Virus record (IMG/VR): IMGVR_UViG_3300000169_000002
Location: 1-64,000 of that record
Direction: 5' to 3' (one strand)
Source of the DNA: a virus
Taxonomy: Duplodnaviria; Caudoviricetes
DNA length: 64,000 nt
In this document: in pieces, positions 1 to 64,000 of the stretch
Layout of the letters: the number at the start of each line of letters is the position of its first letter
Position numbering within the stretch: position 1 is the first letter of the stretch
Program-made: the position numbers and the translations under genes
The notes under the pieces: generated by a model
Told to the model about the DNA's origin: nothing
The model's input: only the letters and a program-made list of their open reading frames with translations
Databases searched by the model: none

Positions 1-38
1 AGGGAGCGCTATGATGCGCTCCCTTATTTTTTTTTTTT
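1..38. terminator. Intrinsic terminator hairpin at the 3' end of the minus-strand RNAP gene
   Basis: Inverted repeat AGGGAGCGC/GCGCTCCCT followed by a long T run; abuts the stop of ORF 41..4213. Confidence 0.75.
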
Positions 39-40
39 TG

Positions 41-3000
41 TTAAATTTTTTCTCCATAAATTTCTTCATACATTTTCTTTACATTTTTCTTCATTCCTAC
101 CAAAATAGAGTTTATAAGCCCTGTTTTAATTGCACTAAATGTCATACGTGCGCCAAGGCTTATGACCCCGAGATAAGCATCAATTTTGTCTTCAGGATCA
201 GATAACAGGTAAGGTTCTTTTCCCTCTTCCCATACATCACAAGTAATTGCTTTACAAGCAATGAATGCTGCAAGTTTATCACCAATTGAGAAAGTGTCCC
301 TATATTTAATATAAATTTCTATTAAAATTCCATCTTTAGGCACTTTGGTCCCTTTTACTTTACCACTCAAGCCCGGATCAATATAATATACTTCAGTTAA
401 CGGAACATCAACTTCATTGGGGTTGACGTGAGAGGAGATTGCTTTAAGTCTATTTTTATTTTCTCTCTCATAATAATTAATAATATCTTGTACAGATTTA
501 CTATATCGTTCTTTTGGGGCGGTATAATATATCTTAATATCTTCAATTACTCCATTATATTTAGACGATATAATATTTCTTGAAGCTTCGTCCACATCGT
601 AATTAAGATCTTCATCTTGTACAAGATTAAGGAATTTATTAACAAGATCTTCTTCATATGAAGTGTCAAATATAATTAAGGGGTCGTTAACTTCTACTGT
701 ATCATTTTTCTTTACCATCTTTGAAATATTTGCATTAGGACCAAGAACGATGTCCTTTTTAATAACAATATGCGAACTGAGTTTATCAGAAAGGCGTTTG
801 GAAATTTTTGTAGAATCTTCAAATGTTTTAGAAGAATAGACAAGAGCAACCCGCGCTAATGGACCATGTATGAATACAGGATCTCCTGTCCATTTATCAA
901 TAGTGAAGAACTCTGGGTTATGTGCAATGAGTTTTCCAGCTTTAAATTTTTCGCCCTCTTTGACAAGAGGTTCAAGTTTATTAGATACAAAGAACCCCGA
1001 ACCGGAGTTTTTACCGATTTCAGGTTGCAGATTCAATACATCTTTAGTTCCATCATTATATTCCAGAACCAAAAGTTTATTTTTATCATCGATTTTGAGA
1101 ACTTTACCATCTTTTTTCGCTTTAAATACGAATGTATCTCCAATTATATGAGGCAAAACTTTTTCAAATCCGGTATACACTAGATTTCTATCAGAGCCTA
1201 CGCAAGCAAGTGTATGTCTGGATTGAGCAGAAGACATTGCAACCCGCTCCGGCTCATCTGATGTTATGGAGAATGGTAATGCGGCTTCTGCACCGCTGGC
1301 CAGATTAGAGGTTGTAAGTTTATTTAACTCTTCTTTACTTTCGACTACGTCAATATACCCACGAGAAGATACAATTCTTGCATCAACGGTAAGAGTACGA
1401 GCAATGCCAACCGACCCGGAAATCGGAGACGCTTGCGATATTACACCGGCCATGGTTGGATGGAAAGAACGTTTTGCAAGGTTGAACGATCTGTCTTTAT
1501 TCATACCGGCCGGACCTTTAAATGTCGTACTTCTCATCAAGTCAATAGTGTATAATGGGTTAAGGTCGCTATAGTCTTTAGTGACTTGGTTTGTAAGAAT
1601 TTTAACAATAACAGCATCTTTCTTAACAGAAAATTTCTTTGGAATAGACTTATCCGCAGTAAGGCGGTAATCTCCATAAGCTTTTGATAGAACGTCATAC
1701 AAAAATGCAGCTACCATCTCATTAGATCTTATTCTATGCATCCTCATATCGCCTTCATGTGTATACGAATTGTCTTCAAGCAGAGAGTTGGCGTAGAGGA
1801 ATACATCAATGAAGTCAGTAGGAAGATTAAAGTCTCTAAGAATTTCTTCAGTAATAGGATCAATGAACAATTGTTGATAGTTCTCGAATGCATATCCAAT
1901 ATTACTACGACCAAAGAGTGTGTCGAAGATCTCATGATAGACATCTTTGGTCAAAAATTGTTTTATTTCATACATTTTTGTAGGCACTTCTACAAGACCA
2001 TTCATAAGAAGAGTATTTCTAAGTGGATATACATCATAAATCAGCCACGCATCTGAAAATTCAATAATTTCTTCTTTGCCTTTATTATAACGAGGGGTAT
2101 TAGGAGATTCTTTTTTAGATATAATTTTGTAATTGATGTTTGCACGTTTCATGAGATTCAAAAGTCCGATAAGATATGCCAGTAAGAGAACAACCGGCAC
2201 TCTCTTTTCCATAATCAAAGATCTCGAATACATATATTTTTTACCTTTAGAAATCGATTTATAAATATCTTTAAAAGATTGGTCATAATGGGAAATTTCA
2301 TTAGCGATGAAATCAATAAGGTCAAGTTCTTTATCGGGTTTCTTATTTTTATCAGTACCAAGCACCACATTGTTAGTGGTGTCAAACCATATGACTTCAT
2401 TTTTATTAGTAATAGCCAAAGGAATTATATGATCAGTTCTATCTGGAAGAGGATATTTTAATTTTTCCATTTCTTTTCTGATATCATTCATGGATAAATA
2501 GATAGTCATATGGGGAAGAATAATTTTCCTATATTTAGATGCGACTTCATCATATTCGATAGTAGTTATATAAGCACTATTACCTTTTGCGGAACCCATT
2601 TCCAATTTAACTTTATTACTGGAAAGTTGTGAGAATTTCTTATACAATTCGATAACTTTTGGAGAAATATTCTGCCCGAATCGAGTGATAAATGTTTTCT
2701 TATAGTTAGTAGCAATTTGTACAGTATCAGGAGCAGTTTTAATAATAGGGAGCGGGATAATTTGATTGACCATGATCTTTTTATTCCCGCCGATTTTCAT
2801 AAATCGCCCATTTATAAATTTAGGAAGAAGAACAGTAAAGTTATGTCTTTTTCCATTTTCATCTTCAAAGATAAATGTATATTCTTCTACCTTATTAAGA
2901 GGATCACTTACATCCTTAACTTTTGTGTCGATCAAATAAAGAGGTCTATCTTTATATTGAAGGCTTGTCATCATAGAAACAATATCTTTCTTATAATGAT

Positions 3001-4213
3001 TTTTTAAGTATGCCTCATCAAAATTCGGGAAAGTCATCTTTTTTAAAGATGGATTGATAGTATTGATAGGAAATTCAACAGGATCAATTTTGTTAGATTT
3101 CGCACGAGATTGAATTTCTCCAATAGTCATATCATCAATTTTAAGATTTTTCATATTTTTAACAAGCTGCATTTCCCTGGCAAGTCTTGGTTTAGACCTC
3201 GGTAGAGTTTCATTCAACTGAGTATTAACTTTTTCAAGTTCCAGCTCTAATGGGGTTACGACAAAGTCAGGAATATTTTCTATTTCTTTATCCCTTAACG
3301 GAGCTGCAATCTTGTCTGCAGTTTTATTTATAAGATTATCCAAAGTTTCATCATCGAGATCCTCATCATTTACTAATTCATCGATTTTTTCTTTTAATTT
3401 GGTACGATTTTTTGCCTCAATAATTTCCTCAAGTTCATCCTCATCAGCGAGAGATTCGATATCTTCTCCTTCTTTAACAGGCCGAAGTTTAAGCCAAAGA
3501 GTTCTAAATACTTTATAAGTATCCTCATCAAAAGTTTCTGGAAGCATGAAGAATATTTGTCTATGGAATATGAAGAAAAACTTCCATCCCGAAAAATTCT
3601 TTGAAAAATACGAAGGATCTTCTTTCAATTTATGATAGAATATAGAAATAAAATTATCCGTCCGTCTAAGGTTAAAAATTGTCATATCTTTTATATCTTT
3701 TACCCAATAATCAATTGGGATGAATATACATTTATTATTGTAAGCAGACATATCAATTTTCTTAGTAATAAATTCTTTAAAGAGTCTGAAATATTCGTTA
3801 ACCCTTCTCATACCAATTCTGGAATCTTTGTTATCAAAAAATTCTTTAGTAAAGAAACTCATATCATGAATATAGTTTCTACCTTTAATTATACCATAAT
3901 TCAATGCTATTCTAAGATCAGGAATAATATTCTGTAAACGTTCTTCAAACATTTCTTTTAATTCAGTCTCAGGGATTCGATACCTGACAACTCTATTGTA
4001 GATCTTATAGTTAAATAACTTCTCATGGTAATAGAATCTTACAAGTCTCAGATCCCACATTGGATTTGTAAAAAATTTCAACGTATCTTCTTCTGTCTTT
4101 ACAATAGGCACATATACAGTTCCCTTTTCTTTACCCTTAACATTAAGTGGCAGGCGATATTTTACATTGCTTCTGTAAATGATATTAGGTTTCAGAAATC
4201 TTATATCTATCAA
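41..4213 (-). CDS. Multisubunit RNA polymerase beta subunit, N-terminal/middle part (probably virion RNAP)
   Basis: RpoB-like motifs HPTMAGVISQASPISGSVGI (cf. [20 protein letters not shown]), QSRHTL..YTGFEK (cf. MQRQAVP..GTGME), IGDKL...K and D......ARMT. Lacks the RpoB C-terminus. Late-type promoter upstream. Confidence 0.88.
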   Translation of the reverse strand: MIDIRFLKPNIIYRSNVKYRLPLNVKGKEKGTVYVPIVKTEEDTLKFFTNPMWDLRLVRFYYHEKLFNYKIYNRVVRYRIPETELKEMFEERLQNIIPDLRIALNYGIIKGRNYIHDMSFFTKEFFDNKDSRIGMRRVNEYFRLFKEFITKKIDMSAYNNKCIFIPIDYWVKDIKDMTIFNLRRTDNFISIFYHKLKEDPSYFSKNFSGWKFFFIFHRQIFFMLPETFDEDTYKVFRTLWLKLRPVKEGEDIESLADEDELEEIIEAKNRTKLKEKIDELVNDEDLDDETLDNLINKTADKIAAPLRDKEIENIPDFVVTPLELELEKVNTQLNETLPRSKPRLAREMQLVKNMKNLKIDDMTIGEIQSRAKSNKIDPVEFPINTINPSLKKMTFPNFDEAYLKNHYKKDIVSMMTSLQYKDRPLYLIDTKVKDVSDPLNKVEEYTFIFEDENGKRHNFTVLLPKFINGRFMKIGGNKKIMVNQIIPLPIIKTAPDTVQIATNYKKTFITRFGQNISPKVIELYKKFSQLSSNKVKLEMGSAKGNSAYITTIEYDEVASKYRKIILPHMTIYLSMNDIRKEMEKLKYPLPDRTDHIIPLAITNKNEVIWFDTTNNVVLGTDKNKKPDKELDLIDFIANEISHYDQSFKDIYKSISKGKKYMYSRSLIMEKRVPVVLLLAYLIGLLNLMKRANINYKIISKKESPNTPRYNKGKEEIIEFSDAWLIYDVYPLRNTLLMNGLVEVPTKMYEIKQFLTKDVYHEIFDTLFGRSNIGYAFENYQQLFIDPITEEILRDFNLPTDFIDVFLYANSLLEDNSYTHEGDMRMHRIRSNEMVAAFLYDVLSKAYGDYRLTADKSIPKKFSVKKDAVIVKILTNQVTKDYSDLNPLYTIDLMRSTTFKGPAGMNKDRSFNLAKRSFHPTMAGVISQASPISGSVGIARTLTVDARIVSSRGYIDVVESKEELNKLTTSNLASGAEAALPFSITSDEPERVAMSSAQSRHTLACVGSDRNLVYTGFEKVLPHIIGDTFVFKAKKDGKVLKIDDKNKLLVLEYNDGTKDVLNLQPEIGKNSGSGFFVSNKLEPLVKEGEKFKAGKLIAHNPEFFTIDKWTGDPVFIHGPLARVALVYSSKTFEDSTKISKRLSDKLSSHIVIKKDIVLGPNANISKMVKKNDTVEVNDPLIIFDTSYEEDLVNKFLNLVQDEDLNYDVDEASRNIISSKYNGVIEDIKIYYTAPKERYSKSVQDIINYYERENKNRLKAISSHVNPNEVDVPLTEVYYIDPGLSGKVKGTKVPKDGILIEIYIKYRDTFSIGDKLAAFIACKAITCDVWEEGKEPYLLSDPEDKIDAYLGVISLGARMTFSAIKTGLINSILVGMKKNVKKMYEEIYGEKI

Positions 4214-4244
4214 TATTATCAGTCCCTTCCTATATATTATAGAT

Positions 4245-4256
4245 TATTTTGGTGTT
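4245..4256 (-). promoter_or_regulatory. Late-type phage promoter AACA-N6-TA
   Basis: Minus strand reads AACA-CCAAAA-TA just upstream of the RNAP beta gene. Confidence 0.6.
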
Positions 4257-4322
4257 TTCATTATTTAATTTACCTAAAAATTTTTCATACATAATTTAAA
4301 ACGGTCAGAATTGCGTTATATT

Positions 4323-4332
4323 TATATATTAT
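4323..4332 (+). promoter_or_regulatory. Early-type phage promoter TATATATTAT
   Basis: One of about 16 copies of this motif upstream of + strand genes. Confidence 0.65.
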
Positions 4333-4384
4333 TATATTGTGCTATAAACGTATTATTAATACAATCAAGAAAGAAGGTAGATTC

Positions 4385-4645
4385 ATGGCTATAGCAGTTA
4401 CAGACGTAAATAAATCCACTATTATGAAGATGCTTCAAGTAGATGTATTTGGATTTTCTGCTGAAGAAATTGAAGAAAAGGCAAAAGAAGTTCATAATCT
4501 TGTAGTAAATGGCGATGATAGTCAAATTTCTTCTTCTAAATTTGTTGGAGGTTATGGCAGGACGAGTTCCGGCTGTATTGCTATCTATTATAATGGATAT
4601 TTTGATAATAAAGGAAATAAATCTTCTAAAAGTAAGCGCAAATAA
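4385..4645 (+). CDS. Hypothetical protein
   Basis: ORF 4337..4645; ATG at 4385 follows a GAAGG RBS and the early promoter. Confidence 0.6.
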   Translation: MAIAVTDVNKSTIMKMLQVDVFGFSAEEIEEKAKEVHNLVVNGDDSQISSSKFVGGYGRTSSGCIAIYYNGYFDNKGNKSSKSKRK

Positions 4646-4720
4646 TTAACTCCAGATGTGTAATTAAAAATCATACTACAAACTAAGTATAAATCCATCA
4701 AATTTATCACAAGGGAGCGA

Positions 4721-5284
4721 ATGAAAATGAAAGTACGAGTGTTGAGTGTCGAAGACACGATCAAAAAACTGCAAGAAAAGAACCCTTCGCCGCGGAAGGT
4801 GTTCAACAAAACGGAACTGACTGCCATCGTGGAGGCGGTCCTGAGCGACCCGAACTATGTCGCTCAAAACATCAAGATCAAAAAAGGGCAATTCATCACG
4901 GAAGATCGGCGGCTTAGCGCCGAATTCAAGAAGGCTCTTGCTGAAATTCTGAAACATCTCGGCCTGAACAGCAACGAAGCCTTGTCGGCGCTGGAAAACT
5001 ACAAGGTGCCGAAGTCTTTGGCATCCGTTGTCATTGATGCTGTCCACCATGCCGACCATCTGTACATGGACAAAGTGGGCAAGGCCGTCAAATTCTTCGG
5101 CGTCAGCGACGTGGATCAAACGTTCTTCATGCGCGATTTCGAAGAGCGGACGCGGCGCAGTCATGTTCCGAACCAAAAGGACGCCAATGGTAATCCGGTT
5201 GTCCGGAATATCAAATTCAACAAACACCGGAAGATCGCCACGAAATCCCGGTACAATCCGTCGATCAAAATGCTGCTGAAATGA
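4721..5284 (+). CDS. Basic hypothetical protein, possible HU/IHF-like DNA-binding protein
   Basis: 187-aa ORF with AAGGGAG RBS, GC-rich codons and a strong terminator. The C-terminal half loosely resembles the HU beta-arm (function inferred). Confidence 0.6.
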   Translation: MKMKVRVLSVEDTIKKLQEKNPSPRKVFNKTELTAIVEAVLSDPNYVAQNIKIKKGQFITEDRRLSAEFKKALAEILKHLGLNSNEALSALENYKVPKSLASVVIDAVHHADHLYMDKVGKAVKFFGVSDVDQTFFMRDFEERTRRSHVPNQKDANGNPVVRNIKFNKHRKIATKSRYNPSIKMLLK

Positions 5285-5298
5285 TCAGCGACCGGCCG

Positions 5299-5340
5299 AC
5301 CGCAGAAGGGTTCATTCCCTTCTGCGGTTATTTTTTTTTT
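5299..5340 (+). terminator. Intrinsic terminator
   Basis: ACCGCAGAAGGG/CCCTTCTGCGGT stem followed by a T tract. Confidence 0.85.
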
Positions 5341-5356
5341 GTAATTTTGAAATAAA

Positions 5357-5368
5357 AACACCATAATA
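5357..5368 (+). promoter_or_regulatory. Late-type promoter AACA-N6-TA
   Basis: AACA-CCATAA-TA directly before the AGGAGG RBS of the giant tail protein. Confidence 0.65.
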
Positions 5369-5388
5369 ACGAAAAGGAGGTGTACATA

Positions 5389-8300
5389 TTGGCACTTTCG
5401 AAATCTTATTTGTCCAATCTGGGCAAATCATTATACTACTCTGCAAAAGAAGTAGTTAAAAATCAAATGCCAATTTTGACTGGTACTTATGAAAATAATA
5501 AAGAAATTTTTTCATCTGGAATTGAGTATACAAGAAGATTTGTGGCATCAAAAGGTGCAAGCAGCACCCATTCTTTAAGCAATATGGCTTCTCAATTTTT
5601 AAAAGATCTTGATGAGCTCAAGAAAAATGCATTTGAAGATCTTCGTTCTGGAAAATTAAATAACTTAGATCGTCAAATGGAGGAACTTGAAAAACAATTT
5701 GGCGGAGGATTCGATAGCGATCACGATTTTAGTTTTACCGACGCCGAAATTTCTTTCGAGGAAGATGAAAATTCTATTTCTATTAAGAATTCCCAAATTA
5801 GTGAAAAGAATTCCAATATGAGAACTAAAGCTTTAATGGAAACCATTATAGATTCTTCTGAAAAAACTGCCAACTATATAGTTGGCAATAATAGAAAATT
5901 GAATAGCATGTTTATGACTCTCTCTGCTCAAATGCATACTGAGACTATAAAAATGATGAGCGATACGAACAAGCTTTTGACTTCCATTGTTGAGTTTCAA
6001 AATAATCAAATTATTGATCACATGAATAAAACTCTTACTTTCTATGATAATGTACTTCAAGAATTAAGGGAAATTAAACAAGGTTTAATACCTAAACCTG
6101 AAGAAACGAAAAACCGTCCTATTACTTTTGATGATATTCTTACGAGCAGTGGATTAAATTTGAGAGCATATGGGGAACTGATTAAAAAGAATTTTTCTAA
6201 TTGGTTTGGAGGAACTACTTTAGGATTAGCGTTCTCCATGTCTAAAATGGCTGGAGATCAAGGCGTGTTTGGCGCTATTAAAAGCAATCCTATCGGGACA
6301 GTTCTCCAACTTATGATGTCCGGCCTGCTTCCGAAATCTGTCAAGACTGCAATGACTAAGCTTGATAATTCTTTAGCAGGTTTATTTTCAGCAATGATTC
6401 TTAGACTTAATAATATGAAAAATGATTTTTATAGTCCTTTCAGAGATATGATCGGATCTGTATTAGGAATAGATGTTCCGGGTAAAAGATCCATTGATAC
6501 GTCCAAATTCCATAAAGATATGATGCAATATAATGGACGGGCAGATAAAGCTATTACTGAGGTAATTCCAACTTTATTATCACATATTTTATCAGCCATT
6601 CAAGGAAGCAATAAGGTAATGCTGTATAACTATTCTAGTGGGAAATTTGTTGAAAAAGCCTCCGTTTCTTCTGAGCACGATAGTAGAATTCGCAGAAGCG
6701 CATTATTTGATATGTATGATTTAAGGTATGCTCTTAAAAATAGACTTGCTCAAGTCCAAGGCGGAACTTCTGAGTTCATGATGGATGAGCTTGACACTTT
6801 TCTTGAATATATCGCAAATGCGGGGAAATTTTATAATCCGTATCAGACAAAGAGCGCAAATGATTTAAGCGGTCTTAAACTCAGAGATTCCCGTTCATAT
6901 AATCTTATAAGGGCAGCATTCATGAGTCTTCCAAAATCAATGCAAAACAGGATAGCTACTGAAATTATAAGAGGTCGTATGGGATCGAGAAAAGTTATTG
7001 AAAATATTGAAGAAGAACTCAAAGAATCTGGTCTTGGAATAGCATATTCGGGTCTTCAATCTCCATCTATCCGAGTTAATACTTCTTATTCTATATCAAA
7101 TAAACTTTTGCGGGATATTAAAAATATCCTTATTGAGGGAATCAAAGTCGTTCAAATAGGTTATACTCCTGCTGCACCTACTGTTATTAAAAGAATTATG
7201 GGGCGGAAACTTGACAGAACTAATTACAATGTCACTACAGGAACTTCCACAAGTCAACCATCGGTTGCAACTAGCTCTCCTACCCCTCAAGGTAAAAGCG
7301 AGTTAGAGCAAGCCTTCCAAAAAAGTGAACAGCAATTACTTCGCGAGATGGCTATGGGAGCTGATCTCAGCTACTCTCCATCTCGTGCAGGATTCAAGAA
7401 CTTTGTTGAAAGAGTGACGAGTGAGAAATCTTTAAGGAATAAATTTAGGGTAATTAGAGAAAGTGTATCTCCAGGTAATATTATCTCCAAAGGGATAAAT
7501 AAACTTGACGAGTTTATCCATACGATATTATTTGGAAGTCACGGAAGAGAATCTTCCGATGATGAAGACGGTGATGGGGACGGAGGTCCCGCTTCAAGAA
7601 GCTTTTTCTCAAGAATGACTCAAAGAATATCCAATGCTATAGATAAATCGGTAAAATGGGTCGAAAGAAGAATCTTGACCCCGCTCCATGAGAAATTCTT
7701 TGGAGAAAACGGAATATTTACTAAATTCCAAGAAAGATTTACTCCATTTGTTGAAAAATTTAAGGATTTAGCAAGGTCTAAGTTTGAAAAATTTAAAGAA
7801 TTCTTTATGGGTTCTTTAAATAAGGAAGGTTTCTACACGGGTGGCATTTTTGCTGATATTGCAAATATGTTTAAAGATCAATCTAACCAGATAAGACATT
7901 TCTTTACTGGTGCAGGTTATACTAAATCCACTGGGGAAGTTGTGCCTGAGAATAAAGATACTTCTGTATTTGCATATGTGAAGAAATACACTAAAAATAT
8001 TATGGAAAATATTAAAACTGGTTTATTTGGTACTAAATATGAAGTCGATGAGGTTGATCCTGAAACTGGAGAGGTAAGAAAAGTTACGAGACGTAAGAAA
8101 GATGGTATTCTTTCAGCAGTTATGGATCAACTTAAGAGAACTTATCAAATATTTGATAACCTTTTTAAATCTAAGAAAGATGAGTCTGAAGAAGATGTTC
8201 AAAAGAATATAGAGCAATGGAAAAGAGAGCTTAAGGGATTCTTACCAAAAGGACTTGCAGGTGGGGCATTAGGTGCAGTATCTAGTGCTATATTACCTGG

Positions 8301-11300
8301 CGGTCCGGTGATGTGGGGTATCCTTGGTTCTACTGTCGCGTTTGCTAGCCATTCTAAAAAATTCAGGGAATTTTTATTCGGAAATGATGAAGAAGGCAGA
8401 CCCGGAATAATCCCGGCACACTATAAGAAAATTTTGAACGAAATAAAACAAAGTCTTCCTTCTATAATGGGCGGGGGGATAGTTGGCCTTGGTGCAAGTC
8501 TCATTCTCCCAGGTGGTCCATTATTGGGCCTTACCCTTGGCTCTGCTATCGGCTTCGCAGCAAGCTCTAAACGTATGCAAGAATGGTTGTTTGGTAAAAC
8601 TGATGAGAATGGTAATATTATAACTAAAGGAATTCTTGGGCCAGAATTTAAGGAACGAATTAAAGAAGTAGCCCCAGCAATGGGAGCCGGTGGAATTCTT
8701 GGGATGGGTGCTAGCATATTCTTACCCGGAGGGCCATTACTCGGATTGACCATCGGTTCTGCGTTGGGGTTTGCTTCTAAGTCTAAGAAAGTTCAAGAAT
8801 TGTTATTTGGTAAGACTGACGCAGATGGTAATATTATTACTAAAGGTTTGATTTCTCCAGCTATGCGCGAAAAAATTAATGAAATGCTGCCTAAAGGTAT
8901 GGCCGGTGCAGTATTTGGCGCATTGTCTGGATTGGTTAAAGGATCGTTCTTACCTGGTGGACCGCTTGTTGGTGCAATGGTAGGCGCATCCCTGTCAATA
9001 TTAGCAACTTCAGACAAATTTAAAGAGTTTATGTTCGGTAAAGTAGACCCTGAATCCGGAAAACGGGTTGGGGGATTGCTTGGAAATGTACGGGATTTTG
9101 TTCGTGATGAATTCTTAATTCCATTTAAAGGATGGGTTAAGAAGAAAGGTAAAGTTGTTGGCGAGTGGTTTGATGAAGCTATTAAAGCTCCGTTGATGTC
9201 TGCAATGCAACCTCTTAAAGCAGCATTCGGGGTTATTGGTAAAAATATTAAAGATGCATGGACCGACCTCAAGAAATCTTTTGTAAATGCTTTCCATGAA
9301 GTATTTACGAAGAATGTTGGTATTCCTCTTAAGAATTTCATTAAGGAGAATATAACTGATCCTCTGAAACGCACCTTGGATAAGTTCTTTAACTTCCTTG
9401 GTAGAGGATTATCTATGATTCTCACTGCTCCTATAAAGGGCCTAACCTTATTTGCAAAGTCTATTATAGATTCTGAAGCTGAGAAGACTGGAATGTCATC
9501 AGATGAAATTATTCAAAAGTATGGTGGGGAGAAAGATGAGCCGTCTGCTACTGGTGTGAAAACTAGTACGATGGTAAGTAAAACAAAAGAAATTATCTCT
9601 AAAGCTAGTATTGCTGGACTTTTGCCCGGTCCACAAATTGCAGGATATTTGCCTCCTGCAATGCCGCACCCAATGCATGGAGATAATATAGGCTATATGT
9701 TAAGAATTAACACATCCGCAGGAACTGGAGCTCCTAACAGCGCAGTAGCCCAGGCATTTGCTGAAGGTCAATCTAAGAACGTTGAAAGTATTAATCAAGA
9801 AAATGCCGGAATACCTAACGGTTATTATAGAACTATGCTTGATTATGTTAAAGATATAAGAGATGAAGTACATGGACAATTAGACGGCGTTGGTTACAAC
9901 GTCGAAACTATAGCAAATATCTTACTTGATCAATTTGGTCATCCTAGTGTATTTGCGAAAGGTATTAAAGGAGTAAGGGGTAACCTTAAGCGAAGAGGAT
10001 TTATGGGTCGTCTGATGGGGCTCCTCAAAAGTCCTTTCAAGCTCGCTAAAAATATCATTGTTAAACCAGTGCAATTGGTTCTTAATACTATCAAAAATAC
10101 TTTGATGAAAATTCCCAGAATGGTAGGAAGGGCTATCAGCTGGGCTGGAAGATCTGTTGGAAAAATTATTTCAATGACATCTAAGTCTTTAAGCGGTGCT
10201 GTAAAGCTCTTTGGAAAATCTGTTAAAGGTGTAACTAAAATGCTTCGTTCTATAGGAAAATTTGCTACTACACTATTAGATACCATAATTGTTAAACCCA
10301 CTAAAGCATTATTTAGAGCGTCAAAAGGAGTAATTAGAGGATTTGGAACTATCGCTAAAGGGTTTGGTGTCCTTCTTAAAGATACTGCATCCAGCATATT
10401 CAATCTTGCAAGAAAAGCCATTCCTGCATTGTCGAAAGGAATATTTAGCCTCACTAAAGGAATGATCAATCTCACTAAAACCGTTGGCAATGCTGTAGTT
10501 GGAATGGCCAAATTTGCTATGGGACTACTTGGCAAAGGATTTAGAGCTGCTGGTAGGTTATTCGGAGTCGGAAGGTCTGGAAAAATGGCCGGAAACTTTA
10601 CAGGATTATCAGGAAATCCTGTTTATGTAGTCGGCGGAACTCTGGATCTTGTAGATAGAGTAAGAGTTGTTGAAAAAATTGGAGCAGCCGATGATTATTC
10701 GACTAGCGGATTGTCTTTCAGAAGATGGATGAATAACAGAGGCGGAGTTGCTTCTAGTGCCACGCACTCACAAGATGTGGACACTCTTGAATCCGGAACT
10801 TCGGGAAGAGGTCGTTTCGCAGCATTCAAGCAAAAGACATTTAAAGCAGTTTCCATGTTTGCTAAAGCAGGTTCATATGTAGCAAGAATGGCTAGATCTA
10901 AATGGAATGATACTATCCCAAGAATTGCATTTATTGAAACTATGGCTAAAAATGTTAAAACGGAAAAAGATTATCATTATACAACCTTGGGGCTGTTACA
11001 TGAACTGGTAGTTTCCAACATTCAGATCTTAGAAGCCACAAATAAGTCTATCAGCGAGGAAAAAGGAAGCATATTTGACACTATTAAATCTATAGCTGAA
11101 ACATTAAAAAATGCGTGGCCATTATTGGCAGCAGCGTTATCCCCACTTTTGAGTGGTATACTTGGTGCCCTGGGAAGTCTTGGAAATCTTCTTAGAAAGT
11201 TAGGAGGTAGAATATTTGGAAGAGGCGGAAGTGCAAGAACTACCTCTGGAGGAGCCACAAGACCCCCAGCTGGAGGAACCACTTTTGTTGATATAGATAG

Positions 11301-14300
11301 AACTGCTCGCACTGGAGGGGGACCAAAAACTTTACCTCCGATTGGGACTTATATACCTCTTCCAAGTGGCGGCAGGGGTGGAACAACTGTAGCATTACCT
11401 CCGGGTCCATATATTCCTTTACCGAATGGAAGGGGAGGAACTATCCTCTCATTGCCCGGTGATGTTATTGATCCTGGTCCGGTTAGAAGGACAACTACTA
11501 CCACCGGCCCTATGAGGCCGAGAACATATATAGATGTGATTCCTGATAAAAATGGCGTATATCATGTAAAACCAAGTAAATGGGTTACCGCTGCTAGAAG
11601 AATTCCAATTGCTGGTGCCTTGTTAGGTGCTGGTATTATTGGTTATGATGCTTATAATATATTTACTGCCGGATCTGAAGAAGAAAAATATGAAGCTAAA
11701 AGGAATTTGTTTGGAACTCTTGGTAGCATGGCAGGGGGTGCAGCCGCAGGGGCCGGTCTCGGTGCCTTGTTAGGATCTTTCGCACCCGGTATCGGTAATG
11801 TTATTGGTGGTACTATAGGTGGCATCGGCGGGGCAATTATCGGAGAAGCTGGTGTAAGAAAGATATATGAAAAGAAAGATGATATTGGTCAATGGGCTAA
11901 AGATAAATATAATCAAATAAAGAATTTTACTACGGATACTGTGGGCAAATTCTGGAACAGTGCCCCAATTGAGACTGCAAGGAATTTGGCCACTGGCTTT
12001 GTTACAATGATTTCGGAAATCGTATCTGGCGTATATGATGCAACTGTGGATGTATTAAAATCGACTGGAAGACTGTTTGGAAGAATGTGGAGCAGTTTTA
12101 AAGAGTCTGCTAAAGAAAAATGGAATGATTATGTTGTTGAGCCTTATAATGAGTTTATGGGATGGATCAAAAAATCTCTCAAAAGCATTAAAGAAACTGT
12201 ATCTGAAAAATGGAATGAATATGTGAAAGAACCTATTAGAGAATTTAAGATTGCTATTTCAGAAAAATGGAAAGATATGAAAGAATGGATTAAAGATAGT
12301 TGGGATAGATACATCCCTGAGCCTTTGAAAAATTTCTTAAATACGGTTAAGACTAAATTTAATGAAACTAAAGAACTGGTTAGTGAAAAATGGAATGACT
12401 GGGTAGTTCAACCTTTGAAAAACCTTGGAAATAAAATTAAAGATCTGATTGATCGAGCTAAAGATTGGGTAAAGAATATATGGAATAGTATATGGGGAGA
12501 CAGAGGCGAATCTGCTAAAGAATCTATGGAAGAAGCCGGTAAGAAGACCGGTGAAAAAGCTCGTAAAATTGGTAGCGGTATAAGTTCTTGGATAGATTCT
12601 CTGTGGAATAAAGAAAAAGGTGGTGGCGACCCGGCATACGACCTCTCCTATGTATTAAAAGGAGCAGTTCCTGGGACTGACGCCACTGCTCAAGATTTGC
12701 CAATGATAGCTTCTATTGCTAATAGATTTGGTATTAACCCGCACTTGTGGATTGCTCTTGCGGAAACTGAAAGTAATCTTTATTCTAAAGCAACTAACCC
12801 GAAATCCACTGCAAGGGGTTGGGGGCAGATTCTTGAAGGTACAGCTAGAGATATTTACGAAAATAAATTAAGACTTGGTCGCTACAATCATAATATGGCA
12901 TTTGATAAGAATATAAATGCAACTCTGTCAATGGCGTATCTGAGACAGATGTTTGATACCTTTGGCGGGGATGCTACTAAAGCTATTATTGCATATAATG
13001 TAGGTCCTGGAAATGTTAAGAAGGGCATAGGATTACATGATACCGGAGGATATGGTGCTGGGCATGGTATAGAATATCTACAAAGAGTTATAAGGAACCT
13101 GAAAGAAAATACTGGATTGGATCTTAAAGACGTTGTTGATGCATCTAAGATGACCCCAATTGATTATGCAACTATTGGTGCGCTAAGTGGACTTTCAGCA
13201 TATGATGCTGCCTCTAGCGGTAGCGCTAAAGAATATACTATGTCCTCTATGCTTTCCAGCTTAGGTGCATACTTAAGTGGCGATAAGCTTAGGGAAGTCT
13301 ATGGATTTGATCCGTCTGAACTTTTATCTAATTTGGATAAAGAGCTGTTGAAGAAAACAGACCCATTCTATGCATCTGTGACCGGGACTGGCCTCGGGAC
13401 GGCTGGAGCGACCTATTATGCTGCAAGTAAAACTTATTCTAATTCTGATATAAACGCTGTTAAAGCTAGAAACTCTAAGCTTTATCCATTCGTATCTGGA
13501 GACAATGATATTCATGAATTCTTTGCTGAGCGCCTTAACAATTTGGCTAAGGCATATGGTAAACCTCTGAGTATCAACTCTGGTTATAGATCAGATCAAG
13601 AACAAATGCGCTTGATCAATGAATGGAGAGCTAAAAATCCTGGCAAATCTGAAGAAGAACGTAGAAAATGGGTTGCTGATCCTGGTAGAAGTAACCATGC
13701 TGTAGGTATAGCTGCTGATATCAGCGGATGGATTCAAAGTCTCCCAGATAGTGAGCTCGAAAAATTTGGACTTTATCGTCCAATGTCTTGGGAGCCATGG
13801 CACTTTGAGCCTATTGAAACTAAGATTTATGGAAGAACTCGTAATGAATTGATGCCATTGTTTGGCACCCCAGTGGAGCCAAATCCTAACCTGTCTAATT
13901 ACATTTCATCGCAGTTTAAAGGAACTAACTCCACAGGATTTATGCCAAACATCTCTTATGCATATAATGCCGCTTATCAAATGGGCGGCGGAGATCCTGT
14001 ATATGATAGAAATTTTGGACCTCCGGACATCTCTGGATATACAACTAAGGTTAAAGATGCTGTTTCGATCGCTTCTGATAAATCTAAAGATAATCTTTCC
14101 AAGATTGTCGAAATTCTGGCTCAAATTCTTATTGCAATCGAAAGCCTTGTTGATATTTCTGATGAATCTAAATCAATTCTTAAGGAGTATTTCAAAAATA
14201 TTATGGAATCCTCTGAAAATAGCCGACCCAGAACATCGTCACCAATTATAAATAACCCTAATACGCCTCCTGCTAATCCATTAATTGATGCTGGTACATC

Positions 14301-14364
14301 AACAAGAAAACGTAATGATAAGAGTAAAATTATAGCTCAGATTGCTAGAGGAACTATGTTCTAA
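5389..14364 (+). CDS. Giant tape-measure-like tail protein with soluble lytic transglycosylase and M15 (VanY-like) peptidase domains
   Basis: About 2990 aa; TTG at 5389 is spaced correctly from AGGAGG (ORF track starts at 5380). Gly/Ala hydrophobic repeats and Trp-periodic helical repeats. SLT motifs AETES, GWGQI, AYNVG; M15 motifs SGYRS, SNHAVGIAAD, EPWHFE. Confidence 0.88.
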   Translation: MALSKSYLSNLGKSLYYSAKEVVKNQMPILTGTYENNKEIFSSGIEYTRRFVASKGASSTHSLSNMASQFLKDLDELKKNAFEDLRSGKLNNLDRQMEELEKQFGGGFDSDHDFSFTDAEISFEEDENSISIKNSQISEKNSNMRTKALMETIIDSSEKTANYIVGNNRKLNSMFMTLSAQMHTETIKMMSDTNKLLTSIVEFQNNQIIDHMNKTLTFYDNVLQELREIKQGLIPKPEETKNRPITFDDILTSSGLNLRAYGELIKKNFSNWFGGTTLGLAFSMSKMAGDQGVFGAIKSNPIGTVLQLMMSGLLPKSVKTAMTKLDNSLAGLFSAMILRLNNMKNDFYSPFRDMIGSVLGIDVPGKRSIDTSKFHKDMMQYNGRADKAITEVIPTLLSHILSAIQGSNKVMLYNYSSGKFVEKASVSSEHDSRIRRSALFDMYDLRYALKNRLAQVQGGTSEFMMDELDTFLEYIANAGKFYNPYQTKSANDLSGLKLRDSRSYNLIRAAFMSLPKSMQNRIATEIIRGRMGSRKVIENIEEELKESGLGIAYSGLQSPSIRVNTSYSISNKLLRDIKNILIEGIKVVQIGYTPAAPTVIKRIMGRKLDRTNYNVTTGTSTSQPSVATSSPTPQGKSELEQAFQKSEQQLLREMAMGADLSYSPSRAGFKNFVERVTSEKSLRNKFRVIRESVSPGNIISKGINKLDEFIHTILFGSHGRESSDDEDGDGDGGPASRSFFSRMTQRISNAIDKSVKWVERRILTPLHEKFFGENGIFTKFQERFTPFVEKFKDLARSKFEKFKEFFMGSLNKEGFYTGGIFADIANMFKDQSNQIRHFFTGAGYTKSTGEVVPENKDTSVFAYVKKYTKNIMENIKTGLFGTKYEVDEVDPETGEVRKVTRRKKDGILSAVMDQLKRTYQIFDNLFKSKKDESEEDVQKNIEQWKRELKGFLPKGLAGGALGAVSSAILPGGPVMWGILGSTVAFASHSKKFREFLFGNDEEGRPGIIPAHYKKILNEIKQSLPSIMGGGIVGLGASLILPGGPLLGLTLGSAIGFAASSKRMQEWLFGKTDENGNIITKGILGPEFKERIKEVAPAMGAGGILGMGASIFLPGGPLLGLTIGSALGFASKSKKVQELLFGKTDADGNIITKGLISPAMREKINEMLPKGMAGAVFGALSGLVKGSFLPGGPLVGAMVGASLSILATSDKFKEFMFGKVDPESGKRVGGLLGNVRDFVRDEFLIPFKGWVKKKGKVVGEWFDEAIKAPLMSAMQPLKAAFGVIGKNIKDAWTDLKKSFVNAFHEVFTKNVGIPLKNFIKENITDPLKRTLDKFFNFLGRGLSMILTAPIKGLTLFAKSIIDSEAEKTGMSSDEIIQKYGGEKDEPSATGVKTSTMVSKTKEIISKASIAGLLPGPQIAGYLPPAMPHPMHGDNIGYMLRINTSAGTGAPNSAVAQAFAEGQSKNVESINQENAGIPNGYYRTMLDYVKDIRDEVHGQLDGVGYNVETIANILLDQFGHPSVFAKGIKGVRGNLKRRGFMGRLMGLLKSPFKLAKNIIVKPVQLVLNTIKNTLMKIPRMVGRAISWAGRSVGKIISMTSKSLSGAVKLFGKSVKGVTKMLRSIGKFATTLLDTIIVKPTKALFRASKGVIRGFGTIAKGFGVLLKDTASSIFNLARKAIPALSKGIFSLTKGMINLTKTVGNAVVGMAKFAMGLLGKGFRAAGRLFGVGRSGKMAGNFTGLSGNPVYVVGGTLDLVDRVRVVEKIGAADDYSTSGLSFRRWMNNRGGVASSATHSQDVDTLESGTSGRGRFAAFKQKTFKAVSMFAKAGSYVARMARSKWNDTIPRIAFIETMAKNVKTEKDYHYTTLGLLHELVVSNIQILEATNKSISEEKGSIFDTIKSIAETLKNAWPLLAAALSPLLSGILGALGSLGNLLRKLGGRIFGRGGSARTTSGGATRPPAGGTTFVDIDRTARTGGGPKTLPPIGTYIPLPSGGRGGTTVALPPGPYIPLPNGRGGTILSLPGDVIDPGPVRRTTTTTGPMRPRTYIDVIPDKNGVYHVKPSKWVTAARRIPIAGALLGAGIIGYDAYNIFTAGSEEEKYEAKRNLFGTLGSMAGGAAAGAGLGALLGSFAPGIGNVIGGTIGGIGGAIIGEAGVRKIYEKKDDIGQWAKDKYNQIKNFTTDTVGKFWNSAPIETARNLATGFVTMISEIVSGVYDATVDVLKSTGRLFGRMWSSFKESAKEKWNDYVVEPYNEFMGWIKKSLKSIKETVSEKWNEYVKEPIREFKIAISEKWKDMKEWIKDSWDRYIPEPLKNFLNTVKTKFNETKELVSEKWNDWVVQPLKNLGNKIKDLIDRAKDWVKNIWNSIWGDRGESAKESMEEAGKKTGEKARKIGSGISSWIDSLWNKEKGGGDPAYDLSYVLKGAVPGTDATAQDLPMIASIANRFGINPHLWIALAETESNLYSKATNPKSTARGWGQILEGTARDIYENKLRLGRYNHNMAFDKNINATLSMAYLRQMFDTFGGDATKAIIAYNVGPGNVKKGIGLHDTGGYGAGHGIEYLQRVIRNLKENTGLDLKDVVDASKMTPIDYATIGALSGLSAYDAASSGSAKEYTMSSMLSSLGAYLSGDKLREVYGFDPSELLSNLDKELLKKTDPFYASVTGTGLGTAGATYYAASKTYSNSDINAVKARNSKLYPFVSGDNDIHEFFAERLNNLAKAYGKPLSINSGYRSDQEQMRLINEWRAKNPGKSEEERRKWVADPGRSNHAVGIAADISGWIQSLPDSELEKFGLYRPMSWEPWHFEPIETKIYGRTRNELMPLFGTPVEPNPNLSNYISSQFKGTNSTGFMPNISYAYNAAYQMGGGDPVYDRNFGPPDISGYTTKVKDAVSIASDKSKDNLSKIVEILAQILIAIESLVDISDESKSILKEYFKNIMESSENSRPRTSSPIINNPNTPPANPLIDAGTSTRKRNDKSKIIAQIARGTMF
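8236..9090 (+). repeat. Four tandem ~70-aa repeats (LPGGP..G...G....AS.SK....LFG) inside the tail protein
   Basis: Repeats visible in the translation, e.g. LFGKTDENGNIITKG and LFGKTDADGNIITKG. Confidence 0.85.
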
Positions 14365-14368
14365 AAAT

Positions 14369-14400
14369 AAAAGAGGATGGGAGAATCCCATCCTCTTTTT
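14369..14400 (+). terminator. Intrinsic terminator
   Basis: AAAAGAGGATGGGA/TCCCATCCTCTTTT stem. Confidence 0.8.
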
Positions 14401-14450
14401 CATTTATTAAAACTTTTAAATAATAAAGTTTTTACAAGGGGCGTGAAGTT

Positions 14451-16175
14451 ATGGCTAGTCAATATAAAGTTTTGGTAGATGCATTAAACGTTCGTTCAGG
14501 GCCTGGTTTAGACTATAAAACTACTGGGAAACATTTAACGAAAAACCAAGTAGTCACAGCTATAACTACTCAGAAAGACGCAGATGGCAGATTATGGGTT
14601 CAACATGATTCTGGATGGTCATCTGCACAATCTGCAACAAATACCTATATGCAAAAAATATCAAGTGACACTCCTCCTAATACGACTAAACCTAGTCAAA
14701 CAATACAAGAAACCAAGTCTCAACCAAATAATGCTGTAGATACTAGTCTTATAGCCGATGTTGAACAAATAAGGAATATGTATATGAATTATTCTCAAAT
14801 GAATGAGTTTAAACTTACATCTTTAAGATCGATTTATGGTCTTCCAAACCAATTTTTACACACTGCGGATATGAGAATTCCTGGTTCAAACTATGGAAGA
14901 ATGTTCACGGAAAATGTTCTTCTTGATATGCCTGTAATGTATATTATTCCTGGTGGCCCAAGATTTTTAACAGGAGAAGGCGTAAATAAAGAAACTAGAG
15001 ACTCTATGATTAGCGTTCTTGAGTCTATTGCAAGTGATATTGGTGAAGATATAGGTAAGGTTCTTGAACAAATATTGGATGGGAAAGTAGCAAGATATTA
15101 CAGTTTTCAAACTCAATATGCTGAATGGCTTAAAATTGTCAATGCTTTAAATAGAACTTCTGCTATCTATCTTGGGATAAAAGATAAAAGATTAAGAAGC
15201 GGCTCTGAAAGATATCAATTTTTTGATTGGGAAACGAAATACGTAGAATCTGATAAGGGTAACAGTGTCTTGAACTATGCAAAGACAACTGGTGTGCTAT
15301 CATTTTATTATAATAGATCCGGTTCCGGTATGTCAGAAACTGGGACTAACTCCACCAGCAGATCTATGTTAGATGGCATTCTGAATAGAGCCTCTTCACA
15401 TTCTCGCGAAGCGGCATTCCTTATGGGAATAGGCACTGGTAAACAGCTGGAAATGATGAATCCTCAAAACTATGAAGCCCAAGTAATAAATACCACTCAA
15501 ATGATGCTTGAGAATTTTAACGATGGGGATAATCCGAATATAGGTTTGTTCAAAGGTATAATGAATAACTTAAATATTGGATTTAAAACTGTAATTACCG
15601 GGGCCAATATGCTTTTACCGGAAATTTGGTCTGATTCCACTTTTAATAGATCTATTACTATAGATATTCATTTACATTCGCCTTATGGTGATCCTGAAGC
15701 ATTTTATCTAAATGTAATGGTCCCTCTTAATATGCTTATAGCATTGGCATTTCCAAGGCAGCTTGGAGCAAACGGTTATTATTCCCCATTCCTTATTCAG
15801 GCAAACTCCAAAGGCGTATTTAATTGCGATCTTGGTATAGTCGATTATATCATGATTAACAGAACTGGCCAAGGGGATTCTATGTCGAGAAACGGTCTTC
15901 CTCTGGAAGTGCAAGTTTCTCTTACTATAAGAAACTTGTATAACGCATTATCAGTCACTAACCACAATAGTTATGCTGCGTTTGTTAATAATATCGGGCT
16001 TTTGGACTTTCTGGCAAATATGGCTGCAATTAACCTTAACGAGCCAGACATCTCTCGTAAACTTAATATTCTTCTTACTAGTAAAATCAATAAAATTACT
16101 GATATCGTTTCAAACGTTATTAATACTATGGAAGACAGATTTGTCCAAAGTGTGCGTAATGCATTTAAATATTAA
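14451..16175 (+). CDS. Virion (tail/baseplate) protein with N-terminal bacterial SH3 domain
   Basis: ALNVRSGPG...W......GW is an SH3b signature. Follows the tape-measure-like gene and has an AACT-N6-TA variant promoter at 14411. Confidence 0.7.
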   Translation: MASQYKVLVDALNVRSGPGLDYKTTGKHLTKNQVVTAITTQKDADGRLWVQHDSGWSSAQSATNTYMQKISSDTPPNTTKPSQTIQETKSQPNNAVDTSLIADVEQIRNMYMNYSQMNEFKLTSLRSIYGLPNQFLHTADMRIPGSNYGRMFTENVLLDMPVMYIIPGGPRFLTGEGVNKETRDSMISVLESIASDIGEDIGKVLEQILDGKVARYYSFQTQYAEWLKIVNALNRTSAIYLGIKDKRLRSGSERYQFFDWETKYVESDKGNSVLNYAKTTGVLSFYYNRSGSGMSETGTNSTSRSMLDGILNRASSHSREAAFLMGIGTGKQLEMMNPQNYEAQVINTTQMMLENFNDGDNPNIGLFKGIMNNLNIGFKTVITGANMLLPEIWSDSTFNRSITIDIHLHSPYGDPEAFYLNVMVPLNMLIALAFPRQLGANGYYSPFLIQANSKGVFNCDLGIVDYIMINRTGQGDSMSRNGLPLEVQVSLTIRNLYNALSVTNHNSYAAFVNNIGLLDFLANMAAINLNEPDISRKLNILLTSKINKITDIVSNVINTMEDRFVQSVRNAFKY

Positions 16176-16242
16176 TTTTTCTATGAACACTCCCATATAC
16201 GGATAATCCGTATATGGGAATTTTTCGTTTTCTATATAGAAA

Positions 16243-16252
16243 TATATATTAT
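16243..16252 (+). promoter_or_regulatory. Early-type promoter
   Basis: AAATATATATTATT upstream of RNase H. Confidence 0.65.
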
Positions 16253-16279
16253 TACTTTGTAGTCTACTTAGGGGAAGGA

Positions 16280-16987
16280 ATGATAATATTGTTAATTGAA
16301 TTATTCACAGATGGCTCATCTGTGACTAATGATAAGGTCAAAGCTAGTGCCGCAGCCTATGCTATATATATTCAAGATAGATTGATTAAAAATGGAACTG
16401 AATTTTATCAAAATGGAACTAATAATCTTGCAGAATCTTCTGCAATATTAATTGGTCTTGATAGAATAAATAAATTGATACGCAAGGTAGATAAAAAGTA
16501 TATAAATCTTCCTGTGACAATACATGTTTATTCTGATTCTCTTATTACAGTTGAATCCTGTAGAAATTGGATATACAAATGGGTGAAAAAATACAGAAAT
16601 GGGATCCTTTTAAATGCCCACGGGCAAGAAGTAGCAAACCAAGATATTTTTAAAAAAATTTATAACAAATATCTTACTAACGATATGTATTCTATAAAAT
16701 TTTTCCATATAAATTCACATAAAATCGACCATCATTTATATTTAAAATATTTTGATTACATTTCTGAATATTTTCAGAATAGACATAAAAAGAAAAAATT
16801 GAAATTGGATATTCCTAATGAATTATTTACAAACGATAAATTTAGAAAAGCTAAAAATAAATTTGAAAATGTGAATAAAATTTCTATAGAAGACGAAGAG
16901 TTGTTAAGGTTACTTATATATAATAAATATGTGGACAAACTCGCAGGAGAATGTCTGGATGAAGGGCTCTCAGAATTGGCAGTATAG
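16280..16987 (+). CDS. rnhA: Ribonuclease HI
   Basis: Catalytic motifs FTDGSS, TNNLAE, VYSDS, NKYVDKLA. Start is 16280 or TTG 16289. Confidence 0.85.
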   Translation: MIILLIELFTDGSSVTNDKVKASAAAYAIYIQDRLIKNGTEFYQNGTNNLAESSAILIGLDRINKLIRKVDKKYINLPVTIHVYSDSLITVESCRNWIYKWVKKYRNGILLNAHGQEVANQDIFKKIYNKYLTNDMYSIKFFHINSHKIDHHLYLKYFDYISEYFQNRHKKKKLKLDIPNELFTNDKFRKAKNKFENVNKISIEDEELLRLLIYNKYVDKLAGECLDEGLSELAV

Positions 16988-17002
16988 ATAGGAGGGATTT
17001 GA

Positions 17003-17611
17003 ATGGGCAAGAAAAAAATTAAAAAATCACTAAAGAAGAGTATTAAAAAATTAGAGAAACAATTCTACGATAATAACAAATATGTTTCAAGAGAAGAATT
17101 TATTGTTTCTAAATTCTCAAAACGAATTAGAAAATATTATGAATCATTGTCTGAAGAACGGAAAAAATCTTTTGTTCAATATATTATAAGGCAAGAAGAT
17201 TCTGAAAGAGAAGAATCGTTGGAGAAGTATGCTACAGTTAAAGAAGATGATTCTGAAGAATATAAAATGAAAAAATGTAGGACTCTGGCTGAAGTTATTA
17301 AAGAGGTTGAAAAGAGGAAGAAATTTAGGAAGAAGCGCGAAAAGAAAATCAAGCATATACTTAAAGGAAGCAAAGGGATTCTTTATATTTTAAACCCTGA
17401 AGCTTATGATCAAACTCTTTTGAGTAAAAAAGATTACAGAAAATATCTTAAGAAAATTGTAGAGGAAGAAAAGAAAAATATGAAAAATGTTGAACTCGAT
17501 TGTACATTGAAAAATTTTCGAGACCAGCTTTTGAAAAACGATTCCGTTAATGAAGCAGTTATGGAAGCCTTCTGGGGAAAAGAAGGTTTCTTTAACACCT
17601 ATGGATATTGA
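17003..17611 (+). CDS. Lysine-rich hypothetical protein
   Basis: 202-aa ORF with AGGAGG RBS. Confidence 0.75.
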   Translation: MGKKKIKKSLKKSIKKLEKQFYDNNKYVSREEFIVSKFSKRIRKYYESLSEERKKSFVQYIIRQEDSEREESLEKYATVKEDDSEEYKMKKCRTLAEVIKEVEKRKKFRKKREKKIKHILKGSKGILYILNPEAYDQTLLSKKDYRKYLKKIVEEEKKNMKNVELDCTLKNFRDQLLKNDSVNEAVMEAFWGKEGFFNTYGY

Positions 17612-17640
17612 ATGTCAAAAACATTCAATTTCCATAGAAA

Positions 17641-17650
17641 TATATATTAT
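17641..17650 (+). promoter_or_regulatory. Early-type promoter
   Basis: AAATATATATTATT upstream of the kinase. Confidence 0.65.
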
Positions 17651-17701
17651 TAATGTGAACAAGTGTTGAAAAGAAAATAAAAATAGAAGGGATGAAGATG
17701 G

Positions 17702-19246
17702 ATGCCAAAAATTCTCAAAGAATTGTTCGACGACGAAGCGTTTGAGAAGATTCTCAAATGGGCTGACTCATCGATGAACTACCCAGAGAAGGCCGAAAAG
17801 ATTGAGAAGCTTCTCAAAAAATATAGCCTCAAACCGCTTGACTCTGGGACAAACCGGGTATGCTATATCCATAAAGATTATCCGAAAGTGGTGTTCAAAG
17901 TTGGATTTGACCCACAGGGCATTGTGGATAATCTGAATGAATACCATAAATCTAGCCTTCATCATTATTTTGCAACCTCTTATGAGATTGACAAGGAAGG
18001 TTTGATTTTGGTACAGGAAAAATGCCCGACTATTGATTATGACTATTTCCAAAAGAAAGATACGAAAAGAAAAATTAGGAGAATGCTTGAAGAGCTTGAT
18101 GAAGAAGGGTTTATTCTCATGGACCTTGGGCTCGACAAGCATAAAAATTATGGCGTTGACAGAAAAGGAAATATTCGCATTATCGATTATGGTTATGTGG
18201 AACTGAAATCTCTTGGGAATTTCAATTGTCCACATTATCGACTCAAAGGGGACAAAAAGAAATATTGCAAGGGAACCCTTCGTTACAACAAAGACTTCAC
18301 GATGCTTGAATGTGATGAATGCGAAAACGTATTCAAGATTGATGTGGTACTTGAAGGGTATACCGAAAGTAAATATCAAACTAAAGAAAAAATGCCCAAA
18401 TATAAACCATCCAAAGAACTGGATGAGTTCTATAGGAATTTCAACAAGCATAGAGATAGAGCCACACTGAAACAGTTTGTGGCTTTGTCTGATAAAATTA
18501 ATGCTACTGGGAAAGGAGAAGAAAATTTGACGGCAGCCAGTATTTTGGAAAAACTCAAGCGGCTCAATAAAGGCTCTACCAATGAACAGCATCAAGAAGT
18601 TCAAAAGGTCGACGAACCGAAAGAAAAACATGTTTCTGAAAAACCTGAAGCTACTCGAAATCTGAAAGTATATCATTCAACTCCTAGAGGAATTGATGTA
18701 CTGAAAAGGAATGATGAACTTGAAAAAGAAAGAAAGCTTCTTCGACTCAGGGAAGCTTATGAATTGATAAATGAAGATGATTCTGAAGAAACTAACAAAC
18801 TTATCAGAGATTTGTTCTTCGCTAGATTCCCGAATGTAGCTGAAGCTCTTCAAGATATCCAGCAAAGAATCGATGAAGAAAATGAAGAAGTTCAAGAAAT
18901 GATCAGACTCTGCAAAGAATCTGGCATTCATATCTTTGAAGCTGGAGAAAATAAAGATGAAGTGCATATAGCTTTTACAGTTGAAGAACTGATGAAGAAT
19001 CCCTGGATTGTTATGTCCAAGGATGGAACTGTTGTGCAGATCGATCTTAGAGCTCATATGGAACAAATTGTGAATGTCGATCATGACGAAGAAACCGATC
19101 TCATCGTTACCAGTATGGAAACCAGTCCGATCCACAAATTTGACGGGGATTACGAAAACGCTTATTTTGGTTCTGGTGATGATGAGGATGACGAACAAGA
19201 TCCCCAATATGGGGACGACGATGCCATTGACGACGAAATCGAGTAA
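17702..19246 (+). CDS. Protein kinase-like fold with Cys4 zinc-finger and acidic tail
   Basis: Gly loop DSGTNRVCY, VFK lysine, alphaC Glu (NLNEY), catalytic loop DLG..HKN, IIDYG; then CPH..C..CDEC. Confidence 0.75.
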   Translation: MPKILKELFDDEAFEKILKWADSSMNYPEKAEKIEKLLKKYSLKPLDSGTNRVCYIHKDYPKVVFKVGFDPQGIVDNLNEYHKSSLHHYFATSYEIDKEGLILVQEKCPTIDYDYFQKKDTKRKIRRMLEELDEEGFILMDLGLDKHKNYGVDRKGNIRIIDYGYVELKSLGNFNCPHYRLKGDKKKYCKGTLRYNKDFTMLECDECENVFKIDVVLEGYTESKYQTKEKMPKYKPSKELDEFYRNFNKHRDRATLKQFVALSDKINATGKGEENLTAASILEKLKRLNKGSTNEQHQEVQKVDEPKEKHVSEKPEATRNLKVYHSTPRGIDVLKRNDELEKERKLLRLREAYELINEDDSEETNKLIRDLFFARFPNVAEALQDIQQRIDEENEEVQEMIRLCKESGIHIFEAGENKDEVHIAFTVEELMKNPWIVMSKDGTVVQIDLRAHMEQIVNVDHDEETDLIVTSMETSPIHKFDGDYENAYFGSGDDEDDEQDPQYGDDDAIDDEIE

Positions 19247-19280
19247 AGTTCTGGCGTAGATTTTAAAATAATACGCTAGA

Positions 19281-19292
19281 AACATATCAGTA
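19281..19292 (+). promoter_or_regulatory. Late-type promoter
   Basis: AACA-TATCAG-TA upstream of 19319. Confidence 0.5.
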
Positions 19293-19318
19293 ATCAATCA
19301 ATCATAAAAAGGAGATGT

Positions 19319-20137
19319 TTGAGAATGCTGTTCGTGAACGAAACCCAATTTGCCAAGATTATGGAGAAGGGCGACAAGGCTCTTGCCAATGCATATGTGT
19401 ACGTCCTTTCCAACGACTCGCGGCTCGGCGAAGGTGACAACAACTTCAAGTCCCTGGTTCCGCCGAGCGAAAAAATCAAAGCCGTCGTCAACGGCGACTT
19501 GAGTCAGGATCAATTCCTGGACGACTACAAGGAATCTCTCAAAACCTACGAAAACAGCTTCATTCTGTACTCCATCGCACGGGCGTTCAATGAACGGAAA
19601 TTCATGCCGATTTTCGTCTGCACCGACGAGGAGTATGAGCTGGGATACATGAAAGTACTGCGCAAGTATCTCAGCAAGAAATATGGAATGAAAGCAATCA
19701 AACCGAAGCAATATCTGAAAGCTATCAAAGTCGTCTCCAAAGAAGTCAAGCAACTGAAGAAAGAAGGCGTGAAGCGGTCCAAACGCGAAAAGGCCTTCAT
19801 CAAAGGTATGCGCGACTTCGTCCGGGATGTGTGCCAAATCAATCTCAAAGGTCTGGAAAAGCTGGAAAAGGCCGATCAAAAATTCGCGATCGACCGCATC
19901 GTTATGCTGATCAACAATGCGGATGATCCGATGGAAGAAATCAGCAAGAAATCGGTGATCGCTGCCATCAACTCTTTTGCTCAAAGCAAAAAAGGGAAAA
20001 AGATGGTCAAGCGCCACGTCAAAGAAATCGGCATCTCCAAGAAGCAAGACCGTTGGTCCCGGAAAGATGCGATCGCGCTGGTCATGTCGATCTACAACGA
20101 AATCCACAACATCGAAGAAGAATCCGACGACAATTGA
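19319..20137 (+). CDS. Hypothetical protein (GC-rich codon class)
   Basis: 272-aa ORF, AAGGAG RBS, TTG start, terminator at 20155-20193. Confidence 0.8.
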   Translation: MRMLFVNETQFAKIMEKGDKALANAYVYVLSNDSRLGEGDNNFKSLVPPSEKIKAVVNGDLSQDQFLDDYKESLKTYENSFILYSIARAFNERKFMPIFVCTDEEYELGYMKVLRKYLSKKYGMKAIKPKQYLKAIKVVSKEVKQLKKEGVKRSKREKAFIKGMRDFVRDVCQINLKGLEKLEKADQKFAIDRIVMLINNADDPMEEISKKSVIAAINSFAQSKKGKKMVKRHVKEIGISKKQDRWSRKDAIALVMSIYNEIHNIEEESDDN

Positions 20138-20154
20138 TCCTGTACCGCGCCGCG

Positions 20155-20193
20155 GAGGAGAAGGAGAAATCCTTCTCCTCTGTTTTATTTTTT
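20155..20193 (+). terminator. Intrinsic terminator
   Basis: GAGGAGAAGGA/TCCTTCTCCTC stem plus T tract. Confidence 0.8.
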
Positions 20194-20274
20194 ATAAAAA
20201 ATGGTACAAATAATTGATTATTCACTGAAATTTATTGAAAATATTATTTTCAATAAATAAGAGAGGGAAGTTTT

Positions 20275-21090
20275 ATGAAAATAAAGATAAATGAAAGTTA
20301 TTTTGATAAAGATATAGGTTATTCTATATATAAGAATGACATATGGACCAGGGATATTGACTATATTATTAATGCTAACATTTATGAGTATGACATGAAG
20401 AATGCCGGATTTAATCTCATAAAATATTATGAGTTGCTAGATAAGAAAACCATAGATAATTTAGAATCTCTTCCAAAGAATATTAGAAATATTCAAATAG
20501 GTCTGCTTATGAAGGAAAATAAAGATTTTAATAATAAATTAACCCAATCATTTAGAAAGATGAGAAAGACTTTTCTCTTCTCTAATCAAGTCAAAGAACA
20601 TCAGATCTTATCTATAAAGAAAGATGCTATTTATTTGGTAAATAAAGCATGTGAAAATACCAAATTCAAAAACGTTGAATTTGTCCTAAAGAATAGATAT
20701 ACATCCTTTCATAAATTTTCTAATATTGAATTTTATTATAGAAATAAAGGTCAAGTTTTGGATGTAAAGGGCATAAAAGATGATAAATTAGAACCTCATA
20801 AAGATTATATGTGCAAATTTTTGAAAGACATATTTAATCTTTTAGAGACTTCTTCAAATGAAAGAATAGTATCTAAATTAAAACACTTTAGTAAGTTTTA
20901 TAAATCTAGAAAACTAGAGTATCAATATTATAGGGAGTTGAATTCTGATTCTTACTATTCTTTGATAGTGGACGGATCTAGAACTATAAAATCTGAAACT
21001 TATATAACTGGATTTGATATTGACATATCATATAATTATATGACATATATTTTGCCTCTTATACAAAGATTTTTTGATATAAAAGTATAA
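20275..21090 (+). CDS. Hypothetical protein with DNA-polymerase-palm-like motifs
   Basis: 271-aa ORF with RBS. YEYDMKNAG and SIKKDAIY resemble polymerase motifs A and C (function tentative). Confidence 0.55.
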   Translation: MKIKINESYFDKDIGYSIYKNDIWTRDIDYIINANIYEYDMKNAGFNLIKYYELLDKKTIDNLESLPKNIRNIQIGLLMKENKDFNNKLTQSFRKMRKTFLFSNQVKEHQILSIKKDAIYLVNKACENTKFKNVEFVLKNRYTSFHKFSNIEFYYRNKGQVLDVKGIKDDKLEPHKDYMCKFLKDIFNLLETSSNERIVSKLKHFSKFYKSRKLEYQYYRELNSDSYYSLIVDGSRTIKSETYITGFDIDISYNYMTYILPLIQRFFDIKV

Positions 21091-21130
21091 AATATATAAC
21101 AAACAAACCGTAACTGGATGAAAATATAAT

Positions 21131-21140
21131 TATATATTAT
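21131..21140 (+). promoter_or_regulatory. Early-type promoter
   Basis: TATATATTATT..TTGTG upstream of 21209 and the tRNA cluster. Confidence 0.65.
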
Positions 21141-21208
21141 TCTATTGTGAGCAAACAATAGATTGACTCACACTACAAAAAATTTTTCTAAAGGAGCGTG
21201 TTTTCTGT

Positions 21209-22015
21209 ATGGCAGCCAACGTCTCTAAAGAAAAGGTTCGCGGAAAGAAACCGGTCGCCGCATCGGTGAAAACCACCGGCGGTGACAAACCGAAGTATGA
21301 AAAGGCGGACTATCGCCAACGGCTTCGGGAAATCAAGAAAACTCTCGCTACACAGCAATCGAAGCCGAAAACGAAGACCACCAAGGTCGAAATCAACACC
21401 GAAGAATTCAATTACAACAAACAAAATCCCATGAAGGTCGATGGCTGGCTGGTCTGGAAGGGCGCATCGGATATTCTCGTGGTGATGCCCGAGAACAAGA
21501 AGCAAAACGAGCGGTACTACAAATTCCCGTTCGAAGACGGCTATCTGTTCCTGACGGAAAAACCGAACATGCGGTACGCGTACTTCCATGACCGCAAGTT
21601 CCAAGATTTCCTGGATCGGTACAACATCAATCGGGTCATGCACAAAGATCCGAATGGTGAATACCAAGGCCGGAACGACACCAGCCTCAACACCGTGTCC
21701 GTCTTCAGTTTCGTGACGGACGGCGACTGGGAAGAAGGGGACAAATCCATGCTTCGCATGGATGAGCAGCCCATCCTTTCGATGAACAAGGCGAACGTCT
21801 TCGTCAAAGTCAAAAATGCGACGTTTGTCTTGGTCGAACAAGTCGCATATCGCACTGACGACGCAAACATCGAGCCGTTCGTTCTGCGGATGCTGGTCTC
21901 GGATTACGATATTTACAGCCTCGAACACGAAATCGCCGAAGCGGTTGCGTATCTCGACGCCGCCAACGAATCCGACAGCAACACCGAAGAAGAAGTCGCA
22001 CCGGCTGCTGAATAA
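21209..22015 (+). CDS. Hypothetical protein (GC-rich codon class; basic N-terminus, acidic C-tail)
   Basis: 268-aa ORF with AAAGGAG RBS. Confidence 0.8.
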   Translation: MAANVSKEKVRGKKPVAASVKTTGGDKPKYEKADYRQRLREIKKTLATQQSKPKTKTTKVEINTEEFNYNKQNPMKVDGWLVWKGASDILVVMPENKKQNERYYKFPFEDGYLFLTEKPNMRYAYFHDRKFQDFLDRYNINRVMHKDPNGEYQGRNDTSLNTVSVFSFVTDGDWEEGDKSMLRMDEQPILSMNKANVFVKVKNATFVLVEQVAYRTDDANIEPFVLRMLVSDYDIYSLEHEIAEAVAYLDAANESDSNTEEEVAPAAE

Positions 22016-22098
22016 CGCAGGACGAATTTTCCAATTTCAGGTAGAGGGAGGAATTTCTATGTTCCTCCCTCTATCCATCCCAACATTTCAATACATAT

Positions 22099-22172
22099 CT
22101 GGATGTAGCTCAGTTTGGTAGAGCACATGCCTTGGGAGCATGGGGTCGCAGGTTCGAATCCTGTCATCCAGA
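22099..22172 (+). tRNA. tRNA-Pro(UGG), CCA not encoded
   Basis: Acceptor CTGGATG/CATCCAG, anticodon arm CATGC-CTTGGGA-GCATG, T-loop GGTTCGAATCC. Confidence 0.93.
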
Positions 22173-22181
22173 TCTTTTCGT

Positions 22182-22257
22182 GGACCCGTAGCTCAGTGGT
22201 CAGAGCGGTCGGCTCATAACCGATTGGTCGCGGGTTCGAATCCCTCCGGGTCCACCA
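22182..22257 (+). tRNA. tRNA with CAU anticodon, most likely tRNA-Ile2 (lysidine-modified, reads AUA)
   Basis: Cloverleaf with CTCATAA loop and ACCA end. GGACC.. acceptor with C4:G69 and C5:G68 resembles bacterial Ile2 rather than Met. Confidence 0.85.
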
Positions 22258-22274
22258 ACTTAAATTTTAATCGC

Positions 22275-22357
22275 GCCGGGGTGGCGGAATTGGCAGACGC
22301 ACGGGACTTAAAATCCCGCGACTTCGGGTCATGGGGGTTCGAGTCCCCTCCTCGGCA
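22275..22357 (+). tRNA. tRNA-Leu(UAA), CCA not encoded
   Basis: GCCGGGG/CCTCGGC acceptor, CGGGA-CTTAAAA-TCCCG anticodon arm, long variable arm, GGTTCGAGTCC. Confidence 0.93.
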
Positions 22358-22421
22358 TTAAATAAAAATAGGAAGAAGACTTCGAGTCTTCTTCCTTTAT
22401 TTTTTTAGGAGGTATTATATC

Positions 22422-22541
22422 GTGAAATTGCGATATGAAGAAATCATAATGGTAGACCCTAATAAAGAAGATCTGGATCATGCTTTCTCTTATATCAATT
22501 GTGAAGTAAAAAGATTAGAACAAATAAAACGGAGCCTGTGA
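22422..22541 (+). CDS. Small hypothetical protein (39 aa)
   Basis: AGGAGGT RBS, GTG start, MKLRYEEIIMVDPNKEDLDHAFSYINCEVKRLEQIKRSL; followed by a hairpin and T tract. Confidence 0.5.
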   Translation: MKLRYEEIIMVDPNKEDLDHAFSYINCEVKRLEQIKRSL

Positions 22542-22565
22542 AGGCTCCGTTATTTTTTTTTTTGT

Positions 22566-23051
22566 TTATAATATAGAGTTAGAATTATTGTTTGTATTGT
22601 TAGTATTATTTAAAGGGTTAATACCCGCTCTTTTCTTTGCAACATTTTCTACAAACATGAGAAAAACTGCTCTTGTCCTATAATGGATAGCTTTTACCAA
22701 TCGTTCATCGCCATAAAATTGAGTCATATATTCCCTGTAGTAAATTGGCATATCGGAAATAATAATAGAGCATACTGTATCAATACCTTTTTGAATAAAT
22801 TCTGGAGTCAGCTCCAATTCTTCTTCAGGTTTCAATTCAGAATTCATTTTTTGTTTTATATAATTAGTCATATGAAGGTTTAAATTAATTGATAACCAAT
22901 TTTCAAAACTTTCTAATACTTTGTGATTAAATGTAAATTTTCTGGATCTGAATTTGATTATATTTATATACTTATTTATAAGTAATAGACATGCCGTTAA
23001 AAATATGACTGTTGTGGCATAAATAATTTGTGCTTCTGTCATAATTTCCAT
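22566..23051 (-). CDS. Hypothetical protein with N-terminal transmembrane helix
   Basis: Hydrophobic IIYATTVIFLTACLLLI; AAAGG RBS. Confidence 0.7.
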   Translation of the reverse strand: MEIMTEAQIIYATTVIFLTACLLLINKYINIIKFRSRKFTFNHKVLESFENWLSINLNLHMTNYIKQKMNSELKPEEELELTPEFIQKGIDTVCSIIISDMPIYYREYMTQFYGDERLVKAIHYRTRAVFLMFVENVAKKRAGINPLNNTNNTNNNSNSIL

Positions 23052-23128
23052 CCTTTCCGCCTTATTACTAATTAGAAGTTTGAAATATAATAATTAAGCG
23101 TATAGCATAAGCTATACGCTTAATTTTT

Positions 23129-24340
23129 TTAACCAAATAGGTCATCAACAGTTATTTCATACATGTAAACTTTCTTAACGTGGAATGCTTTAAGACGTTT
23201 ATTCATGAGTGTTGCACCGATTTTGGTGGATGCGAGTCCAATCATTTTGATATTCATTTTATATGGATGCAAACCAAGACATTTACTACAGATTTTTGGA
23301 GGTTCATATTTACAGTACATTGGACTGCGAAGTTTAACTCTTTTACCCACATATTGATCAATGTTTTCAGGGAGTAGCATGACTAATTTCTTTCGACCAT
23401 TACCATATTCTTCTACTACATTCATATATAGAAATTCATTTTTGAAATAAGGGTCTAAATAAATATCAAGATAATCGGCAGTGCCACAATCTGTACCATC
23501 TTCGGCTGCTTCAATATCTTGAAGTGTTGCAATAAATTTTTTAACTTCATATCCACCTTGAGCAACACCAAGTGCGCGTGAATATACACCAAAAACAGAG
23601 CTTCCTGCAAAATCAGGATACTCTTCTTTACTGATGCCATCATTATAATTTGATTTAAGGATTTTCCAAGTATCTGTTAATGTATCAAGAATAGGACCCT
23701 TCATTAAAGTCATAGTTTTCATTGCGTTATCATAATCAAGCTTCGCACCACTTGCAAAGTTGTCCCATTCAGGGAATTGAGAGTAATATTTTTTACCGGC
23801 GTTGACAAGTTCCTCCTCGATTTTAGCTCCTATGTTAACATCTCCGGCCTCGATTTCTTTTTCATATTTCTTGAACAACTCTTCACGAAGTTGTTTAAGT
23901 TGTGGTGGCAGGATTAAAAGATTTGTAGTAAGAGAAGGATTAATAAGCTCTGCTAAATCTCCTCCCCCAAGCCATTCAAGCATGTCTATTAAGAAATAAA
24001 ATTGATCTTGAGTAATTCTATCATCAAATCTTGCTTGAGATACTAATGTGTATAATTTCTTTAAATTACTATTGGTAATAGGTACATTTATATATCCAGT
24101 CACATCTTTGAAATGCTTATCTGTTACTAATTTATTGAATAAATACAAGCCCACAGTGGTAAATCCAGGAAGATTATTTGAACATGTGTTTTCCGGGAGA
24201 AAAAAATAATCTGTGACATTAAATCTTGGATTTTTTTCATTTAGTCTTCTTGCAAAGAAGGATTTTAATTTAGACATAGTTATATCTTCGAATTTTAACG
24301 AGAGAAGTTCTCCAACTTCTTCTTTATTCAAAAGTCTCAT
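23129..24340 (-). CDS. RNA polymerase beta' subunit, C-terminal part (probably virion RNAP)
   Basis: Bridge-helix GYEVKKF, DCGT, RSPMYC..ICSKCLG zinc site, trigger-loop-like IGATLMNKRLKAFH. Confidence 0.88.
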   Translation of the reverse strand: MRLLNKEEVGELLSLKFEDITMSKLKSFFARRLNEKNPRFNVTDYFFLPENTCSNNLPGFTTVGLYLFNKLVTDKHFKDVTGYINVPITNSNLKKLYTLVSQARFDDRITQDQFYFLIDMLEWLGGGDLAELINPSLTTNLLILPPQLKQLREELFKKYEKEIEAGDVNIGAKIEEELVNAGKKYYSQFPEWDNFASGAKLDYDNAMKTMTLMKGPILDTLTDTWKILKSNYNDGISKEEYPDFAGSSVFGVYSRALGVAQGGYEVKKFIATLQDIEAAEDGTDCGTADYLDIYLDPYFKNEFLYMNVVEEYGNGRKKLVMLLPENIDQYVGKRVKLRSPMYCKYEPPKICSKCLGLHPYKMNIKMIGLASTKIGATLMNKRLKAFHVKKVYMYEITVDDLFG

Positions 24341-24427
24341 TATTTCACCCCGTAACTATTTTAGTTTATATAAAGTTTTCAAAATAAAAAAACCAGATGG
24401 AAAATCCATCTGGTTATCTATGATTTC

Positions 24428-25255
24428 TTAAATGCTATATAATTTATAAACCATGGTATAACTAGATTCTGTATCTCTAAGGAAGAGATTTGGCATATTA
24501 ATCTTAGTTACGGTTCGGACGTGGGCAAAATCATTTCCGCTCAGGAACCCCGCGACAAGTCCAATAGAGTTAAATCTACAGTTATCAATAGAACCATATT
24601 GTTCCATGAAATATTCACGAAGATCTTCTTTACTTACTTTTAGGACTGCTTCGCCGAATACTAAAAGTCCAAGGGTAGTTTCAGTTTGATCTATATTGGA
24701 TGGGATTTCAGTCCCGTCAGTGAACAAGTGGCGGATAACTACGTCCGTATCGAACCGTTTTGCATAATAATAGTATTTATTTCCTACTTGCTTTTTCAGG
24801 GCATATTTGGCCTGTTCCAATGGGGTTAAATCGTTATTAGTATCTACTACACGGAATGGAATAATGTTAGTGACAGTTTTATCTTTAAACTTAACTGCAC
24901 GAACAATGTCAGAAGACTCCGCACCGCCGGTCCCAACAATGAAACCGAATACGAATTCTTCTTTTAAGTTATTTTGAGTAGGCTGGACATCTGCATTAAT
25001 ATTAAGATCCATAGACAAAGTGGGCATGCCGAAAGTGGATCTCTTATTGAAAAACTTTTCGAGAATATACGTAGAGCCAAGAATAATCACATCATTATAA
25101 AATTCAAAAATCTTTTTGCCAGTCACTTCATTAAAAATTTCAAGCTTGCCAATAATTTTTTTAGGTTCTTTATTAAATCCAGGAACAAATAATTTTCCGT
25201 CTTCAAACGAGATTTCGTCCGACATCCTCAGATTATCTTTTCCGTTGATGATCAT
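24428..25255 (-). CDS. Probable virion structural protein
   Basis: 275-aa ORF in a late-type operon with 25273..27489; no motif recognised. Confidence 0.6.
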   Translation of the reverse strand: MIINGKDNLRMSDEISFEDGKLFVPGFNKEPKKIIGKLEIFNEVTGKKIFEFYNDVIILGSTYILEKFFNKRSTFGMPTLSMDLNINADVQPTQNNLKEEFVFGFIVGTGGAESSDIVRAVKFKDKTVTNIIPFRVVDTNNDLTPLEQAKYALKKQVGNKYYYYAKRFDTDVVIRHLFTDGTEIPSNIDQTETTLGLLVFGEAVLKVSKEDLREYFMEQYGSIDNCRFNSIGLVAGFLSGNDFAHVRTVTKINMPNLFLRDTESSYTMVYKLYSI

Positions 25256-25272
25256 ATTTTAACCCTCTTTCT

Positions 25273-27489
25273 TCACCCGATAATTTCGATTTCATCCCTT
25301 AATTTAATGTCGGTTCTTTTAGTTTCTGAATATAAAATTCCTAACGTATCAACTGTAGATATATTATTTATTGGATAATGAGCACCATCAAATTTTACTG
25401 TGTCAATGGTTTTGATAAAGTTATTTTTATCATCAATTGCGTAAGTAATAGTGAGCGATAATATATTAATAGTAAACGCTTTGAATGTGTTTATAACTTT
25501 AAGCATATATCTTTTGAGAGAGTTTTCCCCGGATAATGTAGGCACTTTTAAGAATAAGAATGTAAACCTATCGGTTCTAAAGTAATCCTCTAAACTTGTT
25601 AAAATTTTGAAAGCCACACTATCGATTTCGTCCACAGAAAGATTATCTATATAATCAGCAATAGTTTGATTGGTGTCTGCTAAATAATCGATATAAGTCG
25701 ACGCAATTTGACCATTACGTTTTTTATATACATCAGATAATAATTTTGATTTTGTTAAGTAATCAATGAGCTCTTTGACCGCAAGATACTCATTAAGATT
25801 TTTAGTTTTATAGCGCAATTCCAGAAGTTTGCTATAAATTTCTTTATTATCAAAATAAAGAGACACGAGTGCCGCAGGAGATTGTAATTCAGCGGTTGGT
25901 CTTTTTAATAAATATTCACTTGCAACTCCATTATAGTTGTATTTTTTCATAATATTTTCAATTTCCTGAAGGTTTCTATCAAAGTTGAATTTATAAAGAT
26001 AAGCCAGATTAGCTGGATCTGTAACTATGTTTCCAAGAAACCCAGCTTTTTTGCTTATTAGAGCAGCTAACATTGTTAACACATAAAAAACATCGACTGT
26101 GAAGCCAAATATTGGTTCAATAAAGGTAAGATTTTTAATATAATCTTTTATTGCAAGAGCCGTAGTGAATGTGTAAGACATTTCTGTTACGATATCTGCA
26201 AGAAAATAAGCCGTTCCAATGCTTACATAGTCAGTATCAATATAATTAAAATCTTCTCTAAGCAGTTTATTTTTAATTTCATCATCAGATTCGTAACCAC
26301 CCCAATAAATATCAGACATAACAACGTCGCTATAGGCTAATTTGTTTTCTGGTTTTCTTATTTCAGCATCTATATTATCACTAGTAATATCAACTGATGA
26401 AAAGCTTATATCATACATTTTGTCATATTTTGGGTTGCCCTGTTCGTCATATTCAAAAATATAATCACCATTAGAATCTTTTTTATGCTCTTTAACCAAA
26501 TAGTATTTCTTAACCGTAACGTTATCAAATCCAAATAGTTTAAAGATTTTAAATATAACTTCATCAGTTCCCTTGGATATAATTAATGAATTGATATTAT
26601 TTGCAACTTCTTTCCTATAAGAAAGTGGAATATCATCATAAATATTGAGATCATAAGATTGTAAAATTTGTTTAACCATTAATTCATTATAATATTCTTG
26701 AAAGTTGAAAATATCTATCGAATCATTTACTGTCATAATTATTGAATTAAGAAGGATTATAAACCCAATATATGCATCATAATATTGCTGGTCCAATGCC
26801 ATTCTTTTCTTATAATAATTATTAAGTATATAATTTTTAGAAATTTCATAATTTATCTCAAATCTCTTTTTTATTGCACTAACTTCAAATGAGCCAGATC
26901 TGAGAATATCAAATTTTTTAGCGGATCTCGCAAAAACATGGTCTATTTTTTTGGAACCAAGATATTTAAGATAAGGTTTATTTGGGAATTGTTTAATAAA
27001 CCTATCTATATACCCTAATGAAGTTAATATTGATATTTCGTCGTTATTCATTTCATGAAGGGGTTTCGTTTTATCAACGCCAGAAATATCATCTGTAATA
27101 TAAATATATTGAGTGTCGTCCATTGCTGGAAGCCCCATGAGCATTCTGTAATAGTTATTAGTTTCTACGTAACTAGATAAAATTTGTGCTCGTTTTATTA
27201 GTAAACATGCTTCTCTTTTTGCCGGAGGGACATTCATTTTATAGACTTTTGCAAGTCTAATTTCATCTTCTGTAAGTCCAGCTTGTTGATAAATCTCATC
27301 AGTATATTCATAACCTTCAAATGTATCAGTTTTTGTAAGAGCTGAGATATATTCGTCATATGCCCTTGATGATTCAAGAGTTTCATATTTATTAGCCAGA
27401 TCTTCCCGTTTTACGACTAAGTCTTTTAAATAATTTATAAGAGAAGAACCAAGTTCTGTCACATAACTTAATTCAATTGATGGGTCCAA
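25273..27489 (-). CDS. Probable virion structural (baseplate-type) protein
   Basis: 738-aa ORF, GAGGTG RBS, late-type promoter; KGT..I..IF..FGF segment as seen in baseplate wedge proteins. Confidence 0.6.
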   Translation of the reverse strand: MDPSIELSYVTELGSSLINYLKDLVVKREDLANKYETLESSRAYDEYISALTKTDTFEGYEYTDEIYQQAGLTEDEIRLAKVYKMNVPPAKREACLLIKRAQILSSYVETNNYYRMLMGLPAMDDTQYIYITDDISGVDKTKPLHEMNNDEISILTSLGYIDRFIKQFPNKPYLKYLGSKKIDHVFARSAKKFDILRSGSFEVSAIKKRFEINYEISKNYILNNYYKKRMALDQQYYDAYIGFIILLNSIIMTVNDSIDIFNFQEYYNELMVKQILQSYDLNIYDDIPLSYRKEVANNINSLIISKGTDEVIFKIFKLFGFDNVTVKKYYLVKEHKKDSNGDYIFEYDEQGNPKYDKMYDISFSSVDITSDNIDAEIRKPENKLAYSDVVMSDIYWGGYESDDEIKNKLLREDFNYIDTDYVSIGTAYFLADIVTEMSYTFTTALAIKDYIKNLTFIEPIFGFTVDVFYVLTMLAALISKKAGFLGNIVTDPANLAYLYKFNFDRNLQEIENIMKKYNYNGVASEYLLKRPTAELQSPAALVSLYFDNKEIYSKLLELRYKTKNLNEYLAVKELIDYLTKSKLLSDVYKKRNGQIASTYIDYLADTNQTIADYIDNLSVDEIDSVAFKILTSLEDYFRTDRFTFLFLKVPTLSGENSLKRYMLKVINTFKAFTINILSLTITYAIDDKNNFIKTIDTVKFDGAHYPINNISTVDTLGILYSETKRTDIKLRDEIEIIG

Positions 27490-27513
27490 TTTTATACACC
27501 TCTTTTCTTATTA

Positions 27514-27543
27514 AACAAAAAGATAATCAGTTATTATGCTGTT
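27514..27543. promoter_or_regulatory. Pair of opposed late-type promoters (+27514-27525, -27532-27543)
   Basis: AACA-AAAAGA-TA on + and AACA-GCATAA-TA on - between divergent genes. Confidence 0.55.
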
Positions 27544-27572
27544 TTTATATTATTATTTAAGGGGGATATATC

Positions 27573-28202
27573 ATGGATGGATTCAAATTCAAGGGAAGTA
27601 ATAACCCCAAAATAAAATCTTTGAGCGACGGAACGGTATTAAAATACCTTCTGTCTAAAGAAGATCTTAATGATTACGAGACGTTTTATGAATTTATAAA
27701 TGGTGTTAAATCAATGGTAAGGCGCGATCCAAGATATAATAACTACAAGAGTCATCTTTACGATCTCGGATTGAACAGATGTCAAGTTCATTCTGGCATT
27801 ACCTCGGATATGGCCCCCATTGAAGAACATCACGGTCCAATTTTTGATCTGTTCACGATTTGTATGATTGTAACGGATCATTTACTACATGAGGGCGAAA
27901 AGGTTAATACTTTTATTGTAGCAGATAAAGTTCTTGAAGAACACGAAAAACATAATATCCAAGTTGTTATGCTGTGTGAAACTTGCCATCAAGCTGCGGA
28001 AAATAACTCCCATTTTATACCATTTGAAATGGGGTTTGGGAATATTGATAAATTTATTACGAAATATAAACATGGGCTCCAGGAAGAACATTACTATCTC
28101 ATAAAAGATTATTTGAAAGATTCTAAAGAAAATGGATATGTAGATAATGGAATCTTTAAGATTTTGGAAAAAGTTAAGAAGTATGTAAGGCCTGATGACT
28201 AA
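27573..28202 (+). CDS. HNH-like zinc-binding nuclease-family protein
   Basis: CQV...IEEHHG...VMLCETCHQ pattern. Confidence 0.6.
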   Translation: MDGFKFKGSNNPKIKSLSDGTVLKYLLSKEDLNDYETFYEFINGVKSMVRRDPRYNNYKSHLYDLGLNRCQVHSGITSDMAPIEEHHGPIFDLFTICMIVTDHLLHEGEKVNTFIVADKVLEEHEKHNIQVVMLCETCHQAAENNSHFIPFEMGFGNIDKFITKYKHGLQEEHYYLIKDYLKDSKENGYVDNGIFKILEKVKKYVRPDD

Positions 28203-28277
28203 TAAGTAACGTCTTATAAAGATATTTCATTCAATAAATTATAGCTACCAGAGTATTTCTGGTAGCTATAAGTATAT

Positions 28278-28985
28278 TTATTTTCCGAGCGAAATAGCGT
28301 ATTTCTCCCTAAACGTGCCAATAGCAATATCAATTTCTCTGATCTGGGCTTTGATTTTTTCTGCCTCTTTAGTTCGTCCATCTTTAACAAGTTTTTTATG
28401 AACTTTTTCCATATCAGCTTTAAGATTTTCAGCTTCATTGAGAGCTTCTTTTGCTTCTCGTGCAGTCATAAATTTAATATTTAAAAGTCGTCTGGTTAAA
28501 TAAATAAGTGTCATAAATCCTCCGATAGCAGGTATAGAAGCGGGTGTTGCTAATCCTGATAATGGAAGAGCAATTTTGAACACAGTTTGACCTGAGGTTA
28601 ACCATGTATTGATTAAGTGCTCCCTAACAACTTTAAGATTTCTAACTGCTTTTGACGGTAAAAAGGCTCTAATATCATCCCGAATTTTTTTGAAGATAAT
28701 ATTGATAAATCCAGGGTCTGTTGTACCAGCTTCAGATAAAATACTATACAATTCATCCGTAGAAGCATTCATGATAGTTTCATAGATAGAATGATTAGAA
28801 TATGCTTCTTCGATGATATAAAAATAAGCTTCTTCTAAGGTTTGAAAATCGGACTCTAACATAGAGTACATATTATCAGATTCAGAAATATTATTTCGAT
28901 TTAAATAGATTTCTCCATTTTGAGTAACAGCTGTTCCTTCAAGAATTGCTCGAAGGCCCTGTTTGATATCCGGCACTAAAATCAA
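28278..28985 (-). CDS. Probable virion head protein (paralog of 29083..29772)
   Basis: Shared N-terminus IKQGLRAILEG.AV.Q.GEI, acidic pro-region, hydrophobic segment, helical C-terminus. Confidence 0.65.
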   Translation of the reverse strand: MILVPDIKQGLRAILEGTAVTQNGEIYLNRNNISESDNMYSMLESDFQTLEEAYFYIIEEAYSNHSIYETIMNASTDELYSILSEAGTTDPGFINIIFKKIRDDIRAFLPSKAVRNLKVVREHLINTWLTSGQTVFKIALPLSGLATPASIPAIGGFMTLIYLTRRLLNIKFMTAREAKEALNEAENLKADMEKVHKKLVKDGRTKEAEKIKAQIREIDIAIGTFREKYAISLGK

Positions 28986-29082
28986 CCCTTTCCTTTTTAA
29001 TATTAATTAGTAGTTATTTATTCCATGAATATCTCATTTTGGGAAAATATAAAAAGGAGGGCCAAATCGACCCTCCTTTTTA

Positions 29083-29772
29083 TTAAATGATCGCTTTATC
29101 CAAAGCACGCCTTTCGAATGCTTCAATTGCATTATCGAGAACAACGATCTGTCTTTTCACACGTTTTGCAGCGTTTTTATATTTTTTATCAGTTTCTTTT
29201 TCGAGATTGTTTGCAATTTTTTCAAGGTGGTTTCTATGTTCTTTAGCTTCCTTAATATATTGAACTGCGAGATCTTTTGGGAAATTATTATATTTTCTTG
29301 CAAGGTTGATAAGGGTTATTACAAATCCAATAAATGGATATTGAATGGCTGTATATACACCGGTCTTTTTGTCTCTAAGAAGTTCATTCACTGCTTTCAA
29401 TTCGGTTAATCCCCCATAAGGGTCGAAGGGGCCATCAAGAAACCGTTTGAACTTTTCTTTAACCTTTTGCCAAAGGGTCCTTTTCTTTTCAATATCTGCA
29501 CGAATTTCTTCTTCTGTCATTTCTTTTATAATTTGGGCAAAGGTAACACTATCTACAGATGCCGCCTCATTCAGAGGAAGTTCTTCTCCAAAGAGAATAG
29601 ATTCAGTAAAAAGAAAATCACTGAGAGCAGCGGTTTCCATGATCATTTGATCATCCATACCGCCAGGATCGGAAACGTCCCGTTGCGGAAAGCGAATCTC
29701 TCCGCCCTGAGCTACAGCATTCCCTTCGAGAATGGCTCGAAGACCTTGTTTGATTTCCGACATTGGTTTCAA
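29083..29772 (-). CDS. Probable virion head protein (paralog of 28278..28985)
   Basis: Same leader and architecture; LNEAA candidate protease site. Confidence 0.65.
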   Translation of the reverse strand: MKPMSEIKQGLRAILEGNAVAQGGEIRFPQRDVSDPGGMDDQMIMETAALSDFLFTESILFGEELPLNEAASVDSVTFAQIIKEMTEEEIRADIEKKRTLWQKVKEKFKRFLDGPFDPYGGLTELKAVNELLRDKKTGVYTAIQYPFIGFVITLINLARKYNNFPKDLAVQYIKEAKEHRNHLEKIANNLEKETDKKYKNAAKRVKRQIVVLDNAIEAFERRALDKAII

Positions 29773-29849
29773 TCCTTTCTTATTTATATTGTAACCTTTA
29801 ATTAAAGGTTGTAGGAAGAGTTTTTATATTGGAGAGAGGGGAATTTGAT

Positions 29850-30554
29850 ATGTCCGCGGTTCCTATTTTTAAAGAGCCCGAAGATCATATAGTTTATAGA
29901 AATTCAAATAATGAGGTCGTCCCATCTGTGACAACCATTCTCAAAATAATAAATAAGGAAGAATTGCTGTATTGGGCAAACTCTTTGGGGTTTAAAAGAA
30001 TTTCGATCAAAAATGAGCTTGAAGCCCATGCATATATAGGAACAGTTGTACATAAAACTATAGATCATTTTATTAAAAATAATAAGATTGATATAGAAGC
30101 ATTTATGGACAAAAATCGAGTTGTTGAAAATATATGTGCAAGAAAAGCTCTTATGTCATTTTCACAATACTATATTGAAAATAGAACTAATTTTAAGATA
30201 GTTTCTAATGAGAAATCAATTTCTGGTCAAAAATTTGGTGGGACTTTGGACCTTTTAACCAAATATAAAGACCAGCTTATAATTTGTGACTTCAAAACAA
30301 GTAGCAATTTTTACCTATCCATGTTCCTTCAAATGGCCGCCTATGATCTTCTTTTGAGGGAAACTGAAAATATTAAAGTTAAAGGATATATGGTAATTCT
30401 TCTTGATAAAAAGAATGGGACTAAAGCTAAGACAAAATTAATAGATGATAAAGATGAAATGAAAGCATATAGAGAGTGTTTTAAAAAATTGGTCGATTTT
30501 TATTATGATTATTATTATCTTAATCAAAAATATTGGTCAAAAGAAATAATATAG
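29850..30554 (+). CDS. PD-(D/E)xK exonuclease-family protein
   Basis: VPSVTTIL, GTVVH, GTLDLL, ICDFKTS, QMAAY. ATG at 29850 follows a GAGGGG RBS (ORF track starts at 29829). Confidence 0.8.
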   Translation: MSAVPIFKEPEDHIVYRNSNNEVVPSVTTILKIINKEELLYWANSLGFKRISIKNELEAHAYIGTVVHKTIDHFIKNNKIDIEAFMDKNRVVENICARKALMSFSQYYIENRTNFKIVSNEKSISGQKFGGTLDLLTKYKDQLIICDFKTSSNFYLSMFLQMAAYDLLLRETENIKVKGYMVILLDKKNGTKAKTKLIDDKDEMKAYRECFKKLVDFYYDYYYLNQKYWSKEII

Positions 30555-30608
30555 ATTAACACGCTAATGGGAGATTTCCTCCCATTAGCAATTTTTATCG
30601 AATAATAG

Positions 30609-30839
30609 TTATTTATTTTTGTTAGAATAATCTACAAGAGGCTTAATAACAAGGCCACCACATGAAAGATGTCTCCAAATTTGTTCACGGCCTTCATACG
30701 TAACAAATTTAAATCCAGTTGGATTAGAGCAAGAACACCATTTTTCATTTTTTAAATCTAATTCTACATATTTAGAAGACTCAGCGACAAATGTTCCTTC
30801 GAGTAAAGAATGCAAGGATGATTTTATATGTTTATTCAT
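30609..30839 (-). CDS. Small Cys/His-containing protein with the head-protein-type leader
   Basis: ATG at 30839 after AGGGGTG; MNKHIKSSLHSLLEG; WCSC...HLSC. Confidence 0.6.
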   Translation of the reverse strand: MNKHIKSSLHSLLEGTFVAESSKYVELDLKNEKWCSCSNPTGFKFVTYEGREQIWRHLSCGGLVIKPLVDYSNKNK

Positions 30840-30939
30840 AATTTCACCCCTTAGAGAACTGAGTCTATATCCAAGTGTCACATTTATGTATAAACAAAAT
30901 TGTCATTTTTATCCAGTAAAAATGAAATGTATAAAAATA

Positions 30940-30949
30940 TATATATTAT
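30940..30949 (+). promoter_or_regulatory. Early-type promoter
   Basis: TATATATTATT upstream of the SbcD/DnaB pair. Confidence 0.65.
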
Positions 30950-31006
30950 TTAACTGGAATTAGTTATATCATGTTTTTGATTATAATAATGGGAGAGGGG
31001 AGTTAT

Positions 31007-32185
31007 ATGTCATATAGAGATAAAATAAGAATTGGTGTTCATAGTGGGGATATTCATATTGGTGTAAGAGCCATAACTGCTGATGAAATGAAATACCAAC
31101 TTTATGAGCAATTTATCAAGCCAATTTCAAAGATGATGTTTATTGATTTTATTACTCTTAATGGTGACATCTCAGACTGTCCTTTGTCATTTAATTCAAA
31201 AATGGCTGAAGTGTATTTGTGGCTTTTTGATTCTATTGTAAATATTGCAAAGCAGAAAAATGCAGCTGTTATTGTTATTGAAGGTACAAAATCACACGAT
31301 TGTGATCATTTGAATAACGTTAAGTTCTATGAAAACGATAAAGATTTGGAAATTTATTTTGTACACGAACCAACTGAACTGGAAGTTAAAGGGATGAAAA
31401 TCTACTGTCTTCCAGATATCTATATTAAAAGCGATAAAGAAGAAAAGGAAATTTATAAATATCCGGATAAATATTTTGACTACATTCTTGGACATGGGTC
31501 TGTAACCGAAACTCAATTTGTAAAACAGGAGACCGAACATTCTATCTCCAAGAATATTGTATATGACAGCAAAGAACTTCTGAGAATGAGTAAAGGTCCT
31601 ATTTTGTTTGGCCATATTCATCAAAATCTCAGATATAGAGGAAGAATTTATTATATAAATTCTTTTACAAGATTTGCTCATGCTGAAGAAGAACCAAAAG
31701 GATTCATGGTCACAGCTTATGATAGAGAAACTTCCAAATATATCGCAGAACGAGTCGAGAATAAACTCGCTTTCAAATTCAATACATTCTTTATGAAACA
31801 TAATGAATTTGAAAATACAGATATAGAAGATATTGTTAAGAAAATTGATAAATTTATTGAGAAAAATAATGTTGATAGACTTTGTCTTGATATTCAATAT
31901 ACGAACACCCAAGCAAATATTGCAAAAATTCAAATTCTTAGAAGCCATTATGGTAAAAGTAAAATTGTAAATAAGATGAAGTTTAAATCCATCTCTGTTA
32001 AAGAAGCAGAGATCATTGAACAAGCTGAACAAAAGCAGGGGAATTCTAAGGATTATCTCAGGGATAAATCTCTGAGATTTGATGAAAAGCTTCAGAGGTT
32101 TATTCAAGAAGAGTATGGAGAGTTTATCCCGATTGAAAAGCTCCAGATTTTGCTTATGAGCGATGAACTCCTCTCTAGAGATTAG
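31007..32185 (+). CDS. SbcD/Mre11-like metallophosphoesterase nuclease
   Basis: GDIHIG, NGDISD, GTKSHD, GHG, FGHIH motifs. Confidence 0.85.
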   Translation: MSYRDKIRIGVHSGDIHIGVRAITADEMKYQLYEQFIKPISKMMFIDFITLNGDISDCPLSFNSKMAEVYLWLFDSIVNIAKQKNAAVIVIEGTKSHDCDHLNNVKFYENDKDLEIYFVHEPTELEVKGMKIYCLPDIYIKSDKEEKEIYKYPDKYFDYILGHGSVTETQFVKQETEHSISKNIVYDSKELLRMSKGPILFGHIHQNLRYRGRIYYINSFTRFAHAEEEPKGFMVTAYDRETSKYIAERVENKLAFKFNTFFMKHNEFENTDIEDIVKKIDKFIEKNNVDRLCLDIQYTNTQANIAKIQILRSHYGKSKIVNKMKFKSISVKEAEIIEQAEQKQGNSKDYLRDKSLRFDEKLQRFIQEEYGEFIPIEKLQILLMSDELLSRD

Positions 32186-32215
32186 TAAATTATATATCGC
32201 TGAACTACTAAATGA

Positions 32216-34168
32216 TTGGTGAGAGAGGGGATGTTAGGATTGACAGTAGAATTGGATGAAGAGCGACTTCCCCATGAATATCCAGAGAATACATCAATTT
32301 CTATGGGGACGGCAGGAAATATAAGACCTAATACGGGAAGATATAAAAAGATTCCTATAAAGTTTGATATTGAAACTTTGGACTTGCTGCTTGCTTATGC
32401 ATATGACGTAGATAATCAATTTATAACAAGATCAGCTCTTAATAATTTGTATAACTTGATAAGTTTATGCAATATGAATCTTTATAAAAATAATACTGCA
32501 CTTAGGACTAGAATTGAACTTTTGTCTTATATGCTTGAGGCTCGATTACATATGGGCTTCGATAATAAAAAGATTCTCTTGAATTATGCTTTGGATAATT
32601 GTGAAAATAAGAATCTAATCAGAGAAGAAATTCTTCCTGAGTTCAATAAGATAAAGTTGAATTCAAGGATGACTCAATATCTGAACTCATATGTTGCGGA
32701 TAGATTGATTTATGGATTCGTATTTTCATATAAAGATGAATTGTTTGAGATTTTTGAAGATTTGGAGTCTCATAACTATAAAACTCTGAGAGATATAAAT
32801 CAGAGAATTAAAGAGATAATTACGAATCTTCTATTTGATATTAGAAATGCTGAGAACTATGCACAAGATATTTCAACTTTGGATTTGACTGAAGGAAATT
32901 TTGAGAACATTGTTAAACAAATTGTGCAAAAATTGAGAGATCCGGGTAATAAACTTATTTCTGGCGTTCAAGCATTGAATATTATGCTTAACGGCGGTTT
33001 TGAAAGAAAAAGATCATACCTGTTTTTCGGTATGACCGGTGTAGGAAAATCAGTTCTGCTTTTGAATCTTCTTATTTTTATCAAGAAATGCAACCGGGTC
33101 AAACCGAAAGACCCGTCTAAAAGACCCGCAGCATTGTATATTTCTCAAGAAAATACAATTGAAGAAACAGTTGAACGGATATTTAATATGGAGGTAACCG
33201 GAGATGATATCCGGAACTATACTCCATCTGAAGTAGTTAAACTTTTGAGAACTAAAGGTGAAATGACTCTCAATTCTGATGACGATATTGATATTATTAT
33301 TAAGTATTATGACGATAAAGAAATTTCAACTCTGGATTTGTATTCTATCGTTAGTGACATTGAAGACACTGGTCGGGAAGTTATTGTAGTAATTCATGAT
33401 TATATTGAACGTATCAGGTCTTCAAAAGGTCTTCAAGAACTTCGTTTTGAACTTGCTGAAGTTGCTAACGATTATTCAGTCCTCGCAAAAAGATTGGAGA
33501 TTCCAGTCATTGGAGCGGGTCAGTTTAATAGAAAAGCCGCCGATACGATCGAGACTAATGAGGGAAATAAATATGATATCGGTAGGCTTTTGGGCAAGGC
33601 ACATATTTCTGAAGCTTATGCAATATTGAAGAACGTCGACTCGGCCATTGCGATTAATAAAGAAATTGATGATAAAGGCTATGAGTATATGACGTTCAAA
33701 GACATGAAGCAACGTTCGAATAAAAGAAAAAGAAATAAATTTGCAGACTATTTTGCACACCCTATTGATCCCGAGAATGGCATAAAACTTATTCCAGATA
33801 TTTATTTGGATGAGCCATTGTCAAGAGTCAGTCTTGATGAACTTATAGAAGAAAATGATATTATCAGCAGACGAAAACCAAAGAAAAGACAAGTCAAAGA
33901 ACTTCCCGTTCAAAAAGAAGAAAAACCGCAAACAACTGAAATTATTTCTGGTGATACCATCAAAGATTTTAAATTTCTCGGAGAAATTATCAACGAGCGC
34001 AAAAATATTAAAGATAAAATTGAGAAAAGACTTCGTAATGTTGACGAAGAAAAACTTGATGATATTATGAAAAGTTATGGTTCTTATGTTAGAAACAGTA
34101 ATGGATTCATAGTTATTAAAATGAACGAATCATTCTTCAAAAATAAAAAGGAATGGCAGGATTTTTGA
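32216..34168 (+). CDS. DnaB-like replicative helicase
   Basis: Walker A GMTGVGKS, YISQEN, HDYIE, GQFNR motifs; start may be 32231 or 32240. Confidence 0.85.
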   Translation: MVREGMLGLTVELDEERLPHEYPENTSISMGTAGNIRPNTGRYKKIPIKFDIETLDLLLAYAYDVDNQFITRSALNNLYNLISLCNMNLYKNNTALRTRIELLSYMLEARLHMGFDNKKILLNYALDNCENKNLIREEILPEFNKIKLNSRMTQYLNSYVADRLIYGFVFSYKDELFEIFEDLESHNYKTLRDINQRIKEIITNLLFDIRNAENYAQDISTLDLTEGNFENIVKQIVQKLRDPGNKLISGVQALNIMLNGGFERKRSYLFFGMTGVGKSVLLLNLLIFIKKCNRVKPKDPSKRPAALYISQENTIEETVERIFNMEVTGDDIRNYTPSEVVKLLRTKGEMTLNSDDDIDIIIKYYDDKEISTLDLYSIVSDIEDTGREVIVVIHDYIERIRSSKGLQELRFELAEVANDYSVLAKRLEIPVIGAGQFNRKAADTIETNEGNKYDIGRLLGKAHISEAYAILKNVDSAIAINKEIDDKGYEYMTFKDMKQRSNKRKRNKFADYFAHPIDPENGIKLIPDIYLDEPLSRVSLDELIEENDIISRRKPKKRQVKELPVQKEEKPQTTEIISGDTIKDFKFLGEIINERKNIKDKIEKRLRNVDEEKLDDIMKSYGSYVRNSNGFIVIKMNESFFKNKKEWQDF

Positions 34169-34184
34169 ACCTGCCATTCCTTAT

Positions 34185-34568
34185 TCAGATATTTCCTAAT
34201 TTTTTCTCAAGATTAATAATGTCTTCGATCAGCGTTCTATCAGATCCCCTTAATACACGAATCTTTCTCGGTATAAAATTTTCTACAGTTGTATTATTCA
34301 ATAAAAGTAAAAGATAGTAAAGATTTTCTGTATCATATAGAAATTTGGATAGAGCTTTAGGTTTATACATATATTTTTTTGTCTCTTCTTCGCTCAAAGT
34401 TATTTCTTCTGCATTATCTTTCAATATATCTAAATATTTTTCAATCGCTATTGATGCCAAAAATTCAAAACCATCAAATTTTTCTATCTTACTCGCGTTT
34501 CTTAAATTAAAGAAGTCTTTTTTGACTGAATTTGCGTACTCTTGAAGCGTTTTATTCTTCGAAGCCAA
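34185..34568 (-). CDS. Baseplate wedge protein, T4 gp53/LysM-like
   Basis: YKPKALSKFLYDTENLYYLLLLLN matches the RPD.LS..LYG...WW.I...N pattern. Confidence 0.6.
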   Translation of the reverse strand: MASKNKTLQEYANSVKKDFFNLRNASKIEKFDGFEFLASIAIEKYLDILKDNAEEITLSEEETKKYMYKPKALSKFLYDTENLYYLLLLLNNTTVENFIPRKIRVLRGSDRTLIEDIINLEKKLGNI

Positions 34569-34584
34569 TTTCTTTCACCTCTCT

Positions 34585-34959
34585 TTAAATAAATGGCACG
34601 ATAACTGCATCGTTTATATTTCTATTTGGTATAAATACAATCATCCGGCTTCCTTTTGGAAAATGAGGAGATGCCATATTATCATAGTTTAATGTTTTAA
34701 ACGTCGCAATAAAGGACTTACTAACTTTAATAGAAATATAATTATTGTTTGACACTGTAGTAGAGACAAAAATATTTTCTTTTGATTTAAAAATATTAGG
34801 GGGGATTGAAATATTTGTTGAGGTGCCGGACCCTTGGCGGTCCATCATTAATTCAGGGATGTAAAGTTTCATGGAGTTAACATTGTAATTGTAATTTTCA
34901 ACCGTGTATCCGACCATAAAATCTTTTGGCTCTGGTTGAGAAAAGATGGACATAGCCAC
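34585..34959 (-). CDS. Hypothetical protein, possibly baseplate hub/spike OB-fold
   Basis: 124-aa ORF with GGTG RBS, adjacent to the gp53-like gene; KLYIPELM...FPKGSRMIVF. Confidence 0.5.
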   Translation of the reverse strand: MAMSIFSQPEPKDFMVGYTVENYNYNVNSMKLYIPELMMDRQGSGTSTNISIPPNIFKSKENIFVSTTVSNNNYISIKVSKSFIATFKTLNYDNMASPHFPKGSRMIVFIPNRNINDAVIVPFI

Positions 34960-34993
34960 ATCACCTATCCTTATCTACGAAGGGGTTTTGATT

Positions 34994-35488
34994 ATGAATC
35001 GAAAATATGTCCACATAAAAGAATATCAATTAACTAAATTAATTCTAGATTATATGAACGTGGACATGGAAGACGATGGCAAACTGTACCATGATGCTCT
35101 TCCATTGAAAAATAAGAGTAAATTTTTTACGCTGGTTCCTTATAAAGAAATGGGTAAGTTTAAAGACGATAATTTAACACCTATTAGACCATGTACTAAT
35201 GTAAATCATTCTCAATATCTTATAAATTTGTTTTCGGAGATTAATGACTGTGAAAGTTTATTTGAATATAAGAATATGGAAGATAACGAATCCCTTCTTG
35301 AAGGAACTATGAAGTTGACTTATGGTAAAGAAGTAAAGAAAATTCATTTTTATGGAGTGAAAAATCTTAACACATTGATGGTAGGAGTTTTGTGTAAGAT
35401 GGTCTTACCAAAAGATGTGTTTAAGAAAAATATAGGTAATATTTTGAAATTGGATCAAAAAATAACGGATTCTAAGAGGAAAGAATAA
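34994..35488 (+). CDS. Hypothetical protein
   Basis: ORF 34946..35488; ATG at 34994 after AAGGGG avoids overlap with the divergent gene; stop overlaps the next start. Confidence 0.7.
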   Translation: MNRKYVHIKEYQLTKLILDYMNVDMEDDGKLYHDALPLKNKSKFFTLVPYKEMGKFKDDNLTPIRPCTNVNHSQYLINLFSEINDCESLFEYKNMEDNESLLEGTMKLTYGKEVKKIHFYGVKNLNTLMVGVLCKMVLPKDVFKKNIGNILKLDQKITDSKRKE

Positions 35489-36693
35489 TGGCCAAAGATT
35501 ATGAATGGACTAAAGATCAAAAAGAATGTATAAACGAGGCTGTTAAGTGGTATAAAAAACAGACAAAGCAAGTTTTTGAATATGCAGGTTGGGCAGGAGT
35601 TGGCAAAACAACCATCGTCCCACATATGATCAAAAAGATGGGTCTTGAAATGGATGAAGTCTTGGCTGTTGCGTTTACAGGAAAGGCTGCATCTAACCTG
35701 ACCCTGAAAGGCATTCCAGCCACTTCAGCTCATGCAGGATTTATGGAACTAATTCAAGTTCCTAAAACTGATAAAGATGGTAATGTAATAAAAAAAGAAG
35801 GTAAAATTTTAAAAACATGGAAGTTTAAAAGAAAGGATTCGATCCCAAGTCATATAAAACTTATTTTCATTGATGAAGCATATTTTCTGCCAAATGAGTT
35901 GGGGCAGATAGCCGAATCATTTGGTCTTCCAGTATGTGTTTGTGGAGATCCGGGACAACTTGGTCCAATCTACGGGAAACCAAGATACCTTTTAAAACCT
36001 GATTTCTTTATAAATGAAATTACGCGCCAAGGAAAAGAGTCAGGTATTATTGAACTTGCTACATTGATTAGAAATAATGAAGAACTTCCTTCGAAAAAGA
36101 TGATTATAAAGAATGATGCTTTCATATTGCCAAAAAATGAAGTTACAGATGAAATTCTTCTTAATGTAGATATTATTCTCTGCGGAAGAAATAAAACCAG
36201 AAATTATTTTAATAAAAGAATTAGAAATGACATTCTTGGAGTTAAATCAAAGCTTCCTGTGAAAGGCGATAAATTAATTTGCAGGCACAATTATTGGAAT
36301 AGGACATTGGAAGATATACCTTTAACCAATGGGGTTATCGGTACTGTGGTACACGATGTAGCAAAGTCATCTGTAGATTATAAATCTGGTGTAGTTAGGA
36401 TAGATTTTATGCCAGATTACACTACAAAGAATTATTATATGAATCTTCCTATAGATATAGATTATTTTCAAGAAGAATGTGGAATGCATGACGAGGAAGA
36501 CGATTTTGAGTATGGTAAAAAATATGGAATAAAAATGGAGCTTGCGAATGCAATAACAACTCATATTTCCCAAGGTTCAGATTTCCCCACAGTTTTATAC
36601 TGGGATGAAGTTTATGGGGATCAAGATTTTATACGGAGATTAAGATACACGGGTTTAACCCGAGCAAGAAAAATCGCAATAATGGCTGTATAA
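35488..36693 (+). CDS. SF1B helicase, Dda/RecD-like
   Basis: GWAGVGKTT, AFTGKAA, IDEA, GDPGQL, RQ, AITTHISQGS, YTGLTRA. Confidence 0.9.
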   Translation: MAKDYEWTKDQKECINEAVKWYKKQTKQVFEYAGWAGVGKTTIVPHMIKKMGLEMDEVLAVAFTGKAASNLTLKGIPATSAHAGFMELIQVPKTDKDGNVIKKEGKILKTWKFKRKDSIPSHIKLIFIDEAYFLPNELGQIAESFGLPVCVCGDPGQLGPIYGKPRYLLKPDFFINEITRQGKESGIIELATLIRNNEELPSKKMIIKNDAFILPKNEVTDEILLNVDIILCGRNKTRNYFNKRIRNDILGVKSKLPVKGDKLICRHNYWNRTLEDIPLTNGVIGTVVHDVAKSSVDYKSGVVRIDFMPDYTTKNYYMNLPIDIDYFQEECGMHDEEDDFEYGKKYGIKMELANAITTHISQGSDFPTVLYWDEVYGDQDFIRRLRYTGLTRARKIAIMAV

Positions 36694-36741
36694 ACTCCGT
36701 ACCAGAAATTTATTCTGGTACGGAGTGAATTTTTTCAAAAT

Positions 36742-36751
36742 TATATATTAT
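36742..36751 (+). promoter_or_regulatory. Early-type promoter
   Basis: TATATATTATT upstream of the HExxH cluster. Confidence 0.65.
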
Positions 36752-36801
36752 TATCATAGGATTAATTCTTTATCCATGAAAAGGAGTGCATAAAATAACA
36801 T

Positions 36802-37590
36802 ATGTGGATTATAAATAGCAATACTAGATATGGCGCTCTGGACTTTTTCACTATAAATTGTGTCGAAGAATGTTTAGAAATATTAAAAGATGATCTCGTT
36901 GATAAGGTCGTTGTGAATATAGTCCCATATACAAGGGCTGAATTTCTTATCGAGTGTGGAGGAGCTTCTCATAATACAAGAATTTTTAATAACAAATTTG
37001 ATGCAACAAGACCTCCTAAGCTCCATGAAATTTTTTCTGAAGTAAATATATGTAATGATATCGAAAAACTTTTGGGAAGAAAACTATTTTTAAAATATTT
37101 CAAAAATAGATTTTTCACATTTATAGAATCTTTTGGCGTTGAAGTAAATGAATATTCGATGTTTACGATGTGTTTATTACATGAATTTGGCCATTGCAAT
37201 TTGATGAAATTATTTTTACAGCTTGGGATGGAAAAAGAATATGACAACTTATATCATCTTTCTAAAGCTGTATCATATACGGTAAGTTCACATGTTACTG
37301 AAAAATTGTGGAATAAATATTATGGAATTTCTCTGAGACAAACTTCTGATCTGATGGAAAATAATGCAGATGCATACGCTTTTAAAAATTTTCCATACGT
37401 TTGGGAGCGTGTAAAAAAATTTATAAGACCTGAGTTGAAAAATAAAAGTGATTTGGTAATCACAAGATGTAGCGAAGGTATGAAAAGGACGAAGCTTTGG
37501 CTTGAATTTAAAAAATATCATATGACTCACATCCAAGGGGCTGCACAATATGATCAAAATCACGAAAAAGAATATCAATTCAAAATTTGA
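36802..37590 (+). CDS. HExxH zinc-metallopeptidase-like protein
   Basis: LLHEFGH plus downstream MENNADAYA (third-ligand Glu pattern of IrrE/ImmA-like proteins). Confidence 0.65.
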   Translation: MWIINSNTRYGALDFFTINCVEECLEILKDDLVDKVVVNIVPYTRAEFLIECGGASHNTRIFNNKFDATRPPKLHEIFSEVNICNDIEKLLGRKLFLKYFKNRFFTFIESFGVEVNEYSMFTMCLLHEFGHCNLMKLFLQLGMEKEYDNLYHLSKAVSYTVSSHVTEKLWNKYYGISLRQTSDLMENNADAYAFKNFPYVWERVKKFIRPELKNKSDLVITRCSEGMKRTKLWLEFKKYHMTHIQGAAQYDQNHEKEYQFKI

Positions 37591-38167
37591 TTTTTTTAAA
37601 AAAATTTGTATTGAGGAATGTATAGATTATCTGAAAGACAAAATTCCTCCGGTTAAAGGAGTTCATGTTATCGAAAATGATGATAATGATAACTCCTTTC
37701 TGGATGATATCGGGGGAGCTTTGTGTACAGTTAAATATAATGATATTAATATCTATTGTGAAATATATATTTCAGGCGATATATTAGAATACTATAAAAA
37801 ATATAAAGAACGAGATAGAAGGGAAAAATTCCTGAGATCATTAGGAGTACCTGTTAACAAATACTCCTTGTTTTTAATAGTATTACTCCATGAATTTGGA
37901 CACTCAAATTTAGTAAAAATGTTTTACGATGCAGGAATCATAGATGACTATAATATATTTGATACTATTTCAGACTCACTCTCTTCTATTTTTGAAAAAC
38001 GAGAGGAGACTCTTTTAAAATGGGAATTCCGTTACAAAAACAATGAACTTACAAATATCGTTAACGGGATAGAATCCCAAAGTGATATTTTTGCAAGGGA
38101 TAATTTTCTTCCATTATGGAAGAAATTGAATAAAATTTTAAGGTCTTACAAGTTAGACGAACTTTGA
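37550..38167 (+). CDS. HExxH zinc-metallopeptidase-like protein (paralog)
   Basis: LLHEFGH and IESQSDIFA. Confidence 0.65.
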   Translation: MIKITKKNINSKFDFFKKICIEECIDYLKDKIPPVKGVHVIENDDNDNSFLDDIGGALCTVKYNDINIYCEIYISGDILEYYKKYKERDRREKFLRSLGVPVNKYSLFLIVLLHEFGHSNLVKMFYDAGIIDDYNIFDTISDSLSSIFEKREETLLKWEFRYKNNELTNIVNGIESQSDIFARDNFLPLWKKLNKILRSYKLDEL

Positions 38168-38652
38168 AAGGGGCAATAAACATGAGAGTACGGGTTAAGA
38201 GACAACCCCCTATCACGGACATAACCTTGTTTCAAATGAAATGCATTGATAAGATTATTAAGAAATTTTATAACGATATTCCTGAAGAGATTGCTAGACA
38301 GCGTCTTTACATTTATCACTCAGAATATCTAAAATCTAAAGTTGAAAAAAGGGTTAAGAAGATATATAAGAAATTTTTAAAATCCATTGGTGTGAATCCA
38401 TCCAAAGAATCTTTTTATCTTTTATATATGCTCCAGAAAGTTGGAGAAGATAAAGCAAATATTGAATTTTCATATAACCATGCCTTGTTTTCACAAATAA
38501 AAGCTATTTTTGGAAAGTTTAATAATATTTTAACTTCCAAAGATACCTATGAAATAGCGGTAAAACTCCTTAAAGATTCTACACCTTTGTTAAAGTCAAT
38601 CATTTTTGCATTAAATGTATTTATTGAAATATGGGAGATTGTAGAAACATAA
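38164..38652 (+). CDS. Degenerate third paralog lacking HExxH
   Basis: FLKSIGVNPSKESFYLLYMLQKVG aligns with FLRSLGVPVNKYSLFLIVLLHEFG. Confidence 0.6.
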   Translation: MKGAINMRVRVKRQPPITDITLFQMKCIDKIIKKFYNDIPEEIARQRLYIYHSEYLKSKVEKRVKKIYKKFLKSIGVNPSKESFYLLYMLQKVGEDKANIEFSYNHALFSQIKAIFGKFNNILTSKDTYEIAVKLLKDSTPLLKSIIFALNVFIEIWEIVET

Positions 38653-38675
38653 CGCAAATTACAATTCTTTTGGAA

Positions 38676-38685
38676 TATATATTAT
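38676..38685 (+). promoter_or_regulatory. Early-type promoter
   Basis: AATATATATTATT..TTGTG. Confidence 0.65.
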
Positions 38686-38748
38686 TGATTTGTGGGGTAT
38701 GAGACCCCCAAACCAAAAATCAAACTAAAAATTAAAGGAGTGTTTTCT

Positions 38749-38811
38749 ATGGAAGTAAAGCTCAATTATTGTAACCGATACATGGATGAGCCACTCTACA
38801 TATGGGCATAA
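38749..38811 (+). CDS. Candidate 20-aa micropeptide MEVKLNYCNRYMDEPLYIWA
   Basis: AAAGGAG RBS, its own early promoter, and a downstream terminator-like hairpin (38845-38876). Confidence 0.5.
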   Translation: MEVKLNYCNRYMDEPLYIWA

Positions 38812-38902
38812 ATTCGTGATCGGGAAAATCGAATAAAATATAATGAAGGGGATGGATTATTAACCCATCCCCCTTCTCTATCCCCTTTATTTATTTTTGA
38901 TA

Positions 38903-38912
38903 TATATATTAT
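38903..38912 (+). promoter_or_regulatory. Early-type promoter
   Basis: TATATATTAT upstream of 38936. Confidence 0.6.
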
Positions 38913-38935
38913 AACTTTAAGAAAAGGAGAGGAGA

Positions 38936-39439
38936 TTGTTTATGTTTAGTCATGATATTATCTTGATGGTCGGAATACCATTATCAGGTAAATCGACTCT
39001 CTCAAGACAAATCAGGAAAGATTATGGGCATGTTATCATTTGCCCTGATAATGTTCGGCTTGCTATTCACGGAAATCAATTTATCCAGACAGCCGAACCA
39101 TTTGTCTGGGCCGTGGTTGAAACTATGGTAAGAACAATGCTTTTACAGGATGAAAAAATTATAATTGATGCGACAAACACACATTTTTCAGCTAGATCCA
39201 AATGGATAAGACTGGCAAAGGAAATGAAAAAATCTATTGTTGCGTGTGTTTTTCAAACACCATATAGCGAATGTATTGAAAGAAATAAAAAAATTAAGAG
39301 ATTGGATCAATCTGTTATTGACAGGATGATCAATCAGTTTAAACCCCCTACTTATGACGAGGGGTTCGATTCTATTTTCAACGTAACTTGCAGAAATTAT
39401 AAATTTGATTTTGAATTGGTCGAACCTCAAGAAAATTGA
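38936..39439 (+). CDS. P-loop kinase, polynucleotide-kinase-like (AAA_33)
   Basis: MVGIPLSGKST, CPDNVR, IIDATN, CIERN. Confidence 0.82.
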   Translation: MFMFSHDIILMVGIPLSGKSTLSRQIRKDYGHVIICPDNVRLAIHGNQFIQTAEPFVWAVVETMVRTMLLQDEKIIIDATNTHFSARSKWIRLAKEMKKSIVACVFQTPYSECIERNKKIKRLDQSVIDRMINQFKPPTYDEGFDSIFNVTCRNYKFDFELVEPQEN

Positions 39440-39472
39440 GATAATTTTTAATAAAATGAATAGAAAATAAAA

Positions 39473-39482
39473 TATATATTAT
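39473..39482 (+). promoter_or_regulatory. Early-type promoter
   Basis: AAATATATATTATT upstream of 39531. Confidence 0.65.
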
Positions 39483-39530
39483 TATTTTGAACATGACAGT
39501 ACATTAATAATTATGAAAGGGAGATGACCA

Positions 39531-39971
39531 ATGCCAAATCTGAAAAAGCAAATGAAGAAAATTCAAAGGGAGCAGGAGCGGCTTGAAGAAATCATCAGGC
39601 TCCAGCAATCGACCTGCCCTCACGTTTCCAAAAAGGGTAAGTCGAAATTGGTGGAGTTCCAGGATGGCGACGTTCTCAAAGGTCGCTGCAAACGGTGCGG
39701 CGACGTTGTCATTTTGGACAAGAATTACCTGGGGGATAAAGAACTTCTCAAGTCCTCCACGGAAATCGTCAAAACGATGCTGGCCGAACTTCGTGCTGCG
39801 GCTCGGACTGGGAAAATCCGTATCGATGACGACACCCTCGGCCTGATCGTTAAATTTGACGCGGAAATTCTTCGCGACTTGCCGCAGACCTTCGAGGTCA
39901 TCACCACCTCTGAAGGTGGCAAGGGTAAGAAGAAAAAGAAGAAGAAAAACAAACGGGAACGCTGGAGCTGA
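39531..39971 (+). CDS. Zinc-ribbon hypothetical protein (GC-rich codon class)
   Basis: CPH...CKRC, poly-Lys C-terminus, GGGAG RBS. Confidence 0.75.
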   Translation: MPNLKKQMKKIQREQERLEEIIRLQQSTCPHVSKKGKSKLVEFQDGDVLKGRCKRCGDVVILDKNYLGDKELLKSSTEIVKTMLAELRAAARTGKIRIDDDTLGLIVKFDAEILRDLPQTFEVITTSEGGKGKKKKKKKNKRERWS

Positions 39972-40109
39972 TTCACGGCGCCGGAGGGATGATGGGTCCA
40001 ATATGGGCTCATCATCCCTTTATTTTTTTGCCAAAATATAAGTATCCCTATACTTAGGGACCATAAATTTAATTTATGATTAATCCGCCAACCATTTTAT
40101 AAGGGAAAA

Positions 40110-40119
40110 TATATATTAT
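40110..40119 (+). promoter_or_regulatory. Early-type promoter
   Basis: AAAATATATATTATT upstream of the topoisomerase operon. Confidence 0.65.
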
Positions 40120-40152
40120 TAAAATGAATATGTTGAAAGGAATGATACTTAG

Positions 40153-42522
40153 GTGACCATCAGAATTTTATGGTACATGAGAAAAGACAAAGATGTATTT
40201 AAGTATACAGAAGATAAGATTACAGTAAACTACGATGATAGGTCCAGAGTACGTCAATCACCAGAAGTTTATCTTCCCAGTACAGATCTTGAAGGGGCTA
40301 TCCACCTGTTTGAAGAAATTTTCGCAAACAGCGCTGATGAAGTCACAGCCCCTGAATCTTGTGGATCTGAAATCATCGTTACTATTGATGAAACAACTGG
40401 TGTTATCACCGTTCAGGATGATGGACGTGGTATACCATTTGGAAAAATATTTGATCTTTGCGAGGTTCTCAGCTCATCTGGTAAGATGGGAACCAAAAAT
40501 AGGGCGTATAACCATTCAACCGGCGCTTTCGGTATGGGTATGAAACTCGTGAACTTCCTGTCTGAGTATATGAAGATTCGGACGGAAAGAGATGGGAAGT
40601 TTATGGAGATTATTTACGAAGATGGCATTCGAAAGAATGTCACTGAAGGTAAGTCGAAACACAGTGGGACCTATATCGAATGGAAAGTCGATAAAAGGTT
40701 CTTCTCTGATACCAATATCAAGTGTGAACATCTTTTGGATAAAATCCGAAAGAAGAGTTATGTTCTTGGTAAAACTACCATTATATTTAATGGTAAAAAG
40801 AAAAACGGAGAAGAAATTACTAAACAATTTAAGAATGGTAAAATTCGAGATTATGTGACTCAATTTAAGATTTCTAGTCCAATTGCTGAATATAAAAATC
40901 AAGTTGGTAATAATAAAGTTGAATTTGTGTTCGGTTACGACTTGGAAACTGAAGATGGACCCAATGTTATAGGGTTCACTAATGGCTCCTATAACAAATC
41001 TGGTGGATCTCATGTTAATGGTTTGATAGAAGGTTTGTCATCATTTATGAGAGCATATATGATGGATAGCTACCTCTCTGAAAAAGAGAAAAAAGATCTT
41101 AGAATCCTTACTGAGGATGTAAAGCAAGGTCTTGTTGGTATAGTTTCAGTATATGCCCTCAATCCAAATTATAAAGGTCAATATAAAGAAGGCCTTGAAG
41201 ATAGTTCTTTGAAAAATTTTGTATTCAATTCTGTTCGTAAATATTTGAAGGACTGCGATAAAAGCGTTCTCAACAAATTCGCTCAAATTATCAAGGCAAA
41301 TGCTAAAGCTCGCACAGCAGCTGAAAATACGAAGAAGAAAGTCAAGAAAGATATTGTCAATGCATTTTCTGCGGATAGGATTAGTGAGTATTTGCCAATC
41401 TCGAAATTTTCTAAGAGCAAATTTAGGGAATTGTGTATTGTGGAGGGTCTTAGCGCTAAGGGCGGCTTTAAGGCTGTTCGCAATAAAGATGAGATGGCAA
41501 TCCTTACAATCCGTGGTAAGGTTGAGAATATTTTTGACCTCCCACCCGCTGAAGCTGTAAAATCTTCTAAGTTCCTGTCCAATCTTGTACAGATTTTCGA
41601 ATGTGAAAACGAGAATATCAAAAACTTCGATATCAATAAACTTCAGTTCACCAGAATCAATCTTATTACAGATGCTGATACAGACGGTGATGAAATCTCT
41701 TGTCAACTTGCTATGATTTTCGCAAGATTTTTTCCGAGTATTGTAACATCCGGCCGTCTCTATAAAGTTGTACCTCCATTGTATGAGGTCAAGATTAAAG
41801 GAGAGACTGTGTTCATTCCGACAATTCGGGATTATATGAAATATACTCAGGAAAGCTTTGCGAAATCTCATAAACTTTATTTGAACGGAAAGGAAATGAA
41901 GCAAGAAGATCTGCTGGACTTCTTGGTTGAATTCCACCGTTATAAAGATAATCTGAAGTATTTGGCGGATCAATATGTCTTGACCCCGGAGTTCGCCGAA
42001 TTCCTTATCAGTAATCTCCATGTGGGGTTCGAGAATGATAAAGTTGATCTTTGGAATAAAAAGATTCTTCCAAGTAAGTTCAGGTTCATGCGAGCATATG
42101 CCGGAGATAATGGATTTATACAAATCGAGGGTATGGTTGGAAGCGAATATAACTTCTTCGAATACACTGAAGAATTTATTGAGGACGTAACTCAACGATA
42201 TCAAATCAATCCGAATGCTTACTTCTATGGGTATACTGTCGACGATAAACCTATGAGTCTCTATGGTGTGATGACCGAAGTTTCCAGGTATGCACCTAAG
42301 ATAGTGACTAGGTTTAAAGGTCTTGGCGAGATGCCATCTGAAGACCTTGAAAGAACAGTTGTCGACAGAAGGGCTCGTCATAGCATTCGTTTGACTATGG
42401 AAGATATCGAGAGGGACTATGAGCGAATGGCTGTTATGCACTCTAAGAAGCCACACTATTCTGAACGTCGTAAAGTTTTCATGAGAAACTTCAAGTTTGA
42501 CATAATGGACATTGACACCTAA
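40153..42522 (+). CDS. gyrB: Type IIA topoisomerase B subunit (GyrB/ParE-like)
   Basis: GHKL motifs EIFANSADE, DDGRGIP, GAFGMG; TOPRIM VEGLSA, DADTDG; RFKGLGEM. Confidence 0.93.
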   Translation: MTIRILWYMRKDKDVFKYTEDKITVNYDDRSRVRQSPEVYLPSTDLEGAIHLFEEIFANSADEVTAPESCGSEIIVTIDETTGVITVQDDGRGIPFGKIFDLCEVLSSSGKMGTKNRAYNHSTGAFGMGMKLVNFLSEYMKIRTERDGKFMEIIYEDGIRKNVTEGKSKHSGTYIEWKVDKRFFSDTNIKCEHLLDKIRKKSYVLGKTTIIFNGKKKNGEEITKQFKNGKIRDYVTQFKISSPIAEYKNQVGNNKVEFVFGYDLETEDGPNVIGFTNGSYNKSGGSHVNGLIEGLSSFMRAYMMDSYLSEKEKKDLRILTEDVKQGLVGIVSVYALNPNYKGQYKEGLEDSSLKNFVFNSVRKYLKDCDKSVLNKFAQIIKANAKARTAAENTKKKVKKDIVNAFSADRISEYLPISKFSKSKFRELCIVEGLSAKGGFKAVRNKDEMAILTIRGKVENIFDLPPAEAVKSSKFLSNLVQIFECENENIKNFDINKLQFTRINLITDADTDGDEISCQLAMIFARFFPSIVTSGRLYKVVPPLYEVKIKGETVFIPTIRDYMKYTQESFAKSHKLYLNGKEMKQEDLLDFLVEFHRYKDNLKYLADQYVLTPEFAEFLISNLHVGFENDKVDLWNKKILPSKFRFMRAYAGDNGFIQIEGMVGSEYNFFEYTEEFIEDVTQRYQINPNAYFYGYTVDDKPMSLYGVMTEVSRYAPKIVTRFKGLGEMPSEDLERTVVDRRARHSIRLTMEDIERDYERMAVMHSKKPHYSERRKVFMRNFKFDIMDIDT

Positions 42523-42549
42523 TCTTATTTAGAAAGGACGGGGTGCCAC

Positions 42550-42834
42550 TTGGCCAACCGTAAACAATTTAGAATCAAATATTACAGCGCCGATGACTCT
42601 CAATTGTATACGATTATCCAGGTGGCGCCTACGTCATTTGAAGCCATTACCAAAGCAGAAGAAAGAATTAGACGATCGACCGAAAATTTCCAAATTGTTC
42701 TTGTTGAGGATCTCAACTCTGATTTTTATATTAATCAGATTAGAGACATCCTGACAACCTCGATTCAAAGAGAAAAGGAAAGAGAGGCTGCAAAATGGGT
42801 AAATCCAAAAAAGGTAAAAAGAAAAATGGCATGA
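42550..42834 (+). CDS. Small hypothetical protein
   Basis: TTG start after GGACGGGG; 94 aa. Confidence 0.65.
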   Translation: MANRKQFRIKYYSADDSQLYTIIQVAPTSFEAITKAEERIRRSTENFQIVLVEDLNSDFYINQIRDILTTSIQREKEREAAKWVNPKKVKRKMA

Positions 42835-43013
42835 AGGAATTCGCTGTCACCTACTCGTTCAGGGGAATTCCTGGGACTGCCGTAGTCGAAGCTATCGACA
42901 AATACTTCGCAATCATGAAATTCAAAGAAACCAACCCCGGTGCGGTAATCAAAGACGTAAAAGAAATCATTCCACCAAAACCCGAAGATGACAGCCAAGT
43001 GAGTAACGGCTGA
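42795..43013 (+). CDS. Small hypothetical protein
   Basis: AGAGAGG RBS before 42795 (alternative ATG 42831); GC-rich codons. Confidence 0.65.
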   Translation: MGKSKKGKKKNGMKEFAVTYSFRGIPGTAVVEAIDKYFAIMKFKETNPGAVIKDVKEIIPPKPEDDSQVSNG

Positions 43014-43033
43014 TAAATTCAGGAGGACTCATA

Positions 43034-45460
43034 ATGACTATCAGAGTAAGACCAATACCGGGATTCTTCAATATGGAATATATTGAAGAAAAAAATATTG
43101 CAGAGTTTGACGAGCAGGGGATGGCTCTCCACGGGGTCAACCGGAACCTTCAGAGAAACATCGCCCTGTTTTATGATAACCTGAAGGTTGTCCATAGGCG
43201 TATTCTCTACGCCATGGCAACAATGGGACTCCGTCCGGATAGAAACTTTTCTAAAGCTGCTGGCGTTGTCGGCAGAATTATCGAGAAGTATCATCCGCAT
43301 GGGGACTCAGCGACGTATGAAGCTTTGATTTTTATGGGGCAACCTTGGAGAAATATCATGCCTCTGGTTGAAGTTAAAGGTAACTACGGAAATGCCGAAG
43401 GTCCTGATGAATATGCTCAAATGCGGTATGTTGAATGTCGCTTGAACAGTTTCGCCTGGGACTGCTTCTTCAGTGAATGGGATTTGAAATCTGATCTCGT
43501 TGATATGAGGCCCACGTTCAATGGAGAAGATGTGGAACCGCTGTATCTTCCAGCAAAATATCCACTCTTTCTCATGAACTGGGGGAGCGGGATGGGATTC
43601 GGTCTCTCCACATCTAGTCCTGGGTTCCTTCCACAGGATGCAATGCAAGCTGTTATTGATCTTATCAAAGATCCGAAAGCAAATATTGTATTGTATCCTG
43701 AGGACCCGATGGGATGTACCATCATTGGGAAAAAAGTCTTCAAGAAATTTGTGGACCATAACTTCAATGAAAAAGATGACGAGAGCTTGAAGTTTAGGGT
43801 TCGGTCTGATTATGTGGTGGAAAACGGGATTATTAGAATCTTGAATACACCATTTGAGGTCAGTCCGAAGACGGTCTTTAATAAAATTGTAGAGCTTAAA
43901 AATAATAAGAAGATTGATGGAATTATAGATATGGAAGTTGAGCTGAAACCGGGTAAAATTCCGCAGCTCAAAGGTAAAGAAGATACTATGAATATCATTA
44001 TTGAATATTCCAAGGGTGTCGACCCGCACATCCTTATGGAGAAACTCTATAAACTTACTCAGCTTGAGACCACTTTCTCTCTGAATTGTGTTTACGTTGA
44101 TATGAACAAGAACGTTAAATTCAATTTGAGAGAAAGCATCCTGTATTGGATTAAATTGAGGAGAAAGGTTCTCAAACGTATGTATAGGTCTCAGCTGAAT
44201 GAAAAGTCGAAAAGAAATTATGTGCTGGATGCACTTATTGACCTTTTCGACAAAAATCAAATTGATGCAGTTATCAATATCTTTAAGAAGAATAAGAGGT
44301 CTGATGTCGCAGAGATTCTCATAAAGAAGTATAACATCAGCGACTATCAGGCAAAGAAGATCTCTGAAATGAGACTTAGTGATCTTTCTCCTGACGCATA
44401 TGAGGAGTATGTGAAGGAGAGAAAAGAAAATGCTAAAAAGATCAGAGAACTTCAAGATATTCTGAAAAACAAAAAGACTCTTGATGAGATCATTATTCGC
44501 CAAATGGAAGAGGGTATTAAGAAATATTCTCGTCCGAGACAATCTAAAGTGATTGAGATGGCGAATGAAAATAAAGAAGAAGAATTTTTCGATATAGAAG
44601 TAATCAATACTGGTCATGTGAGAAAAATCAAACATGGTAATAATATCGAACTCAATACTGAAGATGCAGTTCTTGTTAGTAAATACGAAAATATTGGAGA
44701 TACAAACAAATTGTTTGTGTTTACTAACACTGGACTGGTGTTTAGCGACTATATTTCTAATATCAGAGTTTCCAAAGATCAAAGTATTGGAAGCTTTCTT
44801 TCAAGGAGATATGAATCCGCAAAATATGCAGCGGTCGGGTCTCTGGTTGGGAAGGAATCTTCTTCGAGTAATGTGATTTGCGTCACTAAGCAAGGTATTG
44901 TGAAGAGCAGTAAATTCTCAGACTATTTCATCTCATCCCAAGGAAGCTACGGAATCAAGCTTTCTAAGAATGATGAACTCGTAACTGTTTTGGAAGCCAC
45001 CTCTAATGACATTAAATCTTCTAGAGTTCTCATTTATACGAAAAATGGTAAATGTGTGATGTTCCCAGTGAACGATATCACTGTAACGTCCAGATTTACT
45101 ATGGGCAACATGGGAATCAAGCTCGAAGAGGGAGACTATGTCATTGGGGCAGAGATTGTTAAATCTTCTGATGAATATATCGTCACAATCTCTGAAAATG
45201 GGTACGTCAAAAAGTTCTCAATTGAAAATACGTTTAACAATATTAGACGAGGATCTTACGGAGTATCTATAGTATCATCTGATGAAAATCTTCATAAGGT
45301 GGCTACTGTTAGCTCCAAAATCTCTACACTCAAGCTTATTTCCCTTCAAGGCGTAGAGGAGATTAAACTGGATGAACTTCAGGTTAAAACCAGGTTGTCG
45401 TCCGGAGATAAGCTTCTCAAAGCTAGAAGGAAGAATGAAGTTATTGTGAAAGAAAAATAA
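43034..45460 (+). CDS. gyrA: Type IIA topoisomerase A subunit (GyrA/ParC-like) with beta-pinwheel CTD
   Basis: DNLKVVHRRILYAM, KYHPHGD, catalytic AQMRY, repeated T..G..K...G..GIKL blades. Confidence 0.93.
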   Translation: MTIRVRPIPGFFNMEYIEEKNIAEFDEQGMALHGVNRNLQRNIALFYDNLKVVHRRILYAMATMGLRPDRNFSKAAGVVGRIIEKYHPHGDSATYEALIFMGQPWRNIMPLVEVKGNYGNAEGPDEYAQMRYVECRLNSFAWDCFFSEWDLKSDLVDMRPTFNGEDVEPLYLPAKYPLFLMNWGSGMGFGLSTSSPGFLPQDAMQAVIDLIKDPKANIVLYPEDPMGCTIIGKKVFKKFVDHNFNEKDDESLKFRVRSDYVVENGIIRILNTPFEVSPKTVFNKIVELKNNKKIDGIIDMEVELKPGKIPQLKGKEDTMNIIIEYSKGVDPHILMEKLYKLTQLETTFSLNCVYVDMNKNVKFNLRESILYWIKLRRKVLKRMYRSQLNEKSKRNYVLDALIDLFDKNQIDAVINIFKKNKRSDVAEILIKKYNISDYQAKKISEMRLSDLSPDAYEEYVKERKENAKKIRELQDILKNKKTLDEIIIRQMEEGIKKYSRPRQSKVIEMANENKEEEFFDIEVINTGHVRKIKHGNNIELNTEDAVLVSKYENIGDTNKLFVFTNTGLVFSDYISNIRVSKDQSIGSFLSRRYESAKYAAVGSLVGKESSSSNVICVTKQGIVKSSKFSDYFISSQGSYGIKLSKNDELVTVLEATSNDIKSSRVLIYTKNGKCVMFPVNDITVTSRFTMGNMGIKLEEGDYVIGAEIVKSSDEYIVTISENGYVKKFSIENTFNNIRRGSYGVSIVSSDENLHKVATVSSKISTLKLISLQGVEEIKLDELQVKTRLSSGDKLLKARRKNEVIVKEK

Positions 45461-45463
45461 ACA

Positions 45464-45503
45464 ATAAGGAAGGAGATACACTCCTTCCTTATTTTTTTTT
45501 TTT
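45464..45503 (+). terminator. Intrinsic terminator
   Basis: ATAAGGAAGGAG/CTCCTTCCTTAT stem plus long T tract. Confidence 0.85.
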
Positions 45504-45536
45504 GAAATATGTAGACAAATTTATTTTACTCGCAGA

Positions 45537-45548
45537 AACACTCAGATA
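45537..45548 (+). promoter_or_regulatory. Late-type promoter
   Basis: AACA-CTCAGA-TA upstream of 45577 and 46764. Confidence 0.6.
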
Positions 45549-45576
45549 ATATACTTACTGAAAGGAATGATCTAAA

Positions 45577-46746
45577 TTGTCTGATACACTTATCATAGAT
45601 ACTTTATATCCAAGAGCTGCAGCAGCATTGAGTAACCCATCTAATGTGGAAAAATTAAAACAATACTTATCTAAGTATTTTGATCGAAATTCACATATTC
45701 TTTTTTCATTGAATTTTACGGATAAATTGATTGTATTCGACGCCGATAAGTCAGTTCTTTTTCAAGTATTGGGAATAAAAGAAAAAGAGATACAAGATGT
45801 TTTGAATAAATCTGAGTTTGGTAAAATTAAATGGGTATTGAACCCCACCACAGTATCTCTTCTTTTATGTATTCTTTATTTTGATGAAAAGAAGATGGAA
45901 AAAGAATCTGAGATAGTCCAAATCTTTTTAACATGCTACTTCTATTCTGTATTACATCCTAAAATTTTCAAATTTCCTCCGAATGCCGCAATTATGGAAT
46001 ACACTTTGACTAAAAATCCAAAAGTCACTGGTAACTTTATTTTCAAAAGAGAAGGTTCTTTATTTGGAGCCTTTAAACATATGTCAAAAACCTCCCATGA
46101 AAACTATATTAAAGATCTGCGCGAGAAAAGAACCGATAAACTAGTTAACGATTATGTAAGTTCAATAAGAACTAGATTAAACTCTCTTCTTAAGAATATC
46201 ATGGAGCGGTTTCTTGAAGACCATAAAGCAGGTCATTTCTTTAACAGGGAAGCCGATATTCACGACGATGAAACTTACAGATTAGCCGATAGTACATCTC
46301 TATATATATCTAAATTGGCAACTAAAACATCGATAAATATTGTTAGCTATAGGTTTGATAAAACCCTCATAAAAAATATTGCAGCAACTGATGTTAATTT
46401 ACATCCTGTAACTCTCGGAAATATTTTGAATACTGTGGTAGATCATTTTCGAAATGAAATTGATAAATTTGTTAGCACTATAATTGAGTTATATGTAATA
46501 GAGGGTAATAATAACGTTAAAACTATAAACTCATCTAAATTTATCAACGATTGTCTTTATCTCTATAAATCTAATTCCAGTAAACCAAGAGTAGTTTTCT
46601 TAAAAGAAACCTTGGATAAATGGATTGCAGAAGGATCAAGGCTTAATGGAAAAAGATTTATTCGTGAAGCTACTATTTATGCATATAGAAAAGCCATTTT
46701 CTTGGCTTTTGTATATACTATTAACAAAGAAAGTAAGCCATCATAA
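45577..46746 (+). CDS. Hypothetical protein (late operon with an RNAP subunit)
   Basis: 389-aa ORF, AAAGGA RBS, TTG start. Confidence 0.75.
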   Translation: MSDTLIIDTLYPRAAAALSNPSNVEKLKQYLSKYFDRNSHILFSLNFTDKLIVFDADKSVLFQVLGIKEKEIQDVLNKSEFGKIKWVLNPTTVSLLLCILYFDEKKMEKESEIVQIFLTCYFYSVLHPKIFKFPPNAAIMEYTLTKNPKVTGNFIFKREGSLFGAFKHMSKTSHENYIKDLREKRTDKLVNDYVSSIRTRLNSLLKNIMERFLEDHKAGHFFNREADIHDDETYRLADSTSLYISKLATKTSINIVSYRFDKTLIKNIAATDVNLHPVTLGNILNTVVDHFRNEIDKFVSTIIELYVIEGNNNVKTINSSKFINDCLYLYKSNSSKPRVVFLKETLDKWIAEGSRLNGKRFIREATIYAYRKAIFLAFVYTINKESKPS

Positions 46747-46763
46747 ATTAAGGAGGAATTAAT

Positions 46764-47501
46764 TTGGCTACCACCAAGAAGCATCAAAAGATTCTTGATT
46801 ATATATATACATCAATTGACGCCATTGACCCTACAGGGAAGAATACTGAGCGTTATAAAGAGTATTTCGAACATATGTCCGATGAAGAGTTTCAAAAGTT
46901 CCTTAAAGAATTTCTTCAAGACGAAAAACATCATTTTACAGTGGAAATGGATCAATTTGAGCAGAATGTTACTATTGAACAAATTGCACATGCTGCTCAG
47001 GTTGCTAATGTCATATTGGAGGATTATTTGGTAAGACCGGATATTAGCGACGACCCTGAAAATCCTTATGTTACTAACCATAAAGTTCTCCTTCTTTACT
47101 TGAACCAACGACGGGTTCAGCAAACACTTTCTGTTAAAAATCATGTATCCACATCTATTGATAAAAGAAATCCAAAAGTTGGTCAAGTTATTGATGATGA
47201 TAAGAACTCGTCCACTTCTGCTTTGGAAATGTATCAACTTGTATTCCAAGGAGCCCTTAACAAATTAAAAGAAGATTTCGGGCCTAAATCAGATAACCTT
47301 GTGGCTAAAAATGAAATGCTTTATCAGATTCAACGCAAAGGATCAGTCTCTCTTGAAGAACTTCCAAACTTGGTTAAAGATAGAGTTGCCCTTAACTATT
47401 TGAACTTTTTGTTATTGGCAGCAGGTTACAGTTCTGATTTGATTAACGATAAAGATCTTCTTCCTATCGTAATTGAACGAGGAGGAAAATTGTACGATTA
47501 A
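46764..47501 (+). CDS. RNA polymerase beta subunit, small C-terminal fragment (probably virion RNAP)
   Basis: LYLNQRRVQQ..KN...GQV..K..S.LEMYQL...GA...LKE...KSDN aligns with the RpoB C-terminus (YMLKL.H...QQP.GGKA...GEME.WAL.AYGA...LQE..T.KSDD); complements 41..4213. Confidence 0.75.
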   Translation: MATTKKHQKILDYIYTSIDAIDPTGKNTERYKEYFEHMSDEEFQKFLKEFLQDEKHHFTVEMDQFEQNVTIEQIAHAAQVANVILEDYLVRPDISDDPENPYVTNHKVLLLYLNQRRVQQTLSVKNHVSTSIDKRNPKVGQVIDDDKNSSTSALEMYQLVFQGALNKLKEDFGPKSDNLVAKNEMLYQIQRKGSVSLEELPNLVKDRVALNYLNFLLLAAGYSSDLINDKDLLPIVIERGGKLYD

Positions 47502-47534
47502 TTATATATATAAATCTCAACATATTCATACAAA

Positions 47535-47544
47535 TATATATTAT
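47535..47544 (+). promoter_or_regulatory. Early-type promoter
   Basis: AAATATATATTATT..ATGTG. Confidence 0.65.
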
Positions 47545-47594
47545 TCATATGTGGACTTTTGAAACTTTAAAAATTAGTTAGGAGGTGCTTTAAC

Positions 47595-47732
47595 ATGCAG
47601 CAAAATAATAACTCTAAACCTATTAAAAAACAACCAGAAATTCCTATCAAAGGCGGCCTCATTCAAGAAGTTGCTTTGGGCGAAATGATTGCCCAACAGC
47701 AACTCAATGAATCTCAAGTTAAGAAAAGCTAA
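47595..47732 (+). CDS. Small hypothetical protein (45 aa)
   Basis: AGGAGGT RBS; MQQNNNSKPIKKQPEIPIKGGLIQEVALGEMIAQQQLNESQVKKS; followed by a hairpin and T tract. Confidence 0.6.
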   Translation: MQQNNNSKPIKKQPEIPIKGGLIQEVALGEMIAQQQLNESQVKKS

Positions 47733-47849
47733 AGCGCCTTGCTTTAGCTTACTTTTTATTAATCTCTAAAAATATCCAATAATTGTATCTAGATATTTTT
47801 AAAACTGTGATAATTTTTAGTTTAAACCAAATTTTAGGAGGTTAAAATT

Positions 47850-48722
47850 ATGTCTCTTTATACACCCACGATTGTTACTAACAATAAACGCTATAGAGTT
47901 ACCAATCGAGCTAAATTTATTCTTTCTACGTCTATCATGTTTATTACTTTCATCACAATTGCTTATGTAGCATTTTCATTTATTATCAGTGAAATTAATG
48001 AATATCGCCAAGAAAAAGCTTATGAAGCGTGGCAACAAGAACTTGAAATTCTGAAGAAAAAATATTCCTTCACAATTGGTGAAATTGAAATTAGTGCTAC
48101 AAGTGCCGATGAGGCTCTGACAAAACTTAAAGCTCAAACTGAAGCTATTTTGATCGAGAAAAATAGTTTGATCGATGAACAGCAACAGATCATTTCTGGT
48201 TTGGAGGAAAAGTATGTAAAAGATATTTATGAGATGAAACAAGTGACCAAAGAAGAAGTCAAACTTTATAATCAATACGCATACGCACTTGAATACCCAG
48301 AGTCAGATATGACTATTGATGATCTGAAAATGATCAAAGAGATAACAGATGAAGAAAATATTAATATGCACCTTTGGCTTAGTGTCGTTGAAGTAGAAAG
48401 CGGATATAGATCTTATGTCAGATCAAGTTTGTCAACGGCAGCTGGCTGGGGGCAAGTTCTTAAAGGAACTGGCGAGTTCCTCTATGAAGACTCTCTTAAA
48501 CTTGGAAAATACAACCATCAGAAAATGGGTACAGATAAAGAAATTAATGCAAGAATGAGTATCCATTACTTGGCAATGCTGATCAAAGAAAAGGGTAGTA
48601 TCGAAAAGGCTCTTATCAGTTACAACGGTAATGAGCTTGGTCAACGGTATGTTACTCTTGTAAATAATACCCTGAAAAAGAACACAGGTATGACACTAAA
48701 TGATATCAGCATAGCCAATTAA
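47850..48722 (+). CDS. Membrane-anchored lytic transglycosylase (SLT)
   Basis: N-terminal TM helix, coiled coil, VEVES, GWGQV, SYNG. Confidence 0.82.
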   Translation: MSLYTPTIVTNNKRYRVTNRAKFILSTSIMFITFITIAYVAFSFIISEINEYRQEKAYEAWQQELEILKKKYSFTIGEIEISATSADEALTKLKAQTEAILIEKNSLIDEQQQIISGLEEKYVKDIYEMKQVTKEEVKLYNQYAYALEYPESDMTIDDLKMIKEITDEENINMHLWLSVVEVESGYRSYVRSSLSTAAGWGQVLKGTGEFLYEDSLKLGKYNHQKMGTDKEINARMSIHYLAMLIKEKGSIEKALISYNGNELGQRYVTLVNNTLKKNTGMTLNDISIAN

Positions 48723-48752
48723 TATAGATTCAAATCATAACTTTGACAAAAA

Positions 48753-48762
48753 TATATATTAT
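48753..48762 (+). promoter_or_regulatory. Early-type promoter
   Basis: AAAATATATATTATT upstream of the tubulin gene. Confidence 0.65.
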
Positions 48763-48831
48763 TAATTTAGTGACGACTACTAATTAGTGGTCGTCACTTT
48801 TTAATACAAACTATTACTGGAGGTATTAGGA

Positions 48832-50028
48832 ATGACCAATGAAATGAATGAAGCTGCAAAGATTTTGACCGAATCTCTGAAGGAGAACGTTTCGAAAATC
48901 CAAGCGAAAAAAGATCAACCGTTCCAAATGAAAATGAAAGCAAGCGTCATTGGTGTCGGCGCTGGCGGCGGAAATATTGCTCATCTTATGACGAAATATG
49001 GATACGATACCGCCGCGTTCAATACTACTCAAGCCGATATGGTCGACTTGGATGTGAAACACAAGGTTGTGATCAAGGGCGTGAACGGGTCTGGCAAAGA
49101 CCGCGCATTCTCGGCAACTGAGTTCAAGCGGTCGTACAAGGCGTTCTTTGATCATGACGGAATCAAGCAACTTATGAAAAATGATCTGATCTTCATTGTC
49201 GGCACCGGTGGTGGCGGTACGGGAACGATCATTTCTGTTATGACCGCCGCTTATCTCAAATCCGAGTACCCCAACAAGACAATCGTCATGATTGGGATTC
49301 TCGGGTCTATCAAGGAAGATCTTATTTCTCAGAAAAATATGCGTGAATTCATGTCCGATCTTGAAAACAAGCTGGAAGTTCCTTACCTGCTGTTTGACAA
49401 CAACCGAGTGAAGAACAAGATCGGAGATGACGTTTATGATCAAGTGAATAACGAGATCGTAAATGCTATCCGCATTTTGTCTAAAGAATTCTTTGTTGAA
49501 AACTCCAGGAGCAATATTGACGGTCGCGACTTCGCTCGGCTTACTTCTTTCAGGGGATTGATGTCAGTTGTGGCTATTGACAATCTGAATATCAGTGTGT
49601 CTGAGGAGCGGGTTGATTTGGTCAGCCGTGTTCGAAATGCCATCGAAAATTCGACCGTTATTACCACCGAAGCTCCTGATGCTTATGGATTCTTTATGAA
49701 TACAGATCCAGAGGTTTACAGCCTCATTGATATGACGTTTGATGATGTGCAAAATGAAATCGCCGGTATTCCAACAAGCGGTCTCGTATTCCGGCATCTT
49801 CAAAACCGGTCCGGAGAAGGCCCTGAATTTGCAATGATCATGACCGGCATGTCGGCACCGATTGCTCGGTTCAAAATGATTGAGCGTCGGATTGCTGAAT
49901 ATGAAAATGTGAAAGGAAAAGAAAGAATCCCTGTGGTTGAACGCGAATCGGAAGGCCCGCTGAGACTTGCCGGGGATGGGAAATCCGATGGCACTGGAAA
50001 AGGTGTATCGGCATTTGATAACTTCTGA
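48832..50028 (+). CDS. Tubulin/FtsZ-family GTPase (PhuZ/TubZ-like)
   Basis: IGVGAGGGNI, GSGKD, signature GGGGTGT, FDN, T7 loop NIDGRD. Confidence 0.9.
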   Translation: MTNEMNEAAKILTESLKENVSKIQAKKDQPFQMKMKASVIGVGAGGGNIAHLMTKYGYDTAAFNTTQADMVDLDVKHKVVIKGVNGSGKDRAFSATEFKRSYKAFFDHDGIKQLMKNDLIFIVGTGGGGTGTIISVMTAAYLKSEYPNKTIVMIGILGSIKEDLISQKNMREFMSDLENKLEVPYLLFDNNRVKNKIGDDVYDQVNNEIVNAIRILSKEFFVENSRSNIDGRDFARLTSFRGLMSVVAIDNLNISVSEERVDLVSRVRNAIENSTVITTEAPDAYGFFMNTDPEVYSLIDMTFDDVQNEIAGIPTSGLVFRHLQNRSGEGPEFAMIMTGMSAPIARFKMIERRIAEYENVKGKERIPVVERESEGPLRLAGDGKSDGTGKGVSAFDNF

Positions 50029-50045
50029 AGAAAGGCAGGAACCTT

Positions 50046-50993
50046 ATGAAAATTGAAATCAAAAATTATTCGAACAGGGAAGTTGGGCCGGTCGGTGATA
50101 GACCGGCCCGTTCCAAGAAACTCGAAAAAATTTATGAAACTCCTAAAAGCTTTCTAAAAGAGCCCCTGGAGGTGATTGAAATTTCCGTTCAAGAAAATCT
50201 TGAAACTCTCTTCAAGCACTATACGGACTGGCGGAGAGGGAATGGAAAGCGCCCTGAATATATATTCAACATGATTCAGGATTTTGCGTTCGTGTCCATT
50301 CTTCCTAAAATCGTTAGAAAGAATTATGATTTCATTATTAAACATGGGGAAGAATTTAGCGAGATCATTTCCACTGCCGTTTCTGAATTGACAAAACATC
50401 GGAGAAATCGGTATAAAGAAATGATTTCGATTTACTCTAGCATTTATGAAGAGCTTAACGAGCGTCGTATTAAAAAGATTATGTCTTTGGATTTGAAAGA
50501 CATTAATTGGGACGACGCTTTGAAACTCTGTATCGTTTCCCATGGCTCTCCGAGTCATACTATGAACAATACTTTGAAAATGATGTACAGCATTTTGAAA
50601 TTTAATGATTACGAAAGTGTTAGAAAGCTTCTGGTTAAGCTGTATGGAAAAAAAGACATGCCGAAAGTTGCTGTCTATATTCTTCTCGAAAAGCGACCAG
50701 ACTTTACTAAATCGAGTTGGATAGATTCCGAGCTGTATTCGGTTCTCACGAGTATAGCTTTGGATGAAATAAATAAGCTTGATAAGAAAGAGATCAAGAA
50801 ATTGTTGAAACTCTATTGCCATGAACGGAGAAAATCCGAATTTGAACAGTATATCCGAAGGAGAATTAGTCTCTCTTCAATTAATAAAGAAGATTACAAG
50901 AAAATTCGTAAAGTTATGAAGAAACTTGCAAAGAAAAATGAAATGTATAGAAATTTCCTTGATATGAACAATGTGAAAAAGAAAAATAAATAA
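50046..50993 (+). CDS. Basic helical hypothetical protein co-transcribed with the tubulin
   Basis: 315-aa ORF 17 nt after the tubulin stop; terminator follows. Confidence 0.75.
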   Translation: MKIEIKNYSNREVGPVGDRPARSKKLEKIYETPKSFLKEPLEVIEISVQENLETLFKHYTDWRRGNGKRPEYIFNMIQDFAFVSILPKIVRKNYDFIIKHGEEFSEIISTAVSELTKHRRNRYKEMISIYSSIYEELNERRIKKIMSLDLKDINWDDALKLCIVSHGSPSHTMNNTLKMMYSILKFNDYESVRKLLVKLYGKKDMPKVAVYILLEKRPDFTKSSWIDSELYSVLTSIALDEINKLDKKEIKKLLKLYCHERRKSEFEQYIRRRISLSSINKEDYKKIRKVMKKLAKKNEMYRNFLDMNNVKKKNK

Positions 50994-51087
50994 CCATGGA
51001 GGGGCTCATCCCCTCCATTTTATTTTTTCTTTATTATTTTTATATTAACAAAATAGAAAGAATTTAATGAGAAAGGATAAGTGAGAT

Positions 51088-51759
51088 ATGTTAAGATTGT
51101 ACAATCAAACTCCTGTATCGAGTGAAGTAACAGGTTGGGGAGTTTTTGCCACTCCTTCCAAAGATAAATCAAAGAAAAATTATCATATTGCCCTCAGAGG
51201 AACCGATAAAGGAATCAGACTCCCTATTGACAGGTATAAATATGAAGAACTTACTATTGTAGATTCTGGAATGGTATTCCCTGACATAAATAAATTTACA
51301 AAACTTTATTCTGTTTGTATTGGAGAAAATAAATATATCCCAGTTGTAACTCTTGCAGAAAATGAAGAAGAGGATAGAAATATTCTTATGTATAACTATG
51401 AGACTGGACCTGGAGAAGTTCTTACAGACGTACAGCTTTTCAATATGCAAGTAATCACTAGCTATATTACGAATAAAGATTTTAGGACAAGAATCACTAT
51501 TGCCGCCATTGATATTAATAATAAAGAGGACTTTGGGATTCAAATCAAATACGGATTTAATAATGGAAGAATTCTCCAAGTTGAAAAAATAATGTTTACA
51601 AGTTATCATACGATTAAAGAAACTAGTAAAAAATATGGCAATAATAAACAAGTTGAATATTTCTATATCGATACATCTCATGAGCACGCAACTGAACCTA
51701 TTTCTAAAAAGAATATTGAGGTTCCAAGAATTGATCTGTCTGAAATTTGCATTAATTAA
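51088..51759 (+). CDS. Hypothetical protein
   Basis: 223-aa ORF between two terminator hairpins. Confidence 0.75.
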   Translation: MLRLYNQTPVSSEVTGWGVFATPSKDKSKKNYHIALRGTDKGIRLPIDRYKYEELTIVDSGMVFPDINKFTKLYSVCIGENKYIPVVTLAENEEEDRNILMYNYETGPGEVLTDVQLFNMQVITSYITNKDFRTRITIAAIDINNKEDFGIQIKYGFNNGRILQVEKIMFTSYHTIKETSKKYGNNKQVEYFYIDTSHEHATEPISKKNIEVPRIDLSEICIN

Positions 51760-51817
51760 TAGATCAGATAAGAGATAGGAAGAAAGCTTCCTATCTCTTA
51801 TTTATTATTTATTTTTT

Positions 51818-51829
51818 AACACAAATATA
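51818..51829 (+). promoter_or_regulatory. Late-type promoter
   Basis: AACA-CAAATA-TA upstream of the recombinase. Confidence 0.5.
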
Positions 51830-51837
51830 CAATATGA

Positions 51838-53205
51838 ATGAGAGGAATGATAAATTTGGGTCTCCTCGAAATGATCCAAAAACAGCGTAAGGCTGAGAAA
51901 AAATTTGACGATATTGTAATTAATGAAATTAGCTATCCTACAGGTTTGCTTCCTCTTGATTACGCAAATGGTGTAAGAATAACATCTTATGATGAAAATG
52001 ATAGACCGATTGCAAAATTTGATTCTATCGGTATTGTTGGTGGGACATTTGTTACGACTATCGGGATTTCCGGAACAGGTAAAACAGCACTTGCTATTGA
52101 TATTGCAGTTTGTGGTATTCACAAATTTGGAGAAATGTCTGCCGTAGATCATTTCGATCTTGAGCTGGCATCCACTATGCAAAGACCTCTTACGATCACC
52201 AGAATAAAACCATCTCTTTTGAAGAAAACTTATGCAATTTATCGTGATCGTGCCGCAGAGGATGTTGTAGATATCTTCAAAACACACTGTCAATTGAAGC
52301 TCGATAATAGAAAACTTTTCACATATAAAACAGGCATTCGCAATATGTTTGGCGAAGAAATTGAAGAGCTTTATCCGTCATTTTCTTTGATCGATTCGTT
52401 TGCAATGTTCAAATCTGGAGAACTTGATTTGGGCAAAAAGAAAGTTGAGGATATTACGAATAATATGCAAGCGGCAACTTCCGCAAAGTTTAATAAAGCT
52501 ATTCTCTCTCAAATGCTTGCATATGGAAAGAAAGCAAATGTTGGCATTATTGCCGTTAACCATATTAACCAAGACGTAAACACAGGCTTCTTACCAAAGC
52601 CGAGTCAACATATGTATTTATCCCAAGGAGAAACGATGCCTGGCGGCACAGCATCTTTGTACCTTGCGAATAACATCATCAAATTGAAACTGATTAAGAA
52701 GTACAATATCGACAAACCGGATACCATGGAATATGGAATTCCTGGTTTCTTGGTTGAAGCGAAATTTATCAAATCTCGTACAAATGCATCGAACGTGCCA
52801 GTTGAACTGGTATTTGACCATCGCAGAGGCGGATTTTCCAAAATCTTGACTCTGTTTAATTATGCTGTGAAGAATGAACTTCTTCTCGGGAATAACAGGG
52901 GATACTATCTGCCTGGTCTTGAAAGTGTTAAATTCACGAAGAAAACGTTTAAAGACGTTGTTATAAAATCTCCTGAAGTTCTTGAAGCTTTGTATGAAGC
53001 TTGCAAACCTCATCTTGAAACTATGCTTTCTACCGATATTGGAAGATTGAGTTCGTCCGAATCTGAAACCCAAAAAATTGATGCAATGTATCTGGCCCTT
53101 GAAGAGCATGAAAAAGATATTGAATTCTATAGGGATCAAGGTTGGACAGATTTCATTAACGGTAAAACAGATTTTAATCGTAAAAAATTCTGGTACAAAA
53201 AATGA
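51838..53205 (+). CDS. RecA/UvsX-like recombinase
   Basis: PTGLLPLD, Walker A GISGTGKT, DLE, IDSFA, VNHI, PGG, KSR. Confidence 0.85.
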   Translation: MRGMINLGLLEMIQKQRKAEKKFDDIVINEISYPTGLLPLDYANGVRITSYDENDRPIAKFDSIGIVGGTFVTTIGISGTGKTALAIDIAVCGIHKFGEMSAVDHFDLELASTMQRPLTITRIKPSLLKKTYAIYRDRAAEDVVDIFKTHCQLKLDNRKLFTYKTGIRNMFGEEIEELYPSFSLIDSFAMFKSGELDLGKKKVEDITNNMQAATSAKFNKAILSQMLAYGKKANVGIIAVNHINQDVNTGFLPKPSQHMYLSQGETMPGGTASLYLANNIIKLKLIKKYNIDKPDTMEYGIPGFLVEAKFIKSRTNASNVPVELVFDHRRGGFSKILTLFNYAVKNELLLGNNRGYYLPGLESVKFTKKTFKDVVIKSPEVLEALYEACKPHLETMLSTDIGRLSSSESETQKIDAMYLALEEHEKDIEFYRDQGWTDFINGKTDFNRKKFWYKK

Positions 53206-53220
53206 TTTTACATCCTAAAA

Positions 53221-53230
53221 TATATATTAT
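53221..53230 (+). promoter_or_regulatory. Early-type promoter
   Basis: AAAATATATATTATT upstream of 53285 and 53631. Confidence 0.65.
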
Positions 53231-53284
53231 TATCGTGGATAGGATTCGAGTTCCTATCCACGATAATGTATTTAGGGTGATAAA

Positions 53285-53644
53285 ATGTCTAAATTAAAGA
53301 TTGATCAAATTGTAGAAGATTGTATACTTTTAAGCACAAGCTTACCACAGATATCTGTGGCCGAGTGTATTGAATTGACAAAGATTGTTCATTCTCATAA
53401 TTGTAGAGTATGCGATTACCCGGAATATCAAAGTAAATTCATTCAACATCCTGAAGAAATTATTTTACATTTAAAATCAATTATCGTTAATAACGATTTT
53501 GAAGCAGTTATTTTTAATAAACGTGTAGCCGATAGGACTTATAAAATAATTATTAAATTTATTCAATTAGATTCAAAAAATATGGCACAAATTTTGATAT
53601 ATAAAAGCGAACCTGACAGGAGGATTCCCGATGCTTCAACCTGA
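53285..53644 (+). CDS. Hypothetical protein
   Basis: 119-aa ORF with AGGGTG RBS, overlapping the RNAP gene start. Confidence 0.65.
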   Translation: MSKLKIDQIVEDCILLSTSLPQISVAECIELTKIVHSHNCRVCDYPEYQSKFIQHPEEIILHLKSIIVNNDFEAVIFNKRVADRTYKIIIKFIQLDSKNMAQILIYKSEPDRRIPDAST

Positions 53645-55715
53645 GCAAATGGAAGAACTTGACCGAATTGCAAGTGAACTGAAAAACATTGACCATGCAT
53701 ATGGGAGCGGGTTATTCATCCCGTTGGGTAACAAAGTAAACTCTTCCCGTGCAGCTTTGGTTTATCAACAAATTGGCCAGTCTAAAAATTTGGAAAAGCC
53801 TGAAATTCCAAGAATCGTGACCGGCTATGAAAAAGCCTTTGGTGATAGATCCACGTCTTATCTCAAAGCTGATAGAAGATATGAAGTCGTCGAAAAGATT
53901 AGAAAATTCGATAATGATTATGTATATGCATTGGTAGTTAAAGAAGTAGGAAGAAACTATTATGACATTATTTTCAGAAATGAAGTTGAATCCTTCGCAG
54001 AATCTGCTGGTGTGCGAATGGATAATGAAAATATTGATTCTAAGAAAGTTGGAGATATTATTGAGGAAGGAGAAATTCTCTATAAGTCCCGCTCCTATGA
54101 TGAAAATATGAACTATCGCCTTGGTATCAATGCAAAAACCTTGTATCTCGTTGATCCGGCGATTGTTGAGGATGCATTTAGAATTTCTGATACACTTGCA
54201 AAAAGGTTGAAAACTACTGAAGTGAATACGTTCAAGATCCCTAAAAATACTAACGATATTCTGCTTAACTTGTATGGGGATAATGAAGAATATAAAGCAT
54301 TTCCGGATATCGGCGAAAAGGTAAAGAATAAAGTTCTGTGTGGGCGACGCAGAATTGACTATAACAATGCTCAATATATGCTGAAGAGCAAAAATCTTAG
54401 AAAAGAAATGTTTGGAGATACACTTTATTATACTGAAGGAACTGTCATCGATATTGACATCTTTTCGAACATCCCTATCGAAGAAGTTCCGAATGATAAA
54501 GTTAACAAACAAATTCTCAAGTATATGAAAATGATTAATAGATATTGGCAAGAGCTTAAGAGGGTATTGGGTCGAATCGTTGAAAATCCTGAAAACGAAT
54601 ATTCCGATCAGATCGGAATTACCTATGCCAGGGCTAAAGACGTGATGAGTATTGGTAAATATGTAAAATGGGATGACGACGGCTCGATTTTCGATAGCAT
54701 GATTATCTATATTACTGTGGTGAATACAAAAAATGCTGTTATTGGAACGAAACTTGTGGGTCGCCATGGTAATAAAGGTGTCGTTTCAGAAATTGTTCCT
54801 GAAAAATATATGCCAAAGAGCGAAGATGGTGAACATGCTGAAATTATTTTCAGTGCGCTCAGTGTAATTGGGCGACTTAATCCGTCTCAGCTTTATGAAT
54901 TGGAATTGAACTGGATTGTTGATGAAATTCTATCTGGCGACGTTTCAAATAAAAAGAAATTTGAGGCTTTGTTGGATTTCCTCTCTATCTGTAATCCGGA
55001 TCAGGAGAAACAAGTTAGAGAATTTTATGAATCTCTCAATAAAGAAGAGAAAGAAGAATTTCTTTCTCAAATAACTAAAGAATTCGTAGTATTTCAACCT
55101 CCGAGCATGTCTATTAGTTTTAAAAATTATGGTGAACTGATCGAGAAATTCAAACCGAAAAAGAAGAAGTTCACCATTATGGACGAATCTGGTAAAGTGT
55201 TTAATATCCAAAGAAAACTTATTATGTCTGATACGTATATTTATAGATTGAAACATGAACCGATTACAAAATTCTCGGTCAGATCTAAAGGTACGATCAA
55301 TCCTAGAACTTTCCTTCCGATTAAATCTCATGCATATAGCAGAGGGACTGCACTGTTTAACAATCAGGCAATACGGATTGGAAATATGGAAATGGATATT
55401 CTCAATTTGTGTAATGACCCTGCGGCTATTAACTATTTCACGCGACTGTATTGCACATCTGTGATTGGGCGTCGCGAATTTGCACAGTTGTTGTATACAA
55501 ACTTGTTTTCTGAAGATCTTGAAATTGAAATGGAGAATCCAAAGTCCAGGGTTGTTGACCTGTTCAATGCTACATTTATGGTATGTGGTATGGCTTTGGA
55601 ATTTGAATATGGAAAAACTAAGGATGTTGAGGAATTCTTCCTTGAAGAACTGAAACAGATGGACAAGAAAACAATCAAAGTAGTATTTGGTGGATGGGAT
55701 AAATTAAGAGTATAA
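53631..55715 (+). CDS. RNA polymerase beta subunit, C-terminal half (probably non-virion RNAP)
   Basis: TGYE, EDA, GTKLVGRHGNKGVVS, GRLN, YIYRLKH, RIGNME; early-type promoter. Confidence 0.92.
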   Translation: MLQPEQMEELDRIASELKNIDHAYGSGLFIPLGNKVNSSRAALVYQQIGQSKNLEKPEIPRIVTGYEKAFGDRSTSYLKADRRYEVVEKIRKFDNDYVYALVVKEVGRNYYDIIFRNEVESFAESAGVRMDNENIDSKKVGDIIEEGEILYKSRSYDENMNYRLGINAKTLYLVDPAIVEDAFRISDTLAKRLKTTEVNTFKIPKNTNDILLNLYGDNEEYKAFPDIGEKVKNKVLCGRRRIDYNNAQYMLKSKNLRKEMFGDTLYYTEGTVIDIDIFSNIPIEEVPNDKVNKQILKYMKMINRYWQELKRVLGRIVENPENEYSDQIGITYARAKDVMSIGKYVKWDDDGSIFDSMIIYITVVNTKNAVIGTKLVGRHGNKGVVSEIVPEKYMPKSEDGEHAEIIFSALSVIGRLNPSQLYELELNWIVDEILSGDVSNKKKFEALLDFLSICNPDQEKQVREFYESLNKEEKEEFLSQITKEFVVFQPPSMSISFKNYGELIEKFKPKKKKFTIMDESGKVFNIQRKLIMSDTYIYRLKHEPITKFSVRSKGTINPRTFLPIKSHAYSRGTALFNNQAIRIGNMEMDILNLCNDPAAINYFTRLYCTSVIGRREFAQLLYTNLFSEDLEIEMENPKSRVVDLFNATFMVCGMALEFEYGKTKDVEEFFLEELKQMDKKTIKVVFGGWDKLRV

Positions 55716-55830
55716 ATAAATACCGGAATATATTTCGGGGAGTAGTATCTTCGCTAAAACATTGATTGATTAAAAGTGTGCAGCCATTTCAAGTGGCTGC
55801 ACACTCAAATTCTTATTATTTTTTACAAAA

Positions 55831-55840
55831 TATATATTAT
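55831..55840 (+). promoter_or_regulatory. Early-type promoter
   Basis: AAAATATATATTATT upstream of the ligase. Confidence 0.65.
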
Positions 55841-55878
55841 TAATATAGTGATAAAAGATAAGGAGGACTAAGCAGTTA

Positions 55879-58077
55879 ATGTCTAAACTTTTAAAGAAGT
55901 CCAATAAACTTCTACGAAAAATCGAAGATGGAAAATATGTCTCAGCAGTTATTGGATTACAAGATCCAGATATTATTATGGATCTTCATGAAATAACTTT
56001 TAAGCCGGATAAATCTGTTACAAAAGAAGAGCTTGAGGCTGTTGAAAATATTCTTAAAGTAAGTAAAGCACTCTACGAACTTAATCAATATATGAGTGGA
56101 TTTGTGTACAAACTTATGCCCGATGAAATGTATGACAGGCTTATTGAGAAATATAAAAATATCACGGGCGGGAAAGAACCATTTCAATCTTTCATTCCAT
56201 CTGGGATGAGAAGTGTGGAACAGGATTTTCCTGAACTGTCTGGTACTTTGGATAAAGTTTATGAGATTTATGATACTACAAATAAACCTTCTTTGGAGAA
56301 GTGGCTCAGGAAAATAATGAAAGAACTTAATGTTAAAAAACTGAAGCTTCTTGTAACTCCGAAGTTTGATGGAACTTCCGTAACTGTAACTTATGACAAA
56401 AGTGAAAGTAAAAGCCATATTGTATATCCAGTAAAAGCATTGACTCGTGGAGATTTCGAAAGAAATCTTGGAGTTGATCTGTCTAACATTCTCAAAGGTG
56501 TGGATTCTGTTTATGTAACAAGTACCGATTTCTATAACACTATTCCCAGAAGATTTGGGGTCCAGTATGAAGCAATGATTACTGAATATGGAAGGAAAAG
56601 ACTTTCTGAGGTCGTAGGAATTAATTATTCTACAAGAAGGGCGGCAATTGCTTCAGCTCTTAAAAGATTGACAAATCCAAAAACAACTGTTGAGGAGGCA
56701 AAGGAAATCAATAAGTGTATAACCCTTGTCCCTCTTATGGTTGACAATTATTTTATGCAGACATTCAGAAGAAAGATGAGTTTACACGATCTTATGATCG
56801 CAGTAAACTTTAATTTCTATATATGTGATGCTGAAAACACACTTAGCTTTGAAATAAAGTCTATCCATGGAGATATTGATTATCTGCTTTCTAAATTTAA
56901 AGAAATAGTTGAGGACTATGTAAACAGAAGAAACAGTATGAACTATAGTATTGATGGATTGGTTCTGACTATTGACGATTATAATCATATAGCGAAACTT
57001 GGAAGATCCAGTAACAAGAATAAGTGGCAAATTGCATATAAATTCGATGCCTTGACACAAAGAACGAGAATTACTGGAATCATTCCAACAATGGGAAAAC
57101 AAGGTTTCATTGGAGCCAATATCACATTCGAACCAATTGAATTTAATGGTGTTCGGTACGAGAAAGCTCCAGTGAATAATATTACAAGATTTCGTGAACT
57201 TGATCCTCATATTGGGGATGAAGTGATTGTATCCTATAACGCTGATGTTATGGGGTATATTTATAAAGATGAAACATGTACGCCTAGTAAAAATGGGGAA
57301 CCTCTTGAACTTCCAACCCATTGTATAAAATGTGGCGAACCACTAACTGTGGCTAAGGATATGTTGAAATGTGTGAATGATGACTGTCCTGGCCATAAAG
57401 TGGGAAAAATTCTTGAGACCATCCGTATATTTGACCTGGACTTTTTCGGCGAAGAAACTGCAAATGACCTCGTCGATAAAGCTGGAATCTCAGATACAAT
57501 TGAGTTCATACAAATGAAATATGAAGACTTGGCTAAAGTCCTCAAAGGTCTTAATTTGGAAAAAGCCTGGGAAGAGTTTCAAAATAAAATTAAAGCCCCG
57601 ATTGAATATCCCAAAGTAATTGACCTTTTGAGGATTCCAAGTCTTAGAACAAAAACTGCTGAAAAGATCCTTGAAGATATTCCTATAAACCAGCTCGAAG
57701 AATGGATGAAAACTGGTAATGTCAAAGAGTTATATTCCGCTCTGAAAAAAGTCAAAGGAATTGACAAAAAGGCAGATGAGTTTGCGATTGCATTGGTAAA
57801 TGCATATGAGGAATTTTCACAACTCAAGAAACTTCTTAACTGTGTAGACTCTAGTGGTAAGGAATACAATAAAGTTATTTTGGTATCAGGTTTTAGAAGC
57901 AATTCCGAATTTGACTCTATCTGCAAAAAGTTAAATTTTAAAGTAATTGAAACAGGTAGTAAATATGATTTATTGGTAGTAACTCCTGAGAGGCTCGATG
58001 GGAAGAAAGCATTACAGGCAAGAAAGAAAGGCATTCCTATAATGCTTCTTTCAGAGTTCATCAGGACATATTCTTAA
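55879..58077 (+). CDS. ligA: NAD-dependent DNA ligase
   Basis: KFDG adenylation motif, TRGD, IDGLV, IAYKF, CIKC..C...C zinc finger, HhH region, BRCT-like C-terminus. Confidence 0.9.
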   Translation: MSKLLKKSNKLLRKIEDGKYVSAVIGLQDPDIIMDLHEITFKPDKSVTKEELEAVENILKVSKALYELNQYMSGFVYKLMPDEMYDRLIEKYKNITGGKEPFQSFIPSGMRSVEQDFPELSGTLDKVYEIYDTTNKPSLEKWLRKIMKELNVKKLKLLVTPKFDGTSVTVTYDKSESKSHIVYPVKALTRGDFERNLGVDLSNILKGVDSVYVTSTDFYNTIPRRFGVQYEAMITEYGRKRLSEVVGINYSTRRAAIASALKRLTNPKTTVEEAKEINKCITLVPLMVDNYFMQTFRRKMSLHDLMIAVNFNFYICDAENTLSFEIKSIHGDIDYLLSKFKEIVEDYVNRRNSMNYSIDGLVLTIDDYNHIAKLGRSSNKNKWQIAYKFDALTQRTRITGIIPTMGKQGFIGANITFEPIEFNGVRYEKAPVNNITRFRELDPHIGDEVIVSYNADVMGYIYKDETCTPSKNGEPLELPTHCIKCGEPLTVAKDMLKCVNDDCPGHKVGKILETIRIFDLDFFGEETANDLVDKAGISDTIEFIQMKYEDLAKVLKGLNLEKAWEEFQNKIKAPIEYPKVIDLLRIPSLRTKTAEKILEDIPINQLEEWMKTGNVKELYSALKKVKGIDKKADEFAIALVNAYEEFSQLKKLLNCVDSSGKEYNKVILVSGFRSNSEFDSICKKLNFKVIETGSKYDLLVVTPERLDGKKALQARKKGIPIMLLSEFIRTYS

Positions 58078-58082
58078 TTTAA

Positions 58083-58094
58083 AACAATATATTA
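58083..58094 (+). promoter_or_regulatory. Late-type promoter for the ncRNA
   Basis: AACA-ATATAT-TA; predicted +1 at 58094 is the first base of the long closing stem. Confidence 0.6.
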
Positions 58095-58391
58095 GGATGC
58101 GGAAAAGTGTGATGAGTCATATTAAGCAAGGTTAAGGGGAACCGTCGAATCCGGCATTTGGTTCTTTTGAAAAACTGAGACTTCGAATTATCCCGCCTAA
58201 TACGATAGGGATGATTATAGCAATCTTGCCTCGGATTTTTCCGTCTGGGTTAATTAGCTGTGGGCTATTAACTGTCGCGGGAAGAGAAGAGAAACTTGCT
58301 GAAGTTCTCAGAAAAGAGCGGCAATGCTGGTAGATGGTAAATTGTTTGGTGGGGGTAAGTTAATAGACTCATTATCACACTCCGCTATCCT
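58094..58391 (+). ncRNA. Candidate ~300-nt structured non-coding RNA, family not recognised
   Basis: 5' and 3' ends pair over about 30 bp, several internal hairpins with G-U pairs, no credible ORF, flanked by a promoter and a terminator-like hairpin. Confidence 0.7.
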
Positions 58392-58400
58392 TAATATAGA

Positions 58401-58437
58401 GGCCAGGAGTCTTATAGACTCCTGGCCCAATCACTTT
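58401..58437 (+). terminator. Strong hairpin closing the ncRNA transcription unit
   Basis: GGCCAGGAGTC/GACTCCTGGCC perfect 11-bp stem; the T tract is weak. Confidence 0.6.
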
Positions 58438-58459
58438 AAAATTTCAATTTTTAGAGAAG

Positions 58460-58577
58460 TATATATTATTGTATTGGTAAAGAAACATCTTTATCGAACT
58501 ATAGTATTAATTATGGGGTGATGTTTATAGAAATATAAGTGAATAAAATTCACTTACTTTTGGAAAATATATATTAT
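58460..58577 (+). promoter_or_regulatory. Tandem early-type promoters (58460-58469 and 58568-58577)
   Basis: Two TATATATTATT copies upstream of 58649. Confidence 0.6.
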
Positions 58578-58648
58578 TACATTGTGAAAGACACAATATT
58601 AGCAATAATATGTGTCTTTAAATATCAACAAATGGGAGGAAAAAAGAA

Positions 58649-59356
58649 ATGGCGAAAAAACTGATCGAGATCACCAACTCTGTTGCCAGCAAAGCATTTT
58701 ATTGTGAAAAGGATGTCGGCGGCGAAGCCAAAAAGGCAGAGGTCGACATTGCGGTTCAATCCATTATCGATACCGGCATTTCGAATGCAATTCCGCGGAC
58801 TCTCTATCTCATGATGGAACAAGATCCGCGGGAAGAAGTGCAGCTGGTCTTGGGGCCCTTCACGTATGGCCTCATTGCCAGGAAATCCGGCGAAGACGGC
58901 CTCTCGTTCAACCCCACGTTCAGCTTGACTGACGAAAAGAAACTTCTCAATGAACTGGAGCTTTTCGCCGACAAGCTGACCAACCGTGTTGGCATGATCG
59001 AAGAAATGGCCAACGCGATTGACAACGAAGTTTATCTGGAGACGGTCCTCCACACCTGCAGACTGGATGAATATGATCCGGTTGAAGGCGAATGGATCGA
59101 AAAGAAAGCCGACGCCGACAAGGGTGTTGAACTCGACCAAACGGCAGCCAAGCTGTTCACGGCGCTGCACATTTCTGCAATTCTGCATGTTCTGGCCGAC
59201 AAAAAGAATCCGGATGAAGTCTTCAAATATGAAGTTCCCGGCGAAGGAACTTACACCATTGAAAGAAAGAAAGACAAATGGGAAATCGGCTTCATCCCGT
59301 CCAAGGAATTCAAGCAAACCATCAAGAACGACCGGCTCATCGAAGCTCTTGTCTGA
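58649..59356 (+). CDS. Hypothetical protein (GC-rich codon class), possible tandem HU-like fold
   Basis: 235-aa ORF with GGAGG RBS; C-terminal VPGEGTY...FIPSKEFKQTIK resembles the HU C-terminus (function inferred). Confidence 0.7.
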   Translation: MAKKLIEITNSVASKAFYCEKDVGGEAKKAEVDIAVQSIIDTGISNAIPRTLYLMMEQDPREEVQLVLGPFTYGLIARKSGEDGLSFNPTFSLTDEKKLLNELELFADKLTNRVGMIEEMANAIDNEVYLETVLHTCRLDEYDPVEGEWIEKKADADKGVELDQTAAKLFTALHISAILHVLADKKNPDEVFKYEVPGEGTYTIERKKDKWEIGFIPSKEFKQTIKNDRLIEALV

Positions 59357-59467
59357 TTCACGGCGCCTCAATAAACCGAAACCGGAGTTATTCTCCGGTT
59401 TCGGTCCACCTATTATATGAACAATTTTTTACAGAAAATCATATAAGGAAGAAGGGGAAGATGGGGT

Positions 59468-61348
59468 TTGCCGAACTATGTTAGTCAATTGGTAGCTAAA
59501 ATTTCTGATAAGATGGCTGTAGATGTTAATGATGACCTGTTTGATAGAAGAAAAGGAAAACAAATCTGGGAGTTCATTGCAGATGATTTAAAGTCTATCG
59601 AAATGCTTCCAGGTATTTTCGTAAGGGATGTCGAATATATTAGAGACCCCTCGAAAATAGATGTCAGACTCAATATCAGAAATGTCAAGAATAAGAAAAT
59701 TATAAAGAACCGAATAGAGAAGCTTATTCCGGTTCAACCTGACGTTTTTGACGCGATCAAATTCACTGTGGATATAGTTGGAGAGAAGAAAGTTGAAAAT
59801 ATAATTCTTCTCCCAAAATATATAGATCGTTATCATTTTATGATTTCAGGAAACAAAACTCTTGCAATGTTTCAAGTGGTTGATAATGCCACTTATAATC
59901 GAAAAGGTGAAGTTATCCTGAAGTCTAGAATACAGCTGAGACTTAGTAGAGAGGATAAGAGAAAAAGATACCATTTGATTTGTGTAGCGTCCGGGCAAGA
60001 ATTTAAAATCAATAATCTTGTGGTCAATCTGTTCAAGAAAACTTTCAATCCTCTCTATTATTTTGCAGCCAAAAAAGGAATTCTCGGGACTATCGACTTT
60101 TTCGGTTATACGAAATTTCTTAATGTAGTGACCGAAGTCAAGAATCCTGATTTGTTCTATTATTTCAGGGCAAATTCCAACATTCTTCTCGAAGCAGAGA
60201 AAACCCTGTTTGAAGAGGATGGGTTCCTCAGAACGTTTACTGGAATGCTCTGTCAGATCTTTAATAGTAGAAACAAAATCGAAGATATTTATGATGAAGA
60301 GTTGTGGGTTAAAAGACTTGGTTCTCTTTTCACATCAGCCGCTAAAAATCAATTGAATAAAGGTTATGACGTTCTCAAATCATTTGTAAACGTTCTCGAT
60401 TCTACGACTCAAAATGCCCTTCGTATTGATTACAAAGACAAAGCTGATATTTATTGTGTGCTTCGTTGGATGATGAGAGAGTTCAACGAACTTAGGAACA
60501 TGGATAATAATTCTCTTCTGAATAAGAGAATTCGTATAAACGAGTATATTGCTGCCTATTTTGGCCGATATCTCAAAGATAAAGTAAACTATGCTCTCAA
60601 CTTGAAGCCGTATGATAAAGAAAAACTTGCAAAAATCTTCAAGTTTGATGAACATATTCTTATCAAGTCTTTGTTCAGAGGAAAGAAACCATCTCCTCTA
60701 TTTAGGTACAATATTGATATCAATGATCTTCAGGCTTTGAATGGTCTGAAATTCTCGTTTACAGGTATTCAAGGTCTCCCATCTGATAAAGTTAAAGATG
60801 AGCAACGGGATATTTATCCGAGCCATCTTGGGAGATTTGAACTTAATGCTATTTCATCCAGCTCTCCTGGTATCTCCGGCATGCTTACTCCGTTCTGTAA
60901 GATTTATGATGGTGGGTACTTTGGAGAAGCGGAAGCTATTGAAAAGCCTTATGTCAAGAAGCTCTATAAGAGAATGGAAAAGATTAAAGAAAATGACCAG
61001 CTCTATGGAATGATCAAAGCTCACTATAAGAAAATTGAAGAGGAACATGAAAGACGCAAGTTCCTCATAAAATATCAAGATTTCAGAAACGAAAAAGGTT
61101 ATATTCAGATTACAAAACCGAAATATGTGCGTAACGATAAAGGATATATCCGCGTAGAAAGATTTGTTGACCCTTCAAGCTATATAAGAAATTCTAGAGG
61201 CTATATAGTTGTCAAACGCAGATTCCAGCTTATTAGGTTGAAAGTAAGATTAAAACCTGAATATATGTCTGGAACGTATATTCGCAACAATGATGGGTTT
61301 ATTGAAATCAAAATTAATGAAGACGGCCCGTTTAGTAAAAAAAGATGA
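59468..61348 (+). CDS. RNA polymerase beta subunit, N-terminal half (probably non-virion RNAP)
   Basis: LP...F.ISG, DNNSLLNKRIR, QRDIYPSHLGRFE..SSSSPGI (cf. VRDVHPSHYGRIC..ETPEGPNIG); complements 53631..55715. Confidence 0.87.
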   Translation: MPNYVSQLVAKISDKMAVDVNDDLFDRRKGKQIWEFIADDLKSIEMLPGIFVRDVEYIRDPSKIDVRLNIRNVKNKKIIKNRIEKLIPVQPDVFDAIKFTVDIVGEKKVENIILLPKYIDRYHFMISGNKTLAMFQVVDNATYNRKGEVILKSRIQLRLSREDKRKRYHLICVASGQEFKINNLVVNLFKKTFNPLYYFAAKKGILGTIDFFGYTKFLNVVTEVKNPDLFYYFRANSNILLEAEKTLFEEDGFLRTFTGMLCQIFNSRNKIEDIYDEELWVKRLGSLFTSAAKNQLNKGYDVLKSFVNVLDSTTQNALRIDYKDKADIYCVLRWMMREFNELRNMDNNSLLNKRIRINEYIAAYFGRYLKDKVNYALNLKPYDKEKLAKIFKFDEHILIKSLFRGKKPSPLFRYNIDINDLQALNGLKFSFTGIQGLPSDKVKDEQRDIYPSHLGRFELNAISSSSPGISGMLTPFCKIYDGGYFGEAEAIEKPYVKKLYKRMEKIKENDQLYGMIKAHYKKIEEEHERRKFLIKYQDFRNEKGYIQITKPKYVRNDKGYIRVERFVDPSSYIRNSRGYIVVKRRFQLIRLKVRLKPEYMSGTYIRNNDGFIEIKINEDGPFSKKR

Positions 61349-61394
61349 AAATAAATAAGCCAGGGAGATTTCCTCCCTGGCTTTATTTTTTTTT
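61339..61394. terminator. Bidirectional intrinsic terminator
   Basis: AGCCAGGGAG/CTCCCTGGCT stem flanked by A-rich and T-rich tracts between convergent genes. Confidence 0.8.
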
Positions 61395-61396
61395 GC

Positions 61397-61585
61397 TTAT
61401 TTTTCTGCATTTTGTACAGTTTCTTCAACCATATCCATGTGTTTCTTTAATATATCAGAAATATCAATAGAAATACCGAGTAATATCCAGTAAAAATACA
61501 TTCCCCTTTTTATGCTATCCGGGTCCTTAGTATTACATTCAGTCCTTTGGAATTGTTCAACCATTGATTTAGCCTCATTTGACAT
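61397..61585 (-). CDS. Small hypothetical protein
   Basis: 62-aa ORF ending at the bidirectional terminator; weak RBS. Confidence 0.45.
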   Translation of the reverse strand: MSNEAKSMVEQFQRTECNTKDPDSIKRGMYFYWILLGISIDISDILKKHMDMVEETVQNAEK

Positions 61586-61659
61586 TCAAAATCATCTCAT
61601 ATATTTTTTTATATATAGTTAAAAGAATAAGAAGGGAGACCCTTCTTATTCTTTTTTGC

Positions 61660-62376
61660 TTATTCATAACGATGATAGAATCTACGAGCTTTATTAGCAA
61701 AGCCTTTGGAATTAAACCTATCAATAACTTCTTTGCGTTCGTTCTCGCCGTTTTCGAAAATACTAAGTTTAAGGTCAGTTGTACCAATAGGCATAGTGAG
61801 TTGATCATAATGTTTCAGTTTATTATATATGAAGATTTTAATATCACATTCTGCCAAATCTAAAAATTGTTCAATAATTGATTCAGGTATTGTGGAGAAT
61901 GATGGGTACATTAATTTGAATGTAATGTATACGTCATAATCTCCGAAACCTTTTAGATAAATTCTATTTGGAGGTATATACCTGAAACTCCTGTAGCTAT
62001 AATTTGATAATGAAGCAATATTTGTCGAAGCAGAGTTTATAAGAACATCTTCGATTGTTAACGCAAATGGTCTATATGAATCCATGAAAGCATTTCCTTC
62101 AACACCAGACCTTGCACGAACATCTGCAACCGAGATTATTTTGAGATTGTTTGCTGTTATTTCTGGTATATTGATGTAATATTCATTTTCGACATCAGTT
62201 TTATTTTCGCTAGGGTTATAAAGATATCTTTTATAATAAGGAAAATATTGAGAGAAGATTGGAAGAGTATTATTAAGAAGGTTTTTATGAATTTCCGGAT
62301 ATAAGTAATCCAGTTTATATTCAACAAGACCCAAACGCTGGTTTAGGAGGATGTCCAGTATCGTATTTATATTCAT
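61660..62376 (-). CDS. Probable neck/head-completion protein (T4 gp13-like)
   Basis: N-terminal L..RLG, FRYIPPNRIYL, and a C-terminal LA...K......K.Y.QL.MP.G pattern similar to gp13; GGAGGTG RBS; downstream of the prohead protease. Confidence 0.55.
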   Translation of the reverse strand: MNINTILDILLNQRLGLVEYKLDYLYPEIHKNLLNNTLPIFSQYFPYYKRYLYNPSENKTDVENEYYINIPEITANNLKIISVADVRARSGVEGNAFMDSYRPFALTIEDVLINSASTNIASLSNYSYRSFRYIPPNRIYLKGFGDYDVYITFKLMYPSFSTIPESIIEQFLDLAECDIKIFIYNKLKHYDQLTMPIGTTDLKLSIFENGENERKEVIDRFNSKGFANKARRFYHRYE

Positions 62377-62410
62377 GAAATCACCTCCAGCGTTTTATTG
62401 CATTAATTTA

Positions 62411-63283
62411 TTATTCATGCAAGCTGCGCAGAATATTTTGATAATTACTCTTGATATAGGATTCAACCGGAACAAATACTTTTATAGAAGTTCCAAGATA
62501 AGATCCTTCAAGAATAATTTGGCCTTTATCATTGAAGACTCCTTGAGATTCCTGGAGCCCAAACAATTCTTTTGCAATTTTAACGTTATCGGATTTCTGA
62601 AGAACAAAATTGGTAATTTCTTGCTGAATATTTCTAGTGTCAATTTTGTAGTTTAAGGAGCACTCTTGAAGGAACTTGTCACTATATTCATTTGCAGCAA
62701 CGACATTTTCTGGTTTAGCGTATGCTTCTTTATGAGATGGGCGGTTGACTTGATCATAGGTGATAATGGTGAGAGGCCAGATCGCTACGTTATTAGAATC
62801 GGTAGCTCCGAATGCACGGAGAGAAAAACCCCATGGGCGACCAGCCATCAGTTTATTATACATATGAATACCGTAACCAAATGGAGCAGTAGTTACATGA
62901 CCTTTTAAAAGCCTCCCATCTTGCCAATATTTATCAATGTAATGGGAGACGAATGGGTCCAATACTTGGGATTGCCGAACGATGTCTTTGCTATCGGGAT
63001 GGCACCATTCTCCTGCCCATTGTTTCATTTTAATATCGTTTTGAATCTTGGGGTTTTCATTGAGGCCCCTCATAACGACTTTGGCAGGATAGGTGCGCCC
63101 ATTCCAGTTGATTACTTCGAAGCTTTGCAGTACAGCTTCAGCCGTAACTGTTTTTACTTTTTCACCCGTTGCCGTTTCCACCACATTTTCCCGGATGATA
63201 TTAGTTTTAATATCTTCCGGGTTAACAGCGGCTTCTACAATATAGTAGATTGGGAATTCCTTTCGTTCCTTAGTAACAAACAT
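62411..63283 (-). CDS. Prohead core protease (T4 gp21-like)
   Basis: NWNGRTYP, GEWCHP, VSH, GFSLRAFG, TYDQVNRPS. Confidence 0.88.
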   Translation of the reverse strand: MFVTKERKEFPIYYIVEAAVNPEDIKTNIIRENVVETATGEKVKTVTAEAVLQSFEVINWNGRTYPAKVVMRGLNENPKIQNDIKMKQWAGEWCHPDSKDIVRQSQVLDPFVSHYIDKYWQDGRLLKGHVTTAPFGYGIHMYNKLMAGRPWGFSLRAFGATDSNNVAIWPLTIITYDQVNRPSHKEAYAKPENVVAANEYSDKFLQECSLNYKIDTRNIQQEITNFVLQKSDNVKIAKELFGLQESQGVFNDKGQIILEGSYLGTSIKVFVPVESYIKSNYQNILRSLHE

Positions 63284-63317
63284 ATTCGATCATATCCTTT
63301 CCTATTAATTATACTAT

Positions 63318-63376
63318 TAATGTAGTGTTTAGATATCTAACCGCTGTACATTTCTATATTTGGGAACATCTGATTA
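63318..63376. promoter_or_regulatory. Divergent late-type promoters (-63318-63329, +63365-63376)
   Basis: AACA-CTACAT-TA on - and AACA-TCTGAT-TA on +. Confidence 0.6.
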
Positions 63377-63404
63377 ATCTATATAATATAAAGAGGTGTT
63401 CTGA

Positions 63405-64000
63405 ATGGGTGTCGATGTATATAAAGAATTGTATAATAAAAATTTTCTATCACAATATAAATCTCAATTATTTGAAAATTTAAAAGAAAATGACCCCGCT
63501 CAAGAATTTAATATTAATAATGATCTGGCTTTGGAGGTTATGATTATTACTCTTACTGAAATTCTTGAAGAGGCAAACTCTCAGCTTTCGGGTCCAATTA
63601 ATGAAGGTGTAGGTAGTGTTATGAGGAAGGCAAGTGATGCAATGTCTAAAGCTGCGGTTAAGGTAACGTTAGCTGACAGACAGCTTTCTGAAAGAATTAA
63701 TGATAAATTTAATAGATATCTTAAACTCTATAGAGAAAGTAAAAGAAACGCTGCATATGATACGGTTGTAAAAAGGGCAATTGATCTTTCAAGAATATTG
63801 AAAAATGTTATCATGTCTTCTATTGTGGGTCTTTTGGTTCCAGGTACTGCAGCAGTTAAACTTGTAAGTGCTATAATTGCTATATTGGTAAAAACCGCTA
63901 TTGATAAAAGAACCGACGCTAAATACAAAAATCTCATATTCAATGATTTGAAACTTGAATTGAAAATTGTTCAAGAGAAAATTAAAGATGCTGATGCTCG
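63405..64000 (+). CDS. Probable virion head protein, truncated by the window end
   Basis: Open frame from ATG 63405 (GAGGTG RBS) to the window end: MGVDVYKELY...ILEEA...PINEGVG..., acidic pro-region followed by a hydrophobic segment; absent from the ORF track because there is no stop in the window. Confidence 0.7.
   Translation, partial: MGVDVYKELYNKNFLSQYKSQLFENLKENDPAQEFNINNDLALEVMIITLTEILEEANSQLSGPINEGVGSVMRKASDAMSKAAVKVTLADRQLSERINDKFNRYLKLYRESKRNAAYDTVVKRAIDLSRILKNVIMSSIVGLLVPGTAAVKLVSAIIAILVKTAIDKRTDAKYKNLIFNDLKLELKIVQEKIKDADA

Follow-up and report, generated by a model that had tools for sequence, protein, structure and literature searches.

Does the long gene-free gap behind the DNA ligase gene of this phage encode a product of its own and, if so, what might that product do? 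The gap lies within the window, by which we mean the whole stretch of DNA that was analysed, namely the first 64 kb (64,000 nucleotides) of an IMG/VR viral contig of 93.8 kb whose completeness is estimated at about 44%. It extends from the end of the ligase open reading frame at position 58077 to the start of the next real gene at 58649 and is embedded in a module of replication and transcription genes, the members of which are given here by their coordinates within the window.

51838 to 53205: UvsX-like recombinase, part of the replication and transcription module around the RNA
53631 to 55715: gene for a fragment of the beta subunit of a multisubunit RNA polymerase (RNAP), called nvRNAP beta, just upstream of the ligase gene
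55879 to 58077: NAD-dependent DNA ligase of 732 amino acids, directly upstream of the RNA
58649 to 59356: protein of 235 amino acids, the next real gene downstream of the RNA
beyond the gene of the 235-aa protein: protein of 626 amino acids belonging to a phage "polymerase" family, same module

Among cultured phages, the ligase has its closest counterparts in AR9/PBS1-type Bacillus jumbo phages, with an identity of only 27%, so that the phage has to be regarded as an uncultured and remote relative of AR9. The 235-aa protein was initially guessed to be a sliding clamp; a fold search gave no such match. Neither Pfam, PHROG and PDB-sequence comparisons nor Foldseek produced any match to this protein, and its acidic character makes it an unlikely partner of the RNA. 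As had been stated in the earlier note on this DNA, the gap is not only long but also richer in G+C than other intergenic sequence, the stretch assigned to the RNA having a G+C content of 43% compared with 28–33% in the window's remaining long gaps. When these other gaps were checked, the one at 47530–47849 was considered as a similar RNA gene and turned out to hold a small coding gene.

Folding of the stretch yields an elongated structure whose parts, together with the flanking transcription signals, are as follows.

58083 to 58094, + strand: pattern match to the AR9-type late-promoter motif AACA-N6-TA (AACAATATATTA), whose last base, A58094, is the predicted start and the first paired base
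58094 to 58391, + strand: RNA body of 298 nt with 108 predicted base pairs, its 5' and 3' ends paired together
58094 to 58184, + strand: 5' strand of the closing rod, pairing with 58301 to 58391 in about 71 bp interrupted by bulges
58169 to 58174, + strand: unpaired purine bulge GAAAAA (alignment A8)
58186 to 58216, + strand: short hairpin of the three-way junction, with a 9-bp stem and a variable 13-nt loop
58219 to 58300, + strand: long junction arm of 82 nt, consisting of four stacked helices
58233 to 58235 (GGA) opposite 58286 to 58288 (GAA), + strand: conserved 3x3 purine loop in the long arm
58301 to 58391, + strand: 3' strand of the closing rod, holding the conserved GGUAG
58334 to 58338, + strand: conserved GGUAG opposite CGNRUCC
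58401 to 58427, + strand: terminator-like hairpin of 12 bp, beginning 9 nt past the last paired base

The body thus amounts to about 300 nt, or about 335 nt if the terminator hairpin is included. For the + strand, the minimum free energy (MFE) is −108 kcal/mol compared with −76.9 ± 4.4 kcal/mol for dinucleotide-shuffled sequences (z = −7.1), and none of 100 shuffles equals it. Hence, the fold is clearly better than that of the shuffled controls which the earlier note had named as a check. The minus strand reaches −78.4 kcal/mol (z = −5.0). In the minimum-energy fold of the + strand, the 5' end (58094–58125) is paired with the 3' end (58360–58391), exactly as had been read from the sequence beforehand. 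The largest unpaired element within the rod is a bulge of 6 nt, while the centre of the molecule is formed by the three-way junction.

Homologs downstream of the ligase gene, displaying the covariation for which the earlier note had proposed to look, are indeed present in related phages. Ligases which are 62–66% identical to that of the window are encoded on six IMG/VR contigs and one metagenome contig, and in all seven of them an RNA homolog follows directly after the ligase gene, providing five distinct sequences beyond that of the window. All of these close homologs share three features, namely the promoter motif ending on the first paired base, the sequence GGGA at the 5' end and a terminator hairpin followed by a run of T. 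In an alignment of six full-length sequences (A3), produced by means of a covariance model derived from the window alone, compensatory double changes occur in 53 of the 108 pairs and 91.7% of the cells are paired. If the partners are slid by one to three columns, 6–15 such pairs and 40–49% pairing are obtained. Within the rod, each of helices 1, 2, 5, 6, 7 and 8 contains compensatory changes in this alignment. A core covariance model of 197 positions adds two further sequences, L160 (46 bits, ligase 57% identical) and L168 (21 bits, ligase 54% identical), both of which reside in the expected gap. In the resulting eight-sequence core alignment (A8), 47 of 63 pairs exhibit compensatory changes and 93.8% of the cells are paired; the short hairpin of the junction (helix 5) shows such changes in seven of its eight pairs. 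As six to eight sequences enter these alignments, shared ancestry inflates the covariation counts, yet the slid controls, in which 6–21 pairs with compensatory changes are found across A3 and A8, argue otherwise. The hexanucleotide UGAAAA is invariant in all eight sequences of the core alignment (seven distinct lineages) and is unpaired, at RNA positions 73–86, in the minimum-energy folds of all seven family A lineages. Scans of viral and metagenome contigs with DNA patterns contributed L132 as the sole new contig; the other matches were almost all due to chance, as exemplified by identical human-gut contigs matching in open, coding-looking sequence. Scans guided by protein alignments of the ligase and of RNAP-beta led back to the same small set of contigs; a single addition, L156, came from the RNAP-beta alignment and stops short of the RNA.

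The alignments permit a distinction between those internal stems which are maintained by the family and those which are peculiar to the window. Six internal stems had been proposed, two of which, AATTATCCC/GGGATGATT and GTTAA-TAGC/GCTA-TTAAC, are conserved with compensatory changes. In contrast, the remaining four (GCAAGGTT/AATCTTGC, GGGGAACC/GGTTCTTT, TGTCGC/GCGGCA and GAGAA-CTT/AAGTTCTC) are present in the sequence of the window but not conserved, their 65.6% of paired cells and two compensatory pairs being no better than shuffled controls. Two complementarities formerly taken as possible pseudoknots, TTTTTCCG/CGGGAAGA and CTGAGACTTC/GAAGTTCTCAG, proved to be ordinary nested helices, which are conserved with compensatory changes. 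A further one, TTATCCCGCCTAATA/TGTTTGGTGGGGGTAA, represents an alternative pairing that competes with the well-supported short hairpin; inspection by eye indicates that it is kept in L004 and not in L003 or L007, the 3' region aligning poorly.

Among the conserved pairs, the ratio of G.U to A.C is 68:6. From this we conclude that the selected fold is that of an RNA of the + strand and not a strand-symmetric DNA structure, in agreement with the preference for this strand that the G-U pairs had suggested from the outset. In addition, the RNAs are 52–70% identical to each other, compared with 35–46% at four-fold degenerate sites in the neighbouring ligase gene, so that the sequence as well must be under constraint. 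Very probably, the locus is a real stand-alone structured RNA gene, for which fold, strand and boundaries all have good support.

In AR9, the late promoter reads AACA-N6-T(A/G) with its last base as the transcription start, as defined in PMC5312081, from which an early-promoter example, AACTATATATTATGATATTG, can also be taken. The window contains 62 matches to the late motif, which is no overall excess. However, 19 of the 62 fall within intergenic DNA, which makes up 8% of the window, and 13 are located within 60 nt upstream of a gene start on the same strand, compared with three to five for permuted tetramers. This enrichment ahead of genes makes it plausible that the late-promoter grammar of AR9 is valid in this phage. 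The copy at the RNA, in which a late promoter placing +1 on the first paired base had been recognised at the beginning, has been preserved together with its position: in 14 of 14 lineages the start predicted from the motif coincides, to within 3 nt, with the base that pairs first. Motif and placement accordingly mark a candidate transcription unit of the AR9 late type with predicted initiation, and a late appearance of the RNA would follow from a motif of six bases that was defined in AR9. The hairpin behind the last paired base, to which 11 bp had originally been ascribed instead of 12 bp, recurs at the same place in the relatives, where it carries compensatory changes and is followed by a run of 7–10 T. 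In the window itself the T-run, i.e. the U-tract of the transcript, is weak and a simple terminator scan makes no call. Owing to this weak U-tract, transcription might in this phage run on into the genes that follow.

Altogether, the comparison covers at least 14 lineages, the window and 13 relatives. Seven of the eight remaining lineages, whose ligases are 42–50% identical, harbour an untranslated gap after the ligase gene, which measures 460–600 nt where it follows the ligase directly; it is preceded by a small additional open reading frame in L165 and L166. One further contig (L169) stops 37 nt past the ligase gene, shows the promoter motif only and was left out of the 14 lineages. The RNAs of the seven distant gaps were recognised neither by nhmmer nor by covariance models: the single-sequence model R1 and the broadened core model R3 gave no match in L161–L167, AR9 or BpSp. 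In each of these gaps, a motif AACA-N6-(T/C)(A/G) predicts a start no more than 3 nt away from the first paired base; a hairpin followed by a T-run and at least one early-promoter motif of the AR9 type for the next gene are present as well. The RNAs predicted in between are 250–315 nt long, have paired ends and fold better than shuffled sequences (z = −2.5 to −5.4). Independent single-sequence minimum-energy predictions for all 14 RNAs suggest a shared plan consisting of a rod of 53–78 bp, a short hairpin of 16–31 nt and a long arm of 64–85 nt. Five of the seven distant lineages apparently keep this plan, while L162 folds otherwise at the energy minimum and L164 has an extra small hairpin. The length of the long arm amounts to 78–85 nt in 11 of the 14 lineages, and two diverged subfamilies show compensatory changes of their own. 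Exactly one copy of the RNA is present in each of two complete genomes from the clade, which measure 207 and 247 kb, and in the 93.8-kb contig of the window no further match to the RNA was found. AR9 and BpSp, which have no gap after the ligase gene, lack the RNA, and a blastn search with it against 50,697 records of cultured phages gave no match. In the relatives, the next gene past the RNA follows 250–1300 nt further on.

A search of the whole window with the 4227 models of Rfam 15 returned, at the gathering threshold, only three tRNAs, all located elsewhere. Relaxing the threshold to E ≤ 10 gave nothing but chance matches on the terminator hairpin in the region of interest, and no family recurs across three homologous loci. 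ARAGORN detects neither tRNA nor tmRNA in 57900–58700. These empty searches bear out the former assignment to an unrecognised family without the hallmarks of tmRNA and the like. A retron msr-msd was rejected, as the contig of the window and two complete related genomes contain no match to the reverse transcriptase family RVT_1 (PF00078); the neighbours of the RNA given in this test are the ligase and an HU/IHF-like protein. A Y RNA with a phage-encoded partner was likewise rejected, TROVE (PF05731) being absent from the three phage genomes and no Rfam match being obtained. A riboswitch or T-box leader is not in accordance with a rod closed by its own ends and a terminator which is separate, 9 nt downstream and without overlap; moreover, the next gene is served by promoters of its own, and no riboswitch or T-box family of Rfam was matched. 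Pfam searches for RNase III and RtcB in the window's contig and the two complete genomes gave no hit, and an exposed anti-Shine-Dalgarno motif is present in none of the 14 RNAs. The conserved single-stranded motifs are too short to serve as seeds in an antisense role. The abundant late non-coding RNA that the earlier note mentioned for AR9 could not be traced: the passages of the AR9 transcriptome paper retrieved by keyword (PMC5312081) mention antisense RNAs only, and neither these nor the titles and abstracts searched describe an RNA such as the present one. A catalogue from 2023 comprises about 8,500 structured-RNA candidates from IMG/VR averaging 67 nt (PMC10690425). The RNA would constitute a new family without known relatives, where newness is measured against Rfam 15. 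On comparative grounds, the core of the initial reading, that of a discrete, stand-alone structured RNA of unrecognised family driven by a late promoter, is supported, whereas the functions named there as examples, i.e. RNAP decoy, protein sponge, assembly RNA and ribozyme, are guesses.

As to the way in which such a gene might work, the non-virion RNA polymerase of the phage itself would start at AACA-N6-TA on the first base of the rod, and the transcript would fold such that an interrupted rod of about 70 bp locks its 5' and 3' ends. A three-way junction bearing the short hairpin and the arm of about 82 nt would cap the rod, and transcription would stop at the downstream hairpin. Overall shape and junction geometry persist, as do a few purine-rich bulges, while the sequence turns over fast, a combination which points to a shape-specific protein-binding RNA acting in trans, for which 6S/Ms1 RNA or viral VA RNA would be counterparts. 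We consider it an evenly balanced matter whether the locus is indeed an independently transcribed, stable non-coding RNA gene of an AR9-like uncultured clade, the product of which acts in trans, late, in this manner. The ends are locked, rod and junction survive the complete loss of sequence similarity and only short purine bulges are conserved; on these grounds we tentatively propose that a stable, shape-recognised RNA may operate in trans late in infection as a protein-binding decoy or scaffold. Protein binding as such and the identity of the partner are guesses. A base-pairing regulator or a ribozyme is less likely, the latter being disfavoured by the fast turnover of sequence.

Several more specific or different explanations have to be weighed, of which the first two, binding of RNA polymerase and a decoy against host defence or RNases, fall within the class of protein-binding RNAs recognised by their shape. 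6S RNA and Ms1 are stand-alone stable RNAs of about 180–300 nt which bind RNA polymerase. It is conceivable, albeit unlikely, that the rod binds the RNA polymerase of the host or the multisubunit enzyme of the phage in a comparable manner, sequestering or retuning it late in infection. The phage does encode subunits of non-canonical multisubunit RNA polymerases, the nvRNAP beta gene being situated just upstream of the ligase gene. Furthermore, size, low conservation of sequence and high conservation of shape resemble 6S (RF00013) and mycobacterial Ms1, the ends of which also pair into a long interrupted rod and the shape of which is kept far better than the sequence. The present RNA differs from both by its three-way junction and by belonging to a phage with RNA polymerases of its own. 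Above all, it lacks the large central bubble, for which about 10–20 nt per strand would be expected in 6S RNA, the 6-nt bulge being the largest in the rod; the 6S model of Rfam does not match even at E ≤ 10, and no mimic of the template strand of a late promoter is visible by eye. A dedicated regulator of the sigma-less multisubunit RNA polymerases of the phage, i.e. a viral analogue of 6S and Ms1 that would bind the non-virion or the virion enzyme late, is improbable, and so are the consequences envisaged for it, namely that it would shut off late transcription or load the polymerase for packaging into virions. If true, the lineage of sigma-less multisubunit phage RNA polymerases would thereby gain its first known RNA regulator.

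Somewhat related in concept is a decoy directed against host defence or RNases, in which the long imperfect duplex would act as a sink for a host protein able to sense or cleave structured or double-stranded RNA. With about 70% of it paired, the RNA has the form of a rod, it combines fast turnover with a preserved shape as would be expected in an arms race, and no RNase III of the phage was found. VA RNA of adenovirus and the EBERs of EBV are likewise virus-encoded, highly base-paired rods, the analogy being one of shape only; they are abundant protein decoys, transcribed by Pol III to a length of about 160–170 nt in eukaryotic viruses, and VA RNA targets PKR. Yet the conserved junction together with the invariant bulge suggests a ligand more specific than generic binders of double-stranded RNA, so that we consider this explanation distinctly unlikely.

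Alternatively, the structure might act in cis, either at the 5' end of late transcripts reading through into the downstream genes, as their stabiliser or leader, or as a structured insulator between the ligase operon and the genes with early promoters. The weak U-tract in this phage would be compatible with such a role, as would the promoters of the downstream genes, which are of the early type only, such that late expression of these genes might need read-through. In the relatives, however, strong hairpins with T-runs terminate the RNA, a further 580 nt or so separate it from the next gene in L004, and an extra gene intervenes in L006 and L007. Moreover, a fold of 300 nt in which 47 of 63 core pairs covary and a bulge is invariant goes well beyond what a stabiliser needs. 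Taken together, an element acting in cis is improbable.

A role in replication, as an R-loop or primer transcript at an origin in the manner of ColE1 RNA II or T4 oriF/oriG, could be envisaged from the position of the RNA between the UvsX-like recombinase and ligase on one side and the gene of the polymerase family on the other, and from the AT-rich stretch with promoters which follows it. Against this, no turn of the cumulative GC skew is seen around 58 kb, the duplex that locks the ends and the terminator behind it fit a stable RNA that is released, and selection acts on RNA pairing including G.U. We thus regard it as very improbable.

It is scarcely likely that the RNA is a structural or assembly RNA of the phi29 packaging type or a ribozyme. 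The packaging RNA (pRNA, RF00044) is phage-encoded as well and shows a helix of paired ends and a three-way junction with two hairpin arms; the predicted late production would coincide with particle assembly, and catalysis or a place in a ribonucleoprotein is common among large structured RNAs. But the present RNA measures about 300 nt instead of the 174 nt of pRNA, occurs in AR9-like jumbo phages and not in phi29-like ones, and has no conserved intermolecular complementarity of its loops, which reaches 3–5 nt at best, G.U included, at positions differing from homolog to homolog. Nor was there a match to pRNA in Rfam. A catalytic core, in turn, is hard to reconcile with a fold dominated by a rod with a single junction and with the lost sequence similarity among the relatives. 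Finally, that there is no RNA gene at all and the stretch is a DNA inverted repeat or a small protein gene is barely conceivable, for the minus strand too beats its shuffles (z = −5.0) and short open reading frames of 36–65 amino acids overlap the region, but the 68:6 ratio of G.U to A.C is incompatible with an inverted repeat, and the reading frames are not conserved, that of 40 amino acids retaining neither start codon nor frame in the homologs, whose sequences are set apart by non-triplet indels.

Returning to the reading of the locus as a gene for a stand-alone RNA recognised by its shape, close parallels are GOLLD, ROOL, OLE, raiA and HEARO, orphan RNAs with links to phages and Firmicutes, which are large non-coding RNAs likewise revealed by comparative genomics and supported by covariation. 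Several of them occur in phages or prophages, their functions are unknown or partly known, and all are contained in Rfam. They differ by larger, multi-junction, "ornate" folds from the rod with one junction described here, which they do not match. What is new in the present case is the RNA family and not a demonstrated mechanism. Structured non-coding RNAs of 300 nt with such covariation are rare, and those large ones that have been solved are usually ribozymes, cores of ribonucleoproteins or global regulators. The RNA occurs throughout an uncultured clade of AR9-like jumbo phages, in which its predicted shape outlasts all detectable sequence similarity. It is small enough to be synthesised and thereby offers a concrete target for RNA-based functions of giant phages, and a rod with a three-way junction is well suited to structure work. 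Short sRNA units reaching from promoter to terminator are reported for jumbo phages, namely the ncRNAs of PA5oct (PMC7318152) and those of 201phi2-1 (PMC11512511); they resemble the present RNA in that they are non-coding transcription units within a jumbo-phage genome. Both the late and the early promoter grammar of AR9 appear to extend to its distant uncultured relatives. Among the sequencing runs listed, none that contains the stretch is an RNA sequencing run, and two DNA sequencing runs, both from manure metagenomes, contain part of it.

The ligase-downstream RNA, a structured RNA predicted after the DNA ligase gene, forms a G+C-richer subfamily in three of the distant-relative contigs.

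L162, 6212-6490, ligase-downstream RNA
L163, 6230-6498, ligase-downstream RNA
L167, 6178-6446, ligase-downstream RNA

Common to these three RNAs is a conserved core, GUGAA(G/U)AGUG ... UGCUGAAGA, which surrounds an inserted hairpin and resembles, in a different arrangement, the GUGAAGAG ... UUGCUGAAG motifs of the RNA family of the window. This likeness may go back to a shared ancestor. In two other relatives the ligase and the RNA gene are separated by an additional small ORF, an insertion with which the RNA gene and its promoter have shifted downstream.

L165, 6189-6473, extra ORF of 94 aa
L166, 6213-6737, extra ORF of 174 aa, internally repetitive

The region 3' of the RNA in the window comprises the following features.

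About 58455-58480, + strand, AT-rich motif TATATATTATT G/A T/C ATTG, upstream of the 235-aa gene
About 58563-58590, + strand, second copy of this motif, likewise upstream of the 235-aa gene
58649-59356, + strand, gene of a 235-aa protein, directly 3' of the RNA

Both AT-rich motifs are similar to the AR9 early-promoter example in PMC5312081, and equivalent TATATTAT motifs are found in distant relatives 3' of the terminator of the RNA. The 235-aa protein is acidic (pI 4.8) and conserved in relatives, often in duplicate. Neither Pfam, PHROG and Foldseek searches nor a tblastn search of cultured phages yielded a match. Its AlphaFold model is confident (pLDDT 90); VIA-align ranks microtubule inner proteins at the top (Z 7.8-8.5), and its best rows further include single-chain IHF (2iif) with a Z of 6.4 and IHF/HU with a Z of about 4. 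Because of these latter rows a tandem HU/IHF-like fold of the modelled protein is plausible but weakly supported.

Elsewhere in the window, two gaps and a tRNA cluster deserve mention.

47530-47849, + strand, apparent 348-nt gap, late-promoter motif at 47519
37591-38163, AT-rich stretch without genes, 573 nt, 29% G+C
22082-22093, + strand, late-promoter motif AACATTTCAATA, preceding the tRNA cluster
22099-22357, three tandem tRNA genes

The first gap was rejected as a further RNA gene since it contains a short ORF (<50 aa) with a Shine-Dalgarno lead as well as a strong terminator hairpin; it is an unannotated small protein gene. The AT-rich stretch folds somewhat better than its shuffles (z -3.9). 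The first of the three tRNA genes begins 6 nt past the end of the late-promoter motif, and the cluster may constitute a late transcription unit.

Follow-up and report, generated by a model that had tools for sequence, protein, structure and literature searches.

Why does a short peptide motif recur on the tails of two unrelated enzymes of a single phage, the beta-N subunit of its non-virion RNA polymerase (nvRNAP) and its DnaB-like replicative helicase, and what might such a module do there? The window analysed here, which opens a viral contig of 93,836 bp and 35% GC and covers its first 64 kb, had been predicted to encode four copies at the end of the former protein and one at the end of the latter, and both counts were upheld. 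When the window and also the entire contig were searched in all six frames for the strict motif [YF].RN..G[YF]I.[IV], the contig yielded five copies versus 0.002 expected from the residue composition, and all these sites lie in the beta-N ORF (3), the DnaB-like ORF (1, at 34085-34117) and an SF2 helicase (1); the peptide strings quoted in the original prediction are all correct. The core R[ND]xxG[YF][IVL]x[IVL] is likewise observed six times in the contig, with 0.12 occurrences expected from residue composition. With the looser first repeat of beta-N included there are six copies, four on the beta-N tail, one on the DnaB tail and one in an insertion of the SF2 helicase, the module (hereafter the tag) spanning about 11-25 residues with the core R-N-x-x-G-[Y/F]-I-x-[I/V]. 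The pattern is genuine and conserved, and it extends further than first claimed: the motif scan of this phage and its relatives uncovered copies beyond RNAP and DnaB, the tag being common to at least four proteins in this phage and at least ten in a distant relative.

Relatives of the phage in IMG/VR, at 72-84% protein identity, are found on contigs that reach 207 and 247 kb in length. Based on these sizes, we consider the present contig to be part of a jumbo phage genome, with its completeness estimated at 44%. A fused virion-type beta subunit, encoded at window positions 41-4213, is the sole other RNAP subunit identified in this 44% of the genome. The features of the beta-N gene are as follows:

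59468..61348, + strand: ORF of the non-virion RNAP beta-N subunit, 626 aa from a TTG start
60929..61081, + strand: charged linker from the RNAP core to the repeats, beta-N residues ~488-538
61082..61111, + strand: tag repeat 1, FRNEKGYIQI, a looser form
61124..61156, + strand: tag repeat 2, YVRNDKGYIRV
61181..61213, + strand: tag repeat 3, YIRNSRGYIVV
61277..61333, + strand: tag repeat 4, extended form YIRNNDGFIEIKINEDGPF, with the strict-motif part at 61277-61309

The assignment of this ORF to RNAP beta-N was correct: its residues 18-505 of 626 match phrog_2943 (E 1.6e-24), its tblastn matches are the nvRNAP beta-N proteins of AR9, PBS1, S6-like Staphylococcus phages and phiR1-37, and its residues 76-487 align to chain c of PDB 7S00 (AR9 gp105, 496 aa; E 2.9e-48). 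The database cluster form has 611 aa, which suggests that the start is probably Met16 at ~59513. As AR9 gp105 ends ~20 residues past the aligned core, the last 139 residues of beta-N, comprising the linker and the four repeats, constitute an add-on. The linker region has no counterpart in AR9 gp105 and is predicted to be helical from about residue 502 onwards (an AF2 helix at positions 2-35 of a tail construct starting at 60968). The first three repeats were recovered by the six-frame scans and are kept in relatives, and the third is followed by an amphipathic basic stretch, RRFQLIRLKVRLK. When the 96-residue tail was compared by phmmer with 1.84 billion representatives, the only matches were a pair of beta-N orthologs and a single spurious repeat protein, the module being too short to be traced in this way.

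The second carrier was also correctly identified at the outset, as residues 227-541 of the DnaB-like ORF match the Pfam family divDNAB (PF20307; 68.7 bits against a cut-off of 26), and the ORF additionally matches DnaB_C (41.2 bits against a cut-off of 27). Its features are:

32216..34168, + strand: ORF of the DnaB-like replicative helicase, 650 aa (Pfam divDNAB and DnaB_C; phrog_19)
33839..34084, + strand: charged linker of ~80 residues from the helicase core to the tag, past the Pfam/PHROG matches
34085..34138, + strand: DnaB tail tag, extended form YVRNSNGFIVIKMNESFF, kept in orthologs of 51-80% identity

The claim that both tails lie beyond the conserved catalytic folds is borne out by these matches, which reach residue 505 of 626 in beta-N and 541 of 650 in DnaB, and by AR9 gp105, which ends ~20 residues past the aligned core. 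Pfam and PHROGs scans of the beta-N and DnaB tails themselves gave nothing meaningful. The tail of this helicase ends in ...YVRNSNGFIVIKMNESFFKNKKEWQDF, that is, in a putative hairpin and basic residues and not in an acidic tail with a terminal aromatic residue. An extension of the tag, N-x-x-G-x-F followed by Lys/Arg, is common to beta-N repeat 4, DnaB, the SF2 helicase and a small ORF of the relative G002.

The SF2 helicase provides the clearest view of how a copy was acquired:

contig 87117-87149, outside the window, in ORF L002:7004-8581: SF2 helicase tag, strict motif

This protein combines ResIII and Helicase_C domains and is the ortholog of the AR9 'DNA/RNA helicase of superfamily II'. 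Its tag resides in a clean insertion of ~30 residues that directly precedes the GK[LI]L[IV]L strand in the second RecA domain. Of 58 aligned orthologs, the 9 of at least 56% identity have this insertion and the other 49, which are more distant, lack it. In the relatives G006 and G007, whose beta-N identity is 57-61%, beta-N bears three repeats and DnaB is tagged, yet the SF2 insertion is missing, indicating that the SF2 copy was gained later, and this later gain refutes the notion of the copies as integral parts of their own folds.

Conservation points in the same direction on a broader scale. Lack of the motif in orthologs had been named beforehand as a possible refutation; it is conserved in those of both beta-N and DnaB. 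The relatives of 72-84% identity keep all six copies, those of beta-N, DnaB and the SF2 helicase alike, copies of the tag are kept in relatives down to ~55% identity, and a whole-genome scan of the complete relative G001 (207 kb) found the motif only in beta-N, DnaB and the SF2 helicase. The DnaB and SF2 copies are identical at 9 of 11 residues, with the same codons at only 2 of these 9, and the use of different synonymous codons at identical residues indicates selection at the protein level. The same codon comparison led us to reject recent DNA copying or gene conversion as the source of the copies.

The wider set of carriers emerged when five whole genomes were searched with a small profile and the matches were then submitted to BLAST. 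Within the window it includes a further protein:

4385..4645, + strand: small 86-aa protein with a Lys-rich C-terminus and a variant tag, YGRTSSGCIAIYYNGYF, at 4553-4603

The gene for this protein is divergent from, and adjoins, the virion-RNAP beta gene; its ortholog in G007 bears the canonical MYVRNENGFIRL, and its positional counterpart in the more distant phage G012 ends in RDTDGFMVLVPRA. The additional carriers in G007 are this small protein and a PC4-like ssDNA-binding protein, the latter assignment being based on a Pfam PC4 match from its G001 ortholog. Another carrier, encoded off this contig, is a Lys-rich coiled-coil protein of 413 aa, the N-terminus of which shows R-[SGDN]-x-x-G-[FY]-I-[KR]-[VIL] in almost every one of 25 homologs. 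An AF2 model of it (25 sequences) contains coiled coils and a confident C-terminal beta domain, and a Foldseek search with this model against PDB and the ESM Atlas produced no informative match. In G002 the extra carrier is the small ORF mentioned above, with the tag at its C-terminus; its sole detected similarity is to two G012 ORFs, and we read it as an HNH/AP2-like DNA-binding protein. Across all carriers, the tag is placed at C-termini, at N-termini and in one internal loop.

We then compared these copies with those of a deeper lineage, namely G012 and the metagenomic proteins P0104 and P0106, with 27-30% beta-N identity, in which the tag takes a different flavour, R-D-x-D-G-F-x-x-L-x-[P/R], with two Asp in the turn and often more acidic residues before it. 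Eight strict copies of this flavour were found versus 0.03 expected. Four of its occurrences are on the beta-N tail, one is on the DnaB tail and one at the N-terminus of the Lys-rich protein, and it is also found at the C-terminus of the small protein adjoining the virion-RNAP gene, in a reverse transcriptase, where it follows the RT domain, on an HNH endonuclease and at the N-termini of further proteins with no family match. Four orthologous protein families carry the tag at the same positions in the two deep lineages, with one flavour per lineage. This concerted change across proteins fits the prediction of a common binding partner, although, being seen in two deep lineages only, it probably represents few independent events. 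Neither flavour occurs in a related genome, G011, and the DnaB tails of the tag-free G008, G011 and G022 have acidic-aromatic ends (DIFEF, DLFDF, EPFDF), a known type of protein-docking tail, as in T7 gp4 and SSB. The replacement of the tag by such classical acidic docking tails in the tag-free lineages again favours docking. As a separate observation, the C-terminus of G011 beta-N, KYFIKININDG, resembles the N-terminus of the Lys-rich protein of the same genome, QYTININMP, a weak likeness noticed post hoc.

The conformation of the tag may be that of a beta-hairpin, as originally proposed. The N-x-x-G turn pattern makes this plausible, with strand 1 ending in the Arg, N-x-x-G forming the turn and [Y/F]-I-x-[I/V] forming strand 2 of the putative module, often followed by N-x-x-G-x-F and Lys/Arg; on the other hand, AF2 modelled it weakly, and in the beta-N tail (7 sequences; pLDDT 55) the four repeats were not modelled as an ordered domain. 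In a conservation profile of ~78 non-redundant instances, in which Arg2 and Gly6 are fixed by the search pattern, Ile occupies position 8 in ~90% and I/V/L position 10 in 93%, Asn occupies position 3 in 64%, position 7 is aromatic in 74%, and position 9 is mostly Lys, Gln or Arg. On a two-stranded N-x-x-G hairpin, positions 8 and 10 would face one, hydrophobic, side and positions 2, 7 and 9 the other.

The copies are real, lie outside the catalytic folds, are portable, are conserved at the protein level and vary in concert. In light of this, we propose that the motif is a portable docking tag for a shared, co-evolving partner, which we consider the most likely reading even though we hold it tentatively. 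Docking is favoured by the placement of the tag on linkers and in loops, its portability, the concerted switch of flavour, and a hydrophobic face that a lone hairpin would be unable to bury. Under this proposal, the tag would be added to phage proteins acting on DNA or RNA via flexible charged linkers, or inserted in their surface loops, and its hydrophobic face (positions 8 and 10), along with the invariant Arg, would contact one shared partner, which might be a receptor dedicated to it or further copies of the tag itself. The nvRNAP (multivalent, with 3-4 copies), the hexameric DnaB, the SF2 helicase and accessory DNA binders might thereby be gathered at one place on the replicating DNA, and selfish HNH and reverse-transcriptase genes in relatives may have acquired the tag as a way of getting there. 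Inference enters with the hairpin shape, with docking to a protein, and with which partner would be bound and where. Of the shared docking hub of the original prediction, an appended module that is conserved and changes in concert has stood; no hub was found, and the set of carriers proved wider than RNAP and DnaB. Because the carriers are so much more diverse, a general recruitment or access tag for proteins working on phage nucleic acid fits better than a dedicated coupler of replication and late transcription, and any replication-transcription coupling by the tag is speculative.

The main rival to docking is a hairpin that serves as a minimal single-strand nucleic-acid-binding module, in the manner of the beta1-beta2 RNP1 hairpin of cold-shock domains, and we see this as possible, if on the unlikely side. 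It has been proposed here to lend an extra grip on ssDNA or RNA, with the four RNAP copies perhaps holding nascent RNA or the non-template strand. All carriers of recognisable function (RNAP, DnaB, the SF2 helicase, the PC4-like protein, the HNH endonuclease and the reverse transcriptase) indeed work on nucleic acid, in most cases single-stranded; one hairpin face would display Arg2, Tyr/Phe7 and Lys/Gln/Arg9, and Lys/Arg runs often come after the tags; furthermore, the cold-shock domain motif W-F-N-x-x-K-G-F-G-F-I resembles the tag in its spacing. However, the aromatic position 7, on this argument's count the least conserved core position, is replaced by L, N, C, H or R in close relatives, and it is the opposite, hydrophobic face that is best conserved. 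Nor does a generic ligand explain why at least four proteins switch flavour together, and in neither tail did Pfam detect, at E up to 1, any nucleic-acid-binding family such as cold-shock or RRM. The two Asp in the G012 turn and the acidic residues often preceding it also speak against a nucleic-acid ligand, and protein docking fits better with this acidic D-x-D turn than does nucleic-acid contact.

A special case of docking, which predicts no receptor gene, is that the tags bind each other, acting as homotypic beta-sheet 'stickers' on charged spacers that condense their multivalent carriers. RNAP with 3-4 copies, the hexameric DnaB with six and the coiled-coil Lys-rich protein could then form a replication-transcription factory with no receptor at all. 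The tags do sit on long charged or coiled-coil linkers, valency varies among the carriers, no receptor gene with a matching pattern of presence and absence came to light, and tags that recognise each other would be expected to switch flavour in concert; yet AF2 left the four tandem hairpins unassembled, with no sheet, and we regard such self-association as improbable. Finally, it is very improbable, and on the comparative data disfavoured, that the copies have no common function and are structural pieces of their own proteins made similar by convergence on a stable hairpin; the end of beta-N, for example, might pair at the split site with another RNAP subunit. On the side of this view, a cross-strand Arg/aromatic pair combined with N-x-x-G does generally favour hairpins, and many beta-N orthologs elsewhere end in a single hairpin-like peptide (SGLIRYE, SGLIYYE, DTRGITMSI), so that the last beta-N repeat may have an older role within RNAP. 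Against it, the genome-wide count is more than 1000-fold over expectation, unrelated proteins of one genome share a flavour that is exchanged for the other at the orthologous positions of a second lineage, the SF2 insertion was cleanly gained in a single lineage, and single copies end long charged linkers with no core to pack on.

Returning to the docking tag, we looked for its partner by phyletic profiling over five genomes, in which G001 ORFs were compared with G002, G007 and G012, where the tag is present, and G011, where it is absent; eight candidates were obtained, the nameable ones being virion or tail proteins, and no receptor was identified, there being no clean candidate among them. 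The most interesting of the eight was rejected as a receptor, since it is itself a tagged client and has orthologs in genomes that lack the tag as well. A complex prediction combining the C-terminal domain of the Lys-rich protein, the beta-N repeats and the DnaB tail in a single job scored 0.00, a result that is uninformative either way. The docking-tag reading is the best supported one, still unproven. Its most far-reaching form, whereby the jumbo phages of this clade would run a tag-receptor system in which the hairpin tag is both necessary and sufficient for delivery to a chimallin-less, phage-built hub or compartment for replication and transcription, with co-evolved flavours and hijacking by selfish HNH and reverse-transcriptase genes, strikes us as doubtful. 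Were it true, the tag would be a portable localisation signal for jumbo phages that do not form a nucleus.

The tag bears on the question of how jumbo phages outside the nucleus-forming Chimalliviridae gather RNA polymerase, helicases and repair proteins on the replicating genome, and a short module with lineage-specific flavours makes this question testable by using it as bait, deleting it, swapping it or fusing it to a reporter. Should the module prove to be a docking tag, its occurrences would list the clients of the hub, and endonuclease and reverse-transcriptase genes that are mobile would be seen to copy an address label of the virus; as a minimal nucleic-acid-binding hairpin, it would instead rank among the smallest portable modules of that kind.

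Turning to known systems, the motif had no prior description in the literature searched, which included a comparative review of jumbo phages (PMC7824862). YD repeats, NUMOD4, choline-binding repeats and EF-hand loops were considered as identities for the tag and set aside, none having profile support.

Clamp-binding motifs (the PIP box, the bacterial QL[SD]LF, and the gp45-binding tails of T4 gp43, gp33 and gp55) are similar in being short modules, at the termini or in the loops of many DNA enzymes, through which these enzymes are recruited to a single hub. The T4 gp45 hub serves both replication and late transcription, and a group II intron reverse transcriptase has been reported to use the clamp. 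The tag differs from these motifs in being a predicted N-x-x-G-turn hairpin and not an extended or 3-10 peptide, in having no QxxLxxFF, QL[SD]LF or gp45-binding consensus, and in occurring as 3-4 tandem copies on the RNAP. Sliding clamps of the families PF02916 (gp45) and PF00705 (PCNA) had no match in G000, G001, G002, G007 and G012, a result that a cryptic or host clamp could escape. An RNase HI ORF was dismissed as a hub, being too short for a clamp-like domain of the Rhc kind (PMC13648698). The papers on Rhc indicate that one shared factor can serve both replication and transcription in chimalliviruses, and describe no such tag (PMC13648698, PMC13648687).

The acidic tails of T7 gp4, T7 gp2.5 and bacterial SSB offer a second parallel, in particular that of T7 gp4, which is likewise a flexible docking tail on a hexameric replicative helicase; in contrast to these, the DnaB tail described here is a basic and hydrophobic predicted hairpin, and its module is also found on RNAP and other proteins. 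AR9 gp105 (PDB 7S00, 7S01, 7UM0, 7UM1) has a homologous beta-N core and belongs to the same split-subunit type of RNAP, but closes in an acidic ...EINLNIDDISIDEVIES with no hairpin repeats, such that the 139-residue tail of linker plus repeats is specific to this uncultured clade. A search of the five genomes with the phiKZ chimallin gp54, at E up to 1, gave no match, the query being a single sequence run with no positive control. Lastly, although its clients are replication and transcription enzymes rather than virion or metabolic cargo, and no compartment is known, the tag resembles the targeting peptides of encapsulins, microcompartments and phage capsids in being a short, portable module at the termini of unrelated proteins whose flavour co-varies with lineage.

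The putative hairpin tag occurs on further proteins of these phages, among them a Lys-rich protein and, in the deep lineage G012, two enzymes of mobile-element type:
L020:1865-3103 (G001 81465-82703), 413-aa Lys-rich protein
L182:8500-10002, minus strand, reverse transcriptase of G012 (RVT_1, phrog_1423)
L175:11047-11700, plus strand, HNH endonuclease of G012 (phrog_59)

The Lys-rich protein combines poly-Lys tracts and long predicted coiled coils with a C-terminal beta domain of ~65 residues that is confidently predicted (pLDDT about 88), and found no match in Pfam, PHROG or the PDB. A search of 22 related jumbo-phage genomes recovered orthologs in 12, and those bearing the tag at their N-terminus come only from genomes in which the tag is present. 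Both the reverse transcriptase and the HNH endonuclease carry the G012 flavor of the tag, which suggests that mobile-element enzymes have picked up the phage's own tag. As for the repeats on the RNAP beta-N tail, several beta-N orthologs of other lineages (among L123-L138 and P0105-P0109) have just one hairpin-like peptide at the C-terminus (…EDSGLIRYE, …EGSGLIYYE, …TPSGYLVVFDNE, …KDTRGITMSITTL); the tail's final repeat may go back to an older element at the end of beta-N.

Three further genes lie toward the start of the window and a fourth in the later part of the same contig:
window 41-4213, minus strand, 1390-aa ORF of the RNA polymerase beta family
window 5380-14364, plus strand, 2994-aa ORF with Gly-rich repeats, from the translation read by eye
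window 16298-16723, plus strand, RNase HI domain (PF00075, 43 bits) within a 266-aa open frame
L002:5570-6772 (contig 84570-85772), 400-aa ThyX-like ORF, with an RHR-type motif read in translation

The first matches phrog_14872 and phrog_3148, both families of phage "RNA polymerase beta subunit", and probably encodes a fused virion-RNAP beta subunit; its G012 ortholog carries the G012-type tag internally, as KDARGFIEI. The 2994-aa product is a possible tape-measure or ejection protein, its C-terminal region reading like lytic transglycosylase/peptidase domains. The RNase HI ORF is retained in G001, G002, G007 and G012, and continues at its C-terminus for roughly 90-130 residues beyond the domain. 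The 400-aa product reads like a candidate flavin-dependent thymidylate synthase, ThyX. AR9, whose type of RNAP is found here, is a phage with dU-containing DNA; dTMP synthesis, if the ThyX-like ORF is confirmed, would argue against uracil DNA in this clade.

At the DnaB loci of G003, G001 and G002 (L010, L011 and L012, respectively) one in-frame stop, TGA in G001 and G003 and TAG in G002, lies close to the N-terminal edge of the DnaB match, and is probably a mere sign of a later start codon. In the tag-free relatives (L141, L142 and L143, from G011, G008 and G022) the C-terminal tails of DnaB are acidic-aromatic, with the ends …DSDIFEF…, …EEDLFDF… and …DDDFEPFDF…, respectively, and look like the tails through which T7 gp4 and SSB dock.
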